Shown here piece by piece: positions 1 to 64,000 of a stretch of 64,000 bases of DNA. Under the pieces are notes generated by a model. That model saw only the letters and a program-made list of their open reading frames with translations, had not been told where the DNA came from and made no database searches. The stretch comes from an uncultured Nitrososphaeraceae archaeon (GTDB lineage Archaea > Thermoproteota > Nitrososphaeria > Nitrososphaerales > Nitrososphaeraceae), in contig CAVSMN010000011.1 in assembly GCA_963729045.1 (NCBI GenBank), positions 1 through 64,000 of the forward strand, read 5' to 3'. Each line of letters opens with the position of its first letter. Positions within the stretch are counted from its first letter, which is position 1. Position numbers and translations under genes: made by a program.

Positions 1-1342
1 TAATCTTGCAGCGACTTTGATAGCGGGCACATTTCCCGTGTCTATGGCGTTTTTGATATATGCACCCAAGTGGAAGGCTTCAATTGTATGAGGCGAGTTA
101 GCAGATATAGCCATAGCTCTCCAAATTGGATTGAATGAGCCTGATGCGTTCGTGCCGATTTCAACGGTCAAAGCATATGACGATCGATTTGTGATAAAAC
201 TAGCAACCATTTCAAATCCGCCATCTGTTACTCTGCTTACGTCAAGAGCTGGTTGCCAACCCTCAAGAGTGTCGGTATTTCCATAAAGCTTCAATTGGTC
301 ATAAACAGACACAGGGTTTTTAGTTGACAAGCCAGACCATTGATCATCTATATCAGTTTTTGTTCCAGAGTCTGAATAGTTCTGAACGGTAAGAATTCCA
401 CCTATACCTTTGGTTGATTTCGCATTGGTCGATATCGTCATCGAAGGAGCGGAAGAATTTTTCCAGATGTCCCAAACGTTACAATGTAAGAACATGTTTC
501 TGTCACCGTTTACGTTTACAATTCCTCCCTGGGTCTGTGGATAGTGATTTGTTGGATCGGTGGTAGTGCTTTAAATCGAGCAGCTTCAAAGTAGTTGTTG
601 TTGCATCCTGACTGATCAGCTGTAAACGTGCCAGTATGCTCAAAGTATACGTCATACTTGCAGGCTTCAGAATAGATGTCTATGAATCTCATCTGGTTTA
701 TCCATGATCTCCCTGTTGTGTGAAGATAGAGAGGTTTTCCACAACTCCAGACTCTAATGTTGGATATTTGACTCGCATATACAGCACCTGGAAAATCCGG
801 ATCGGTTGCATCGGCAGGAACGATACCAATGCAGTCCCAATTGTTTTCTTGTGTCCCTTGTTCGTCATAAACACCACCTCTCAGATACGCATTATATAAG
901 ACCATGTTTTGAGCAGGATTAAAATTCCACACCGTACCGGTATAGCCTGCCGGAACATTGAGCCTAGTATTTGTATGTATATGCGCATTCATGTGGCTTG
1001 CAACAGACCAACCGGCAAAGGAAGAGTGTAGATCATAGATTCCAGATTGAACTTCAAAGGATGGGTCTCCAGATGCTAAGATGGCAGTAATGAGTGGATC
1101 AAGATTAGCCTTAGAGGTTACAGCACCAGTTTTGTTGTTACGGGATTTGACTGCTCCTCCATCCTGGTAAATTGTGTATGTGTAAGCAGTTGGATATGGC
1201 ATTAAGTTATCTGTTGGATTTAATGTTTTCTTAGTTAATGTATCTGTTGATGAAGTGAATATCCCACCTCCAGTTCCTGAAGTGATGTCTGTTACTGTTC
1301 GAGATTCATTTTTTTGAGATAGGTATTTCTTTGTCTAGGCAT
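1..1342 (-). CDS. Virus tailspike/tail-fibre-like beta-helix protein, runs off window start, two apparent 1-nt frameshifts (~1310 and ~570)
   Basis: ORF 516-1202 extends upstream in frame (ESRTVTDITSGTGGG...DTLTKKTLNPTDNLMPYP) and, across a 7-A run, to ATG 1342. A second frame (STTTDPTNHYPQTQGGIVNVNGDRNMFLHCNVWD...) stays open from ~570 to base 1. TLTxKT motif and N/G/C-rich beta-helix-like pattern; function inferred. Confidence 0.5.
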
Positions 1343-1345
1343 TAG

Positions 1346-1963
1346 ATGGGGATAGTACAGTTGAACTGGTCTGAATTTAAGAAAGAACTATCATCCAAGA
1401 ATGAAAAAGTAGCGTTTAACACCCTATTTGAAAACGCTAAATTATATACTCAATATCTATCTAATGCCAATAGACCAATACCAATAGAACCTATTATGAT
1501 CGGAGCCTTGTTCCATAATTTTAAAACGCTTTTGAAGTTGTGCAAAGAGGATAAGTTGAAGTGAAGACTCCATAAACAGAAATTGGTATTGTTGGAAAGG
1601 GAGAAACCTTTGGCAAAAACATTGTTTGACAAAACCTGTGAAAGGTGGCGCTCTTTGTTATACGCCCTCCATAAAGATGATAGAGAACGACTATTAATGA
1701 TGTTAGTTGATTGTTGCTATGGTTTGAATGATGAAGCGGCCAAGACGATAATCGACAAATTCATCTTTATCTCTCTCCTTCTTTTTCGGTCTCTTAAAGC
1801 AGAATCAAGACTTGATATGGATAATCAAGAATTCATCGAAGAAAGAAGGTATCAAGTTAAGATGGTACTTAGTTTGATTTCACAGATTGAAAGGCTTTGT
1901 GATCTAACACCCGGTAGCTGTTTTCAAACATCAAGAATTCTTACAAGGTATTTGAGAAAATGA
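1346..1963 (+). pseudogene. 5'-truncated, frameshifted paralog of 6302-6856
   Basis: Near-identical DNA to ~6349-6780 (LNWSEFKKELSSKNEK, LVLLEREKPLAKTLFDKTCERWR). Lacks the MGRSIPSFRQ N-terminus, has a stop at 1562-1564 and a diverged 3' end. Confidence 0.8.
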
Positions 1964-2531
1964 ATTTCAAGATCCGTAGCCAAATTTTTTCATATCCATA
2001 TATTATGTGTAGAATGCTTTTTTGTCTCTTAAGAACTTCTAAATCTGAGAATCATACTATTAAAAGCTAAATAGGACATAATCAAATAGAACCGTATTAC
2101 ATTGAACAAGCTCTACTTTTTGGTAATCGCTATGATAGTTATGATGTTAGTTGGGGCGCCAGAATCCTAGAACGAATGGTCACTAAGGCGGACACCCCTC
2201 ATTCCAACGATCAAATCATTCATCACATTTCAACTAAATGGAATGATAACCGGTATCAACAATTAGATATCCTAACTAAGGACGAAGGGGTAATTTTTCT
2301 TACAGCATCTTTTCATGAGGAACTTAGGGTAAAGAAATCTGTAAAAATACAACCGCTAACTGATGCCGCCGCCAATACCTTAATTATTTCAAGAAAACGT
2401 GAGCTTTTCTTCTTTAATCAAAAGGTATCAAAGTTGTAGATATTGTGGGGAACTTATTCATAGAAACATGTCTGTCTGATATCTTATTGATTGAAACCCA
2501 CTCCAACAACTTTATCTGGATCAAAACCACC

Positions 2532-2972
2532 TCATTCACTTGAACTGTTTGAGCTACCATCATTAAAAACATTATCTCCAATATTCTTAGGGTTAGTGTT
2601 TTCTGATTCAGTTGATCCCTCATCATTACTCAATACGCCACCACCAGTATTTTCTGGAATTGTTGAATCAGAATTACGTGGAGTAAATACGTCAGTGCAA
2701 TTTGAATATGTGCCATTGCGATTATCACAAGTTTGACATCTACTAGTATTGGGTGAATATATTTCAGTCGCGTGTTTCCAACAACAAGTTGTTTTCAGCA
2801 TGCTCCCTACTAGCTGCTCACTACAATCACTGGCATTTTTAAAACCATTACTTGGTGACACTGCAAACACTAATGACGATGTAGAGCCAGATATTAATGC
2901 AACAATAAAGATTACGATAAGAGCTGATGTATTGTTGATAAGTGGTGTTTTGGTATACATATCATTATACAA
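2532..2972 (-). CDS. Secreted Cys-rich hypothetical protein
   Basis: Hydrophobic signal peptide ending VFA, 6 Cys, N/S-rich tail. Confidence 0.7.
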   Translation of the reverse strand: MYNDMYTKTPLINNTSALIVIFIVALISGSTSSLVFAVSPSNGFKNASDCSEQLVGSMLKTTCCWKHATEIYSPNTSRCQTCDNRNGTYSNCTDVFTPRNSDSTIPENTGGGVLSNDEGSTESENTNPKNIGDNVFNDGSSNSSSE

Positions 2973-3121
2973 TATCTGAATATTAAAATATTGTCAATTA
3001 TCTCCAAAAATCTAAGATTCTCATCCTCTCAGACTTTAATCGAGTCCAATTATGATATGTGGATCAATAAGGCTAACCAAGAGAAATAGACAAGGTAATA
3101 GATTCGATAAAGTTTTTTTGA

Positions 3122-3382
3122 TTAACTTTTTTTCAGTAGATGAGCAAGGAAGGACCCATCGTTCCAATTGTTTGAGTTAGGTTGTTGAGGAGTGGCGCCA
3201 CGCTGCTTCTCATAAATGTTCTTGAGTTTATACATTTTTCGTAAGATATTCTTGGTTTCAATGTAGATTTCTTTTTTTCCGTGTTCTGAGTCCTCTAGAT
3301 TCCATGGTTTGAATTCAAAGTCTAGATGATCCTTGAACATATCAATGGTGTAAAGAGTTCTGCTCTTACATATCACAACCAA
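3122..3382 (-). CDS. Hypothetical protein or gene remnant
   Basis: 86-aa ORF, TTG start, no recognised motif. Confidence 0.3.
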   Translation of the reverse strand: MVVICKSRTLYTIDMFKDHLDFEFKPWNLEDSEHGKKEIYIETKNILRKMYKLKNIYEKQRGATPQQPNSNNWNDGSFLAHLLKKS

Positions 3383-3830
3383 TATTGTTTTAATCGAAAG
3401 GGTTTTGAGTTATACAGGGTTGGGGCGCCTAACGTAATCAGGCATTACCACTTGACAAGACACCAAATAGCATAAATCAGATTATATTACTTCGAAACAT
3501 TAAGCAAATATAATGGCTTATAATGGTATTTAAACCCATTTACAGGTTTAGAATGCTAGACTGACTATTTTTTATAATCGGTGACCGGGATTTCTGACTC
3601 CGTAAGAAGGTATCTGCAAATTTTATAATTCTTTCATTAAACTTTTTTTCTAGTTCAGATTGTAGGTGGGATAAACATATCTTAATTAATTCTAATATGA
3701 TTAGATTTGACATAAATAGTCCAAATACTTGTTAAGATTTTCAACAAATTTCAATCCTTCGGATGGTTATATCTAAGATTCGTCAATAGTTTTATGTAAC
3801 AAAGTATTAGAAGAAAAATAGGTATGTAAA

Positions 3831-4067
3831 TTGAATATTAACATATCGGAATCCGATGGAAACTTTGCAAAATATGAAAGGTTGAAAGACAATTTTAAAT
3901 GGTTTTATTCGAATAAGGAAGAATTAAAAAGAGATTATGACGATCAGTACATCGCCATTAAGGATAGAAAACAAATAGACAGTGATTTCAATTTAGATCT
4001 ACTACTACGTAGGTTGAATTTATACAACTGTGATGAATCAATAGCCATAGAATATGTAAACAATTAA
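3831..4067 (+). CDS. Small DUF5678-like protein
   Basis: NFKWFYSNKEELKRDYDDQYIAIKD resembles the WxxxxxxxLxxxYxxxxIAI pattern; TATA-like TTTATGTA ~3790. Confidence 0.5.
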   Translation: MNINISESDGNFAKYERLKDNFKWFYSNKEELKRDYDDQYIAIKDRKQIDSDFNLDLLLRRLNLYNCDESIAIEYVNN

Positions 4068-4742
4068 TCCCATACGATTAATATGATTAGCAAATGAAGA
4101 TAACAAAAATCTGTATGTGATTTAGAAAAAACTTCATGGTATAATTCATAATTAGTAACTGTATTACCAAAATTCATTCAAATATTATACTTGGTTATCA
4201 CGATGACGCAAATTTTCTTATAGCATCCTTGTACCTATTTACACCAAAGCTGTAAGAAAAAATACCCCCCATGCACTCACCGGCTAACCAGGATTACTAA
4301 CCAATGGCCGGCCATTAAAAATTGGTCTAAGAATGATAGGGCTATCCAAAAAGATAATCGTTAACATTTTCGGAATAAGAGTCATCTTTAAAGATGCGAT
4401 AAATGAAAGAATGAGACAAGAATTCCAACTACTTACAAGGTCTCACACTTTGTGAGGTGCAGGACCTTTGAAGAAGTAATGGATACCGTCGCCAAAACTA
4501 TTTCAAATTTATTGAGGATATCATGTATATCCTTTAACCGAACTGATCTCTAAATAGTGGTATCACAGAGACCCTAAATATATTTATGATGCCCATAAGG
4601 GTCCCGAAAACCCAGATTTTTTTCTCGATTTACTAATATTCATACAAATTTGAACTCTAGTAAAAATATTTAAGTTAAAACATAACTTTAATCATCGATT
4701 GGAGATTGAATATTATAATGATATTTTAAGTATGAAGCCCTA

Positions 4743-4926
4743 ATGACATATTCACTTGCTGCATTAGCATTTCTCTATGATATTGGCTCCGGTTGTTCCT
4801 TCTACTGCAGTATCTGCAGAAAAACCACGCTCATTTGATACCTGTGAGGAACAAGTTGGAAATAGTGGAACAACATAAGGTGGTTGTAAACAAAACAACA
4901 AAAACTCCAATCTGTTTTGGATGTAG
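4743..4926 (+). pseudogene. Remnant of small secreted protein
   Basis: Manual translation MTYSLAALAF/SMILAPVVPSTAVSAEKPRSFDTCEEQVGNSGTT*GGCKQ with one frameshift and in-frame TAA 4876-4878. Confidence 0.4.
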
Positions 4927-4958
4927 AAAAATAAAAATCTAAAACTTGAAATATTTTT

Positions 4959-5201
4959 TTATAGAGATTTGCCTAGATTTTCAAAAGTTTTTACTATCAG
5001 GCTGTCCTTGTCACCATACATGAATTCAACCCTTTGCACTCCCTTGATACCGTGAAATACTGCATATTCAGATACAAATTGTTCACAGCCCTGTCTAATT
5101 TCCTGAAATGAGGACCCGGTTCCAACAAACTCTAAATAAATATCACTTCTCCTCGTTACTGCTACTTTAACCTTTACAGTTAGAGTTATTTCAAATGCCA
5201 T
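4959..5201 (-). CDS. Hypothetical protein
   Basis: 80-aa ATG ORF, protein-like composition. Confidence 0.5.
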   Translation of the reverse strand: MAFEITLTVKVKVAVTRRSDIYLEFVGTGSSFQEIRQGCEQFVSEYAVFHGIKGVQRVEFMYGDKDSLIVKTFENLGKSL

Positions 5202-5269
5202 ATTTTTTATCCTGAGAGAAGAGATTAGAGGCGAAAGTATTTGTTTGTTTGTTTGTTTATATTAGAACC

Positions 5270-5650
5270 TACTAGGAAGGGTTGGTATATAACCTCGTCT
5301 TGATGAATTCTTTCCATTCCATACTTTGTTTTGATAGTGCTTCACCCAACTTGATTTTCGAAAGCGGTTGGTCGATATATGACGGTAGAGCCACAATTTT
5401 TGATATCTTTTAATCAGGAAACGGATGAAATGCTCCAGGCTTTGTTTACAAGGTCAACATATTCACAAGGATTCTGTTCGGTATCTCTAACAATTTGTTT
5501 GTTTTTGCTTTTTATCCATTTGGTTCCTCACAAGATTCCCCCCAATTGCTGCTCCTACTGCGGATAATCCACCCATGATTGCGTTTGTTGTTTGACCTGC
5601 TATTTGTTCTATTTGTTCTGTTGTTGCGATAATGTTGTCTGTTGGGGTTG
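5270..5650 (-). pseudogene. Degraded gene with Gly/Ala hydrophobic helix
   Basis: Manual frames: TDNIIATTEQIEQIAGQTTNAIMGGLSAVGAAIGGNLVRNQMDK... then LPSYIDQPLSKIKLGEALSKQSMEWKEFIKTRLY; boundaries approximate. Confidence 0.3.
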
Positions 5651-6301
5651 GTTTTAACAGTGGTGGGTATGTAACTCACAGCAACAAGATTCACATGGGA
5701 AATTCTCGAAAATATCCGGGAATGATTTTGACAGTAAAGGAATTTCGTTTTGCAAAACTTATAATTTTTTTCTGATCAAAAATTTTAACTTTCAGATGAT
5801 TTGGATATGTGTTTTCCCCCTAAGGAACAGGGGAATGTTAACAGTTATTGCGCCATACTTAACAAATTTGGTGGTGAACAACCAAAAGTTATTGGAGAAA
5901 TACTACACTGCTAACTTCTGAATAAACCACTTTTTATTCAATTTTTGGTCTCACAGTCAGAAAACATTTCATTCCAGTCACATTAGGGTTAGCCAAGAGT
6001 TTTAAGAGAAGTAGGCAGTTACAAAAATGATTTACTCAAGGAATCAAATACCTTGCTAATAATCCTTTTATCTTGGACCCATAATGTAAAATATGCCACT
6101 CCTCAAAAGCGGAAACTCGATTTCTTAAAGGCCAAAAGCAAATATCAAAATCATATAAGCAAAAACCAAAGTCAATATTGAAAACCCCAATACCATAATC
6201 AACTGAATTGAATTGTTATGGTCACCTAAAGGTTTCAATTAAGTAAATACGCATATTTACACTGCGTAAAGGATAAGTATTTCATTCCATTCTCAAATCA
6301 A

Positions 6302-6856
6302 ATGGGTCGAAGCATTCCTTCATTCAGACAGTTGATTGAGATTGAGAGGTTGAATTGGTCTGAATTTAAGAAAGAACTATCATCCAAGAATGAGAAAGAA
6401 GCGTTTAACACCCTATTTGAAAACGTAACGTTGTATACTCAATATCTATCTAATGCCAACAGACCACTACCAATAGAATCTATTATGATGGGCGCTTTGT
6501 TCCAGAATTATAAGAAACTCTTAGAGTTATGTAAAGAGGATAATTTAAGTGAAGACTCCATGAAACAGAAATTGGTATTGTTGGAAAGGGAGAAACCTTT
6601 GGCAAAAACATTGTTTGACAAAACCTGTGAAAGGTGGCGCGGTCTATGGTATGCCCTTCATAGAGATGATGGGGAACAATTACTAAAAATGTTAGTTGAT
6701 ATCTGCTATAGTTTGGATGAAAAGGCATCCAAGATGTTAATCGACAGAGTTTCAGAATCTTCCATTTCTGTTCTTTTTCTTTTTTGTCTTGTATTGCAGA
6801 ATCAAAAGATGATAAATAGAATTGAAAATTCTACAGATAAAAAGGTTCAAAATTGA
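6302..6856 (+). CDS. MGRxxPSFR-family helical protein (type usually encoded in archaeal PolB2 operons), C-terminally extended
   Basis: N-terminus MGRSIPSFRQLIEIERLNWSEFKKEL..FNTLF..Y....NA.RP.PIESIMM matches the family pattern as recalled. Confidence 0.65.
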   Translation: MGRSIPSFRQLIEIERLNWSEFKKELSSKNEKEAFNTLFENVTLYTQYLSNANRPLPIESIMMGALFQNYKKLLELCKEDNLSEDSMKQKLVLLEREKPLAKTLFDKTCERWRGLWYALHRDDGEQLLKMLVDICYSLDEKASKMLIDRVSESSISVLFLFCLVLQNQKMINRIENSTDKKVQN

Positions 6857-7264
6857 TTTTATCTTAATTGGCGTATGTATATATATCGATACCTCAAAAT
6901 GAGTACTTGACCAAGCCCTCCACTTTTCAAACTCACAATTTTTCATATATTTAAATTTCAACATAAGTTCAAATTTTAATTTTAAGATTTCAAAATATTG
7001 TAGAATTTTCTACCATTGATTAATATTGTGAATTATATGCATGATTCTAATTTGATAAACAGCATATTGGAGAAGTAATATTTCAAAACTCTATCACAAT
7101 GATACAATCTGAATTCGTGACTGATATACAATACGCTAAATTGATTAACTATCTGGAGAGTGTGAGTGAATTATTATGTGTGGATGATGAACTTTTTTTA
7201 GGAATATGATTAGTGACTATTACGCTGCGTTTTTCGTTGAGAGACTAAGGTAAAAAAATAGGTT

Positions 7265-7708
7265 TTATTGTTGTCCGACAGCGTTATTACCGGTATTGTT
7301 TTGACTTTGTGTGTTTGCATTGTTTCCTGAGCTGGAAGTGCTACCTCCAGAAACTACACCGCTATTTTGGTTAGAAGGTTGTGATTGGCCTATGCCTTGG
7401 TTGGCAGAGTTGCCGGTTTTACCTTTTCCGCTTCCGCTTCCGCTTCCACCTTGTTGTGCTAATGCATTGTTTCCGCTGTTTGTTTGACTTTGTGCATTCA
7501 AGTTATTACATGAAACTAAAGTTCCGGTTCCTGAGACACATAGTGCGTTTTGGTTAGAGGATTGTGATTGGCCTATGCCTTGGTTGGCAGAGTTGCCTTG
7601 AGCAATTATATTCACGGTCATGGAAGTTGGACCTAAAAGAAGTACAAATGATATTGCTATTACAGTTAAAGTCATTAAAGCTTTATTTATAAAAATGAAA
7701 TCTTTCAT
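7265..7708 (-). CDS. Secreted N/Q/S/G-rich repeat protein
   Basis: Signal peptide and two copies of GNSANQGIGQSQxSNQN; 36-bp exact repeat at 7379-7414 and 7562-7597. Confidence 0.85.
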   Translation of the reverse strand: MKDFIFINKALMTLTVIAISFVLLLGPTSMTVNIIAQGNSANQGIGQSQSSNQNALCVSGTGTLVSCNNLNAQSQTNSGNNALAQQGGSGSGSGKGKTGNSANQGIGQSQPSNQNSGVVSGGSTSSSGNNANTQSQNNTGNNAVGQQ

Positions 7709-7732
7709 TCAATGATTATTACTAACAAAAGG

Positions 7733-8409
7733 GGTCCTGTTAACTTAAGCGAAAATCATCTCCTTGTTATGATAACTGACAAATAGATTCATCCAATTTA
7801 AAACATGTTTTAGTTTACAGTTTTCCTTTCGACAAGGAAAGTAATCGTCAAAACTTTCAGTTCTATCCTTTATGTACTGCATAGTTCTTTCAATGATACT
7901 TTTCTCTAAAGAAGAATGTAGATGATGTTTTAATCCAAGAAACCTGCAAGCCATTGGGTACCAGGTTCCACCGTCGGTTGATAGAGGATGTTTTCCATGA
8001 ATCTTTACTACACCTGACAGAAACCTTTCTGCAATAAGCATGTTTCTCTCTTTAGATATGGTTAGTGCGAGAATTTCCTTGTTTTTTGGTTCTATCACAA
8101 TCCATAACCAAATATATTCTAAACCCACCTTAACTAATGTTTCATCAACTATGAATTCTGAGATCCTCTTTCTTTTAGATAATATCTTTTTAGGATGGTA
8201 TTTCTGAATCCACTTCCAGATTGTTACATGGCTTCTTTTGACCTTATTTAAAAAGAACATTGCTTTGGAAACACCTCTGGTTGACAAACCAAGAAAGTAC
8301 AAATACAGACTAGATTCTATGTACAATGGAGATGTTCTGTTTCTTTCACCAATCATGATTGAAATAGAGTATCTTTAAGCTATAGATTTATCGTTAAGTT
8401 AACAGGGCC
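7733..8409 (-). mobile_element. Complete IS6-family insertion sequence
   Basis: 16-bp terminal IRs (GGTCCTGTTAACTTAA 7733-7748 / TTAAGTTAACAGGGCC 8394-8409, 1 mismatch); 8-bp target duplication AACAAAAG at 7724-7731 and 8410-8417 (one extra G at 7732). Confidence 0.92.
7745..8356 (-). CDS. IS6-family DDE transposase
   Basis: SHVTIWKWIQKY, VDETLVKV..YIWLW, STDGG.WY, IERTMQYIKDR motifs. Confidence 0.93.
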   Translation of the reverse strand: MIGERNRTSPLYIESSLYLYFLGLSTRGVSKAMFFLNKVKRSHVTIWKWIQKYHPKKILSKRKRISEFIVDETLVKVGLEYIWLWIVIEPKNKEILALTISKERNMLIAERFLSGVVKIHGKHPLSTDGGTWYPMACRFLGLKHHLHSSLEKSIIERTMQYIKDRTESFDDYFPCRKENCKLKHVLNWMNLFVSYHNKEMIFA

Positions 8410-8417
8410 AACAAAAG

Positions 8418-8425
8418 TATATAAA
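8418..8425 (-). promoter_or_regulatory. TATA box (TTTATATA) displaced from gene 7265-7708 by IS6
   Basis: Removing the IS and one TSD places the box 23 nt upstream of ATG 7708, typical leaderless spacing. Confidence 0.65.
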
Positions 8426-9119
8426 CCCATTTATATGATCATTGAACATCTTATTATTCCATATAAACTGATCAAATAGAGATATAATGATTTAGATGGA
8501 CATAGCATTCAGAACACAAAGCTCGACTATATTGTAAAGTTCTTATTACTAAAACACCACCCAAACTTTCAACTAAATCAATTTGAGAAATCGAGGAGTA
8601 TTTAGATATAGCAGTATTAGACCTTACGTCTCTAAATACGCATTAAATCTTCTAATAGGTATTCGGTTTGCTGAGGAATGAAAAAATATATTACATTATC
8701 ATTATGAGTTAGACCGCCACTACGTTACTAATCATAATAACATCTATGTAATTCGTAACACTTTTCTCTCAAAAGTTATAACAAACACTTTGTTTTTTCG
8801 TTTCAATTTCCCTTTTGAGCTAGCATTTGAACCTTCTCATGTATAACTTTAAAATATTTCTTTAACCCTTATGAAACAAGATTTCAGATTAGCATTACAA
8901 TTTTTGTCTATGTATGGCTAATTTTTCGAAACTTTCACAGGTCAAAGGGTTGATCACTTCGCAAATTCATTGCAATCACGATTTCACTTTGTTCCTTGAG
9001 AGACTAATAAGAGATGGATTAATTACATCGTCTCCAAAACTACATTAGTTGCTAGGGAAGAATTCTTAGCCTTCCTAACCTTGGAAGTGACTAAATGTCT
9101 AAAAACTAATAGGGATTGA

Positions 9120-9401
9120 TTACATCATTTCTTTCTCTACTCTAATATGTCTGGCTAGAGTAACCTTTAGTTCAATCAACTCTGGAGTAGTAAACATAGA
9201 TAGTAAAACATGATTGTCCATTGGTTCTTTGTTGATCTGAATCTCCTTAGCTATCCTATTGTTTCTACCGGATCCTTCTCTCTTTATAATGGACAACTGA
9301 ATCCCAAGATGTGCAAAATTGAAACTTCCGAAAGGTAGTTTTGAAGTAAGGTATTTACAATCTTCAGCTAATCTAATCCTTGATTCCCTTTCAGATATCA
9401 T
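9120..9401 (-). CDS. Hypothetical protein
   Basis: 93-aa ATG ORF. Confidence 0.45.
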   Translation of the reverse strand: MISERESRIRLAEDCKYLTSKLPFGSFNFAHLGIQLSIIKREGSGRNNRIAKEIQINKEPMDNHVLLSMFTTPELIELKVTLARHIRVEKEMM

Positions 9402-10723
9402 ATTAAAAGTTATTATATCCTTAGGTATAATTTGGTTTGAAATATTTCTTTAATAGTAATTTTAAATAAATTTTTTAAGTTACAAAGACATTGTCTCTCA
9501 ATTATAGCCCATATGCCCACTAACTGACAATTTAATAGGGGAAAAATTGTCTAAGTCATGAGATGAAAGGTTTTGGTCTTATTTTTAATACGTTTGTTAT
9601 AGTGGGGAATTATCGACTTCTCAAGCATATCATAATTATGCCTTTTTTTATTTATGCAAATCTCTCAAACGATTAGTAAAGATGCCCCATCTCCAAAACC
9701 TTTGTAAGGTAATTTGGAGATTGTATCTAGTTTGCATTTATTTTGTATTCCAAAAATTTGTAAATGCCTTCTTTATTCTCCCCTATCAAAACTTAAGTCA
9801 GTGGAGTTTTTCAAAGACAATAGTCAATATCAAACTTCATCTTTACAGCAATTATAATCGCTGAAATAATAAAGACTACTACAGTCATTCTAGTATTTGT
9901 GCTTGCAGAACAAGGTGGTGTACATAATAGAGAAACGAGCATGAAACCCCTAAACCTGTTAAAAACATCCGGATCAAAAGAAATTTTTTAACATACGAGA
10001 TTAGTATGATAGCTTCAATTGGAGGTGTTATCAAAATCTCGTATTTAACGTTAATGGGGGAAGTGATACTCACAGTGAATGAGAATTTTACAGATTAAAT
10101 ATCTCCAAGCGTTATTAGATTAGACATGGTTATATTTAGCTATTAATACCTCGTAACAGGAGTATAATTCCCTAAAAAGTGAATGATACCATATAGCCAA
10201 TTAGTACCATTATTTAGTTATTCTAATTCATCACAAATTAAATATTAATTTAAACACAAAAGATCACAATCGAATAACATACTAGCTATCTCCTTTGAGG
10301 GAACAAGGGCACATTATAAGTGAAACTAACGTAGTATTTTGGAAATAATCATGAATTTTATACAAGATTAACTATTTGTAGTATATAGAAAAATTTTCCG
10401 TATGCATAGAAAATGAATATTGCATTGATCATGTATATCGTAATACTTATGGGCAACAACAATCTTAAGTCTCAAGCTATGAAACTAGCAATTTGGGCTT
10501 TTCTCAAGCAGGTTGAAAACGATCCAAAATATTGTTTAACCCATAGTCTTTGCTGAATACAAATTTGAATGGTCTTAAAGCTTGGAGTATATCATTCAGT
10601 TAAATGAGAAAACAATAGAAATCTTTGGTGATACCACCTATCATGTAGTAACCATATGTCATGAGGTACTCTTAAACAAATATCGACTTTACAATATTTG
10701 TCCCTTGGAAAAAGATATGGACT

Positions 10724-11002
10724 CTATTGTCCATATAGATTAAGACCAGTATTCTCACTGGAGGACAGATCTCCAGAATTACAAGAATCTATGATAGTAG
10801 CATTTGGTGGGGCATAACAATATGAACCCTGCATAGAGCTTTGGGAACTAGTTATAGATCGATCTTCACCACTATCACTGCCACTAACATCGAATTCCAC
10901 ATAGGCATACGATAGGTTAGTAGAAATAATTGAAATTGAAATCGCTAGAAAGATGGCTAGTATTGATATGCTAATTTGTTTCTTAATGTGAATAATTCTC
11001 AT
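10724..11002 (-). CDS. Small secreted protein, distant single-repeat relative of 7265-7708
   Basis: Signal peptide; SQSSMQGSYC...SCN...NTGLNLYGQ aligns with SQSSNQNALC...SCN...NSGNNALAQ. Confidence 0.7.
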   Translation of the reverse strand: MRIIHIKKQISISILAIFLAISISIISTNLSYAYVEFDVSGSDSGEDRSITSSQSSMQGSYCYAPPNATIIDSCNSGDLSSSENTGLNLYGQ

Positions 11003-11445
11003 TAATGATATTATTCCTGTATCCTATATCGAGATTATGTTACATTAAACTGAATTTGTTTTACATTAATTTGGTACCGAAAGAGGCAGATAATTAATGT
11101 AGTTTTATCTAATTGCAAATTCAGCATCAATGTCATATACAAAACATATATCTATGAATATTGTCTTAGGCAGTCCCTCATGTCATGATTTAGAAAAAAG
11201 CATAAATCCACGCACTTTGGTAATATTTTTCATTCACTCCTGAGATCTAATAAAAATATAATCTTCTAGGAAGCAGGATAGAAGACCGGCTTAGAAATAT
11301 TGTTTTTTGCCATAAAAGAACCACGACACTCGGTCATATTGAAAATTGAGTATGATTAATGAAATGTATTACTCCATTCAACTCCTTGCCCGTCATTTTC
11401 AACCCTGAGGACAGAAGTGAAGATGAAATTTAACTATTTTTGTAT

Positions 11446-11661
11446 CTATTCAACAACAGTTCCATTAATTGCTGTAGTGGAGTTCGCAGATGAGTCACTA
11501 ATTAAAACAGAATCGGTATTCGATTGATTCAGAGAAGCATCATCAATTGGCTGACCGTATGTGTCAGTTTGTATTGAATAATTATCTAATGATGACAGTA
11601 ACAATAGTATAAGTATCAAAGTAGGAATCATAGTCAAAGAACAAAAAGTCTTTAATTTCAT
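11446..11661 (-). CDS. Small secreted/membrane-anchored protein
   Basis: Hydrophobic N-terminus, S/T/N-rich tail with NxS/T sequons. Confidence 0.55.
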   Translation of the reverse strand: MKLKTFCSLTMIPTLILILLLLSSLDNYSIQTDTYGQPIDDASLNQSNTDSVLISDSSANSTTAINGTVVE

Positions 11662-11930
11662 ATTATTGATGCCACTTTATCCTTTAAAAATTTATTGTGG
11701 GAATTCAGTCTCTAACCTCAAAATTAAGAGTTCTTAAACCATTAGAGATCAAAGAGGTAGAATGTGGACAGATGGCATTACAAATCTAATCAATTAAGAA
11801 TTACCCAAATCGAAGGATTGTATTCGCTACATTTCATACTGGTTGTGATTTCAAAATCAAAATCAAAAACCTGTAATTATTTTTCAATTCCGTTCGGGTT
11901 TTGATCTTAAATTAGTTTGTTGATTAAGCG

Positions 11931-12443
11931 CTAGGATTTTCCATATTCTTCGAACGAAACCAGTTCGTGCATTGTCAACCTGTTCTTCTTTTTTGTTTTG
12001 CCATCGATTTTCTTTTTTGGATATCCAAATCCCACTACGATCACAGGTTTATAATCAATGGGTATAGCGAAATCCTTTCGTATCCGATCTTCTTCTATCC
12101 CTGTAAATAGAGCAGAACCGACACCGTAGTTCCAGGCAGCAAGCTGCATATTCTGCACCACTTTGCCAGCATCAATTAGATGAAAGCGAAAATAAGGATT
12201 AGTTAGAACAATTATTGCGAAATTAGCCCCGGAAATCCATTTACCGCTAGTGCTATCATTAGATAATTTCATCAGATTATTTTTATTCTGTATGACTATA
12301 AACCTCCAAGGTTGGGTATTTAGAGAACTACCAGTAAGCCTAGCTGATTCTAAAATTTTTAGCCTTATTTCTGATGAGACACTATTTTGATCATTAAATT
12401 CTCTAACCTCGAGTTTAGTTACTATACAATCATAAGCATCCAT
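11931..12443 (-). CDS. Nitroreductase family protein
   Basis: ILESARLTGSSLNTQPWRFIVI, DAGKVVQNMQLAAWNYGVGS, GFGYP; start chosen at MDAYD. Confidence 0.92.
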   Translation of the reverse strand: MDAYDCIVTKLEVREFNDQNSVSSEIRLKILESARLTGSSLNTQPWRFIVIQNKNNLMKLSNDSTSGKWISGANFAIIVLTNPYFRFHLIDAGKVVQNMQLAAWNYGVGSALFTGIEEDRIRKDFAIPIDYKPVIVVGFGYPKKKIDGKTKKKNRLTMHELVSFEEYGKS

Positions 12444-12991
12444 GTTATACCATCTATGATTGATCATATTAATCATTTCAGATAATTCTATAGATGAAAT
12501 TTTATGAAATATTTACATTCAATTAATGTAAAGATGAATCGAAGGTCTTCAAATAAGGGTAATTAACCATAGGTTATTTTTTATCACATTTCGGTATGAT
12601 CAAAGTACTAAATTCGATTTACTAAGGAATTTGAAAATCAGCTGATGATAAAACGGCTGTTTGGATCCAAACAATAAATAAATTATCCTTATTAATCAAA
12701 AACAATCTAGTTTTTTGTCAAAGAACTTAAAAATTATTTCTGGTTTTGACTAATGCTTACGGGAAAAAAGATTTGCTACAAGGAGTATTGGAATCAAATG
12801 ACCATTCATTCCTGCTTTACCATCAAGGATTATTCGATTAAATCAAAAGATGAAGAATGAAATAAATCAATTATGAAAGTCGACATGAAATAGTCTACCT
12901 CAAGTGCTGGGCATTGAGGTAAATAGAAAGCCAGAAGTGTATTCATAATGATTCAAAACTGAATTAAGCTACGACTGGACTGTACTTGACT

Positions 12992-13651
12992 CTATTGGCT
13001 CTGTCGATAATGAGGATTTATCCATTCAATAAAGCTGGCATAGTTTAAGGAGCGAGCATCCTCAAGATAATTGGAAAGGATCTTGATAAAATTAAATCCA
13101 TTGATAAGATCGAAACTCAACACAAGGTCGTGCAATTTACAGTCTACAACACTATGTGCATATTGTAGTGGTGATAATTTTCCAGAATATTCACAGTAGT
13201 TATATAGTCTGCCACCTCCAATCATTCTTTTCAAATTCATTTTCATTGCAATATCCTTTCTCCCTTGATACAATTTGTGACCTATTCCTCTATGTCTAAC
13301 TCGAGGATGAGTGGATATATCGGCCCCATAAAGAGTATCACCAGTTGGAAAATGGGTTGTAAGCATTCCATCCCCCGTAATACTCTTCCAAGTGTGGTCT
13401 ACATAGATAGGATTTAACTGAACAATTAGACTTGTAGCCGATCCCACAATCTTATTTTCAAGCTCAGCAACAATCTGACCCTCTGGGAATATATTCAGAT
13501 GGCTCCTTAATTCATCAGGATGCCAAATATTACCCATCTTTGCTAAATCAGCAAAAGATTCTTCCTGCAACTTTACGATTTCCGGAATATCATCTAACGT
13601 GGTGGGCCTAATTAAAACTGAATCCGAATCAAGTACATAAAATGAACTCAT
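12992..13651 (-). CDS. GNAT N-acetyltransferase (YkwB-like)
   Basis: HLNIFPEGQIVAE, GDTLYGADISTHPRVRHRGIG acetyl-CoA motif A. Confidence 0.88.
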   Translation of the reverse strand: MSSFYVLDSDSVLIRPTTLDDIPEIVKLQEESFADLAKMGNIWHPDELRSHLNIFPEGQIVAELENKIVGSATSLIVQLNPIYVDHTWKSITGDGMLTTHFPTGDTLYGADISTHPRVRHRGIGHKLYQGRKDIAMKMNLKRMIGGGRLYNYCEYSGKLSPLQYAHSVVDCKLHDLVLSFDLINGFNFIKILSNYLEDARSLNYASFIEWINPHYRQSQ

Positions 13652-14533
13652 TTATGCTTTATAGAATTACACTAAAGATTTAAATTTTTTTTATGCTTAA
13701 AGGGTTATTGGATTGGTGACGCACTACACTATGAATTCCGCACCAGTCAACACGAAATGGATTATTAGATTATTAGATTCCGAGAGCTTTTGGTATTTGA
13801 GAAATAACAAGTAGAAAGTGCACCAGCACCAAATTTCGGTATTACTATAGAATCAAATTCAAATTCACTCAAACAGCTGGAAACTCGGTGAACTTAGAAA
13901 CTTTCTTTCATACTTGAATGAATAGAATGTTATTTCACAGCAACATTAATCATAGTAGTTGCCTAGCTAAAAGCCTAAAAGTACCATGCCAAATAACCTA
14001 GTTATTCCACCTTCCAATTGGATTACTCAAAATATGTTGTAACGAATTCAGCAGCGACGTAAATTTTTAATCATTTGAATAAATGCACCTCTAATAAGAT
14101 CTCCCAATAACATCGTATAATATTAGAGTGGCCTAGGGTAACCTTGTGATATTATTAGTTTAGACTTTTGTAAAGAACTCACCTAATTCGACTATCAAGT
14201 CCTAAGAAATAGAATGTAGATGAAAAAATAATGCTATTTCAAAGGAAAACCAATTTATTATGCTAATTAATATTCACCAAATAATTACCTTTTCACATAA
14301 ATGCGATATAAATTAGATTGAAAAAATTAATCGATATCATTTAGAAGTAGGATGTGGAAGCTCAATAAAAGTAGAGAAACGCCTTTTTCCAAAATCTAAT
14401 TAACCCAACTATTCTTGATTTAATTATAAAAGTACGTACGGATTCTTTTAAGAGCCTAAGGATAATAAAATTACGATAAAAACAAGCATTAATAAGTTCA
14501 GAGTAAATTACTTATGTAGGCTAGGAATTATTA

Positions 14534-15412
14534 TTGAATGAGAGAGACTTTCAGGTAAATCCGTTTGTTGAAAGGTTTAATGAATATATTAATAAAATTA
14601 ATGAATCCTTATCGAGAGAAATAGAGTCTTATTCTTGGTCAGAATTTTATCTGCCACTTAAATATGCTTGCCAGGGTGGTAAACGAATTAGACCTTTGAT
14701 TTTAAATCTAGCAGCCGAAACTATTAACAATGACAATATTAGCTCCCTAAACTCAAAATCTAGGGAAAACATATTTGCTGTTTCTTCAGCAATCGAATTA
14801 CTACACACAGAATCAGTTATACATGATGATATTATTGATTCGGACAATATCAGGAGAGGCTTACCTTCTTTCCATGTAAAATATGGATATAATGCAAGTA
14901 TTCTCACAGCGGATTTCATTCTAGGTATCATATTAAATATAAGTGCCAAAACTAATAACAATCGCGTTACTCAAGAGCTATCTACAGCATCAATTAAAAT
15001 GAGCGAAGGTGAAATGCTTGAGTTACGACTAGTTAAGAACCATAAGATATCTCAAGAGGAATATATCACTGTCATCGAAAATAAAACGGCATCATTGTTT
15101 GAGGCTTCAGCTAAAATCGGTGCAATTTTGGCAAATGGGAACGAAGATCAAATCAATGCTCTTGCAAATTTCGGACGCCTTCTAGGTATTGCTTATCAGA
15201 TCCATGATGATTTGATTGATTATAACAATGAAGAAAGATTATTTAATATACTTGTCAAACAAAATGACGAGGACAATATATTTATCGAAATAATGGAGAA
15301 CACATATCTTAATTATTCGCACCTTGCCAAGAAAGAACTCGACGGCATAGAAAGTAATCATCATTCCAAAAAAATACTTCAGGATTTGACCAATCTTGGT
15401 TCATTTTCTTAA
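14534..15412 (+). CDS. Polyprenyl diphosphate synthase
   Basis: GGKRIRP, first Asp-rich HDDIID..RRG, KTASLF, second Asp-rich YQIHDDLID. Confidence 0.92.
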   Translation: MNERDFQVNPFVERFNEYINKINESLSREIESYSWSEFYLPLKYACQGGKRIRPLILNLAAETINNDNISSLNSKSRENIFAVSSAIELLHTESVIHDDIIDSDNIRRGLPSFHVKYGYNASILTADFILGIILNISAKTNNNRVTQELSTASIKMSEGEMLELRLVKNHKISQEEYITVIENKTASLFEASAKIGAILANGNEDQINALANFGRLLGIAYQIHDDLIDYNNEERLFNILVKQNDEDNIFIEIMENTYLNYSHLAKKELDGIESNHHSKKILQDLTNLGSFS

Positions 15413-15734
15413 CAAGCCTACTAACACTTTAGACTTAGTAACATGATTAATCCGTTATTAAAAACTCACCAAAGTAAATAACAAGAGTCAGTTTTTATGT
15501 ATTTATCGAAAAGCAGTTTGCTTATATTTCAATACTAATTAATAGTTGCGTTAGTAATCAAGCCCGCCCGAATTCTCTTAAACTCGAGTAGATATTCGAC
15601 CGGTATACTAACAATTATTTAAGAATTCTCGGTAATTAATCATAATATAATGTCTTTAGATCTAAATAGTATCGAATCTCTTTAGATTGTTACATGAAAA
15701 TGAAAATTCTTCACTTTTGAAGATGGAACTTATT

Positions 15735-16502
15735 TTATTTTAAAACTTTTCTTGCAAAACCTAGGTATGTCGTATGACCTATCATTCTCATCGATGGACG
15801 TGTTTTCCCTTCTCTGGCTTCTATTTTTCGGAGAAATGTCTCTACACAGTCCGAATCGATAAACCCACCGTGAAAGAAATGAGTTGCCAAGTTTTCCAAT
15901 TGATTCATTGTGGGACATATACAAACCACTGAGGCACCGCTCTTCATTGACGGATAAATAACATCCAAATAATTCCAAGGATCACCAAGATCGATTATGA
16001 CCAGATCTACATCCCGGATTTGATCTATTTTTGTGGGGTCATATATTGCCTGAGTCACGTAAGGTTCCATACCGGATTTTTCCAGATTCTTCTTTGCTAT
16101 GGACATAAAATCCTCATTAACATCAAATGTATAAATGTGACCTTCAGGCATAACAATACTTGCAAGAAATGTAGATAGTGCAGCACTCCCAGTGCCAATT
16201 TCTAATACTTTAGAGCCATTTCTCAGTCCTGTCCTTGCAGCAATATATCCGTAGTCCTTTGGATATACTATTTGTGTGGTTCTCTGAGACTTCATTACGA
16301 AATCATATGTATTCGGGGGCAAAAGATAAATTTTTTTATCTTTATTCGTCATGATGTGCGAACCATATTCCAAACCAATCGTAGAACCTGCGTCAATAAT
16401 TCCAAGGTGAGTATGTAATTTCTTTTCATTTTCAATCCGTATGAGCCATTTCTTATCACTGTTAAAAAAAAATAAGACAAAAGAGCCGTCTGATATTATC
16501 AA
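15735..16502 (-). CDS. trmI: tRNA (adenine57/58-N1)-methyltransferase
   Basis: TQIVYPKD, VLEIGTGSA, DLGDPW, RPSMRMIGHTTYL. Confidence 0.93.
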   Translation of the reverse strand: MIISDGSFVLFFFNSDKKWLIRIENEKKLHTHLGIIDAGSTIGLEYGSHIMTNKDKKIYLLPPNTYDFVMKSQRTTQIVYPKDYGYIAARTGLRNGSKVLEIGTGSAALSTFLASIVMPEGHIYTFDVNEDFMSIAKKNLEKSGMEPYVTQAIYDPTKIDQIRDVDLVIIDLGDPWNYLDVIYPSMKSGASVVCICPTMNQLENLATHFFHGGFIDSDCVETFLRKIEAREGKTRPSMRMIGHTTYLGFARKVLK

Positions 16503-16590
16503 GGATTTCTTTTGTTTATGTAGGGTTAAATATATATTATTTTAAGACTACACCAAAGGTTAATCTAATCATTTCCTTCTAATAACATTA

Positions 16591-17283
16591 ATGAAAATTG
16601 CTGTCGCTATTTACAACTCGAATTATTTGGTAGGAAATGTATCATGCTTAATCCTTTCTGTTTTAGTCATTTGTAATGTATGGGTTATTCTGGTAAATGA
16701 TGAATCGGTGTTTGGCTTAAAATTAGTACAATCACAATTGACTCAAGATCAAAACAAATTCCATCACATAATCGGTATAGCTCAAAATGATTTGAATATG
16801 ACATTAGATAACATTTTTGTACAGGCAATTATTTCAGGCGAAAATAATACCATATTAGGTAATTATAGCAATCAAGTTGCCGTACATCCTTTAAACCCAT
16901 CGGAAAAAACTCCGTTTGATGTTCTCATATATGATAAGAATCATAACAATCTAATCAAGAATTATACAATCGATTTTACATATGAAGGGACAAACACCAA
17001 CGAAAGGGACCTTGAAATACATTCTACAAGTTCCAGACTAGATGCAACTGGGTTTTACTATATAAGTGGTAGAATTACCAATAATATGAATACTACAGCG
17101 AATAGCACAACTATAATTGCAGCCCTAAATGACAGAAATAATGATCTAATTGGTATATGGAAAGCCCAATCAGAACCATACAATATACCGCCATTGTCAA
17201 CAGCTTCATTCACAGTTCCAGTAACAGATCGCTCGCAAGGATTTAATATCTACAATTATACACTATATTCAAATAATTCTTGA
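16591..17283 (+). CDS. Secreted protein with two FxLYD-like Ig domains
   Basis: N-terminal TM helix; repeated I.G...N ... L.P....PF pattern. Confidence 0.75.
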   Translation: MKIAVAIYNSNYLVGNVSCLILSVLVICNVWVILVNDESVFGLKLVQSQLTQDQNKFHHIIGIAQNDLNMTLDNIFVQAIISGENNTILGNYSNQVAVHPLNPSEKTPFDVLIYDKNHNNLIKNYTIDFTYEGTNTNERDLEIHSTSSRLDATGFYYISGRITNNMNTTANSTTIIAALNDRNNDLIGIWKAQSEPYNIPPLSTASFTVPVTDRSQGFNIYNYTLYSNNS

Positions 17284-17340
17284 TATTGTTTACTAGAAAC
17301 GAGATACAACAACGTAATATGGTAACAGAAAAAAAAGAGA

Positions 17341-17643
17341 TTATTCTGTTTGAGGATGCTTTAGTGAAAGCACATATTTTTCTATCTCATTAAATCGTAG
17401 CATCGCGTTCTCACTTTGCATTACCGGAGCAAAAGTCTCATCATGTTTGATTTTTTGCAAAACTTGAATAACCTCATCTATTGTGACTCCATGTTTAAGA
17501 TCATAATCCACCTGTTTGCAACAATTTGCTATGGTTCCATACCTTTTGTGCTGACGTTTTTCCCATATGCTAGCAGTTTCTGACAGGCCTGTAATAAATT
17601 TTTTAATAGTTTTTTCAACATGCTCCAAATGCCATTGCTTCAT
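17341..17643 (-). CDS. Hypothetical protein
   Basis: Likely start MKQWHLEHVEK; helical composition. Confidence 0.65.
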   Translation of the reverse strand: MKQWHLEHVEKTIKKFITGLSETASIWEKRQHKRYGTIANCCKQVDYDLKHGVTIDEVIQVLQKIKHDETFAPVMQSENAMLRFNEIEKYVLSLKHPQTE

Positions 17644-17751
17644 GGGAAAACTATTTTGGGTCAAAAAAATATCATTATATAGTACATCACACATACATAT
17701 AAGTGAAACTTGCATTTTTCAGGTTTTGGATATTAACAGATAAAGACCCCT

Positions 17752-18576
17752 ATGATAGATGATATAAACACTAATAAAAGCAAGTGTTTTCCACTTTACC
17801 CTCATCCTGTATTACTAATAGAGACCTCAGGTTTCAAGAATTTTTTAGCCATTTCAGATGTGCATGTTGGATTGGAAGACAAAATAAGAAGAAACGGTAT
17901 ATTAATTGACACCAGAAAAAATATAGATGAATTAATAAAGCTACTGACCAAAATTCATTCGGAAACTGGGGTTAAGGAATTAATCATCCTTGGTGATTTG
18001 AAATCATCCATAAGAATTATAACTAGAACGGAATGGGATAACGTTCCTTATTTTTTGGAATCATTATGTAAATTATTCAATATCTATCTTATTCCTGGTA
18101 ATCATGATGGTAATATTAAACAATTACTACCAGAAAATGTTAATCTAATGCGTTCGCAGGGAATGGAAATCAATAACATACTTTTTACACATGGTCACAT
18201 CCTCCCCCGAATTGGAATGAATGTGGAAAAGATCATCGTAGGACATTTGCATCCGATCATTCAAAAAGAAGGAAGTATTTTAAATGGTAACAAAATCTGG
18301 GTAAAAATCAAATTAACTAAAAAGCATTTTTTGGGAAGTAACAACAAAAAAGATACGAGAAACATTGAACTGATTATTATGCCTCATTTCAACAACATTT
18401 TAGACTACTATAGTAAGATAAATAGGAACATATCAGGGAAATGTGGAAAATCTAAATTGCCTTTATTAGATAATATGATAAATAAGCTAAACTGGTCAGT
18501 AGAGAAGGCTTTTTTGTTTACCATGGATGGATCGATCATTGGTTCGGAAGAAGAATTAACAGGGTTACTTTACTAG
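17752..18576 (+). CDS. Calcineurin-like metallophosphoesterase (COG1407-like)
   Basis: SDVHVG, GD, GNHD, HGH, GHLHP motifs. Confidence 0.9.
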   Translation: MIDDINTNKSKCFPLYPHPVLLIETSGFKNFLAISDVHVGLEDKIRRNGILIDTRKNIDELIKLLTKIHSETGVKELIILGDLKSSIRIITRTEWDNVPYFLESLCKLFNIYLIPGNHDGNIKQLLPENVNLMRSQGMEINNILFTHGHILPRIGMNVEKIIVGHLHPIIQKEGSILNGNKIWVKIKLTKKHFLGSNNKKDTRNIELIIMPHFNNILDYYSKINRNISGKCGKSKLPLLDNMINKLNWSVEKAFLFTMDGSIIGSEEELTGLLY

Positions 18577-18597
18577 GGACTTGTAAAAAGCATTTTT

Positions 18598-21500
18598 TTA
18601 ATAACTATCCATTGGTCTTACCGTCGGCTCATTATGCTTAGTCCACTCCAAAGTTTTCACGAATGAAATTGTACTTTCCACAGTCGTAAGAACCGGTACT
18701 CCCATTTCTACTGCTTTGCGTCGTATTTGATATTCATCATAAAGCATTCCAACATATTTTTCAATAGTGGATGTCGATGGTATGTTTACAATAAAATTAA
18801 TTTTCCTTTCAGTAAGGAGGGACAGTATATTTGGATGTCTTTCGGGTTCGCTAATTTTGTATACTAATTCCACATTCTTAATACCAGATTTCTTAAAATA
18901 TTCTGCAGTATGTTCAGTTGCTAATATTTTGAAACCTAACGCAGATATCAGTGAAACGATTGGAAGTAATTTTTCTTTGTTTTTGGTTCCTCCTATTGTA
19001 ATTAATGCTGCTCCTGTCAGTAGGTAAAGAATATCCTGCGGCCAGATATGATTTTGAAAGGGCATCATAAAATGAGTTCCCAAAACAGGCAACCTCCCCG
19101 GTTGACTGCATTTCTACTCCCAATACAATATCAGCTCCTTCCAACTGCATAAAAGAAAATTGTGGAACCTTGATTCCAAAGCCAGATTTCTTGAGCCAAT
19201 GTTCATTATCTATTGCTGGAAAATCATTGCCCAGAATGGATCCTGCCGCCAACTCGATTAGATTCAAGTCATAGAACTTTGATACAAAAGGCATTGAACG
19301 AGATGCCCTAACATTAGCTTCAATCACATAAACTTCATTATCCTTTACCAAGTATTGGATGTTCAGTGGACCTTTTACATTCAATGCTTTACCAATCTTA
19401 ACGGTATATTCAATTATGGTTTCCATTGTTTCCCGATTTAGTCGCCACGGGGGAATGCACATCATAGCATCACCTGAGTGGATTCCTGCGTTATCAATGT
19501 GCTCAATAATCGAACCGATTACAATTTCATTGGTGCCACCAATGGCATCAACTTCAACCTCTGACGCCTCTTCCAAAAATTTGCTTATTACTATTGGATA
19601 GTCAGGACTTACACTCGAAGCTTCCAAAATGAACTGCTCGAGTTGAGATTCACTCCAAATAACTTTCATGGCGGCACCACTTAAAACATATGACGGTCTT
19701 ACTAAGACAGGATATCCTTCTGTATTCGCAAATCTTTTAGATTCTTCCAAATTGGTAAACATTTTCCAAGGAGGCTGTTTTATTCCCAGCACATCTAATA
19801 AATGGCTAAATTTAGAACGATCCTCTGCATTATCCACGTCTTTACTGGACGTTCCTAGGATTTGGACATCATATTTACTCAATTTAGAAACTAGATTGTT
19901 TGCACTTTGTCCACCCACGCAAGCTACTAAACCTTTCGGATTCTCCTTTTCATATATATCTAGAACCCTTTCCAAAGTCAACTCTTCAAAGTATAATCTA
20001 TCCGGAACATCATAATCTGTGGAAACTGTTTCAGGGTTACAATTTATAATAGATATATTATTTACCCCATTCTTTCTTAGACCAAATACCATGTTGACAG
20101 TTGCCCAGTCAAATTCAACGCTACTCCCAATCCTGTATGGACCCGCTCCAAGGACTATTATAGACCGGTCTTCTTTAGCATTACCAAATGACAAGTCATC
20201 GGACTTGCCGTTGTATGTAAGGTACAAATAATTTGTTTTTGCAGGCCATTCAGCGGCCAAGGTATCAATTTGCTTTACTACAGGAGTTATTCCGAATTTT
20301 TTTCTAAACTCCCTAACTTGATCTTCTTGAAGATTCAAGCACCTACCAACTTGTTTATCAGAAAATCCTAGTTTTTTGGATTCTTCAATTAAATGTAAAT
20401 CAAATTTTGAATTTTTCAATTCATTCTCTTTGTCAATTACATTCTTGATTTTAATGAGAAACCAAGGATCAATAGATGAGAGTTTGTTTATCCTATCGAT
20501 ACTAAATCCAACCTTTATTGCTCTTACAACGTTGAAAATTATTTCATCGTCTGGGTGAATTAATGAGTATTCTATTTTTTCTATAACAGAGGTATCATGA
20601 TTAGCCTTTGAGTTTTCAATTTGTTTTGTTATGGATGCATATTCATCCTCATCCCCGTTATTTGCCACCAACCCGTCCTTGCCGATTTCACACATCCTGA
20701 TTGCTTTCTGTATAACTTCTTCAAAATTTTTCCCAATAGCCATCACTTCACCAACAGATTTCATCGCACTTCCCAATTTTCTTTTTACTAGCTCAAATTT
20801 CCTGAAATCCCATCGTGGCATTTTTACCACCATATAGTCCAATGCTGGCTCGAAACATGCTGAAGTCACTTTTGTGATTGTGTTTACAAGCTCAGGTAAC
20901 GTATATCCCAACCCTATTTTTGCTGCCATATATGCTAAGGGATAACCCGTGGCTTTGCTAGCGAGGGCCGATGATCGGGATAGGCGCGCATTAATTTCAA
21001 TAGCACAATATTCATCGGACGAAGGATTCAATCCGAATTGGATGTTACATTCTCCATTAATTTTACAATATGTTGTAGCTCTTAAGGCTGCGTCTCGCAG
21101 CATATGATATTCGCGATTATTCAGTGTTTGTGATGGGGCTACAACAATATTGTCTCCTGTATGGACTTTCATCCCCAAGACATTTTCCATATTGCAAATA
21201 ATCACGTTGTTTCCGACAGAGTCCCTCATTACCTCATATTCAATCTGCTTCCATTCTCCAACGTACTTTTCAATCAGAACCTGGTGAACCATACTCAGCG
21301 AAAGTCCTCGTTGAACTATTTCCTGCAAATCGTATTCATTATATGCCACACCACCTCCTCTTCCGCCTAGGGTATAGGCAACCCTTATTATCACAGGGAA
21401 GCCAATTTCCTTTGATACTCTCAGGGCTTCCTCATATGAATAAGCAGTAGCACTGTCAAGAACAGGAACGTTGCTTTTCACCATTGCATCCTTGAATTCC

Positions 21501-21917
21501 TGTCTATCTTCTGTTAACTTTATACCTTCAACTGAAGTATTTAGAACGTCGTACATCATATTTTCTAAGAACTTCACTTTCATATAGGTCGACTCCGCAG
21601 TTTAATGCAGTTTGACCACCAAAGCTTAGCATTATGGAATCAGGTCTTTCTATTTCGATAACCTGTTCAACAAAATTTCTATTTATTGGTAACAAATAAA
21701 CTTTGTCCGCAAATTTACTGTCTGTTTGAATAGTTGCAATGTTTGGATTAATTAAGACACTTGATATACCTTCCTCTTTCAAGGCCTTTAAGCATTGAGA
21801 ACCAGAGTAGTCGAAATGGCGGCCAGATATTTGATCTCAGCTTTCGCCCGCTTCTCCGATTTTTATTGCTCCGCTACCTAATACCAGGACCTTACGTATA
21901 TTCCTGTTTCGAGGCAT
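18598..21917 (-). CDS. carB: Carbamoyl-phosphate synthase large subunit; exon 1 21843-21917, candidate intron 21816-21842, 1-nt frameshifts at ~21552 and ~19021
   Basis: [64 protein letters not shown], second ATP-grasp half, C-terminal MGS domain. Confidence 0.95.
21816..21842 (-). other. Candidate bulge-helix-bulge mRNA intron (27 nt) in carB
   Basis: Insert AGCUGAGAUCAAAUAUCUGGCCGCCAU has an in-frame UGA. 4-bp helix GGCG/CGCC with bulges AAA and AUU; cutting after the 2nd bulge base rejoins GAA|UUC. Confidence 0.85.
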
Positions 21918-21983
21918 TAATTTTCATCACAAATGACATTTTAACTAAAATTATGAACATTCGGAATTAAATTTATATCTTTT

Positions 21984-23144
21984 CTATGGTGCCACGATTC
22001 CATACGTTTTTACTAGATCTTTGAACTTATCAAAGACATATAAGCAGTCGTCAGGACCAGGTGAGGCTTCAGGATGAAACTGTACCGCTATAATTGGCTT
22101 CTCCCTGTGTTTTATGCCTTCGATTGTCTTATCATCTGTATTCTTGAACCATACCTCAAAATCAGTTTTGTCCAGACTCTCTGACTCGATTCCATATCCA
22201 TGGTTTTGACTAGTTATTATGGTATGATCAGAAACCAAGTCCAGACAGCTTTTGTTTTGACCCCTGTGTCCAAATTTTAACTTGTGTGTTTTAGCGCCTC
22301 CAGCCAAAGCGAGAATTTGGTTGCCTAAACATATTCCTAGAGTAGGGATGGATCTTTCAATTAGCTCAGAAGCAGTCTCTATAGTATCCTTACAAACAAT
22401 CGGATCCCCAGGGCCGTTGCTCAAAACCACACCGGTTGGGTTATGCAGCATTACTTGATCGATTGAAGAGTCCCAAGGCATCCTTATTACTTGGAATCCA
22501 ATTCTTAAAAGATTTCTAATAATGCTATATTTAGTACCGGTATCAATTAATACGATTTTTGGAGATGACTCTTTTCCATAATAAATGGGCTTACTAATTG
22601 AAACCTCAGGCATAAAATTATATGAATCGTAATCAAAACTTTCATCATTCTGGCTTTCAGACTTATCCATTACAATTTTAGCATTCATGACACCATTCGA
22701 TCTAATCTTTTTTGTTAACTCTCTGGTATCCACATCGCAAACCCCTGGAATTTTCTCATCAAACAGCCATTGATCTAGAGTCCTCTCACAGGACCAGTGA
22801 CTTGAGACATTTGACAAATTATTAACTATCAGGCCTCTTATTTGAATTCTCTCAGATTCAAAATATTTTGGTAAGCCAAAATCGTCTAGTTCCTTCTGAG
22901 ATGGAACGCCATAATTACCAATAGAAGGATATGTAAAGCATAATATTTGCCCTCTATATGATGGGTCGGTAAGTGTTTCGGTATAACCGACCATACCAGT
23001 ATTGAACACTATTTCTCCAGACACACTTGTTGGAAAACCAAATCCTTTGCCTTCAAAAATAGAACCATCATCAAGAATAAGTTTTGCTTTATAATCTGTA
23101 ATTCTGTTTAAAAGAGTCGGAATTTTTTGTCCCTCACAAATCAA
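21984..23144 (-). CDS. carA: Carbamoyl-phosphate synthase small subunit
   Basis: GEIVFNTGMVGY..TDPSY, SNGPGDP, GICLGNQ, QFHPE. Confidence 0.97.
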   Translation of the reverse strand: MICEGQKIPTLLNRITDYKAKLILDDGSIFEGKGFGFPTSVSGEIVFNTGMVGYTETLTDPSYRGQILCFTYPSIGNYGVPSQKELDDFGLPKYFESERIQIRGLIVNNLSNVSSHWSCERTLDQWLFDEKIPGVCDVDTRELTKKIRSNGVMNAKIVMDKSESQNDESFDYDSYNFMPEVSISKPIYYGKESSPKIVLIDTGTKYSIIRNLLRIGFQVIRMPWDSSIDQVMLHNPTGVVLSNGPGDPIVCKDTIETASELIERSIPTLGICLGNQILALAGGAKTHKLKFGHRGQNKSCLDLVSDHTIITSQNHGYGIESESLDKTDFEVWFKNTDDKTIEGIKHREKPIIAVQFHPEASPGPDDCLYVFDKFKDLVKTYGIVAP

Positions 23145-23181
23145 AAATTAAAATCATTTATAAATTTTTGTAAATAATTTT

Positions 23182-24426
23182 TTAGCAACTAATCCCCTTA
23201 CTATAATCATATTCCCTATCTCTCCACTTTATCTTTGCATGTTTTTCTGAGGTCAATATAGACCAAATAAATGAAAGAGATACAACAAAACAACCAATTG
23301 GGGCGCCTAAAAAGTAAACCACTTTATGTGTACTGGCTTTTTTCAATTGATAAAAGTTTGTCATATATATACTTAGTATGCTCAAAATTGTAATCAACAT
23401 CAAAATATTATAGGACAGATCTTGATCTGCAAGGTGGACATAGTAAGCAGCTGAACAATATGTGAGAACAATGAATGGAAAAGGCATTAAGAAAAATATC
23501 CCGATGGTCATTAGGATCGAGTTTAACCGGTCAGTAAAGTATAAAGGAATAATCAATCTTTTCAAAGAATTCCACAGGGTGTTAAAATCACGTGCCCAGT
23601 AGGCTTCTAATAAATTTTCACCACGGAACATTTTTAAATTATATCCTTCTTCCTTCAATTTTTTACCTAAAGCTCCGTCTTCAACTATTTCTGATTTGAC
23701 AATAGCATGGGTGCCAACGCTTTCATAGCATTCTCGAGTTATTACGAAAAAGCTTCCAAACAGATATCCAATACTAACATTAGGATCATTTACTCTCATC
23801 GGAGAGTATCTAGAAAACATGAAAACTGATAGTATAGGTAATACCATTTTTACAATCAAATTTGGGTATTTCAAGTTTGGGACTGCTGTAATAACATCCA
23901 ACTTTTGCTTAATCAGCGTACATAATGAATCCCGAACACTTCTGTTTGAATGAATCGTATCAGCGTCGGTAAACATCAGATATTTGCCTTTTGAATTTTG
24001 ATATCCAACGTAACATGGCCAGTTTTTTCCAACCCAACCTGATGGCTTGTCACCTGCTTTGAATATTCTAACCCTAGAGTCTTTACTAAAATTCTCCATC
24101 AAGCCAAATGTAGAATCGGTTGAGTTATCATCTACAAGTAATAGCTCATAGTTTTTAATGTTTTGATCGAGAAGACTTTGAATACATTTATTAATATATT
24201 TTTCTTCGTTTCTAGCAGGTATAATCACACTGATTAATTCCCCCTCTAAATCTAAAGTATCATCCGAGTAGATTTTTGGGGATAATTCAAATGATCTTCT
24301 CAGCACAGAAAAAAGATAAATCCATATTCCAAACGAGCCTATTATAATTACGACTAATAATAAGTTAACAATTACGGAGATTTCCACCATTGAATCAAAT
24401 TTCAAGTTGACATATAAATATAACAC
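23182..24426 (-). CDS. Family 2 glycosyltransferase with TM helices (CrtQ/HpnB-like)
   Basis: IIPARNEE, VDDNSTD, GWVGKNW, FTDAD, ED; true start probably ~24390. Confidence 0.9.
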   Translation of the reverse strand: MLYLYVNLKFDSMVEISVIVNLLLVVIIIGSFGIWIYLFSVLRRSFELSPKIYSDDTLDLEGELISVIIPARNEEKYINKCIQSLLDQNIKNYELLLVDDNSTDSTFGLMENFSKDSRVRIFKAGDKPSGWVGKNWPCYVGYQNSKGKYLMFTDADTIHSNRSVRDSLCTLIKQKLDVITAVPNLKYPNLIVKMVLPILSVFMFSRYSPMRVNDPNVSIGYLFGSFFVITRECYESVGTHAIVKSEIVEDGALGKKLKEEGYNLKMFRGENLLEAYWARDFNTLWNSLKRLIIPLYFTDRLNSILMTIGIFFLMPFPFIVLTYCSAAYYVHLADQDLSYNILMLITILSILSIYMTNFYQLKKASTHKVVYFLGAPIGCFVVSLSFIWSILTSEKHAKIKWRDREYDYSKGISC

Positions 24427-24483
24427 AATACTATCAGGAAATTAGTAAACATTTTTAAGTAAAACTTTTTATATGCTTAGATA

Positions 24484-25960
24484 ATGCTTAGAAAAATTAA
24501 GATCGATAAACATACATTTAGTTTATTTTTCCTTGTAATTTCCACATTCTTACTATCTCAAAGTTACAGTGCAGCAATTTCATTTGCTCAAACAGAACCA
24601 GGCTCGGCTTCTGGAGTAACACAAAGTCCAGCACAATCAATACTCGTTTGCGAGTTTGTGCAATATTGTTCCAATCCGGTGGAATTGATACAAATGTTAA
24701 TGACACAGCAGCTACTACCTACGGTTACACCTGAGACTGAAGCTCAAACACACTGAGCAGAGACTGAAGCTCAAACACCGGCAGAGACTGAAGCTCAAAC
24801 ACCACTGATTCATCAGAGCTTTTGCCAGATGTCACATCAAATATTTCATTGATAATGACCCCAGATTTGCCAGGTAATTTGGCAGAAGATTCTCAAGACT
24901 CAGTTAATCAAGATTTATTGGCCGCTAATGAAACCCAACTGGTCTCATCAAACGCTACGGAGGATAGTCAATTAGTAGTCCCTGAAAATGCGACAGTAAT
25001 TACACCGGACGCTCAAATCCCATTTGAAACCGCAAGTGAAAACATGTCAATGACAATTCAAGATAATAATGGTACTACCACTCCCGGTAGTAGTTCATCT
25101 AATCAAAGTGAGTTAGCAAATACAGTTCCACTCAATAATGTAACAATGTCTATTGACGGCAGTAATATGTCTCAAAGTGCCCCTGTTGATGAAACCATTG
25201 ATACAACAGGTGCAAATGAAACCATTGATACAACAGGTGCAAATGAAACCATTGATACAACAGGTGCAAATGAAACCATTGATACAACAGGTGCAAATGA
25301 AACCATTGATACAACAGGTGCAAATGAAACCATTGATACAACAGGTGCAAATGAAACCATTGATACAACAGGTGCAAATGAAACCATTGATACAACAGGT
25401 GCAAATGAAACCATTGATACAACAGGTGCAAATGAAACCATTGATACAACAGGTGCAAATGAAACCATTGATACAACAGGTGCAAATGAAACCATTGATA
25501 CAACAGGTGCAAATGAAACCATTGATACAACAGGTGCAAATGAGACTATGGATACAACAGAGCAAAGAGACTATGGTACAACAGCAAACTAGACTATGGG
25601 TACAACAGCTGCAAACGAGACTATGGATACAGCAGCAAACGAGAATGGGTACAACAGCAGCAAACGAGACTATGGGTACAACAGCAGCAAACGAGACTAT
25701 GGGTACAACAGCAGCAAATGAGACTATGGATACAGCAAACGAGAATGTACAAATAGAAATGCCATTGGGAATGAAAATCAGAGCATACATCAAATGAAAC
25801 CATTAGCCCAGCAAATACAAATGTAAATCAACAAGATAACACATCAAATGGAAATCAGGTTCAGCCTAATTCTAGCCCAACTTCTGAAAATCAAACCGCT
25901 CCACCCTTCTTCTTAGATCCCCTAATTAACCCATTTAAGGAACTTTTTGGAATTAAATAA
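24484..25960 (+). CDS. Secreted T/N/E-rich tandem-repeat glycoprotein, several frameshifts
   Basis: Signal peptide at 24484; ETEAQTP and ANETIDTTG repeats; final frame ends PFFLDPLINPFKELFGIK* at 25960. Confidence 0.75.
24730..24805 (+). repeat. ~24-bp tandem repeat, 3 copies (GAGACTGAAGCTCAAACAC core)
   Basis: Seen directly; encodes ETEAQTP. Confidence 0.85.
25189..25539 (+). repeat. 27-bp perfect tandem repeat x13 (ATGAAACCATTGATACAACAGGTGCAA), degenerate copies continue to ~25745
   Basis: Seen directly; coding repeat with no spacers. Confidence 0.97.
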
Positions 25961-25995
25961 TATTCTAATACATTTTTTTGACTCGTTGATACAAC

Positions 25996-26352
25996 ATGAG
26001 CGAAACTGAGAATAAAGAAACTGAAAATAAGATAACATTTGAGGAATTCAGCAAAGTTGAGCTTAAGGTTGGTAAAATTTTAAGTGCTGAAAATTTGCCA
26101 GGATATAAGAAAATATTGAGATTAACCGTCGATTTGGGTGGTGAGGAAAGGGAGATTATGTCTGGATTGGCCAAGCACTACCAGCCAGAAGATATAGTAA
26201 ACAAAAATGTCATAGTTTGTACCAATCTTGAACCCAGAAAGTTTGGAGATCAGGTTTCAGATGGCATGATACTGGCTGCTTCAAGTGAAAATGGGAGACC
26301 AATTCTATTAACAGTCGTTGAGGATACAATTCCTGGCACTCAAATTACATAA
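25996..26352 (+). CDS. tRNA-binding OB-fold protein (Trbp111/MetRS C-terminal-like)
   Basis: ITFEEFSKVELKVGKI, VDLG, NLEPRKF...SDGMIL. Confidence 0.92.
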   Translation: MSETENKETENKITFEEFSKVELKVGKILSAENLPGYKKILRLTVDLGGEEREIMSGLAKHYQPEDIVNKNVIVCTNLEPRKFGDQVSDGMILAASSENGRPILLTVVEDTIPGTQIT

Positions 26353-26649
26353 CACAATCGATATTGGATTTTTTGACTCGAAATAAATATTTTTCCACTA
26401 ATTTGTTATTTCCAAGATAGTAAATTCAGTTTCCCAGACGCTAAGTGTATTTCTATTCTTAATCCCCGTTTTGTATCTGTATTCACATAGTCGAATTGAT
26501 CGATGAATCCCTAGAAAGTATTATGAGTTAGTCATGTCAAAGCCCAGTAAATTACCATTATATTCAATTAACTGAACAAATATCAAAAAATTGTCTCCAA
26601 CATGAATTCGGTTTGCTATAAGATTATAATCCGTAGTAATAATTAATGA

Positions 26650-26985
26650 TTGGTGGATAATCATCTCATTAACAACGATGATTCTTCTGATAAATCATTA
26701 CCAACCGAAAAAATACTGCTCACAAAACACTTGTTTTTACCCTCTGGAAATTTCATGTGGGAAATACAAAGCAGAAAAAACAATTCAAGTTACTATGTGG
26801 ACCATGCACTAACATTTTGCTCCTGTAAGGGGTTTTATTATAACTACAACAGGAGAAAATGCTATCACCTATCTGATGTAGTTAATTACATTGAAAAATC
26901 AAATTATACAATCTCCATTTATGAAGACGAACATTATTATCAATTAGTTAAAAGAATCATTCTTCATATTATTTCTAACCCGTAA
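26650..26985 (+). CDS. SWIM zinc-finger protein
   Basis: FCSCKGF......KCYHL. Confidence 0.8.
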   Translation: MVDNHLINNDDSSDKSLPTEKILLTKHLFLPSGNFMWEIQSRKNNSSYYVDHALTFCSCKGFYYNYNRRKCYHLSDVVNYIEKSNYTISIYEDEHYYQLVKRIILHIISNP

Positions 26986-27039
26986 GGAATAATATCTTAA
27001 TTTCAAATATATATTAGATAAGAATTCTATCGATCATGC

Positions 27040-28375
27040 ATGATTACGAGAAATGTACTGAATCGTAGGTTCAGGTGGTAGAGAACATGCTTTGGGTTGG
27101 AAGATTTCTCAAAATAAAAATGTAAAAAAAGTAATATATGCAAATGGCAATGGTGGGACTCCTCAGAATATTCAGATATTACCTACTGAAATAGACAAAT
27201 TAGCAAAATATGCAAAAGAAAATGAATTATTTACGGTTGTTGGTCCAGAAATACCATTAGCTTTGGGCATAGTCGACACGTTTAATTCTTACGATTTACC
27301 CATTTTTGGCCCCACAAAAAGCGCCGCCAGACTAGAAACTAGTAAAGAATTTTCAAAGCAGTTCATGAATAAGCATTCTATTCCAACTAGCGAATTCAAA
27401 GTATTTACTGATGCTGAAAAAGCTGTAGATTACATCGAGAGAATCAATTTTGGCGCTGTAATAAAAGCTGATGGACTGGCAGCAGGTAAAGGAGTTTTTG
27501 TGAGTGACAACAAAACGGAAGCCATGGATGCAATCGATCAGTTGTTGAACAAGAAAATATTTGGTCCGGCTTCCGAAAAAATCATTGTGGAGAAGAAAAT
27601 CATAGGAGAAGAAGTTTCCCTTATGGCCATCTGTGACGGGGAATCTTTCATGATTATGGATACCTGCAGAGATCATAAGAGAGTTTTTGACGACGATCGG
27701 GGCCCAAATACGGGAGGTATGGGTAGCTACTCACCTGTTCCTGAAATAAGCGAAAACGACTTAAGTTATATTTCAGATAAAGTGTTCAAGCCTGTTATTG
27801 ATGGAATGCAAGCTGAGGGAAATCCATTCCGTGGTTTTCTTTATGCGGGGATTATGATTGAAAAAAACACCGGCAAACCCTTTGTTTTGGAATTTAACGC
27901 GAGGATGGGAGACCCCGAGTGTCAACCTCTAATGATGAGAATGCAATCTGACTTGTTTGAATACATAAAAGCAGCAGATAATAAATCATTAGATTCAATG
28001 CAACCTCTTGTGTGGAAGGATATGTTTTCTACTTGTGTTATAATGACATCCAAGGGATATCCTGACAAATACGAAACCGGATACTCAATAAAAGGGGTGA
28101 GCAAATCACCTGACAAATACGAAACCGGATATCCAATAGGAGGTTTGAACAGATCACCTGACCCCGAAATTATGATATTTCATTCTGGAACAAAACTAAA
28201 CCAAGCCAATGAACTTGTCACCTCCGGAGGGCGAGTATTGGGCATAACATCATTGGGTAAGTCAATTAATGAGGCAATGGAGAAATCATATGAAAAAGTG
28301 CGAGAAATATCTTGGGGAGATAATCAACAGCATTATAGAACTGATATTGGAAGAAAAGGTTTAGAAGTCGGATAG
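27040..28375 (+). CDS. purD: Phosphoribosylamine-glycine ligase, +1 frameshift at ~27061
   Basis: NVL/IVGSGGREHAL, VVGPEIPL, KADGLAAGKGV, GPNTGGMG, EFNARMGDPE. Confidence 0.96.
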
Positions 28376-28380
28376 ATGGC

Positions 28381-28950
28381 TTAACCCAAAAGTATCATCC
28401 TCTCGTCTGAAATTAGTATATTCATTTTGACATCTTGAGCATTACAAGTTATTTTTTCTAATATTAATTGGAAATCATATCCGAGACCCACTAAAGTTAT
28501 GTTTTGATAAGCGTTAGAATTAAAGAATTTGTCATAATAGCCTTTACCATATCCAATTCTGTTACCTGTTATGTCAAACACAACACCTGGCGTTATAACA
28601 ATATCGAGAATGTGATTCATATTTTCACTGGTTGCCTCAGGTTCCATTATGCCATATTTGCCAATCCGAAGCCTCTTCGTTGGGTCGTATTTAAAAAAAA
28701 TAATTTGATCATTTACGATTGTAGGAAGACACACTGTCTTTGAATTTAAAATAGCTTGAGATATTATTTGGAAGGTTTGGACTTCATTTAAGATAGGATA
28801 ATACAGGCCAATAACTTTGCTTTCTGAAAAGAATCTTGAACCAAGGAATCTTTGTTGAGCAGACATACTTTTCATAAAACAATCAAAAGATGACAAGTTT
28901 TTTCGTATCAGGAGGAATTTCTTTCTTAAGATTTCTTTAGAAGGTACCAT
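28381..28950 (-). CDS. 5-formyltetrahydrofolate cyclo-ligase
   Basis: GIMEP, PGVVFD..GNRIGYGKGYYD. Confidence 0.93.
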   Translation of the reverse strand: MVPSKEILRKKFLLIRKNLSSFDCFMKSMSAQQRFLGSRFFSESKVIGLYYPILNEVQTFQIISQAILNSKTVCLPTIVNDQIIFFKYDPTKRLRIGKYGIMEPEATSENMNHILDIVITPGVVFDITGNRIGYGKGYYDKFFNSNAYQNITLVGLGYDFQLILEKITCNAQDVKMNILISDERMILLG

Positions 28951-28954
28951 CTTT

Positions 28955-29818
28955 TTACTTTGCGTACGCCTTTGAAGCCATGACTGTATTACGCAGAAGC
29001 ATGCAAATGGTCATTGGGCCAACTCCCCCAGGAACCGGAGTAATGTAGCCGGCCTTTTCTTTTACCATTTCAAAATCCACATCTCCACAAAGTTTGCCAT
29101 CTACTCTATTTGTTCCGACATCAATTATTGTTGCACCGTATTTTATCATATCATGTGTTAATACAAAAGCATCCCTATTCCCCACAGCGGTAATAATTAT
29201 GTCTGCATTTTGGGAGAAAAGGTCAAGATTTTTGGTGTGAGAGTGAGAAATAGTAACAGTTGAATTTTTCCTCAATAACAACGATGCCAAAGGCTTCCCC
29301 ACCAAATTACTCCGGTTAATAATCAATGCATTTGCCCCATCCAATTGAATTTCATAAAACCGGAATAGTTCCATTACTCCAAGGGGGGTACATGGTATTA
29401 GATTCGTTTTATTGTTAAGTAACAAACCTGAATTGACAAATGTTAATCCATCAACATCTTTCTTGGGATCCACCATGTTAATTACCTGATATTGATCCAT
29501 ATGATCTGGTAATGGCAATTGTATCAATATTCCGTGAACAGTAGAATCAAGGTTAAGCTTTTCAATTAATCTAATCAATTCCGTCTGTGAGATATCACCA
29601 TCAAATCGATAATCGAGAGTTCGGATCCCTATGGAGTTGGCAGCTTTTTGTTTGTTGTTAACATAAACCAATGATGGCGGATCGGATCCAACAAGGATTG
29701 TAGCCAGACAGGGTATCACACCTTTAGTTACTAGCCCAGAAATTTCATTTTTAAGATTATTTTTTATGTGATTTGAAACCGCTAATCCATCTATTATCTT
29801 AGCCGTCAATATATCCAT
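28955..29818 (-). CDS. folD: Methylenetetrahydrofolate dehydrogenase/cyclohydrolase
   Basis: YVNNK, GILIQLPLP, KDVDG, PCTPLG, TPVPGGVGPMT. Confidence 0.97.
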   Translation of the reverse strand: MDILTAKIIDGLAVSNHIKNNLKNEISGLVTKGVIPCLATILVGSDPPSLVYVNNKQKAANSIGIRTLDYRFDGDISQTELIRLIEKLNLDSTVHGILIQLPLPDHMDQYQVINMVDPKKDVDGLTFVNSGLLLNNKTNLIPCTPLGVMELFRFYEIQLDGANALIINRSNLVGKPLASLLLRKNSTVTISHSHTKNLDLFSQNADIIITAVGNRDAFVLTHDMIKYGATIIDVGTNRVDGKLCGDVDFEMVKEKAGYITPVPGGVGPMTICMLLRNTVMASKAYAK

Positions 29819-29918
29819 CTAAATATGAAATTGATATAATTTTAGTCTTATTATATAGATAAATAAGTACAGGATTAAAAGTTGAGATTCAAAATAATAA
29901 AGTAAACTCAGTATTTGC

Positions 29919-30740
29919 TTACTTGAGTTTGACCTTTATTTTGGGCGAGTCAGTTACATTTTTCAATTTTGCTACGGCTAGTTCTCCTGCTTTTCGACCT
30001 GATAAAAGCATCGAACCAAATGTAGGGCCCATTCGCGGTAACCCGTATGTTTCAGTCACAGACATTCCGGCTGCAATTAATCCAGGAAAGACCTCCCCTG
30101 TTGAATGCACAACTCCGTCTTCACCACCTTCTACCCACATTGGATTCATACCTTTCCAATCAACCAAACCTCTTTGCATTAATCGTTTGACTGCCACAGA
30201 ATCGTGACCGGTAGCGTCTATTACTATCTTACTCTCAAAGGCCACCGGGTCAACACAAGTAATATTTCTAGGCAGTGCGGATACTGGCATCCAGTTTATG
30301 ACCACCCCACATACCTTTTTATTTTTCAAAACAAGATCATCAAATTTGGTTAATTGTAAAAATCTAACTCCAGAATCGCATGCTGCTGATATTAACTTTG
30401 AGCAGGCATCTGGACCCCAAGCGGCATATAAATTATCATTGATTTTCCTATATGGAACTCCTAATTCATCCCAAACTTTTTGGGCTGGGGCTCTCACTGT
30501 GACTGGGTTCATCATATATCCACCAACCCAATAGCCGCCCCCAAGATAGTTATTCTGTTCGATTATCAATGTTCTAGCTCCGCTTTTTGCTATTTCTCTT
30601 CCAGCTGATAGCCCTGCAGGTCCTGCACCCAAGATTATAACATCAGAATCGCTGTATTCTTGAATAGTTTCAAAAAACATAGAAGCTATGGAACGAGTAA
30701 TCTCCTTTTCACTCACATCAGCAAATATTTTCTTCTCCAT
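29919..30740 (-). CDS. thi4: Thiazole synthase Thi4 (Cys-type)
   Basis: GAGPAGL, LGGG.W.GG, TCVDP, DATGHD, PRMGPTFGSMLLSG. Confidence 0.95.
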   Translation of the reverse strand: MEKKIFADVSEKEITRSIASMFFETIQEYSDSDVIILGAGPAGLSAGREIAKSGARTLIIEQNNYLGGGYWVGGYMMNPVTVRAPAQKVWDELGVPYRKINDNLYAAWGPDACSKLISAACDSGVRFLQLTKFDDLVLKNKKVCGVVINWMPVSALPRNITCVDPVAFESKIVIDATGHDSVAVKRLMQRGLVDWKGMNPMWVEGGEDGVVHSTGEVFPGLIAAGMSVTETYGLPRMGPTFGSMLLSGRKAGELAVAKLKNVTDSPKIKVKLK

Positions 30741-30967
30741 ATGACAAGTTCTTTGTCGTAATATTAATACATTTTTCGACTACTGAATATCCCCAGTAAA
30801 TCCGCTACTCAAAAATTGATCCCACAAAAAACTCCTTTTGTGGGCAAAGTTAGCCCGGCCTGACTGAGAGAACAGTGATTTATTTTACCTTGATAAGATT
30901 CAAGTAATTCTTGCGAGTAAAAAAGAGTTAATCCGGATCCAAGTTTGTTATCTTATTCCTCCTTTTG

Positions 30968-31567
30968 TCATATAGCACATAACAATAAAATGACTATACC
31001 TATTGATAACAATGTAATAACAGAGATGATTGGAAAGTACTTTGAAAGTGTTTCTGATAAGCTATCCCAGGAATTTCCCAGAAAGTAACCTGAAAAAACC
31101 AAAATTAGGCTCCATATAAGAGATCCTAAAAAAGTAAAAGTTACGAATTTTGCGAAAGGCATTCGGGCTATGCCAGCTGGGACACTAATTAATTCTCTGA
31201 CACCTGGAGCCATTCTTCCTAGGAATACGGCATAAACACCATATTTTTCAAACCATTTTTCTGCAGATTCTATCTTTTTCTCACTTACAAAAACATACTT
31301 TCCAATTTTGATTATGGCAATTCTGCCTATTTTGAAAGAGATTAAATAAATGACAATGGCTCCAATGGTCGCGCCAACTGCTCCCGATGCAGCCATAAAG
31401 AATGTCTCAATATAAGTAAAATTAGAGTTGAATCCTACGAATCCTGCAAGAGGGAATATCAACTCACTCGGAATAGGTGGAAAGATAGTTTCGGCAAATG
31501 CGGCTATGAATATTCCTAGATATCCATAAGAGGAAACAAGAGATGTAATAATATTAATGATATCCAC
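30968..31567 (-). CDS. DedA/VTT family membrane protein
   Basis: ETIFPPIPSELIFPLAG, WFEKYG..AVFLGR..PGVR..IS.PAG; may extend to ~30928 across a 1-nt error. Confidence 0.93.
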   Translation of the reverse strand: MDIINIITSLVSSYGYLGIFIAAFAETIFPPIPSELIFPLAGFVGFNSNFTYIETFFMAASGAVGATIGAIVIYLISFKIGRIAIIKIGKYVFVSEKKIESAEKWFEKYGVYAVFLGRMAPGVRELISVPAGIARMPFAKFVTFTFLGSLIWSLILVFSGYFLGNSWDSLSETLSKYFPIISVITLLSIGIVILLLCAI

Positions 31568-31667
31568 CTTGACTCAAAAGAGAGTAGAACGCTTAAATTA
31601 ATTAATTTTTGGTATGTTTGAAAATTTGAAAATAAGATTAATAAAGTAATAACACTATCTATATTTA

Positions 31668-31784
31668 TTGAGCGATAAGAAATGTGCTCTTTGTGCGATC
31701 ATCCTTCCCAAGGAATCACAAGTAAGTATTTGCAACGATTGTCTAAAGTGTGCTGATTGCTGTGTGGGTCTTGAAAAGTTGTAG
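31668..31784 (+). CDS. 38-aa Cys-rich microprotein
   Basis: Manual translation MSDKKCALCAIILPKESQVSICNDCLKCADCCVGLEKL; TTG start; TTAATAAA ~22 nt upstream. Confidence 0.65.
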   Translation: MSDKKCALCAIILPKESQVSICNDCLKCADCCVGLEKL

Positions 31785-31791
31785 AGTAGGA

Positions 31792-32353
31792 TTAAGTTAG
31801 TTCTACAATCTTTAGTGTATCAGTTAATGTGATTATTCCAATTACATTACCTTTCTCACTAACTAATACACATTTAGCAAATCTTACTAATGAAACTAGT
31901 GCTTTTGCAGGGGTCGATTCATCTACAAGGGGTGGTGGTGGTTCCATAACAGAGCCAATTTTTACCAAGTGTATGTCTTTATCATTATTTTCTATCATTA
32001 TTTTGGCCAGATCATCCTCAGTTAATATGCCAACCAATCTCGTTCCATTGAAGACGGGCATTTGACTGATGCTGTGGTCACGCATTTTTAGAATTGCTGT
32101 ACTCAATGATTCTTCGCTTTGAATAGTTATGAGATCTTTATTGCATATATCACCAGCTTTTATAGACGCATTACTCTCCATCGAGAGCAAAATTTCAAAT
32201 ATTCTCTTGGCAGTATCATAACTAGGTTTACATCTGCCTGACTCGATTTGATTAACCATAGACGTACCTGATCCCGCATAAAATCGCTAATTTCTTCTGG
32301 GTAACTCCTAATTTTAGTCTGGCTTGTTTGATATAATCAAGTCTAGGTAGCAT
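31792..32353 (-). CDS. XRE-HTH + CBS-pair transcriptional regulator, 1-nt frameshift ~32269
   Basis: IKQARLKLGVTQKKLA...NQIESG..PSY; ISQMPV, GIIT CBS motifs. Confidence 0.9.
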
Positions 32354-32443
32354 GCTGAATAGTATATTGCTCTCATCGATTAATAATTCTATAAACTACT
32401 AAAGGATTTAGAACGTCTAATAGACTAATGTAATAGTAATCAA

Positions 32444-32518
32444 TGCGACGGCCGGGATTTGAACCCGGGTTACCAGATTGGCAATCTGATGTCCTAGACC
32501 AAACTGGACGACCGTCGC
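32444..32518 (-). tRNA. tRNA-Gly(GCC), no intron
   Basis: Acceptor GCGACGG/CCGTCGC, anticodon loop TTGCCAA, T arm GGTTCAAATCC. Confidence 0.96.
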
Positions 32519-32722
32519 ATTCGTGACTTTTTATAAAAATCTAGGTTATATTAATTATATGGTGGCTCATATTGTCATCCTGGTCCGACAAACATGAATT
32601 TATAAGTTCAGGACGCACACATAAAATCACAAATCGCAAGATCAGTCTTGTGAATGCAATTAATTGGTTCAAAATCAAATATCTATACATTGATTGGTTT
32701 GGAATTGGAAAACGTACTATTG

Positions 32723-32983
32723 CTATAGTTCTATCTCGTGCGTAGGTTCTAATATTTTTTCTGTACCAGTAGGTTTTTTCATAACATTGTACTCTTCAAA
32801 AAGTGCATCAAGGGTATCTTTCTTTACAAAAAATTCCTTTTCTATGAATTCAGACTCATGATTGTCATTATATTCTCGAATTAGGACTTTAAAAACTCCC
32901 TTCTTTATTTCCCTCACCAAGAAATCGGCATTTTCTCCCTCATAATTAAAGTAGGTCACATATTCAGAAATAGGTACTTCCAA
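32723..32983 (-). CDS. Hypothetical acidic protein
   Basis: 86-aa TTG ORF. Confidence 0.6.
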   Translation of the reverse strand: MEVPISEYVTYFNYEGENADFLVREIKKGVFKVLIREYNDNHESEFIEKEFFVKKDTLDALFEEYNVMKKPTGTEKILEPTHEIEL

Positions 32984-33129
32984 TTTCCCCCAAATAAAGT
33001 CAAAAATTAACTAATATTAGTGTATCAACTTTCAAATGATAAGGTATATAACCACCTCTTAATCTTAAACTAGATCTAAATCTTTTGAAATCCTTTAAAT
33101 TTTAAATAGTAAATAGGTCTTGTACAGAT

Positions 33130-33543
33130 ATGCATAAAAAATATGCTGAAAAACCGCCAATGGTACTAATTTCGGGATCATGTCTCAACTTCAGAAAAGA
33201 AAGAGAATCCATTTTAGAATTAGTGGGTGAATTAGAGTGGGGCTGTCATTATCAATCAAAATTTGAATGCTCTTCCGTTGGAAAGACCATGGGTTGGGAT
33301 TTTTTTAATTTATATTTTGAAATGGAGTTTATAACAACATTATCTCAAGTACATCCAAAGATGCTTAAAGAAGAGGGAAACATTTTAGAACAACAGTTCG
33401 TGTTGTGGCTTGAGAAGCAATTTAAAAGAATGAAAAAGGAGTATCACCTTAAACTTGTTGAAACCCCATATGAAGTTTCAAAAGGGTTTAGAATAGATCC
33501 TGAAAGTTATAGAACGGAGGAGACATTATGGGATTTGAGATAG
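33130..33543 (+). CDS. Hypothetical protein
   Basis: 137-aa ORF with TTTAAATA box ~22 nt upstream. Confidence 0.75.
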   Translation: MHKKYAEKPPMVLISGSCLNFRKERESILELVGELEWGCHYQSKFECSSVGKTMGWDFFNLYFEMEFITTLSQVHPKMLKEEGNILEQQFVLWLEKQFKRMKKEYHLKLVETPYEVSKGFRIDPESYRTEETLWDLR

Positions 33544-33605
33544 GAGATCCTTTTTTTGCACTCTCCCAAAGATATGATTGAATAATTGCACAAATTGGCA
33601 ACAGA

Positions 33606-34571
33606 TTGAACTCGATAATAGTTACTCATGAATCTGATGTTGACGGGGTATTTTCTGCGTCAATAGCATTGATGAGATACCCACAATCCAAATTAGTTTT
33701 TTCCTCTTATGGCAAGGATAACTTTTTGCGGATTTCAGATTTAATTTATAAAGAAGTCGTCTCAAGCCAGGGAAAGGGTTTAGTCATTTTCACTGATTTA
33801 GGCCTTAACGATGAATCGATCTCCCCTATTTCGGACACATTTAGTTTTCTTATGTCAAATTCATGGTCGGTTCTTTGGATCGATCATCATCCTTGGTCAG
33901 AGTGCGCATTGAACCTATTTGACAAGAATAAAGCCCTTCAATTGGTACTTGACAGAGGAGGAAACAAGTGCGCTTCGGAATTGATGTACGAACACCTTCT
34001 CTATGGGAATGATAGAGCGAAGCAATTGGCAAGCATAGCCCACACCTCAGATTATCTTCTAAAAGATCAAGATATTCCTCCCTTACCCGAGTTGATAGTT
34101 TATTATAGGACTCTTTCAAATTTCTATTCAAAGCTTACTGTACTGGCCAAGAGAATTTCTGACGGGATATTGTGGGATACTGAGATGCAGGCAGATTATA
34201 ATACTTATGTCAACCTTCGGAACGAAGCAAAATCAAATTCTCTAAAAATGGTTAGAATTCAAAAGTTATCAGGTGGACTCAATATGGCAGTTGTCCCAGT
34301 TTCTTCTTATATACAAACTAGCTTGTTTTCAGAAGAAATATTCCAAAAAACTAAAGCGGACGTGGCATTCTTCTTTAATAAAGAAGCGAAAGTTAGTATT
34401 CGAAGAAACAATCCCATAATCGAGTGCAACAAGATTGCAGATGAACTCATTGAAGGTGGAGGCCACGAATACGCGGCAGGTGGTAAGATGAAATCTGATC
34501 CCGGTCAAATTGATGAAGTTTTAAAAGAGCTTGAAAATGCTACTGAAACATGGTTAAAAAAAAGAAAATAG
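33606..34571 (+). CDS. DHH/DHHA1 phosphoesterase
   Basis: HESDVDG, TDLG, IDHH, GGGH..AAG. Confidence 0.92.
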   Translation: MNSIIVTHESDVDGVFSASIALMRYPQSKLVFSSYGKDNFLRISDLIYKEVVSSQGKGLVIFTDLGLNDESISPISDTFSFLMSNSWSVLWIDHHPWSECALNLFDKNKALQLVLDRGGNKCASELMYEHLLYGNDRAKQLASIAHTSDYLLKDQDIPPLPELIVYYRTLSNFYSKLTVLAKRISDGILWDTEMQADYNTYVNLRNEAKSNSLKMVRIQKLSGGLNMAVVPVSSYIQTSLFSEEIFQKTKADVAFFFNKEAKVSIRRNNPIIECNKIADELIEGGGHEYAAGGKMKSDPGQIDEVLKELENATETWLKKRK

Positions 34572-34581
34572 AATAAAAAAA

Positions 34582-34893
34582 TTATTGAGTTAAAGATACC
34601 TCAATATAAACATCTTCTGGGATTTTGAGACGCATTAATTGTCTGATCGATCTGTCATCTGCCCCCAGGTCAATTACACGTCTATGAACCCTTAATTCAT
34701 ACTTATCCCATGTATTAGTCCCTTGTCCACATGGAGACTTGCGTGTAACGACCCGCATCTTTTTTGTCGGTAGTGGGTGGGGTCCCTTAAGACGTATTCC
34801 GTTTTTTTCTCCAATATCCTTGATTTCGGTACAGACATTTTCCAATGTCAATAAGTTTGTGCTTGTGAGTTTGATTCTAGCTTCTTGAGGCAT
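34582..34893 (-). CDS. rpsJ: 30S ribosomal protein S10
   Basis: GPHPLPTK, RKSPCGQGTNTWDKYELRVHRR. Confidence 0.98.
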   Translation of the reverse strand: MPQEARIKLTSTNLLTLENVCTEIKDIGEKNGIRLKGPHPLPTKKMRVVTRKSPCGQGTNTWDKYELRVHRRVIDLGADDRSIRQLMRLKIPEDVYIEVSLTQ

Positions 34894-34903
34894 CTATCGT
34901 CAC

Positions 34904-36217
34904 TTATTTCTTGTTTGGATCGTGTTTTTCAGTAATGTTTTTTACGATTCCTGCTGCGATAGTTGTTCCCATGTCTCTTAACGCAAACCTCCCAATTTCA
35001 GGGAATTCTTTAAAAGTCTCTATTGCTAACGGTCTTACGGGCCTAATTTTTACTATTGCAGCATCACCTGTTTTCAAAAACTTTGGTTTTTCTTCTACAA
35101 TTCCACCTGTTTTAGGATCAATCTTGGCTACAAATTCTGATATTGTAGCTGCAACTTGAGCTGTATGGGCATGTAATACAGGAGTATATCCGGGTGCCAT
35201 AGCCGTAGGGTGATGAATTACAATAATTTGTGCTTCAAACTCTTTAGCTACACTGGGTGGGCTATCAATATTCCCAATTATGTCACCTCTATGTATGGCC
35301 TTTTTGTCCACACCTCTGAGATTAAATCCAATATTATCTCCAGCTTCGGCATAATCCATCTGTGTATGATGAGTTTCTATAGACTTTATCTCACCGGGCA
35401 CGCCTGATGGCATTACAATAACCTTCTCGTTTGTTTTCATTTTACCTGTCTCGACTCGTCCAACAGGTACTGTACCGACACCAGTTATAGTATATACATC
35501 TTGAACTGGAATACGCAATGGTTTATTGATAGGTTTTTCAGGAGGAGTAAAAGAATCTAATGCCTCTGCTAGTGTTGATCCCTTGTACCAGGCCATATTT
35601 TCAGATTTTTTTACAAGATTGTCACCTTTCCAGGCAGAAACAGGAATGAAGCTTACTTTTGATGTATTATAGCCTACCATTTTTAACATTTTCTCAACAA
35701 TTTCTTTTACCTCATTAAATCGGGCTTCTGCATAATTAACATCATCCATCTTGTTTAAGGCAACTACGATTTGACCTACACCTAGTGTTCTAGATAAGAA
35801 GGCATGTTCTCTTGCTTGACCACCTGGTTCAGTGGCTGCCTCTGTTTCTCCTGGTTTTACTGAAACAACTAGAATTGATGCATCAGCTTCAGAAGCTCCA
35901 GTAATCATATTTTTGATAAAATCTCTATGTCCTGGTGCATCTATTAGCGTATAGAAGAATTTAGGGGTTTCAAATTTTTGAAATGCCAAATCAATGGTGA
36001 TGCCCCTTTCTCGCTCATCTTTTATGCTGTCCAATACCCAAGCATACTTGAAGGTATCACCCTTCCCAGTTGCTTCTGACTCCTTTGCAAAAGAATCAAT
36101 AGTTCTTTGATCTATAACACCTAAATCGACCATTAAATGACCAACAGTAGTTGATTTACCATTATCGACATGTCCTGTAACCACCAAATTCATATGTGGT
36201 TTTTTACTTGCGCTCAT
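34904..36217 (-). CDS. tuf: Elongation factor 1-alpha
   Basis: GHVDNGKST, ERERGITI, DAPGHRDF, NKMD. Confidence 0.99.
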   Translation of the reverse strand: MSASKKPHMNLVVTGHVDNGKSTTVGHLMVDLGVIDQRTIDSFAKESEATGKGDTFKYAWVLDSIKDERERGITIDLAFQKFETPKFFYTLIDAPGHRDFIKNMITGASEADASILVVSVKPGETEAATEPGGQAREHAFLSRTLGVGQIVVALNKMDDVNYAEARFNEVKEIVEKMLKMVGYNTSKVSFIPVSAWKGDNLVKKSENMAWYKGSTLAEALDSFTPPEKPINKPLRIPVQDVYTITGVGTVPVGRVETGKMKTNEKVIVMPSGVPGEIKSIETHHTQMDYAEAGDNIGFNLRGVDKKAIHRGDIIGNIDSPPSVAKEFEAQIIVIHHPTAMAPGYTPVLHAHTAQVAATISEFVAKIDPKTGGIVEEKPKFLKTGDAAIVKIRPVRPLAIETFKEFPEIGRFALRDMGTTIAAGIVKNITEKHDPNKK

Positions 36218-36511
36218 AAAAGATAAAAATCATTCAGGGGTTTATTTGTATTTCGCTATCTTATTTTTAATAACGTTTTGAAATCATATTTGTATGATTA
36301 TAGAACAGATCAGTGAACAGCTAAAACAATAAAAACCGTCAGGTTTTATCCCGGGATCCATGATGCTGCATTAATCATCCAATTAATAACCAACATGCCG
36401 ATTTAGTATAGTTCTTGACCTTATCTTAATAACATACTTTTATGAATTGAGGAAGCCGATATCGCTCAAAATTAATACGACTAAAAGTTAGTGATTATTT
36501 ATAGGGTGGCT

Positions 36512-36856
36512 TTATTTTCTGTTATAAGCATCCTCTAACCGAACTATGTCGGATTCATCAAATTCGCCCATTGAGATTTCCAAAATCGTAGACGGGTATT
36601 GCAAATTTTTAACCCTGTGCTTTGAACCCCTGCTAATGAAAATTACGTCGTTTTCATTTAGTATACTTTTATCACCATCGAGTTCCACAGAAATAGAGCC
36701 CTTCAGAACTTTCCACCATTCTTCTCTTTTATGATGATACTGCAAGCTGGTTTGAGAATGTGGATTCAAATGTAATAACTTTACAGTGCATTTTTCATTT
36801 TCAACAAATTTTTCAAATTTCCCCCAGGGTCGATTCTCCTCATAAACCTCTATCAT
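36512..36856 (-). CDS. Cupin, mannose-6-phosphate isomerase type II C-terminal-like
   Basis: RPWG, SLQYH..REE.W, DIVRLED.Y.R. Confidence 0.88.
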   Translation of the reverse strand: MIEVYEENRPWGKFEKFVENEKCTVKLLHLNPHSQTSLQYHHKREEWWKVLKGSISVELDGDKSILNENDVIFISRGSKHRVKNLQYPSTILEISMGEFDESDIVRLEDAYNRK

Positions 36857-37009
36857 GTTTCTAGATAGTAATTGATATCGTGTTATTTAAAAATAAACAG
36901 CGCTTTTTTTTGGGCTTTGAAATTCGTAGATAATTCCCATTGAAATTATGTTCGCATTAACAACTTATAGATGGCAATGAATCAGAATCTTCTAATAACA
37001 ATAATAGGA

Positions 37010-37372
37010 CTAGCGGATTGAAATCAAAGAATCATCAAGTGTCCCAAAACATTGGACAAATAGATTATTACTTCTCTTATAGATCCAAGTAGAGAATTCA
37101 TCGAATGTAAATACTCGCTGGTGCTGGATTGCAATCGGAACATAGCCTCCAAATGTTATAACTTGAATCACGACGAAATCTTCATTTACGATTGCAAGTT
37201 CTTGTTCCCCATAATCACTTACCTCATCAAGTAGTGTAGTGTAAAGTATTACGGGCTTGCCTGTTTCAGCAACGGTCTGAGAAAGGTCCATCAACTTCTC
37301 TTTGAAATTGTCAATTAGGCAATCTTCAAAGGACATTTGTTTACTTTCTTGTAGTCTCCGCACTTTTTTCAA
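37010..37372 (-). CDS. Hypothetical protein
   Basis: 120-aa ORF; start uncertain. Confidence 0.65.
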   Translation of the reverse strand: MKKVRRLQESKQMSFEDCLIDNFKEKLMDLSQTVAETGKPVILYTTLLDEVSDYGEQELAIVNEDFVVIQVITFGGYVPIAIQHQRVFTFDEFSTWIYKRSNNLFVQCFGTLDDSLISIR

Positions 37373-37798
37373 GCAATCTTGTTCACTAAAAGAATTTATC
37401 TACATTAAAGATCATTACATTTGACTTTTAACTAATAATCTTTACACATCATTGCCAATTATTTTTCAATTAGTTCAAAAAAAAACTTGCGTTAAAAATA
37501 TGAAAATCAATGAATCAAGATTACCGCCGCCCCCACTCGATAACCTCTAGGAGATGGTTTGCTCTCGAAAATTACTGCTTTGGCTATTATGATTGCTCCT
37601 AGATATTTCAGAAAGCGTATAGTACAAAATTCTTTGATAATTTATTTTGTTCCACACTTTGTTAAAAAAGTGATTAATATATTAGAATACGATAAGATAG
37701 AATAATTTCTATTTTGAAAAGAAGTGATATACATTATTTAACTTCATATTCTAACAATAGTGCAAGAGTTTGCTATAGTGAGATTCGCTACAATGAAA

Positions 37799-40700
37799 CT
37801 AAAGTATGTAAATTGAAATTTCTCTCCCGTCCAATTCAATCTTTTTAGATCCTTTATCTTCATCGGTTTTCTCTGAAAATTCTATTTTGTTTACACGTAC
37901 CAAATTCTGCAGATCTATTTCGAAATCTTGTAATTTCGTAATTTCTTCAGAAGAAAAATTGGAAATATATGCTGTATCCAATATTTGGGTAGGAGAATAT
38001 CCTAATTCTTTTCGAAGTTGCTGAATGTTTCGAGCCAAATCCTTAACTAAACCTTTTATTATTAATTCCTCGTTTCTAGAAGTATTTAACAGGAGAATTA
38101 CATTTTCTTTTTCTCCTACCACATAACCGCTAGTTGGGACAAACGCAAAATCCATGTCGGTAATAGTCAAATCTATAGATTTATTTGGCAAATAATCGAA
38201 ATGATAAAACCCCTCCACTTGGAGCTGTTTGAGGATCTGAATCTTATCTTCACTTTCAAATTTGTCAATTAATAAGCCAATATCACCTTTAACGATCTTG
38301 GCAACACTTTTTCTATTTATGGTAATTGATGGTATTATTGGAGCTTTAAAGTTCATTAAACTTGCTATTTTTTCAACAATAGTATTTGCTTTAATCTCTT
38401 TAACCTCAATATTTTCAATGTTCATCTGTTCTTTTAACAATTCTTTTATCCCTCCCACATTTAGAAATTCAATCTCATCAACGTAAATCAATGCGGATTC
38501 CAGTGGCCACCTCCTTTTCAACTTGTGTCGGTTTCTCAATGAAAATGATAATGATGATATCCCCTTGATCGTATCAAATGCTGTTTCAACTTCTTTATTA
38601 GCTATCAGGGCTAATTCTTCACCCTCAGGCAGATTTTCCATCAGAATTGAATCAAACTGCTTAAAACATGATTGGTAAAGGTATTCGGTAAAAAATGGAC
38701 ATATGGGATGAAGTATTATATCAATAGTCAATAGACAGCGAGATAGAATCCTATATACTGTAAATCGTCTATTCTGGTTATCCAGATCATCGCTCCAAAG
38801 ATCATATCTTATCAGAGGGACATAGGTTTGACTCAATGAATTTATTATAAAGTCTTCAACCGCATGAGAAGCTTCATGAAATCTGCAGTTCCCTAACAGT
38901 TGAGAGGATTCGTCGATTAGGCCTTTTAGCTTTGTTAAATCCAAATATCCTGACTCCTCAGGGAAAGGTCGTTAGCCTTCCAACCCGACTTTGAGTACCA
39001 ATCTCCGAATTTGAATTGATCATAGACAGCATTTTGTTGATAATAGATATGCAAGAAAAAAAGTGTGCTTAAAACCTGATGAGGTCTAGAGGACATTTCT
39101 TTAATGTCAAAATTCAAAGGCTCTATTGGAGAAGATTTCCAAATAAAGTATAATCTCACCAGGTCCACAGGATTGTCAATTAAGAGGGATTTTGCATCAA
39201 CGACATTTCCCAAACTCTTGCTCATCTTGTTTCCTTTATCATCCAAAACATGACCTGTGAACAAGAATGATTGAAATGGAGATTGAGGGCTTTTTTTGAA
39301 GATAACATTTAACATCAACAAAGTGTATGCCCAACCTCGTGTTTGGTCAATCCCCTCTGTCAAAAATTCAGCTGGAATCAGTGTATCGTATTCTGCATCA
39401 GAAAGTGATGAATAAGGGGCACTTCCGCTGTTATGCCATGTATCCAAAACAAATAATTCTCTTTTCATTTTATTTTGACATTTGGGACAATTAATTAAAA
39501 CTTCATCTATCCAGGGCCTGTGCAATTCAAAGTTTTCTCCATCCGGCAAATATGAGGCTCTCGCAACAATTGATTTTCTGGAAAATAACCCTTCTTTAAA
39601 AGAACATTTAGTACATTTCCAAATTGGAAGCGGTGTACCCCATACCCGTTCCCTCGATATGCACCAAGGAACCTTTTCCCTAATGATCTCGAGAAACCTA
39701 TTTTTTGGTTGCTCGTAAAAATAATTTACTTTTGAGGCAGCGACAATGGGCTGGTCTCCTAAAATATCAATCATGTAGAAATACTCCTTCCTTGCCAACC
39801 AAACTATTTTGTGATGAGATCGCCAACATGTAGGATATTTATGAGTCAGTTTGCTGATCTTTACTACCGAATTTGTCAATTGCATATCATTAACGACAAT
39901 TGGGTCCACATCTCTGACGAATTGATTTTTATATTTGCCAGCATCTTTGGTAAAGAATACCTTATCATCAATGGGTACAAAGATTGGTATTTTTCGTCTA
40001 GTTGCAATTTCAAAATCCTCTTCTCCATTTGCCGGTGATAAGTGGACAATTCCGCTACCAGTAGTAACATCCACAAAATTTTCTGCGACCACAAAATGGA
40101 TTTTTCCTTGGGATGCGAGATCATTCAAGCCGGGTATGTTTTCTATGATTGGATGAATGTAATACTGGCCTTCTAATTTTATGCCCAAGAATGTATCAAC
40201 CACCTCATACTTTTCAATCTTCAGGTCGGCCATCAATTCCTTAACTCTATTTTCGGAAACAATCCATTTTTCATTATTGCCTTTAAAATCGACCTTTAAG
40301 GTTAGATATCGAGCCTCAGGGTTTACACCCACCAATTCGTCGGTAACTAGAGTAAAAGGCATTGTAGTCCATACGACTAGGAAAGTTTCTGATCCTTTTA
40401 GTTTTACCTTATAATAGAATGAAGGATCTTCTACCTGCTCATAACTTTGATTGATTTCAGCATTACTTAACGATGTCTGACAAGAAGGACAATATGCTAC
40501 AACTCTAAACCATTCCTTCAATATCCCCTCCTCGAATGCCTTGCCAATGTATTTCCATTCTCTTTCAATATATTGATCAGTATAAGTCCAATAACCCTTA
40601 TCATAATCAAATGACATTCCGATCAAATTATCCACTTGTACCCATTTTTTGTTATATTCAAGAATTAATTTTTTACAAGTTTCGACAATCTTATTGATTC

Positions 40701-41046
40701 CAACTTTTCGAAGATTATCGGATTTATTACCGGTTAAACCTAGAATCTTTTCTGCTTGAAGTTCGACCGGTAAACCTTGAGAATCCCATCCCGGTTGAAA
40801 CTCCATCTTCTTTTTTTCTATTGTAGATTTTCTGAACCATAGATCTTTAATTATTCTACCTCTAATATGCCCCAGGTGTGGCTCCCCATTCATAGTAGGT
40901 GGCCCCTCGACGTAGCCTATTGTCGTTTTAAAATTTTTAGAATCTCCAAGATATTCCCTAATGGTCCTTTTTATTGTGGGATCATCATAATATGCTCTAA
41001 CATGATTTTCAAACGTCTTTAGCTCAAATTTATCCCCCAATTTCAT
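37799..41046 (-). CDS. ileS: Isoleucyl-tRNA synthetase, 1-nt frameshift ~38938
   Basis: EGPPTMNG.PHLGH (HIGH), WTTMPFTL, WCISRER.WG, EGIDQTRGW, KMSKS; anticodon domain in 37799-38944. Confidence 0.96.
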
Positions 41047-41321
41047 ATTATATTGAAAATCAAATGTCCATCCATTCTTATATTTTTGGAACTTGAAGAC
41101 AGATTTCAAGTTCCAAAAATATAATTCGAAATCAGCAGCAGTTGATGAGGTGATCTAATGTTACGAATAAACTCAAATACCCTGTGTGCATGACCTTTGT
41201 ATATCCTACTGAAACTCAGGAATTATAGAAAATTGTAGAAAAGTTTCTCTCGTATAGGAGCAGGTGTATATGGATTCCTCCCACAAATAGAATTATATTA
41301 AAATTGTAAAAATCAATTGTT

Positions 41322-41855
41322 ATGAATAAGTTTAATCAAATCGGAGCAGGAAAGAATCCACCCAGTGATATTTATGTAGTAGTTGAAATTCCTAAAAATA
41401 GTAATATCAAGTATGAATTGGATGAAGAGACTGGGATTCTATTTGTAGACAGAAAACTTCACACCTCCATGGTATATCCATTTAATTATGGATTTGTTCC
41501 TCAAACTAAGGAAGAAGACGGGGACCCAATAGATATCCTGATACTGAGTAACGATCAATTTTCTCCACTTTCAGTGATCAAATCAAAGCCAATTGGTGTC
41601 TTAATTATGGAAGACGAAGAGGGGAAGGACTCTAAAATTATAGCCGTACCACATGAAAAAATTGATTTTGATTACTCTAGGTTCAATGAAATAGATCAAT
41701 TGGATGGTCGAACTTTAGATAAAATAAAGCACTTTTTTGAACACTATAAGGAATTAGAAAAAGGCAAGTTTGTAAAAGTCACAGGTTGGGAGAATAGCAA
41801 GGTAGCAGAGCGGATAATTAATGAGGGGATTGAGAGGTTTAAGAAGGAATCATAG
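41322..41855 (+). CDS. ppa: Inorganic pyrophosphatase
   Basis: KYE, YPFNYGF.PQT, DGDPID, MEDEEG.D.K. Confidence 0.97.
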   Translation: MNKFNQIGAGKNPPSDIYVVVEIPKNSNIKYELDEETGILFVDRKLHTSMVYPFNYGFVPQTKEEDGDPIDILILSNDQFSPLSVIKSKPIGVLIMEDEEGKDSKIIAVPHEKIDFDYSRFNEIDQLDGRTLDKIKHFFEHYKELEKGKFVKVTGWENSKVAERIINEGIERFKKES

Positions 41856-43151
41856 GGCTTTAAATTGTTCACTCCAACGCATATAAGCTCTTATCATATC
41901 TGAACTCACGCTAGGCTTTCTTACTTTAAACATTTCTTTGAAATCTGCCAAATTCAATTCTCTAGGTAAATCATCTTCAACCAATGGTTCACCTTTTTCA
42001 AAAAGTTCATTCACAACCCTTAGTTGTGCAGACTGACAAATGTCTTTGATATCACTAGCACTATAAGCTTCCGAAAGTCTCGCCAATTCGTCTATTTTTA
42101 GTAATGGGTCTTTTGTTAATTTTGAAACATACTGTTTGAAAAGGTTCCGTCTGGAAGCCATATCAGGAAGGGTTACATAGATCCTCTTTTGAAACCTCCT
42201 CAAAAATCCAGATTCAAGACTCCAAGGTTTATTGGTTGCACCTATTACATAAAGGAATGATTCTTTAGATTTTCCATTAATTCCATCCATTTCGGTCAAA
42301 AATTGATTCTTTACTCTGACTTCTCCTCCAACCTCTCCATTCCTGGTCCCTAATAGGGAATCTATTTCATCGATAAATAACAATATTGGGATTTTTTCTT
42401 TCTGGTGCAAAGCCCTCGCAAAAGTAAATAGTTTTGAAATATTTTTCTCTGCTTCTCCTAACCATTTGCTCATCATAGAGGCTGCATCAATATTTATGAA
42501 ATACCCGTGTATCTCGGCTGCTGCAGCGGCGGCAAGTAAGGTTTTTCCGCAACCAGGAGGTCCAAAAAGCAGGATTCCTCTGGGCCAACCCAGTGGGAAT
42601 AAATCAGCACGTCTAGTTGGGTATACAATAGATTCACGAATAGCTCTTTTGGCATCTTCAAGGCCCACTACCTCTTTCCAACTCACCAAAGGCTTTTCCT
42701 TTAGTATCAGGTTTTCTAACTCTGAACTCAACTCTTGTATCTTGTTTGAATCTGGAGATTGTGAGTTCTGCCGTCCATGATGAATATCGTTGTGCAAATT
42801 TGTTTTATTAGGAGGAATAACGTGATTAATTCTTGAGTTAATTTTTGGTAATTGATTATCAATCATACCGGTTCTCTTAGATTCAGGCTCAACGGAAGAC
42901 TGCCTATCATCCTCTAATATGCCATTTGCCATTTGTATAGCCTTTATTCTGTTCTGATAAGCACCCGCCCTCTCTAGATAAACTCTATTTAATTTATATT
43001 CTGGATAAATTTGGACTAACTTTATTAATGCTTCACTAGCCCTCTGGTAGGAGTTTATTGCTGATGAATGTGATCCTTGAGAATCGAGTTTGATCGCTTC
43101 GGCGGCATATTTGCTTGCAGTATTCTCTAATTCCTGTGGTGCAAGTGTCAT
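41850..43151 (-). CDS. cdvC: Vps4-like AAA ATPase with MIT domain (CdvC)
   Basis: N-terminal MIT helices, [36 protein letters not shown]. Confidence 0.92.
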   Translation of the reverse strand: MTLAPQELENTASKYAAEAIKLDSQGSHSSAINSYQRASEALIKLVQIYPEYKLNRVYLERAGAYQNRIKAIQMANGILEDDRQSSVEPESKRTGMIDNQLPKINSRINHVIPPNKTNLHNDIHHGRQNSQSPDSNKIQELSSELENLILKEKPLVSWKEVVGLEDAKRAIRESIVYPTRRADLFPLGWPRGILLFGPPGCGKTLLAAAAAAEIHGYFINIDAASMMSKWLGEAEKNISKLFTFARALHQKEKIPILLFIDEIDSLLGTRNGEVGGEVRVKNQFLTEMDGINGKSKESFLYVIGATNKPWSLESGFLRRFQKRIYVTLPDMASRRNLFKQYVSKLTKDPLLKIDELARLSEAYSASDIKDICQSAQLRVVNELFEKGEPLVEDDLPRELNLADFKEMFKVRKPSVSSDMIRAYMRWSEQFKAL

Positions 43152-43343
43152 AGTATTATGTTCTCATGTTATATTTCCTATTTGTTTGATAGGATATGAA
43201 GTAAATAGTTTTAATCAAAAGAATAAAAAAAAATAAACCTTTTTTGTGTTAATCAAAAGGGAATTGTAGTTGTCTTTTTTTTAATTATTAATATAAATAT
43301 TTTGACACATGTTCTTACTATCCCTTGTGATACGATATTAATC

Positions 43344-44139
43344 ATGATGTCAACTGATGGAAATGTAAATAACGAAATTCTTGGTGGTCTAGAAGAGTTG
43401 GGATTGTCAAAATATGAGGCATCAGCTTATTATAGTCTGCTTGGAAAGGGGATGATATCAGCAACTGAAATAGCATATTCACTCAAATTTGCCTAGAACA
43501 AAAATCTACTTTATTCTAAAAAAGCTGGAAAAAAAGAACTTGGTTTTTATAAATTACCAAAAACCATTAATGTTTAGAGCTCTTTCTCCTAAGGATTCTT
43601 TTGACAACATATTAAGTAAGTACGAGAACAGGATCAAAAGTTTAAAAAAAATAATAGAAATACTTCAACAAATTAATGAAAAGGGTTTGAAAAATAAGGG
43701 AATTGAGGAGAAAAGATACCTCGTCTTAAATCAATTTTCCACAGACAGTAAGATTATTGAATTGCTAAAAAATACAAATGAATCAATTGACATCTCCCTA
43801 AATCATTGGGGTAATGTGATTTTAAACGCCTCAAAAGAAGAAATATTGAAGGCCATATACAGAGGAGTGAAAGTAAGAATCCTATTTGACTTTATGTGCC
43901 CGGCTGATTCAATAATTTTGCCTAACGCGATTGAAAAAAAAAGTGCTAAAATTAGTACAAATATGTTTATCTTTGATAATAATAGTATGATAATAATTAA
44001 TAATGACGGTACAAAATCAGCATATTTTGATTCTCATGAGATTTTTGTTCCCACCTTAGTTAGTCAATTTAACGACACGTGGGTGAAGATGGAAACAGAA
44101 TCTTTGAAAAGCAAAAATATAGAACCTATTAATTTGTGA
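43344..44139 (+). CDS. TrmB-family transcriptional regulator, frameshift ~43480
   Basis: LEELGLSKYEA.AY.SLL..G...ATEIA / PRTKIY.IL..L. Confidence 0.88.
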
Positions 44140-44168
44140 TTGGTCAGTTAACTGGATAAATTAGATAA

Positions 44169-45032
44169 TCACCCAATAATATCATATTCCTTCATGATGT
44201 ATGGTAATTCAGTCAAAAGGTCAGAAGCGAGCATATGAAAGCCGATCTTATTTGATAGCCTTAATCCTGCTTTCCCGTTAAAAAATAAACCAAGCAAACA
44301 GGAATCTACTGATCCATATTTGGTTCTGAATCCAGTAATGAGGCCGGAAAGTATATCCCCTGTCCCTCCAACGGTCATTGATGGGGTTGTTCTTTCGATA
44401 ACAAAAGTGCTCTCCCCGTCAGATATTATATTCTGATATCCCTTTAAAACAATTATCAAGCCAAATTCTTTTGCTTTTCGATACACCAATTCGACCTGCT
44501 CGGATAACTTACCGGTAGGGCTATCACCAAATAGTCTTTTGAATTCTCCAGCATGAGGGGTAACTATAGTTTCATTCTTGCATATACTAGGCAGTATATC
44601 TGGAAGCAGAGCCCCAGCATCTATTACTAGATTAGAATCGCCCTCTAATAGCTTTTGTACAAGTAAAATCAATGGTTGTGATTTTGATACATTTAATCCC
44701 ATTCCAATCGCTGCTGCATCAATTCTTTTCGGTAGGGTGTTTAACAGTCTTCTAACAGAACCAGTAGTTAATTTATCATCTGGAAATGGCAAGATTATCA
44801 GATCTGGAGAAAAGATTCGGGAAGAAATTAAGTTGATCTTTGGAATAGCGGTATAGACCAAGTCAGTCCCACTTCTTAAGGCTGCTAGAGAGGATAGCAA
44901 AGGGGCTCCATGATAGATTCTGCTTCCCCCAACCACCAGAGATATCCCGTTTTCACCTTTTCTTGACAGGATATTTCGGGGTTTAACAATTTTTCTAATA
45001 AGGTTATCGTCAACTAAAGAGTAGTCTTTCAT
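44169..45032 (-). CDS. nnrD: ADP-dependent NAD(P)H-hydrate dehydratase
   Basis: KG.NG..LVVGGS..Y.GAP, IDAGAL, TPHAGEF, LKG, GGTGDILSG. Confidence 0.93.
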   Translation of the reverse strand: MKDYSLVDDNLIRKIVKPRNILSRKGENGISLVVGGSRIYHGAPLLSSLAALRSGTDLVYTAIPKINLISSRIFSPDLIILPFPDDKLTTGSVRRLLNTLPKRIDAAAIGMGLNVSKSQPLILLVQKLLEGDSNLVIDAGALLPDILPSICKNETIVTPHAGEFKRLFGDSPTGKLSEQVELVYRKAKEFGLIIVLKGYQNIISDGESTFVIERTTPSMTVGGTGDILSGLITGFRTKYGSVDSCLLGLFFNGKAGLRLSNKIGFHMLASDLLTELPYIMKEYDIIG

Positions 45033-45124
45033 GTTGGATAAATATTAGAGAGAATCCTCATAATAACTAGTTTTAATGACAATTAAATAGAAATATAGGA
45101 TTACCTTCTATAATAATTGGAGTA

Positions 45125-45328
45125 TTGAATAAAAAGGAAAAGGGTTCAATTAAAGATACCCAAACAGAGAACACAGATCAGAAATTCACTGTTCCCATAG
45201 AAATCGATACACATTATCAATTGTACGGCAAGCACATGTGGGAGGTCAACTACTTTGAAAAATGTCCTCGGTGCAATAAACGGATTGACGAATTTGGCTA
45301 TTGTGCATGTACTGGATTTGCAGAGTAA
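45125..45328 (+). CDS. Small zinc-finger protein
   Basis: CPRC...IDEFGYCAC. Confidence 0.7.
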   Translation: MNKKEKGSIKDTQTENTDQKFTVPIEIDTHYQLYGKHMWEVNYFEKCPRCNKRIDEFGYCACTGFAE

Positions 45329-45458
45329 TTAAACTCAAATATCCTCAGCAAAATTGACCGGAATTTTTGTTAAATTAATGAGAAAAGACAGGTTGTTATT
45401 TTAATTGATGTATATTGATTGGATAATAATTATATAGCTGTTCGAAGAGATATTATGT

Positions 45459-45623
45459 ATGAGTAACGAAGTTATGGGTGCGGTAACCTATGAATGTATG
45501 TCGTGTGGCACTAACGTAACAGCAGAAGAGTTGTCATACTTACCAGAAATAAAATGTATTTGCGGGTTCAGGGTATTTAGAAAAGTAAGACAACCGATAA
45601 TAAAACAACTAAAAGCGATCTAA
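45459..45623 (+). CDS. rpoP: RNA polymerase subunit P (Rpo12)
   Basis: Manual translation MSNEVMGAVTYECMSCGTNV...IKCICGFRVFRKVRQPIIKQLKAI. Confidence 0.92.
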   Translation: MSNEVMGAVTYECMSCGTNVTAEELSYLPEIKCICGFRVFRKVRQPIIKQLKAI

Positions 45624-45788
45624 GTGAAAATCAGATGTCCTGATTGTAAAGAAGCGGCTTTTCTCAGCGATGATTTTTCTTTAGTCAAGTGTGATAAATG
45701 CGGTTTTGATAAGACCTATGGAGAGTATGTTAAATACGTTGCATACAAAGATGCAAGATATTCTGACATATTAAGTGATTACAAGTAA
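45624..45788 (+). CDS. 54-aa zinc-ribbon protein
   Basis: Manual translation MKIRCPDCKEAAFLSDDFSLVKCDKCGFDKTYGEYVK...; GTG start abuts the rpoP stop. Confidence 0.8.
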   Translation: MKIRCPDCKEAAFLSDDFSLVKCDKCGFDKTYGEYVKYVAYKDARYSDILSDYK

Positions 45789-45839
45789 AAGGATGCAAAT
45801 AATGCCAGCAGACATCATTTAGAGTGGTGTGAAATTTGT

Positions 45840-47070
45840 ATGGCAATTAGGTCTGAAGTCAAAGAAAAGTATGAGTTAGGAAAATCAGAATACATGTGGG
45901 CAAAGAGGAATATGCCTGTTCTAAATCGATTAACTCATAAATTTGTCTCTAAAAGGTGCTTAGAAAATTTTAACCTTGGTATTTGTCTACATATAACAAA
46001 AGAAACATCAGTATTGCTGATGGCCCTAAAAGATGCTGGTGCCGAGGTTAATTTGTGCCCCGCCAATCCACTCTCAATTCAGGAACCTGTCAAATCTTTC
46101 TTGATTAAGAATGACATCAGGATTTTTTCTAAAGAGGATGGGACCCTCCTAGATTTTTACAGTAATATGGAAAGTGTACTAGATACCAAACCTCATATCA
46201 TTACAGATGATGGTGGGGAGCTTCACAAGAGAGCACTATCTAGAAAGTACAACATAATGGGTGGAACTGAAGAAACTACTTCCGGAGTTAACAGACTTTT
46301 GGCTTGGTGTAAAGAAGGTTTGTTGAAATACCCGATCATCGCCGTTAATCGCTCAAGAGCAAAATCCCTGTTTGATAATAAATATGGAACAGGTCAAAGT
46401 ACAATAGAAGGAATAGTAAAAACTACTGGGATATTGTTATCTAGTAAGAGGATCGTAGTTTGCGGCTATGGCTGGGTTGGAAAGGGAGTAGCAAGATGCG
46501 CTAATGGGATGGGAGCCAAAGTTACAATTACAGAGGTTAATCCACTTAGAGCATTGGAGGCATTTTTTGATGGCTTTGAAGTAAAGCCATTGGATGAAGT
46601 AATATCAAAGGCAGATATTTTCATAACGTGTACTGGTCAAGTAAATGTTATAGGGCAAGGTCAAATTGAAAAAATTAAAGAAGGTGCGATATTATGCAAT
46701 GCTGGCCATTTTGACGTAGAAATTGACATAAATTATTTGAATTCATATAGACCAGAATCATTTTTCTCCAAGAATGAATGTAGAATGCTATAGAGTGGGA
46801 GAAAGTAGAAAAAAAATTTACCTACTAGCAAAAGGGAGGGTTATTAACTTGGTTGGTGCAGAAGGTAACTCACCAGAGGTGATGAGTATTTCCTTCTCAA
46901 ATCAATTTTTGTCTATTGTTTATCTTTCGCAATTTCATGAGAAGTTAGATAACCAAATCTATAAGACACCAAAAAAAATTGAAAGAAAGATACTCTTGAC
47001 TGCATTGGATTCATTTGGTTTGAAGATAGACAGTTTAACTCCACAACAAAGTCATTACTTCAATACATGA
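45840..47070 (+). CDS. ahcY: S-adenosylhomocysteine hydrolase, frameshift ~46746
   Basis: CLHITKET, DDGGEL, EETTSG, FDNKYGTGQS, GYGWVGKG, NAGHFD, GRVINL. Confidence 0.95.
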
Positions 47071-47106
47071 TTTTATCAACTGGTATATCTTCATTTCTTT
47101 TAATTT

Positions 47107-47313
47107 TTAACTTTGACCCAACCGTAACCGCTGTTTAGAAAACGAATTATGTGGCCTACTTCTCAAAATAGTATTACAACATGGACATTTAAATCCCTGC
47201 CATTCAAGAAACAATTCACATTCTTTGCATAATTTGTAGCCTTGGCTGTAATAACTAAAAGAGTCGTTTGTCTTATACGCTTTATACTTTTTGCAGATGG
47301 ATCTACAATACAT
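47107..47313 (-). CDS. Small Cys-rich zinc-finger protein
   Basis: C...C, CKEC, CPCC. Confidence 0.75.
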   Translation of the reverse strand: MYCRSICKKYKAYKTNDSFSYYSQGYKLCKECELFLEWQGFKCPCCNTILRSRPHNSFSKQRLRLGQS

Positions 47314-47571
47314 CTCTTAAAAAATAATTAACCATATTTGTCATTCTGCTACGTATGAAATCTAAATTATTTTTCATATACCACAATTACATTAATTACT
47401 TAAGAACTTAACTGTCTATTTTCATAGCTAATTTGCATTAATTATTCAATCAACAATAACCGGAACAGTATCTGCGGAGAGGAAAGGCATTTTCAAAAAT
47501 TCATAATCAAAGAATAATTTTAAACTCGGCTAATGAATCAAAAATAAGTTAGTTCACAACATAATATCATA

Positions 47572-48067
47572 CTAGTTAATCCTTTCTTTTTTAAGAACTA
47601 AACTGTTACCACACTTGTCACAAAAACTTGATTTTAAATCAAATAAAGTCTTACATATACTGCAATACTTAATGGTTTTTTTTGTCACAAAATTTTTTTT
47701 TCCTGGGGTCAGTATGTTTATAGAAAAATATTTTGCAGCATTGGCCAGAGCGTAATCGGCAGATAAAATCGGTAAATGTAGCTGTAAACTAAGTGCAATT
47801 ACCGAATGATCGGCTTTTGACAATTCCATTTGACCTAAATCTACACATTTTTGTCTGACCATAGAATGGATAGTTGATGTCTGGTTCTTGAATTATTACC
47901 TTTCCTGCAGTTATCAATAAATTCAACCCATCAATCCGTCTCTTGATGTGATTTATTTCCTCCTGAATATCAGGTGTTATATAATAAACATAATCTGAGG
48001 TGGTCTGAAATGGTATTCCCCCGTAAAAGATATTGGAATCAGTTACAAATTTTTTTCTAGAATCCAA
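47572..48067 (-). CDS. nob1: Nob1-like PIN/zinc-ribbon rRNA endonuclease, frameshift ~47868
   Basis: VTDSN, EE, LSKADHSVIAL, DYALAN, CSIC...CDKCG. Confidence 0.85.
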
Positions 48068-48857
48068 GTTTGTTCATCTGTCGAGTATCATTTTTATTGA
48101 ATCTGAGAAACACTGCATCATATCGATATTTTGAAATCTTTATTGGCTGATTCTCCTGGATTTCCTTTACAAGCTGTCCATCCATAATCAATTTAAGGTC
48201 ATGATTCGCACTAATAGTAATTGCCATTAAAGGTAACACAAAGGAAGGTAGCCTATTAACGGATCCTATTGGGGTAATCAGCATACAATCCAAATGTTCT
48301 TGAAGTATAGGTCCACCATTGGATAGGGAATGTCCAGTGGATCCAGTAGGAGTTGAAACTATCATTCCATCCATCTTTTGACTATATCCGTCATCATTGA
48401 TAGAGAGATAAAACAAAGGTGTTTTGGTAAGATCTGAACGCATTATGACGTAATCATTCAAAACAGGGACCGTAATCTCATCACCAATCTGTGCGACTAT
48501 TCTTATCCTTCTATCGAGAAAATAATGTCCTTCTAGGAGAGGGTCCACTATTGAATCAACGGAATCTTTTGAAACCTCCGACAAAATTCCACGCGTACCA
48601 CCTGCATTAATACAAAGTACTGGTATATCTGGAGGTAACGTTCTAAATGTTTTGATAGTAGTTCCATCACCACCGATCGCAATAGCCAAATCAACCTCAA
48701 TATCCAATTCCGGGCTATGTGAATCATAGTCCTTTTTAAAGTCTATGACACTAATCCCTTGTTCAGCCAACTTTTCTCTTAACAAATAAGAAACTTTTCT
48801 AGATTCTTCATTATTTCTTTTGGTAAAAATGGCAATACATCGGATTCGATTACTCAA
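48057..48857 (-). CDS. nadK: NAD kinase
   Basis: GGDGT, LND, DG.IVSTPTGSTGHSLSNGGP. Confidence 0.95.
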   Translation of the reverse strand: MSNRIRCIAIFTKRNNEESRKVSYLLREKLAEQGISVIDFKKDYDSHSPELDIEVDLAIAIGGDGTTIKTFRTLPPDIPVLCINAGGTRGILSEVSKDSVDSIVDPLLEGHYFLDRRIRIVAQIGDEITVPVLNDYVIMRSDLTKTPLFYLSINDDGYSQKMDGMIVSTPTGSTGHSLSNGGPILQEHLDCMLITPIGSVNRLPSFVLPLMAITISANHDLKLIMDGQLVKEIQENQPIKISKYRYDAVFLRFNKNDTRQMNKLGF

Positions 48858-49230
48858 ACAGTTAATGATAAAACATGGGGGTATATTTTTTTACTCTTTG
48901 TAGTTAGGAAGTCAGCTTGGTTTTGGGATTTTTGACTGAATTTTTACTTAAAATTGAAACAAATTGCTAGAATACTATATCTGGAATCATAAACTAAATC
49001 CGAACAGAAAAATAATACATTCAACTTTGAAACAGCTAACTATGGTTGAAATTAGTTCATATTTTCAATATTTTGTAGAGTGCAGAGTTATAGATAATTT
49101 TTAGAAGAAATTGAGCGTCAGAGATTATTCTCTTTTGATATGAATTGTATTTTTACCAAAATTGGGGCTATGGAACACAATAAATTACATTTATATTACA
49201 AAAATAAAGCCTTTAGAAAATAGAAAAACA

Positions 49231-49304
49231 GGGCCGATAGCTCAGCTTGGTGGAGCGTTCGACTGATAATCGAAAGGCCGAGGGTTCAAATCCCTTTCGG
49301 CCCA
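49231..49304 (+). tRNA. tRNA-Ile(GAT), no intron
   Basis: Acceptor GGGCCGA/TCGGCCC, anticodon arm TTCGA CTGATAA TCGAA, GGTTCAAATCC. Confidence 0.96.
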
Positions 49305-50333
49305 TTGAGGATATAACTTAACATCCTTGTGGTTCTAGCTATTACGGATAAAAAATTTAACTAAAATGCCATTTAGATTTTCAATATTGTCCTTAATAAA
49401 ACAAATTCGAATCCATGGAGAACGCAGATCTAAAGATTTGATATTGTTGATTAGTCAAATACAACAATCATAGTGAAAAGTATCAAATTAATGTTGACAA
49501 AGATATCACAGTTTAGAAATTCTTTGAGACCTTTAGAATCATCCTTCTAACCAAGGAGATGACTTTAAAAAATTTAGTCGATCGGTAAATTACAACTTAT
49601 GTAATTCCAAAAAGGAAGGTTCATCCCTATGAATTATTCTATGAACCTCTAAACCGTGCCTCAAACGGAGATATCATGGATATTAAAGTAATGAATAAAA
49701 AAAGTTAGTCGATCGGTAAGCATTTGACTACTCAAGAACAAAAACGAAGGAAGTATTGCAAGGATAATATCTATAAAACATTAAAGGATTTAAGGGAAAT
49801 GCCGATTCACTATATGAGGACCATCTGGGCGGAATAATCCAGTATTAAAAAAATTTTAATATGTTTACATAAGAAATTAAAAAGAAGATCTACCGAATAT
49901 CGATTAGCAAGTCATTGGAGACTCGGTGTAAAAGAAGAACTTCTTGTGATCCTCTGGCTCCATTAACAACATTCGATGGATATTGATCTTCCCAAACATT
50001 ATGGAATCACAAACCGAGCATGAACGTGAGAATGATATGGAGACCTAGGGATTCATAATCTTTCTCTCTAGACTACAAAAACATAAAGCTATGCCGATAT
50101 TATTAATGGTTTAAAAAAAAGGAGATCAGTAGAAATAATAGGATTACTCACTGAAAAGAGGTATACATACCTCGCGAACCATCTTCACTCCTCTGGCCGA
50201 GATAGAGGTCGGCCAAAGTTTAATCATATTACACTGTTCTTAAATCCATATCCAGAGAAACTTCAAAAGTACGATTTAAAACTTGTCTATCATATAATTT
50301 AAAAACTAAAAAAAAGATTATGATGATCTGTGA

Positions 50334-50582
50334 TTAGCAGCTACCCTTTGACCAGCCTACTTTATATCCTTTAGCATAGTCACCTGATCCTGGTGAGTAT
50401 GATAAGCAATGGTCATGATCATACCATCCATCTTTACAGCCTGTGACCCATGCGTGGGGTTTACTTGTCTGGTCTGAACAATAAGATGTAGCGGCATGTG
50501 CATTTTGATTCATTATCAATGGAGTTAGTGCCATTGATGCTAGTGCTAATGCAATTACTAATGAACTTAGTTTAGTATCCAT
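50334..50582 (-). CDS. Small secreted 4-Cys protein
   Basis: MDTKLSSLVIALALASMAL...AHA signal; TTTATATA box ~22 nt upstream. Confidence 0.75.
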   Translation of the reverse strand: MDTKLSSLVIALALASMALTPLIMNQNAHAATSYCSDQTSKPHAWVTGCKDGWYDHDHCLSYSPGSGDYAKGYKVGWSKGSC

Positions 50583-51547
50583 CAGTTTTCTACTATCCGT
50601 ATGTTTATATAAACATATATCTAATATTCCGGAAAAAGAACATTCATAGACTTTTATTTCCAAATGACGTCAATTACAAATGTAATTATTAATTTATTTG
50701 ACTGTTCCCCTAACAATAATTAGTTCCACGGTGCCGACCTTAAAGGACGATACGTACCTCTCTTATTCTTGTTAGCAAAGAATATGCGGTTGTTCAATGG
50801 TTTTGAACAAGAAATATTATGTGGACAAGCAATTGATTTCAAAATTACTCAATTCAAAAAAAAACAAGCAGCGCGCTTTGCATTTTCTAATAACTCTATC
50901 TCATTATTATTTCTAGGTCAATATTTTATTTGACGACATTTCCTAACAACTGTCTTTTGACTAAAATGTTTTAAAATTAGTTTCTCAAAAAATAGTCCAA
51001 ATTGATTAAGTTAATTCTAGGATTTTATTGACAATATCTGGATTGCAATCAAATAGAAACACAATATAACTAAGTGTCATAATTTTAAAAGTAAGTAGTA
51101 TATTGATAATCACATTAGTTGAGATCCTTTTGACATGTAAAGAAATGAAATTAAGGATGTTTTCTCAGAGTATATCATCATTCCCATTCCCGAATTCAAT
51201 ATTTTGATTATTATTTGAGTAGGTGCTTCCAGTGAAAATGTATCCTATGAAATCTAATTTTGAAATGTTGAGTGATATCTGAATTAAGCTCCTAATTGGT
51301 CTTTGTACATCAAAATAAGAAATAAGATTATGATTTGGGCTATCATTTATCCTCAATAATGGCTCGACTATCTGAATCGAATACACTTAACGTCTTATTA
51401 GAGTGATATATACCGATATAAGCTCATTCTAATACGAGGATCAAATTGCCAATTATTAGTCCAAATGATTAAGCTTATCTATATATTTCAATGTTATTTT
51501 GGTTTATGATTTGCACAATTCGGAGAAATAGATAGTTATTCAGTTGG

Positions 51548-52350
51548 TCAATCATTTCTGCTATGAATATTTAAATAATAAATTCGTGTCAATACGGCAA
51601 TTCCAAGCATTAGATATCCGATATTAAAGAAAAGGTCAAATAAATGGTCATCTTGGGTAAACCCAAATAAATCACAAATCCAAAAATTACATCTGCTAGG
51701 AGAAAGAAAAACCCACACGCTGAAAAGAGTAACCAGGAGAGATACTCCCTTATTCAATGAAATCTCCTTTTCTCTAAAGTAGTATAAAACACCGCTTATG
51801 ATAATAAACAAATCAAATATTGGGTATGCAAAAACAAGTATCAAGTCAATAAAATTCCCACTAAGGGAATACACATCAAAAATGAAAACTGAAATATATA
51901 ACACATAAAAAGAAAAAGGAAAAAGGTGACTAGTAAGCTAATAAAGATGCTTAGCTCAATTTTGTATGTTTTATTTAGTCTCCACAGTAACAAAACAAAA
52001 AAAATATACCCTGCAAGATAAAAGATATCCGCTATAGAAGGATAAGGATCAGTATTTAGAACTCCACTATAGTATCCAAAGATTGCTTCCGCTGAAAACC
52101 AACATACAAATGACAACAACAGAAACAATTGCATCACTATCCATTTGGAGTATTGAATTTCCGGTTTTAAGAATCAGGAAGAAAATCAAGTAAATAACAA
52201 TTCCAGCAAGATATTACATTTGGAATATTATAATAACCAAGATAAGATTCTTCGAAATAAAATAAAAAGGAAATTGCCCCGAAGGCAACAAATACCAAAA
52301 TTAGAGATTTCAAAGATAAACTAAAGATGAAATGGAAAGTCAGAAATCAT
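51548..52350 (-). pseudogene. Multi-pass membrane sensor-like protein, several frameshifts
   Basis: PYPSIADIFYLAGY, AYPIFDL and DLFFNIGY segments in different frames. Confidence 0.7.
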
Positions 52351-52447
52351 ATAAAGACTAAGTTACATATTACTTTTTATCAGACAGTAATAAATCGAAT
52401 AAATGTGCATATAGAAATCTATTTAATATTTCTAGTGTTATCTGGAT

Positions 52448-54397
52448 TTGAGTTATCACGAAAGTAGCAACTAATATTTTGATTTTAATCATTCCATTAA
52501 TCATAGGATCAATAGTTATTACCTCCATCCTTTCACTCCAAAATATTTCTGGAGTTCGAGCAAAGTTTTATGATATTTATGAATTGTCTGGCATCCAACT
52601 AATGAACAAGCTCTCTGTTGAGGTAAATGAAATTGCAAAAGATCTTAGTAGTTTGTCAACCCACCCTATATTAGCTAATTCTACCACTCCCATAAACGAC
52701 CAAATTAGCTTACTTCAAAGATAGATTAATTTTAGTAACTCAGAATATCTAGCTGTATCTGTTTATGATAGAAATGGCACTGCTATCATTGATACATCAG
52801 ACGGATCTCCTGGTGGAAATGCTTTGCAAGAAGAATTTTTCAGACAAGCATTAACAGGAGGAACTTATTTTGATAAGAATCCGGATGAAATCGCATTCAA
52901 TCAAACAGGATTTCATTTTTCGGCTCCCATCTATGATTCTAATAAAGTCATAAAAAGTATAATGGATCTTGAGGTTTCAATAAGTTTTATAGACAATGTA
53001 TTCAATAACACACTCTTTCACGACGATATTGAAAATAGTTTGCTGAACTTTACTTCCAGACTAATTCATAGTGACGGCTCAGTGATATACACAGCAAGCC
53101 AGCAAAATGAGTCCCCAGGATATGAATGGTCAACAGAATTTGAACTTCCCTCTTCCTGGAAATCCAATCGCAGAATATGAAAAAAGGAAATCTCAGGACT
53201 CTATTTGATTGAGGTTCCTGAAACTGAAAGTGCGAAGGGTTATCGATCTGATGGGAATTGGACACTCTTACTTGAGGGAAATTTATCTCCAGTTATGAGT
53301 GATTATAACAAAACAGTAAACGGTTTCTTGATTTCTTCAACATTGATTTTATTAATCGCAATTGTAGTTACTATCATTGCTGTAAAGAAAATTACATCTC
53401 CAATTACTCATTTGAAGAACTCAGCTTTAGAATTAAGTAAAGGCAATTTTGGCAAGGAAATAATGGTTGAGGGATCAAATGAGGTAAAAGATCTTTCTAT
53501 CAGCCTTGAGGCAATGAGAAGAAATATCGAGAATTCTAAAAAGAATTTGATTCGTAAGGTTAGAGAAAGGACAAAGAGACCTTGAACGGGCGAATGAAGA
53601 GTTGAGAACAAAAGAATTTCAAGTTAACTCAATTAATAACGAATTGAGGATATCAAATAGAGCCAAGGAAGAATTTCTTTCAATGATAAGTCACGAACTA
53701 AAGACTCCCATAACCCCCATGAAGTTGAATATCGAAATGATGCAAAAAGGAAATAAATCAGAAAATCTAAACGAATTCCAAAGGAAGACACTCACCATTA
53801 TGCATAGGAACATCTTAAAGATAGAGACCATCATAGATGACATTTTTACTGTGTATAAGTTAGAATTGAATAGTTTTCCCATCAACAAGGAGATGACCAA
53901 TATTGTAGAATTAGTGGAGAACAACATGTTAGGATTATCCCCATTAATGAAAGATAAAAATATCAGGTTTATTTCAATAGTTAATGCAACTGGGAGTGTA
54001 TTTTGCGACCCGGTAAGAATTAGTCAAGTATTGTTCAACTTGGTAAATAATGCAGTTGATCACGTCCCTGAGCAAGGTGGGGAAATTACCATTCGAGTCG
54101 ATGAAGAAGATGTAACGTACAAGTAAAATGAGACTTTAATGATAATGTCAATAAAGCATCACAGATCAGTCATATTTACCGTCGAAGATAATGGAATTGG
54201 GATACAACCAGAAAATATGGAAGGACTATTTAAGAAATTTTACCAAATAGATACGGGCCTTAGCAAGAAAATTTGGTGGAACTGGATTAGGGTTAGCAAT
54301 ATGTAAAGGTATAATAGAATCTCACGGAGGCAAAATTTGGATCGATTCTTCATATCGGAATGGCGTCTCATTCAAGTTTTCCCTTGATTCGTTATGA
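52448..54397 (+). pseudogene. Sensor histidine kinase (Cache-HAMP-HisKA-HATPase), disrupted
   Basis: HAMP (PITHL...G.F...EV..L), SHELKTP, NLVNNA, DNGIG, GGTGLGL; in-frame TAG 52722 and TAA 54124 plus several frameshifts. Confidence 0.88.
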
Positions 54398-54445
54398 CAC
54401 CGAGAAAGTATTAAAATGAAAAATATGAAATATTCCTTGTTGACT

Positions 54446-54789
54446 ATGAAAGTATTGACAATTAATGACAATGAAAGTATAACCGAAGCTGTGAAGGATT
54501 TTTTTGAATTTGAAAATATTGATGCAAAACAGTGAATCAAGGTCGGTTAGGGCTTTCAAAAACTGAAAATAAAAAATTTGACCTTATATTACTCGACGTA
54601 GCCAATCCAAGATACAGTGGTATAGATATACTCAATGAACTCAAAAGAGAACGAATTGAAAATCAGAATATAATTATTTTTAGAGCATCAGTCTTCAAAT
54701 CAGAACAGATTGATGATTTTTTGGAAATCGGAGCCAAGGAAGTTTTGACAAAGCCTATCTCATTGGACAAATTAGAATACATTAAGTAA
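54446..54789 (+). pseudogene. Stand-alone response regulator receiver, disrupted
   Basis: MKVLTINDN, FDLILLDVANP..SG, GAKEVLTKP; frameshift ~54522, probable early TAA. Confidence 0.8.
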
Positions 54790-55148
54790 AAATATTTGAA
54801 AACGTAAGTATTGTCAAAATCAGGCCTTGAACTAGGAGGTTTATTACTTTTAGAAATGAATCTGATTTAGTAGTAGTGGTCTATAAGGAGTCATAGTCTT
54901 TGTTCAATGTTGCTTCATAGATAATAACATTGATAGTATCAATTTGATTTTTCGTATCTATTTTTATACCACGATTATTTTTTTACCCGACCTCGGATGA
55001 ATAAGACATTATTATTAATTAGTAGCAAAGAATCTTCGAGAACTAGATACGGTAATTGAGAATTATAAATAAATATCCATCATTATCATAATCCATAATA
55101 TGACCAAAGGAGTCGGCAAGGAAAACTCATCAAAATAAATCAAAAAAG

Positions 55149-55904
55149 TTAGAGGGTATTATTCAAAAATTGAGCAATTACGTCATCAAAGACCTTTATC
55201 GGTTGAGCACCCTCTAAGGCCGCTATTTTTGTTGAATTATCCTTAAGAATAAGGAATGTAGGGGTACTTGCAAGCCCGAGACCTTTAGCGAATATATCAT
55301 TTTGTACCACAAGTTGATTGAATTTATGTGAATTCAAGCAATCTGTGAACTGCGAAATGTTTGGCATGTTTACATTTTTGGCAAATCCTACAAGGCTATC
55401 AGTACTAATCCAACCAGTGTTTTCACCTCTTGAATTTCTATAAACCTCGTCATGATAATCCCAATACTTATTCTGCTCGGCTGCACAATAAGAGGCCTCT
55501 GCACCAAGTGTAGATAGTTTATCCTTGGGTAGGTCGTTGATGACCAGATCCTTAAAACCAAATCTCACTATCCCTGTATCAACGTATTTTGAAACAAGCT
55601 CATCCTTAGTTTCTTGATTGAATCTAGCGCAAAATGGACATTGATAGTCACCAAACTCTATAATATTTAATGTGGCATTATTATCACCAATGGCTTCGGC
55701 GCCTGGAATCACTGGAGTAGTCAGATTGGAAATCAATTGCTGGGTATCAGCGGGATTAGAAGAGGATGACTTATTTTTGCCTCCAAAATTAGAAAATGCT
55801 GTAATTGAGCCTCCAATTAAAAGTGCCCCAAATAGAACTGCCATAATTAGTAGCTTGCGATAATTAGTTTTAGGACCATGAGGTTTCCTGTTTCTATGCT
55901 TCAA
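55149..55904 (-). CDS. DsbA/BdbD-family thiol-disulfide oxidoreductase
   Basis: TM anchor, EFGDYQCPFC, STPTF, GAQP. Confidence 0.93.
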   Translation of the reverse strand: MKHRNRKPHGPKTNYRKLLIMAVLFGALLIGGSITAFSNFGGKNKSSSSNPADTQQLISNLTTPVIPGAEAIGDNNATLNIIEFGDYQCPFCARFNQETKDELVSKYVDTGIVRFGFKDLVINDLPKDKLSTLGAEASYCAAEQNKYWDYHDEVYRNSRGENTGWISTDSLVGFAKNVNMPNISQFTDCLNSHKFNQLVVQNDIFAKGLGLASTPTFLILKDNSTKIAALEGAQPIKVFDDVIAQFLNNTL

Positions 55905-56013
55905 ATTAGAACAATAATTGAAAAACCAATCGGTTATTTAAAATAAATATATAGAAAATACAGATAACTATATCCGGATTCAAAAGGTCAAAATATGAAA
56001 AACATTTCTTACC

Positions 56014-56433
56014 TTAATTGAGTTTGGATTTAATTAGCTCAAATGCTTTTTCGGCTTGGTCTTTCTTGGGTAATTGAACAAAAAAAATATTACTGCTTTT
56101 TGATTCATGTGGTGCAATTCCTAACATTCCAGCAGTTGAAAGAAATCTAAAAAAATCGATACTTTCATTTGCGAATAATAAGAAATCAAATTCAAGATCG
56201 GTATTAAGAAAATTTATATTCAAATTTACAAAGACATGGTGTCCGTCATCATAAATATTTAAGTTAGTATCAATCAAGTTAGGCTTGCCATATGATTTAT
56301 TAATAATATTTTCGAATTGAACATTTTCGATGAGTAAGCAGGGCACTTTAATCCCATTATAGTCAATCACAGAAAAACCTAATTTATGAACATTGGCTAG
56401 GAAATCTTCAAGGGAATTCAAGTTTTTATTCAA
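56014..56433 (-). CDS. Hypothetical protein
   Basis: 139-aa TTG ORF. Confidence 0.7.
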   Translation of the reverse strand: MNKNLNSLEDFLANVHKLGFSVIDYNGIKVPCLLIENVQFENIINKSYGKPNLIDTNLNIYDDGHHVFVNLNINFLNTDLEFDFLLFANESIDFFRFLSTAGMLGIAPHESKSSNIFFVQLPKKDQAEKAFELIKSKLN

Positions 56434-56509
56434 GTCTACACAACAACTTGAAAATTAATAAAATATAAATTAGATCATGGTTACAAGCAAAAGACTAGTA
56501 GGTCGCGGG

Positions 56510-58138
56510 TCAGCAGATTTGGATAGATTTTGCGAGCAGTATCGCCTTTTGTGGATCCTCTGATTTGATTTCGTCACTATCGTATTTCTTGCTAAAATAG
56601 AGCAAATCAGCCAGTTTCCATTTGTCAATGGTTACTAGGGTAGTGCCATTTTTTTTTACGTTTGTAATATTAGTAGTCAATATTACCAATTTATCAACTA
56701 CCGAGTTCTTTTTAGTGCTTTTAACAATCTTGTCAAAGTTCTTGTTCTTATCAGAATCGACTGCGATCGATATACCCACCTTTTTTCCCATTTGATCGTT
56801 ATATATTGCATCTAAATAATCGGTATCGATCTTTTCATCATATTTTTTTACAGTTCCCAATTCATCAAAATAACTTATCAAATTTCTGACAGCCTCTTTT
56901 ACATTCGATTCTACAATATCCTTATCAACTGATATTTTTCTCATTTTAATAAAATCTGAGATCGGTATTCCCATGATACTTCCTCTCAAACGCAACCCGG
57001 GATAGACATTTTTGATCGTTTCTTCTATTGATTGTTCGTCTATATTTGAAGAATTCTTCTTCAAAGACATTTCGAAGGCATGATATAAGACATTTAAGAT
57101 AGATCTTATGTTCCGAAAGTCTGGAAATTCATCATAAATTATTTTTATTTTTGATGAGATATCTTTCCTTTCTGAAGATGAAAGTTCATTGTTAAAATGC
57201 AACACATATTGAAGAACAATGCTATTTATTTCATCGAAAGAATTGGATCCTGCCAAATCAATTTTATAATTTGCTTTTTCTAGACGATCGAAAAGTGATG
57301 GATTGATCTTGGAAATATCAGCATACAAGGAAGGGGTAGTTACTATCATAAACAAGGCATACGGGACGTGAGAATTAATTAATCCCTTCAAATAATCCAA
57401 TGAATTTAAGTTGGTGTCAAACTCATCGATCTGAAAAATAGTAATTTTTTTAAACAATTTATAGTTGATCATGGCCAAGTTGGTTAAGACCATTGTAAGA
57501 TTTTCAAATGTTTTTAAATCGGAATAGTTTAATGTGCCTGTCTTGATAATTTCAGTAATTATATGTGTCTCTATTTTAGTAAAATCATTTGACATTAATT
57601 CAAATAAATGTTCGTAAGATATTCTCATTTTTCTTTCACCCATTTGTTCTATCTTGTCAGAAATTGAATTCCCATTGAGTGAATCAAAAAACCCGTATTT
57701 TACTATCTTCTTTACTAACTTTGGATTCTGTACATAACTATCTTTCAGGTAATCAATTAGCTTTACCTTTATGGAGTCATAGTATTCTTTTCCAAATCCG
57801 CTTACAATAGAATGAAAGAAATTATCGATTTCCCTGGGTTGAACTTGAGTTAGGTCGACGTATGAAATAATTGATTTATCATTGACTTCAGACAAAGTCC
57901 TCATATGCAGCGTTAAATGTGTTTTACCTGATCCCACATCTTGGATTACAGAGATTATCTTGAAAAGATCTTCATTTAGAGGCTCCGTACTATTTAATTT
58001 CAGGTTCAATTCGTTCAAGCAATCCTTAATTGAATTTAACGCTGCAATGTGCCTTTTCCCCCCAAGAATATTGGCACTGGATAATGTGGGTGTTGGACTA
58101 CTAGGAAAAGGATTGACGGTTAGATTGTATGGTGCCAT
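56510..58138 (-). CDS. Uncharacterised AAA+-type P-loop ATPase
   Basis: NPF N-terminus, QDVGSGKT Walker A, IFQIDEFD Walker B, LFDRL, NIRSIL; ATG overlaps the upstream TGA. Confidence 0.85.
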   Translation of the reverse strand: MAPYNLTVNPFPSSPTPTLSSANILGGKRHIAALNSIKDCLNELNLKLNSTEPLNEDLFKIISVIQDVGSGKTHLTLHMRTLSEVNDKSIISYVDLTQVQPREIDNFFHSIVSGFGKEYYDSIKVKLIDYLKDSYVQNPKLVKKIVKYGFFDSLNGNSISDKIEQMGERKMRISYEHLFELMSNDFTKIETHIITEIIKTGTLNYSDLKTFENLTMVLTNLAMINYKLFKKITIFQIDEFDTNLNSLDYLKGLINSHVPYALFMIVTTPSLYADISKINPSLFDRLEKANYKIDLAGSNSFDEINSIVLQYVLHFNNELSSSERKDISSKIKIIYDEFPDFRNIRSILNVLYHAFEMSLKKNSSNIDEQSIEETIKNVYPGLRLRGSIMGIPISDFIKMRKISVDKDIVESNVKEAVRNLISYFDELGTVKKYDEKIDTDYLDAIYNDQMGKKVGISIAVDSDKNKNFDKIVKSTKKNSVVDKLVILTTNITNVKKNGTTLVTIDKWKLADLLYFSKKYDSDEIKSEDPQKAILLAKSIQIC

Positions 58139-58794
58139 CAAATACACCTCACAAATCCATGGACTATTCCTCTTAACACGACTCCTTCATAACCTCCAGA
58201 CGATAATTCATATTTTTCTGGATACAATTCAATGAGTTCACTTACAAGGCTGTAAAATTCATTATTGGAAAGATCGCAGGATTCACACAACTCGTCTTTA
58301 ACCGAAGAGAGTTCTACCCAACCAATTGAAGTCGAACGATTTCCTATTACTCTGTCAAAGTGTTCTTTAAATGTATCAATAGATATTTGATTATTATCAT
58401 AATCAATGTTAGTGGGATCAACTTTTATATTATTTATTTTATCTTCGATTCTGTTAAAGGAATTCTTAACTTCTACTAATTCGCCATCAATTTTTTCTAC
58501 ATATTTAAATATGCTATCAGAGTAGTTGTTTAGTTTCTTTTGAATACCTAAAATAGAATCGTATAGATATTTGAATTTTATATCTGATGAGAGTAAATGA
58601 TCTAGATAATATTCCTTTCCCCAGCAATAAACATATGTTCCTTTTTTAGATATGCATATTTTATCCTGTGCCGTTAGTTCATTCAAGGTATCCTCAAAAT
58701 TATCCTCAGGATATTTTTTCTTTAATTCAGATTTCTTTACTCCTGCAGATCCAAAGGAATTAATATCATTATAGATCATATCTAAATCGGACAT
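58138..58794 (-). CDS. Predicted wHTH-coiled coil-wHTH protein
   Basis: GVKKSELKK..LNEL...KI...KKG...YCW; central heptads; WVELSSVKDELC..LS..EF. Confidence 0.75.
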   Translation of the reverse strand: MSDLDMIYNDINSFGSAGVKKSELKKKYPEDNFEDTLNELTAQDKICISKKGTYVYCWGKEYYLDHLLSSDIKFKYLYDSILGIQKKLNNYSDSIFKYVEKIDGELVEVKNSFNRIEDKINNIKVDPTNIDYDNNQISIDTFKEHFDRVIGNRSTSIGWVELSSVKDELCESCDLSNNEFYSLVSELIELYPEKYELSSGGYEGVVLRGIVHGFVRCI

Positions 58795-59046
58795 ACTAGC
58801 AAAATAAAAAAACAAGATAAAAAAAAGATAGTCAATAAAAAATAATTATGCTGTAAAAAAAAATAAACAAATATAAGAATTAATACATCTGAGTGAGATC
58901 CATGGGAATGATGATACATTTGTCTGATAAAATAATGATGATAGCACTAGGGTATCTGACCTAAATTACAAATATCTGGACCGTTTGATACCGGATTTAT
59001 TATATACATTAATAAATATTCTTTTGACAATAGTTCTACAGTTAAG

Positions 59047-59361
59047 TTGTTCAATAATGATAAAAGATATGAAGATACCGTCGGTATAGATGAAATAACT
59101 AAAAGAACTAATAGATTGCTCGATGAATTTAAGGAGAATTATATAAAGAACAATAAAAATGATTTTATCAATGATGCAATAACAAATATGGTTGTTTGTT
59201 GTAAAACATACGAAAAAATTTTCGCAGGCTTCATAATTGTATCTCAAAGAAATAACATGCCACAAGAATTAATTGAAGGATTTGTAAAATGGTCTACCGG
59301 TCAACTAGAAGACCTCAAGGAAAAAATTCAAGAAATAGATAAAAAAAGAGATATGCGATGA
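59047..59361 (+). CDS. Hypothetical helical protein
   Basis: 104-aa TTG ORF. Confidence 0.6.
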   Translation: MFNNDKRYEDTVGIDEITKRTNRLLDEFKENYIKNNKNDFINDAITNMVVCCKTYEKIFAGFIIVSQRNNMPQELIEGFVKWSTGQLEDLKEKIQEIDKKRDMR

Positions 59362-59436
59362 TTATGGCGTTTATTTAAATTATTTGTGCATCGAAGGAGT
59401 TAAATTCAGGATTAGAGTGTTTAATATTGAAAACTT

Positions 59437-60351
59437 GTGTCATTGAGTGGTCGAGTAGAATCTTCTGCGATTAAAGATTATATCGAGGTTTCAAAGCCGC
59501 GAATTGTAATTGTACTTGTCATTACAGCGGTTACCTCTATGCTTGCAGCGACTAGATTTGACGGTACACCAAACTCGGCATGGGATATTTCTGGATGGAA
59601 ATTATTGTTTCTAATAATTAGTGGATCCCTTTCCTCAATGGGAGCAAGCGCAATTAATCAATTTTATGATAAGAATATTGACAATTTGATGGGAAGAACA
59701 GCCAAGAGACCGATTCCATCAGGTAGATTGAAGGCAAATAATGTTTTGATATATGGCCTGGCTTTGTGTGTTATATCGGTTATCCTCGCATGGTTCACAT
59801 TAAATCCGATGGCAACTTTTATGATAGGGTTGGGAATTTTTTTCTACGTAGTTATTTACACGTTACTTCTTAAGAGAAGGAATGTTTGGAATATCGTAAT
59901 TGGAGGATTCGCAGGAAGTGCAGCTGCTATGGCAGGTTGGGCAACAACCACAAATAGTATAGATGTTTTAGGATTTTTGGTAGGATGGATTGTCTTTATG
60001 TGGACACCACCTCATTTCTGGTGCTTGGCCATCAAACAAAGGGAAGAATATTCAAAAGCTAAAGTACCCATGCTACCGGTTATTTATGGTAATCAAGTAA
60101 CGGCTAAATATATTTTCATAAATTCTTTGATATTAATTCCCTATTCACTTTCATTGTATTTTTTTGGATTAGGAGTTTTATATTTAGGTGTAGCAGCGGT
60201 GTCTGGATCACTAATGACTTTCTACCATTACAAACTTTTAAAGAATCCAACTCCAGAACTAGCATGGAAAGCATACAAGGTAACAGCACCCTATCTAGTA
60301 ATAATTTTTGTAGCAATTGCCCTTGATTCGTTATGGTACTTTAGATTTTAG
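59437..60351 (+). CDS. ctaB: Protoheme IX farnesyltransferase
   Basis: KPRI, NQFYD..ID..M.RT..RPIPSG, YT..LKR, WTPPHFW. Confidence 0.96.
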   Translation: MSLSGRVESSAIKDYIEVSKPRIVIVLVITAVTSMLAATRFDGTPNSAWDISGWKLLFLIISGSLSSMGASAINQFYDKNIDNLMGRTAKRPIPSGRLKANNVLIYGLALCVISVILAWFTLNPMATFMIGLGIFFYVVIYTLLLKRRNVWNIVIGGFAGSAAAMAGWATTTNSIDVLGFLVGWIVFMWTPPHFWCLAIKQREEYSKAKVPMLPVIYGNQVTAKYIFINSLILIPYSLSLYFFGLGVLYLGVAAVSGSLMTFYHYKLLKNPTPELAWKAYKVTAPYLVIIFVAIALDSLWYFRF

Positions 60352-60389
60352 TAAGATTTGGATGCTAAGAGGGGAGCTCAACTAATTTT

Positions 60390-60623
60390 TTATTTTGTTA
60401 ATTCAATTCTTTTCTTATCTTTTGTCAACCAACTGACCCTAATGAGACCGTAAATCTCCAGGTCCAATAATACTTTGTTAAATTCGTCTTCTAATATACT
60501 AACACCATCTTTAGACATAGAATTAAGTAAATCCTGATCGGTAGTGGTACCTAGCTGTTTAATCTTTTCAAATATAATATTTCTTATAGGATAATTCACA
60601 TTATCAATTCTAACATGGAGCAT
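60390..60623 (-). CDS. Small winged-helix protein
   Basis: FNKVLLDLEIYGLIRVSW. Confidence 0.75.
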   Translation of the reverse strand: MLHVRIDNVNYPIRNIIFEKIKQLGTTTDQDLLNSMSKDGVSILEDEFNKVLLDLEIYGLIRVSWLTKDKKRIELTK

Positions 60624-60663
60624 ATTATAGGTTTAGAAATAAAAAATATTTTTTATTATCTAA

Positions 60664-62868
60664 TTAACCATAAAAGATCTTGTCTTGAAATTTTGGAATC
60701 GCGGTTGTCAATTTTTTTTCTATTGATGAATACCAGTTATGTATATCATTTGTAATTGATGGTTTGACGGTGTTAAGTGCCTCCTCGAAATCGACATTAA
60801 AGATCATGTCCGAATTCTTGTGAATTGCATTAATTGCTGCAAATCTACAAAGGGCCACTAAATCTGCTCCACTAAATCCTTTGGTTAGCGACGATATCTT
60901 GTTCAAATCTACATCAGAAGATATAGGCATGGCAGAGGTAATTTTTAATAAAATATCGTTCCGAGAAATCTCATCCGGCGGATTGACAAATATTATGAGA
61001 TCAAACCTTCCTGGTCTCAGTAACGAAGTATCCAGGAGATCGGGTCTGCTAGTTATCCCGATTACTATAACCCCAAAATTACCAGAATCATCCATTTCAG
61101 ACAAGATTTGTGATAAAACTCTTTCATTTCCAGAAACATCATCAGAGGTACGTGGTCGACCGAGAGAATCCAATTCATCGAAAACAACTATGCAAGGGGA
61201 AGAGGATCGAGCTTTCCTAAATATTTCTCTTATGGCCTTTTCCGATTCTCCTACCCATTTTGATAACACTTCTGGCCCCCGAACAAAAATGATATTCATG
61301 GAACCTTCATTTGCAAAGGATTTAGCTAGTAGGGTCTTACCACATCCAGATGGACCAAATATTAATGCCCCTTTAGCTGGCTTTATTCCCATTTTCAAAA
61401 ATTTTTCAGGAGATATGATAGGAGACAACAGGTTTTCCCTAAGCAGGCTTTTTTCCTTAACTAGACCCCCGACTTCATCCCAGGTTATATTTGTTGGTTC
61501 AACATAAAATTCCCTTAGCGCTGTTGGTATAATTTCCTTCATAGCGTTAATAAAATCCTGTTGATTAATTCTTATACTATTCAAAATTTCAGTAGGCACT
61601 TGATTTTGGTTCTCTAAATCAAAATCAGTTAGAGTTCTTCTTATAGATTTCATTGCAGCTTCTCTGGAGAGAGCCTTGATGTCCGCACCAGTATATCCAT
61701 TCAATAATTTTGCCAAATCTCTTAATTGAATGTCTGAATCAAGCGGCATTTCATGGGTATGGATTTTTAATATTTCAAATCTTCCATCCACATTGTGAAT
61801 TCCTATTTCTATTTCACGATCAAATCGGCCAGGTCTTCTCAAAGCTGGGTCCAGACTATCTGGTCTGTTTGTAGCACCCAATACAACTACATTTCCTCGA
61901 TCAGACATTCCATCCATTAAAGCTAATAATTGTGCTACTACCCTTTTTTCTACATCACCAAACGTATCTTCTCTTTTAGGTGCGATGGCATCAATTTCAT
62001 CAATGAATATAATACTAGGAGCTGATTCTTTGGCTTTTTGAAAAATCTCTCTTAGTTTGCTTTCTGTTTCACCATAATACTTGTTCACAATTTCAGGACC
62101 ATTAATGATATAAAAATTTGCTTTTGACTCAGCTGCCAATGCTTTGGCAATGAGGGTCTTTCCGCATCCCGGAGGACCAAAAAGGAGAATACCCTTATGT
62201 GGTTCTATCCCTATTTTTGAAAATACTTCAGGATGTCTGAGTGGAAGCTCTACTATTTCCCTCAAACGGGTGATTTGATTTTTCAAGCCACCAATTTGCT
62301 CATATGTAACGTGGTAACTGTCATGATAGAGTTTTTCTAAACCCGTTCTGATCACTATTTTGGTAAACTTGGTAATTTTTACCACCTCTCTAGGGAGAGT
62401 GCTATAGACTTTAAACTCCAACGAGGTCCCCAAAAAATTTAGGGTGAATTGTTCGCCTTTGGTCACAGGATATCCTTCAAATCGGTTATTTAGATACAAA
62501 TTAAATTCATCTGAAAAATTCTTTGAAGTATTGCACGACAATACTACTCTTTCAGCAGGTTTAGGTTCAGTCTTTTTGACCAACACGTAGTCATTAAGGC
62601 TAATACCTGCATTTTGTCGAGTCTGACCATCAATATGAATACAACTGTTTTTTTTAGCCTTATCCTCAAAACCAAAAACAGAAACGGTTGTTATTTTCTT
62701 CCCAGCAATCTCTATTATATCACCGTCAGAAACCCCTAATTTCTCCATTGAAATGCGGTCGAGAATCGCTTTTTTCTTTCCTACATCCTTGATTCGACAC
62801 TCGGCAACTTTCATCTTAATAGTTGTTGCTTTGTGGGAACCAGTGAGAGATTTATCTTTTCTTTTCAA
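60664..62868 (-). CDS. cdc48: Cdc48/VCP-family AAA ATPase
   Basis: N domain plus two AAA modules ([22 protein letters not shown] twice). Confidence 0.95.
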
Positions 62869-62895
62869 ATGAATCCAGATGCTAATTATTAGATA

Positions 62896-63177
62896 TTATT
62901 TCATCTTTACAGATTGTCTGCTGATATTCATGACTTGGATTTCTCCAGCCCCGTCTATTTTTTTTATGGATTCTTCGAGTTTTTCCATTTCTCCTTCAGC
63001 ATCATCTAATAAGAAATCACCCACTAGAGCATTTAAGCCAAATGCTATTGGCTCTTTGGCATGTGCCTTCAATTCCATGCCCTCAGGAACTTTTGATTTC
63101 AGAACATTAGCCAATGAATCCATATCAGTTTCTGAATCTGCTGGTAGAATTTTGATCCGTGCTACAAGTCTAGCCAT
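62896..63177 (-). CDS. ef1b: Elongation factor 1-beta
   Basis: MARLVARIKILP, EPIAFGLNAL. Confidence 0.95.
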   Translation of the reverse strand: MARLVARIKILPADSETDMDSLANVLKSKVPEGMELKAHAKEPIAFGLNALVGDFLLDDAEGEMEKLEESIKKIDGAGEIQVMNISRQSVKMK

Positions 63178-63182
63178 TTTAA

Positions 63183-63362
63183 TTATGGTCCCTCGAATCC
63201 ACACCCTACACATTTATAGGGTCTGGCAAATTCTCTACAGCTCTGACATCTCCAGATAATAACATACCCGCAATTTGGACAATAAAATCTTACACATGCA
63301 TCGTTAGGCATGATAGGTCTGTTACAAGAGGTACAAACAGGTAATTGTAACTGCTTTGACAT
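63183..63362 (-). CDS. Double zinc-ribbon protein (DUF1610-like)
   Basis: Manual translation MSKQLQLPVCTSCNRPIMPNDACVRFYCPNCGYVIIWRCQSCREFARPYKCVGCGFEGP; usual neighbour of EF-1beta. Confidence 0.92.
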   Translation of the reverse strand: MSKQLQLPVCTSCNRPIMPNDACVRFYCPNCGYVIIWRCQSCREFARPYKCVGCGFEGP

Positions 63363-63388
63363 GTTATCTAAAGGTCTGCAAACCGCAT

Positions 63389-64000
63389 TTATATCTTGCT
63401 TAGATCCTGGACTATTTTGCGATATTCATTACCCATGAGAGTACGCATCAAGTTTATAGTCATACGAGTATTCATGAAGCGTTTGAGAGCAAATGAATGA
63501 AAATCAAAATCCCCTGTAGAAGAGATCTTTTCCAGGGTGTTTTTTGATATATCAGAAAATATTTTGTCCAACGCTCTATTATCTAGCCGTTCAAGTATTC
63601 GCCTAAATAAGAGTAACTTATCAAACTCACTTCCAAATCGGGTCAACCAATCATTCTCATACTGGTCTAAAAACGAAGAATCACCACCATCCAATATAGA
63701 TTTGGATATGGCACGGCCAGCATAAATTCCCCCCATTCCCCCCGTATAAATTCCTCCTGCAGTCGTAGGTTTGGTCTGCCCTGCAGCATCCCCTACAATA
63801 ACGGTTTTACCGTTATAAAACGGCTTGACATATCCACTAATCCAAATGGGAGCATATATCTTTCTGACGATCGAATATGGTTTGCCTCGGATTTCCAGGA
63901 ATCGTTCTATGGATAAATTTGGATTTATGTTCTTACCTGCTACACCTACTTTGCCCTTTCCTTCACCAGTTGGGATAATCCAGGCAAAAAAGCCTGGATA
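63389..64000 (-). CDS. Geranylgeranyl reductase-family flavoprotein, C-terminal part
   Basis: Open to window end: PGFFAWIIP, VGDAAGQTKPTTAGGI. Confidence 0.9.
   Translation of the reverse strand, partial: YPGFFAWIIPTGEGKGKVGVAGKNINPNLSIERFLEIRGKPYSIVRKIYAPIWISGYVKPFYNGKTVIVGDAAGQTKPTTAGGIYTGGMGGIYAGRAISKSILDGGDSSFLDQYENDWLTRFGSEFDKLLLFRRILERLDNRALDKIFSDISKNTLEKISSTGDFDFHSFALKRFMNTRMTINLMRTLMGNEYRKIVQDLSKI

What the first reader, a model, noticed from the sequence alone, without database searches (positions are those of the whole stretch)
21801..21860. Candidate tRNA-type (bulge-helix-bulge) intron inside the carB mRNA
Seen: on the minus strand carB reads ATC GGA GAA GCG GGC GAA [AGC TGA GAT CAA ATA TCT GGC CGC CAT] TTC GAC TAC TCT GGT. 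The 27-nt insert (21816-21842) splits the conserved CarB motif GE|FDYSG and has an in-frame UGA, so the unspliced RNA gives a 26-aa peptide. It folds as a 4-bp central helix GGCG/CGCC, a 5' bulge AAA, an intron hairpin (GCU-G-AGAU/AUCU-GGC, loop CAAAU), a 3' bulge AUU(U), and an exon-exon stem AUCGGAG/CUCUGGU. The pairing next to the 3' bulge is imperfect, so the motif is relaxed (BHL-like). Established: archaeal EndA cuts after the 2nd nucleotide of each 3-nt bulge, heteromeric TACK-type enzymes accept relaxed motifs, and the well-known archaeal mRNA intron is in crenarchaeal cbf5. Applying the cut rule gives GAA|UUC exactly at both junctions. Inference: a spliced metabolic mRNA that makes pyrimidine/arginine synthesis depend on the tRNA-splicing machinery. 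I know of no report for carB but could not search the literature. Unlike the 1-nt errors elsewhere, a structured 27-nt insert is hard to explain as a sequencing artefact.
Basis: partly seen in the sequence, partly recalled or inferred. Interest (0 to 1): 0.93.

Follow-up and report, generated by a model that had tools for sequence, protein, structure and literature searches.

The report
tRNA-type intron splitting archaeal carB
The only gene for the large subunit of carbamoyl-phosphate synthase in this ammonia-oxidising archaeon is interrupted by a tiny intron of the kind archaea normally cut out of tRNAs, which would make it one of very few protein-coding genes known to need splicing in archaea.

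Summary
Confirmed. A 27-nt insert (21816-21842, minus strand) separates carB codons 25 and 26; close relatives have 26 nt, so one base is probably an assembly error. All 33 scorable genomes of the genus (Ca. Nitrosocosmicus by nearest named records) and 163 of 262 scorable Nitrososphaerales genomes carry an insert there. Lengths run 17-52 nt; none of 101 distinct sites is both in frame and stop-free. The central helix and intron hairpin covary, and flanking exon codons are constrained. One soil metatranscriptome contig, 99.4% identical to a relative, lacks exactly the predicted 26 nt. The genome encodes two EndA subunits (catalytic one with the relaxed-substrate loop, frameshifted in this assembly) and RtcB. 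The motif is relaxed (HBh'/BHL), like cbf5 introns. Distant archaea carry inserts at the same site with other helix sequences, three beside a LAGLIDADG gene; none lies beside the Nitrososphaerales copies. Ten literature searches found no carB intron. This scan noted the same intron before in four other genomes. Not shown: EndA cleavage, splicing in this organism, any regulatory role. RNA support is one contig from one study.

The parts
21843..21917 (-). carB exon 1, codons 1-25
   Evidence: ATG at 21917; matches PRK05294 positions 1-25; protein-level conservation like that of intronless relatives
21816..21842 (-). intron, 27 nt in this assembly, 26 nt in close relatives
   Evidence: the equivalent 26 nt are missing from RNA contig X1 record 2 laid on L012
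21845..21848 (-). central 4-bp helix, exon-1 strand (GGCG)
   Evidence: pairs 2-4 hold in 101 of 101 distinct sites, pair 1 in 83 of 101
21842..21844 (-). 5' 3-nt bulge (AA|A); predicted cut between 21843 and 21842
   Evidence: AA|A in 83 of 101 sites, AG|A 13, AA|T 4, AG|T 1
21822..21841 (-). intron hairpin (h'); the G at 21838 is probably an assembly error
   Evidence: first three pairs hold in 100, 101 and 100 of 101 sites with T-A/C-G swaps; slid registers pair 2-53% against 97.8%; extra base against L002, L003, L012
21818..21821 (-). central helix, intron strand (CGCC)
   Evidence: distant archaea swap the helix to GCCG/CGGC or GCGG/CCGC
21815..21817 (-). 3' splice site (AU|U), in a relaxed internal loop, not a strict bulge; predicted cut between 21816 and 21815
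   Evidence: first outer pair possible in 90 of 101 sites, second always C against C/U (codon tables); folds
21854..21860 (-). exon-1 strand of the distal exon-exon stem
   Evidence: six of seven positions pair in at least 100 of 101 intron sites, the seventh in 87; the seven pair in 2-10 of 10 intronless sites
21801..21807 (-). exon-2 strand of the distal exon-exon stem
18598..21815 (-). carB exon 2 (from Phe26), with +1 shifts near 21550 and 19017 in this assembly
   Evidence: open for 1071 codons in G022
21984..23144 (-). carA, directly upstream; no homing-endonuclease gene between carA and carB
   Evidence: TIGR01368 above cut-off; ORF map

Best explanation
A real, old bulge-helix-bulge-type mRNA intron of the cbf5 kind, in carB. 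The pre-mRNA folds so that exon-1 GGCG pairs with the intron's 3' end, leaving a canonical 3-nt bulge at the 5' site and a relaxed loop at the 3' site (HBh'/BHL), held by a distal exon-exon stem. The (alpha-beta)2 tRNA splicing endonuclease, whose catalytic subunit carries the Crenarchaea-specific loop, cuts after the second nucleotide of each bulge, and RtcB joins the exons, restoring Glu25-Phe26 of the invariant motif. Unspliced RNA gives only a 26-residue peptide, so CarB synthesis depends on splicing. Shown: the insert, its conservation and covariation, exact removal in one RNA contig of a relative, presence of the enzymes. Inferred: EndA and RtcB as the agents, splicing in this organism. 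Origin (inferred, about 0.5): the intron spread with a freestanding LAGLIDADG gene, still seen between carA and carB in some distant archaea; in Nitrososphaerales that gene is gone and the intron is inherited vertically, persisting because only a precise deletion leaves CarB intact, with repeated precise losses.
For: 33 of 33 scorable genomes of the genus and 163 of 262 of the order carry it; matches per intron-bearing genome are equal, so none has an intronless second copy matching the pattern. 0 of 101 distinct sites are in frame and stop-free (25 in frame with stop, 76 frameshifting). Helix covariation including exon-intron swaps. Synonymous differences in exon codons 19-25 are 0.27 per codon with the intron against 0.57 without, but equal (0.54) outside the stem. 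Exon 2 is open in 135 of 138 intron loci. RNA run X1: a 621-nt contig with 4 other letters lacks exactly L012 1717-1742, no microhomology, 33 nt on the short side; it is the only depth at that place; run X19 holds the insert in one gap-free contig. EndA alpha and beta, RtcB; loop lysine aligns with residue 44 of 3ajv_B (K44 per PMC5829648). LAGLIDADG_3 ORFs between carA and carB in 3 distant loci.
Against: RNA support is one assembled contig (depth 6) from one study, in a relative, with no matched DNA run; it differs from X19 at two places, so an intronless sister strain is not formally excluded. X8 had no cover at the site and X11 no close-strain cover. The single-sequence fold is not significant. 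The first central-helix pair is G x A in 18 of 101 sites and the 3' site is never a strict bulge. This assembly's carB and EndA alpha are frameshifted elsewhere, and P0055 shares two of the carB shifts, so decay of this particular copy is not excluded. Only one of the three LAGLIDADG hits passes the Pfam cut-off. Kin are not independent, so counts overstate.
Confidence: 0.93

Rival explanations
1. The intron is real and is kept as a regulator: splicing efficiency tunes carbamoyl-phosphate synthase, coupling pyrimidine/arginine synthesis to tRNA-processing capacity.
For: Kept in 67 of 72 scorable genomes of the family without a neighbouring endonuclease; negative regulation was proposed for the cbf5 intron (PMC2738675, passage).
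Against: 99 of 262 scorable genomes lack it, including congeners (8 of 32 listed g34 genomes carry it); at least 4 changes are forced on the CarB tree; X1 showed no unspliced contig (contigs drop rare forms).
Confidence: 0.2
2. The insert stays in the mRNA and CarB is made by ribosomal bypassing (T4 gene 60-like, recalled) or by restart downstream; the RNA contig comes from an intronless strain or a reverse-transcription skip.
For: Stop codon plus hairpin right after codon 25; gene callers do start CarB downstream; one contig only.
Against: The last triplet of the insert never matches the Glu take-off codon in 101 of 101 sites; exon 1 is conserved as protein; no intronless copy in 33 genomes of the genus; the skip has no microhomology and obeys the bulge cut rule; exon-intron helix covaries.
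Confidence: 0.03
3. Assembly artefact or decaying pseudogene.
For: The window has many 1-nt indels, two more in carB; P0055 shares two.
Against: Same site in 163 genomes from independent assemblies, in a gap-free contig of run X19; exon 2 open in 135 of 138 loci; single carB.
Confidence: 0.01
4. The intron is removed, but by self-splicing or an enzyme other than EndA.
For: Relaxed 3' site; EndA cleavage not tested.
Against: 17-52 nt is too short for a ribozyme; no Rfam match near threshold; junctions fit the EndA rule at both ends.
Confidence: 0.03

Closest known systems
cbf5 pre-mRNA intron of Desulfurococcales and Sulfolobales (Yokobori 2009, PMC2738675: part 1 of 6 and passages read; Watanabe 2002 and Yoshinari 2006 seen only as citations)
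   Same: Short (16-44 nt there, 17-52 nt here), inside a coding sequence at an invariant motif, relaxed BHB, hetero-oligomeric EndA host, lineage-specific precise losses, missed by annotation.
   Different: Host is a core metabolic enzyme, not an RNA-modifying one; insertion lies between codons rather than inside the catalytic Asp codon; mesophilic Nitrososphaerales and scattered distant archaea; sometimes beside a freestanding LAGLIDADG gene; EndA cleavage not yet shown.
HVO_1309 mRNA intron of Haloferax volcanii (PMC7714728 and PMC10485636, passages)
   Same: mRNA substrate of the tRNA splicing endonuclease.
   Different: That one lies in the 5' UTR and is cut by a homodimeric enzyme; this one breaks the reading frame.
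Non-canonical HBh'/BHL tRNA introns cut by (alpha-beta)2 EndA with the Crenarchaea-specific loop (PMC5829648, PMC12397907, passages)
   Same: Motif geometry and enzyme type.
   Different: Substrate is an mRNA.
Archaeal rRNA BHB introns that encode homing endonucleases (PMC6125680, passage)
   Same: BHB intron associated with LAGLIDADG-type genes.
   Different: Here the endonuclease ORF, where present, is outside the intron, between carA and carB; the intron is a mini hairpin in an mRNA.

Membership tests
archaeal EndA-spliced (BHB-like) mRNA intron, cbf5 type | 4-bp central helix between exon and intron, with intron hairpin closing a 3-nt 5' bulge | tested here: met
   pairs 2-4 in 101 of 101 sites and 18 of 18 distant sites, pair 1 in 83 of 101 and 14 of 18; compensatory swaps
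archaeal EndA-spliced (BHB-like) mRNA intron, cbf5 type | junctions after the second nucleotide of each bulge restore the reading frame | tested here: met
   exons abut at profile positions 25/26; in-silico removal gives 110 stop-free codons, 83 identical to intronless L094
archaeal EndA-spliced (BHB-like) mRNA intron, cbf5 type | spliced RNA exists in vivo | tested here: met
   one RNA contig of a relative lacks exactly the 26 nt; one study, no matched DNA, not this organism
archaeal EndA-spliced (BHB-like) mRNA intron, cbf5 type | host has (alpha-beta)2 EndA with the specificity loop, and an RNA ligase | tested here: met
   two EndA paralogues, catalytic one with loop lysine but split by a frameshift in this assembly; RtcB full length
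archaeal EndA-spliced (BHB-like) mRNA intron, cbf5 type | cleavage by EndA; excised (circular) intron | not testable with these tools
   needs in vitro assay or small-RNA reads
strict hBHBh' motif | outer helix stacked directly on a 3-nt 3' bulge | tested here: not met
   first outer pair possible in 90 of 101, second always mismatched; motif is the relaxed HBh'/BHL form
group I / group II intron | catalytic RNA core of hundreds of bases | tested here: not met
   17-52 nt; no relevant Rfam match at E<=5
translational bypass element (T4 gene 60 type, recalled) | matched take-off and landing codons | tested here: not met
   base -3 of the insert is C, T or A, never G, in 101 of 101 sites
homing-endonuclease-mobilised intron | endonuclease gene in or beside the intron | tested here: inconclusive
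   not met here (carA directly upstream in 102 of 105 loci; no LAGLIDADG_3 in the 87%-complete G000); present in 3 of 12 distant loci with flanks; cleavage specificity untested

The most novel reading that the evidence does not exclude
Archaea have a widespread, unrecognised class of mobile mRNA mini-introns: a BHB hairpin sits in an invariant codon pair of an essential gene, protects the gene from a freestanding LAGLIDADG endonuclease next door, and the pair spreads between phyla by homing. The carB intron of ammonia-oxidising archaea is an orphaned relic of such a pair that now makes carbamoyl-phosphate synthesis in these abundant nitrifiers depend on, and possibly be tuned by, tRNA splicing.
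Probability: 0.45. Interest if true: 0.9.

Novelty: new member of a known kind. Interest (0 to 1): 0.8.

Why it matters
A 2023 review counts two archaeal mRNAs spliced by the tRNA endonuclease, only cbf5 inside a coding sequence, and expects more (PMC10485636). carB would add a core metabolic gene, in most soil and many marine and freshwater ammonia-oxidising archaea, with cultured mesophilic hosts in which splicing, its regulation and intron loss can be tested. It also exposes a systematic annotation error: 7 of 120 listed database CarB fragments have a false N-terminus read through the insert in another frame (one named in NCBI, MCC2647889.1) and others start downstream. The endonuclease neighbours in distant archaea offer a testable origin for archaeal mRNA introns, which PMC2738675 calls unclear.

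Tried and rejected
Single-sequence folding was not significant. Rfam gave nothing relevant. The promoter scan is bacterial-type and at chance level. A genome-wide HBh' scan (2461 motifs, 69 ORF-joining) gave no second convincing coding intron in G000; its filters were narrow and the assembly has indels. RNA runs X8 and X11 had no close-strain cover of the junction. Loose ends in X1 and X11 read from exon 1 straight into exon 2 of more distant strains; by eye the X11 end equals the exon-2 30-mer of intron carriers L088, L092/L095 and L100 but is only 2 bases from intronless L094, so it is weak. Three RNA contigs of two studies stop at 1746, a weak hint only. The protein search found no contiguous CarB of this genus; P0063, P0021 and P0006 are contiguous and 90-92% like intron carriers against 73-77% like intronless loci, but their molecule type is unknown. 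Three of five phylum-level hits outside the order (G346, G367, G470) were chance upstream matches, and 101 of 120 metagenome hits were not carB inserts; L237 was dropped for Ns. A carB DNA tree of 25 family-f13 genomes (L154 left out, too short) needs 3 changes but starred branches force only 1, so lateral spread there is not shown. No homing-endonuclease-like ORF was seen beside the site in nine loci, by ORF listing and a simple motif, not by profile. Ten literature searches found no carB intron.

Full report
Observation. The insert lies at 21842..21816 on the minus strand, between Glu25 and Phe26 of carB (ATG at 21917); the unspliced frame ends after 26 residues. Exon 1 matches positions 1-25 of PRK05294 and exon 2 begins at 26. 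carB is single copy in G000 and follows carA directly. Nearest named records are Ca. Nitrosocosmicus. The length is probably 26 nt: eleven close loci lack the G at 21838, and the window has 37 isolated 1-nt indels in 48.5 kb against G022, two more of them in carB near 21550 and 19017, whereas G022 has an open exon 2 of 1071 codons. One result runs the other way: database protein P0055, nearly identical to the window, also reads a 27-nt insert and the same downstream shift, so these are either systematic errors or real changes in this lineage. The window's own fold is not beyond chance (z -1.61, 18 of 200 shuffles).

Distribution. Of 34 genomes of the genus, 33 were scorable and all carry the insert. 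Over 130 loci, with duplicates, 118 have an insert of 17-52 nt, 11 have none and 1 is truncated. In one sample of 301 genomes of the order, the site was scorable in 262 and held an insert in 163: family f1 67 of 72, f4 9 of 9, f10 34 of 50, f13 46 of 76, f14 2 of 4, and none in f7, f9, f12, f15, f18, f19, f5, f16. Match numbers per carrier are the same in both calls, so no carrier has an intronless copy fitting the pattern. Outside the order, 2 of 200 scorable genomes of the phylum carry one (G453, G459); three further hits were chance.

Structure. Among 101 distinct sites, 25 are in frame and all contain a stop; 76 shift the frame. Central-helix pairs 2-4 hold in 101 of 101, pair 1 in 83 (18 G x A). 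The first three hairpin pairs hold in 100, 101 and 100 of 101, with T-A/C-G swaps; slid registers pair 2-53% against 97.8%. Exon GGT goes with intron CAC in two sites. In 18 distinct distant sites the helix is GCCG/CGGC, GCGG/CCGC or of the GGCG type, pairs 2-4 hold in 18 of 18, and again none is in frame and stop-free. The 5' site is a canonical 3-nt bulge; the 3' site is a relaxed loop, since the second outer position always mismatches. Exon codons in the stem are constrained only where the intron is present: Gly24 is GGC in 98 of 101 against 1 of 10; synonymous differences per codon are 0.27 against 0.57 in codons 19-25 but 0.54 in both groups in codons 9-18 (120 and 22 distinct sites). Kin are not independent, so these counts overstate. 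Exon 2 is open in 135 of 138 intron loci.

RNA. Of 24 runs listed for L012 I laid 4. In soil metatranscriptome X1, a 621-nt contig (depth 6, 4 other letters) spans L012 1129-1775 and lacks exactly 1717-1742, the intron, with 33 nt on the short side and no microhomology; it is all the depth at that place. Run X19, type not on record, holds the insert in one gap-free contig and shares two of that contig's four differences. X8 had no cover there and X11 none from a close strain; loose ends in X1 and X11 that run from exon 1 into exon 2 belong to more distant strains and cannot be told from intronless ones with confidence. So splicing rests on one contig from one study, without matched DNA.

Machinery. 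G000 encodes two EndA paralogues and a full-length RtcB. The catalytic subunit is split by a frameshift in this assembly; its N-terminal piece aligns with solved EndA chains, with a lysine opposite residue 44 of 3ajv_B (that this chain is Aeropyrum pernix is recalled). PMC5829648 (passages) states that this loop and K44 allow cleavage of relaxed HBh' and BHL motifs and that the loop is conserved across TACK.

Mechanism and history. Most likely EndA cuts after the second base of each bulge and RtcB joins the exons (0.93; enzymes inferred). On a 91-row CarB tree intronless rows nest among carriers, with 6 changes, 4 forced by starred branches, which fits an old intron with repeated precise losses; a 25-row tree of family f13 does not show lateral spread. 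carA is directly upstream in 102 of 105 carrier loci and G000 has no LAGLIDADG_3 match. In 3 of the 12 distant loci with flanks, an extra ORF between carA and carB hits LAGLIDADG_3 (E 2e-4, 1.8e-7, 5e-5; one above cut-off; only these three ORFs were scanned). This lead came from earlier scan notes and suggests spread by homing with later loss of the endonuclease (about 0.5). Regulation is possible but unsupported (0.2). Bypassing fails because the insert never ends in a Glu codon.

Known systems and novelty. It works like, and on the testable features belongs with, the cbf5 mRNA introns (PMC2738675; part 1 of 6 and passages); it fails the strict hBHBh' test, as most cbf5 introns examined in that paper do. 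PMC7714728 (passages) and PMC10485636 (passages) name only cbf5 and the 5'-UTR intron of HVO_1309. Term look-ups in PMC3082918, PMC12397907, PMC6125680 and bioRxiv 10.64898/2026.10.13.758758 showed no carB intron. Ten searches found no report; the library lacks most subscription papers, I read no supplements, and Brugger 2006, cited as predicting introns in other coding genes, was not seen. This scan noted the same intron in four other genomes and similar ones in rnhB, gatE and pcm; those notes are leads, not support. Gene callers mis-start CarB in carriers: 7 of 120 listed fragments have a false N-terminus running through the insert in another frame, and an eighth, P0055, reads through it in frame.

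Verdict. Real, conserved, very probably spliced; a new member of a kind known inside a coding sequence from one gene. Interest 0.8.

Noticed in passing
window 19500-24300 against G022 (L002, L167, L183): Identity to G022 is 97-99% over about 5 kb covering 5' carB, the intron, carA and the next gene, against about 91% elsewhere: possibly a recent recombination tract.
   Followed up: partly
G000:C12 about 288450-288950 (L131): The catalytic EndA subunit is split by a 1-nt frameshift just after the specificity loop; probably an assembly error.
   Followed up: partly
window 21550 and 19017: Two further +1 shifts in carB against G022; P0055 shares the first.
   Followed up: partly
L214:1441-2448, L234:1218-2447, L236:1103-2398: Freestanding LAGLIDADG-like ORFs between carA and intron-bearing carB in distant archaea.
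   Followed up: partly
family f13 and f10 genomes, rows: Identical 21- or 22-nt introns recur across many species and several genera while congeners lack them.
   Followed up: partly
window 24822-25592: ORF with a 10-residue tandem repeat (about 14 copies), also open on the opposite strand.
   Followed up: no
window about 7700-8400: Repeated element with many 70-78% copies in G022, possibly an insertion sequence.
   Followed up: no
P0003, P0005, P0007, P0010, P0011, P0020, P0068: Database CarB fragments with false N-termini read through the intron in another frame.
   Followed up: yes
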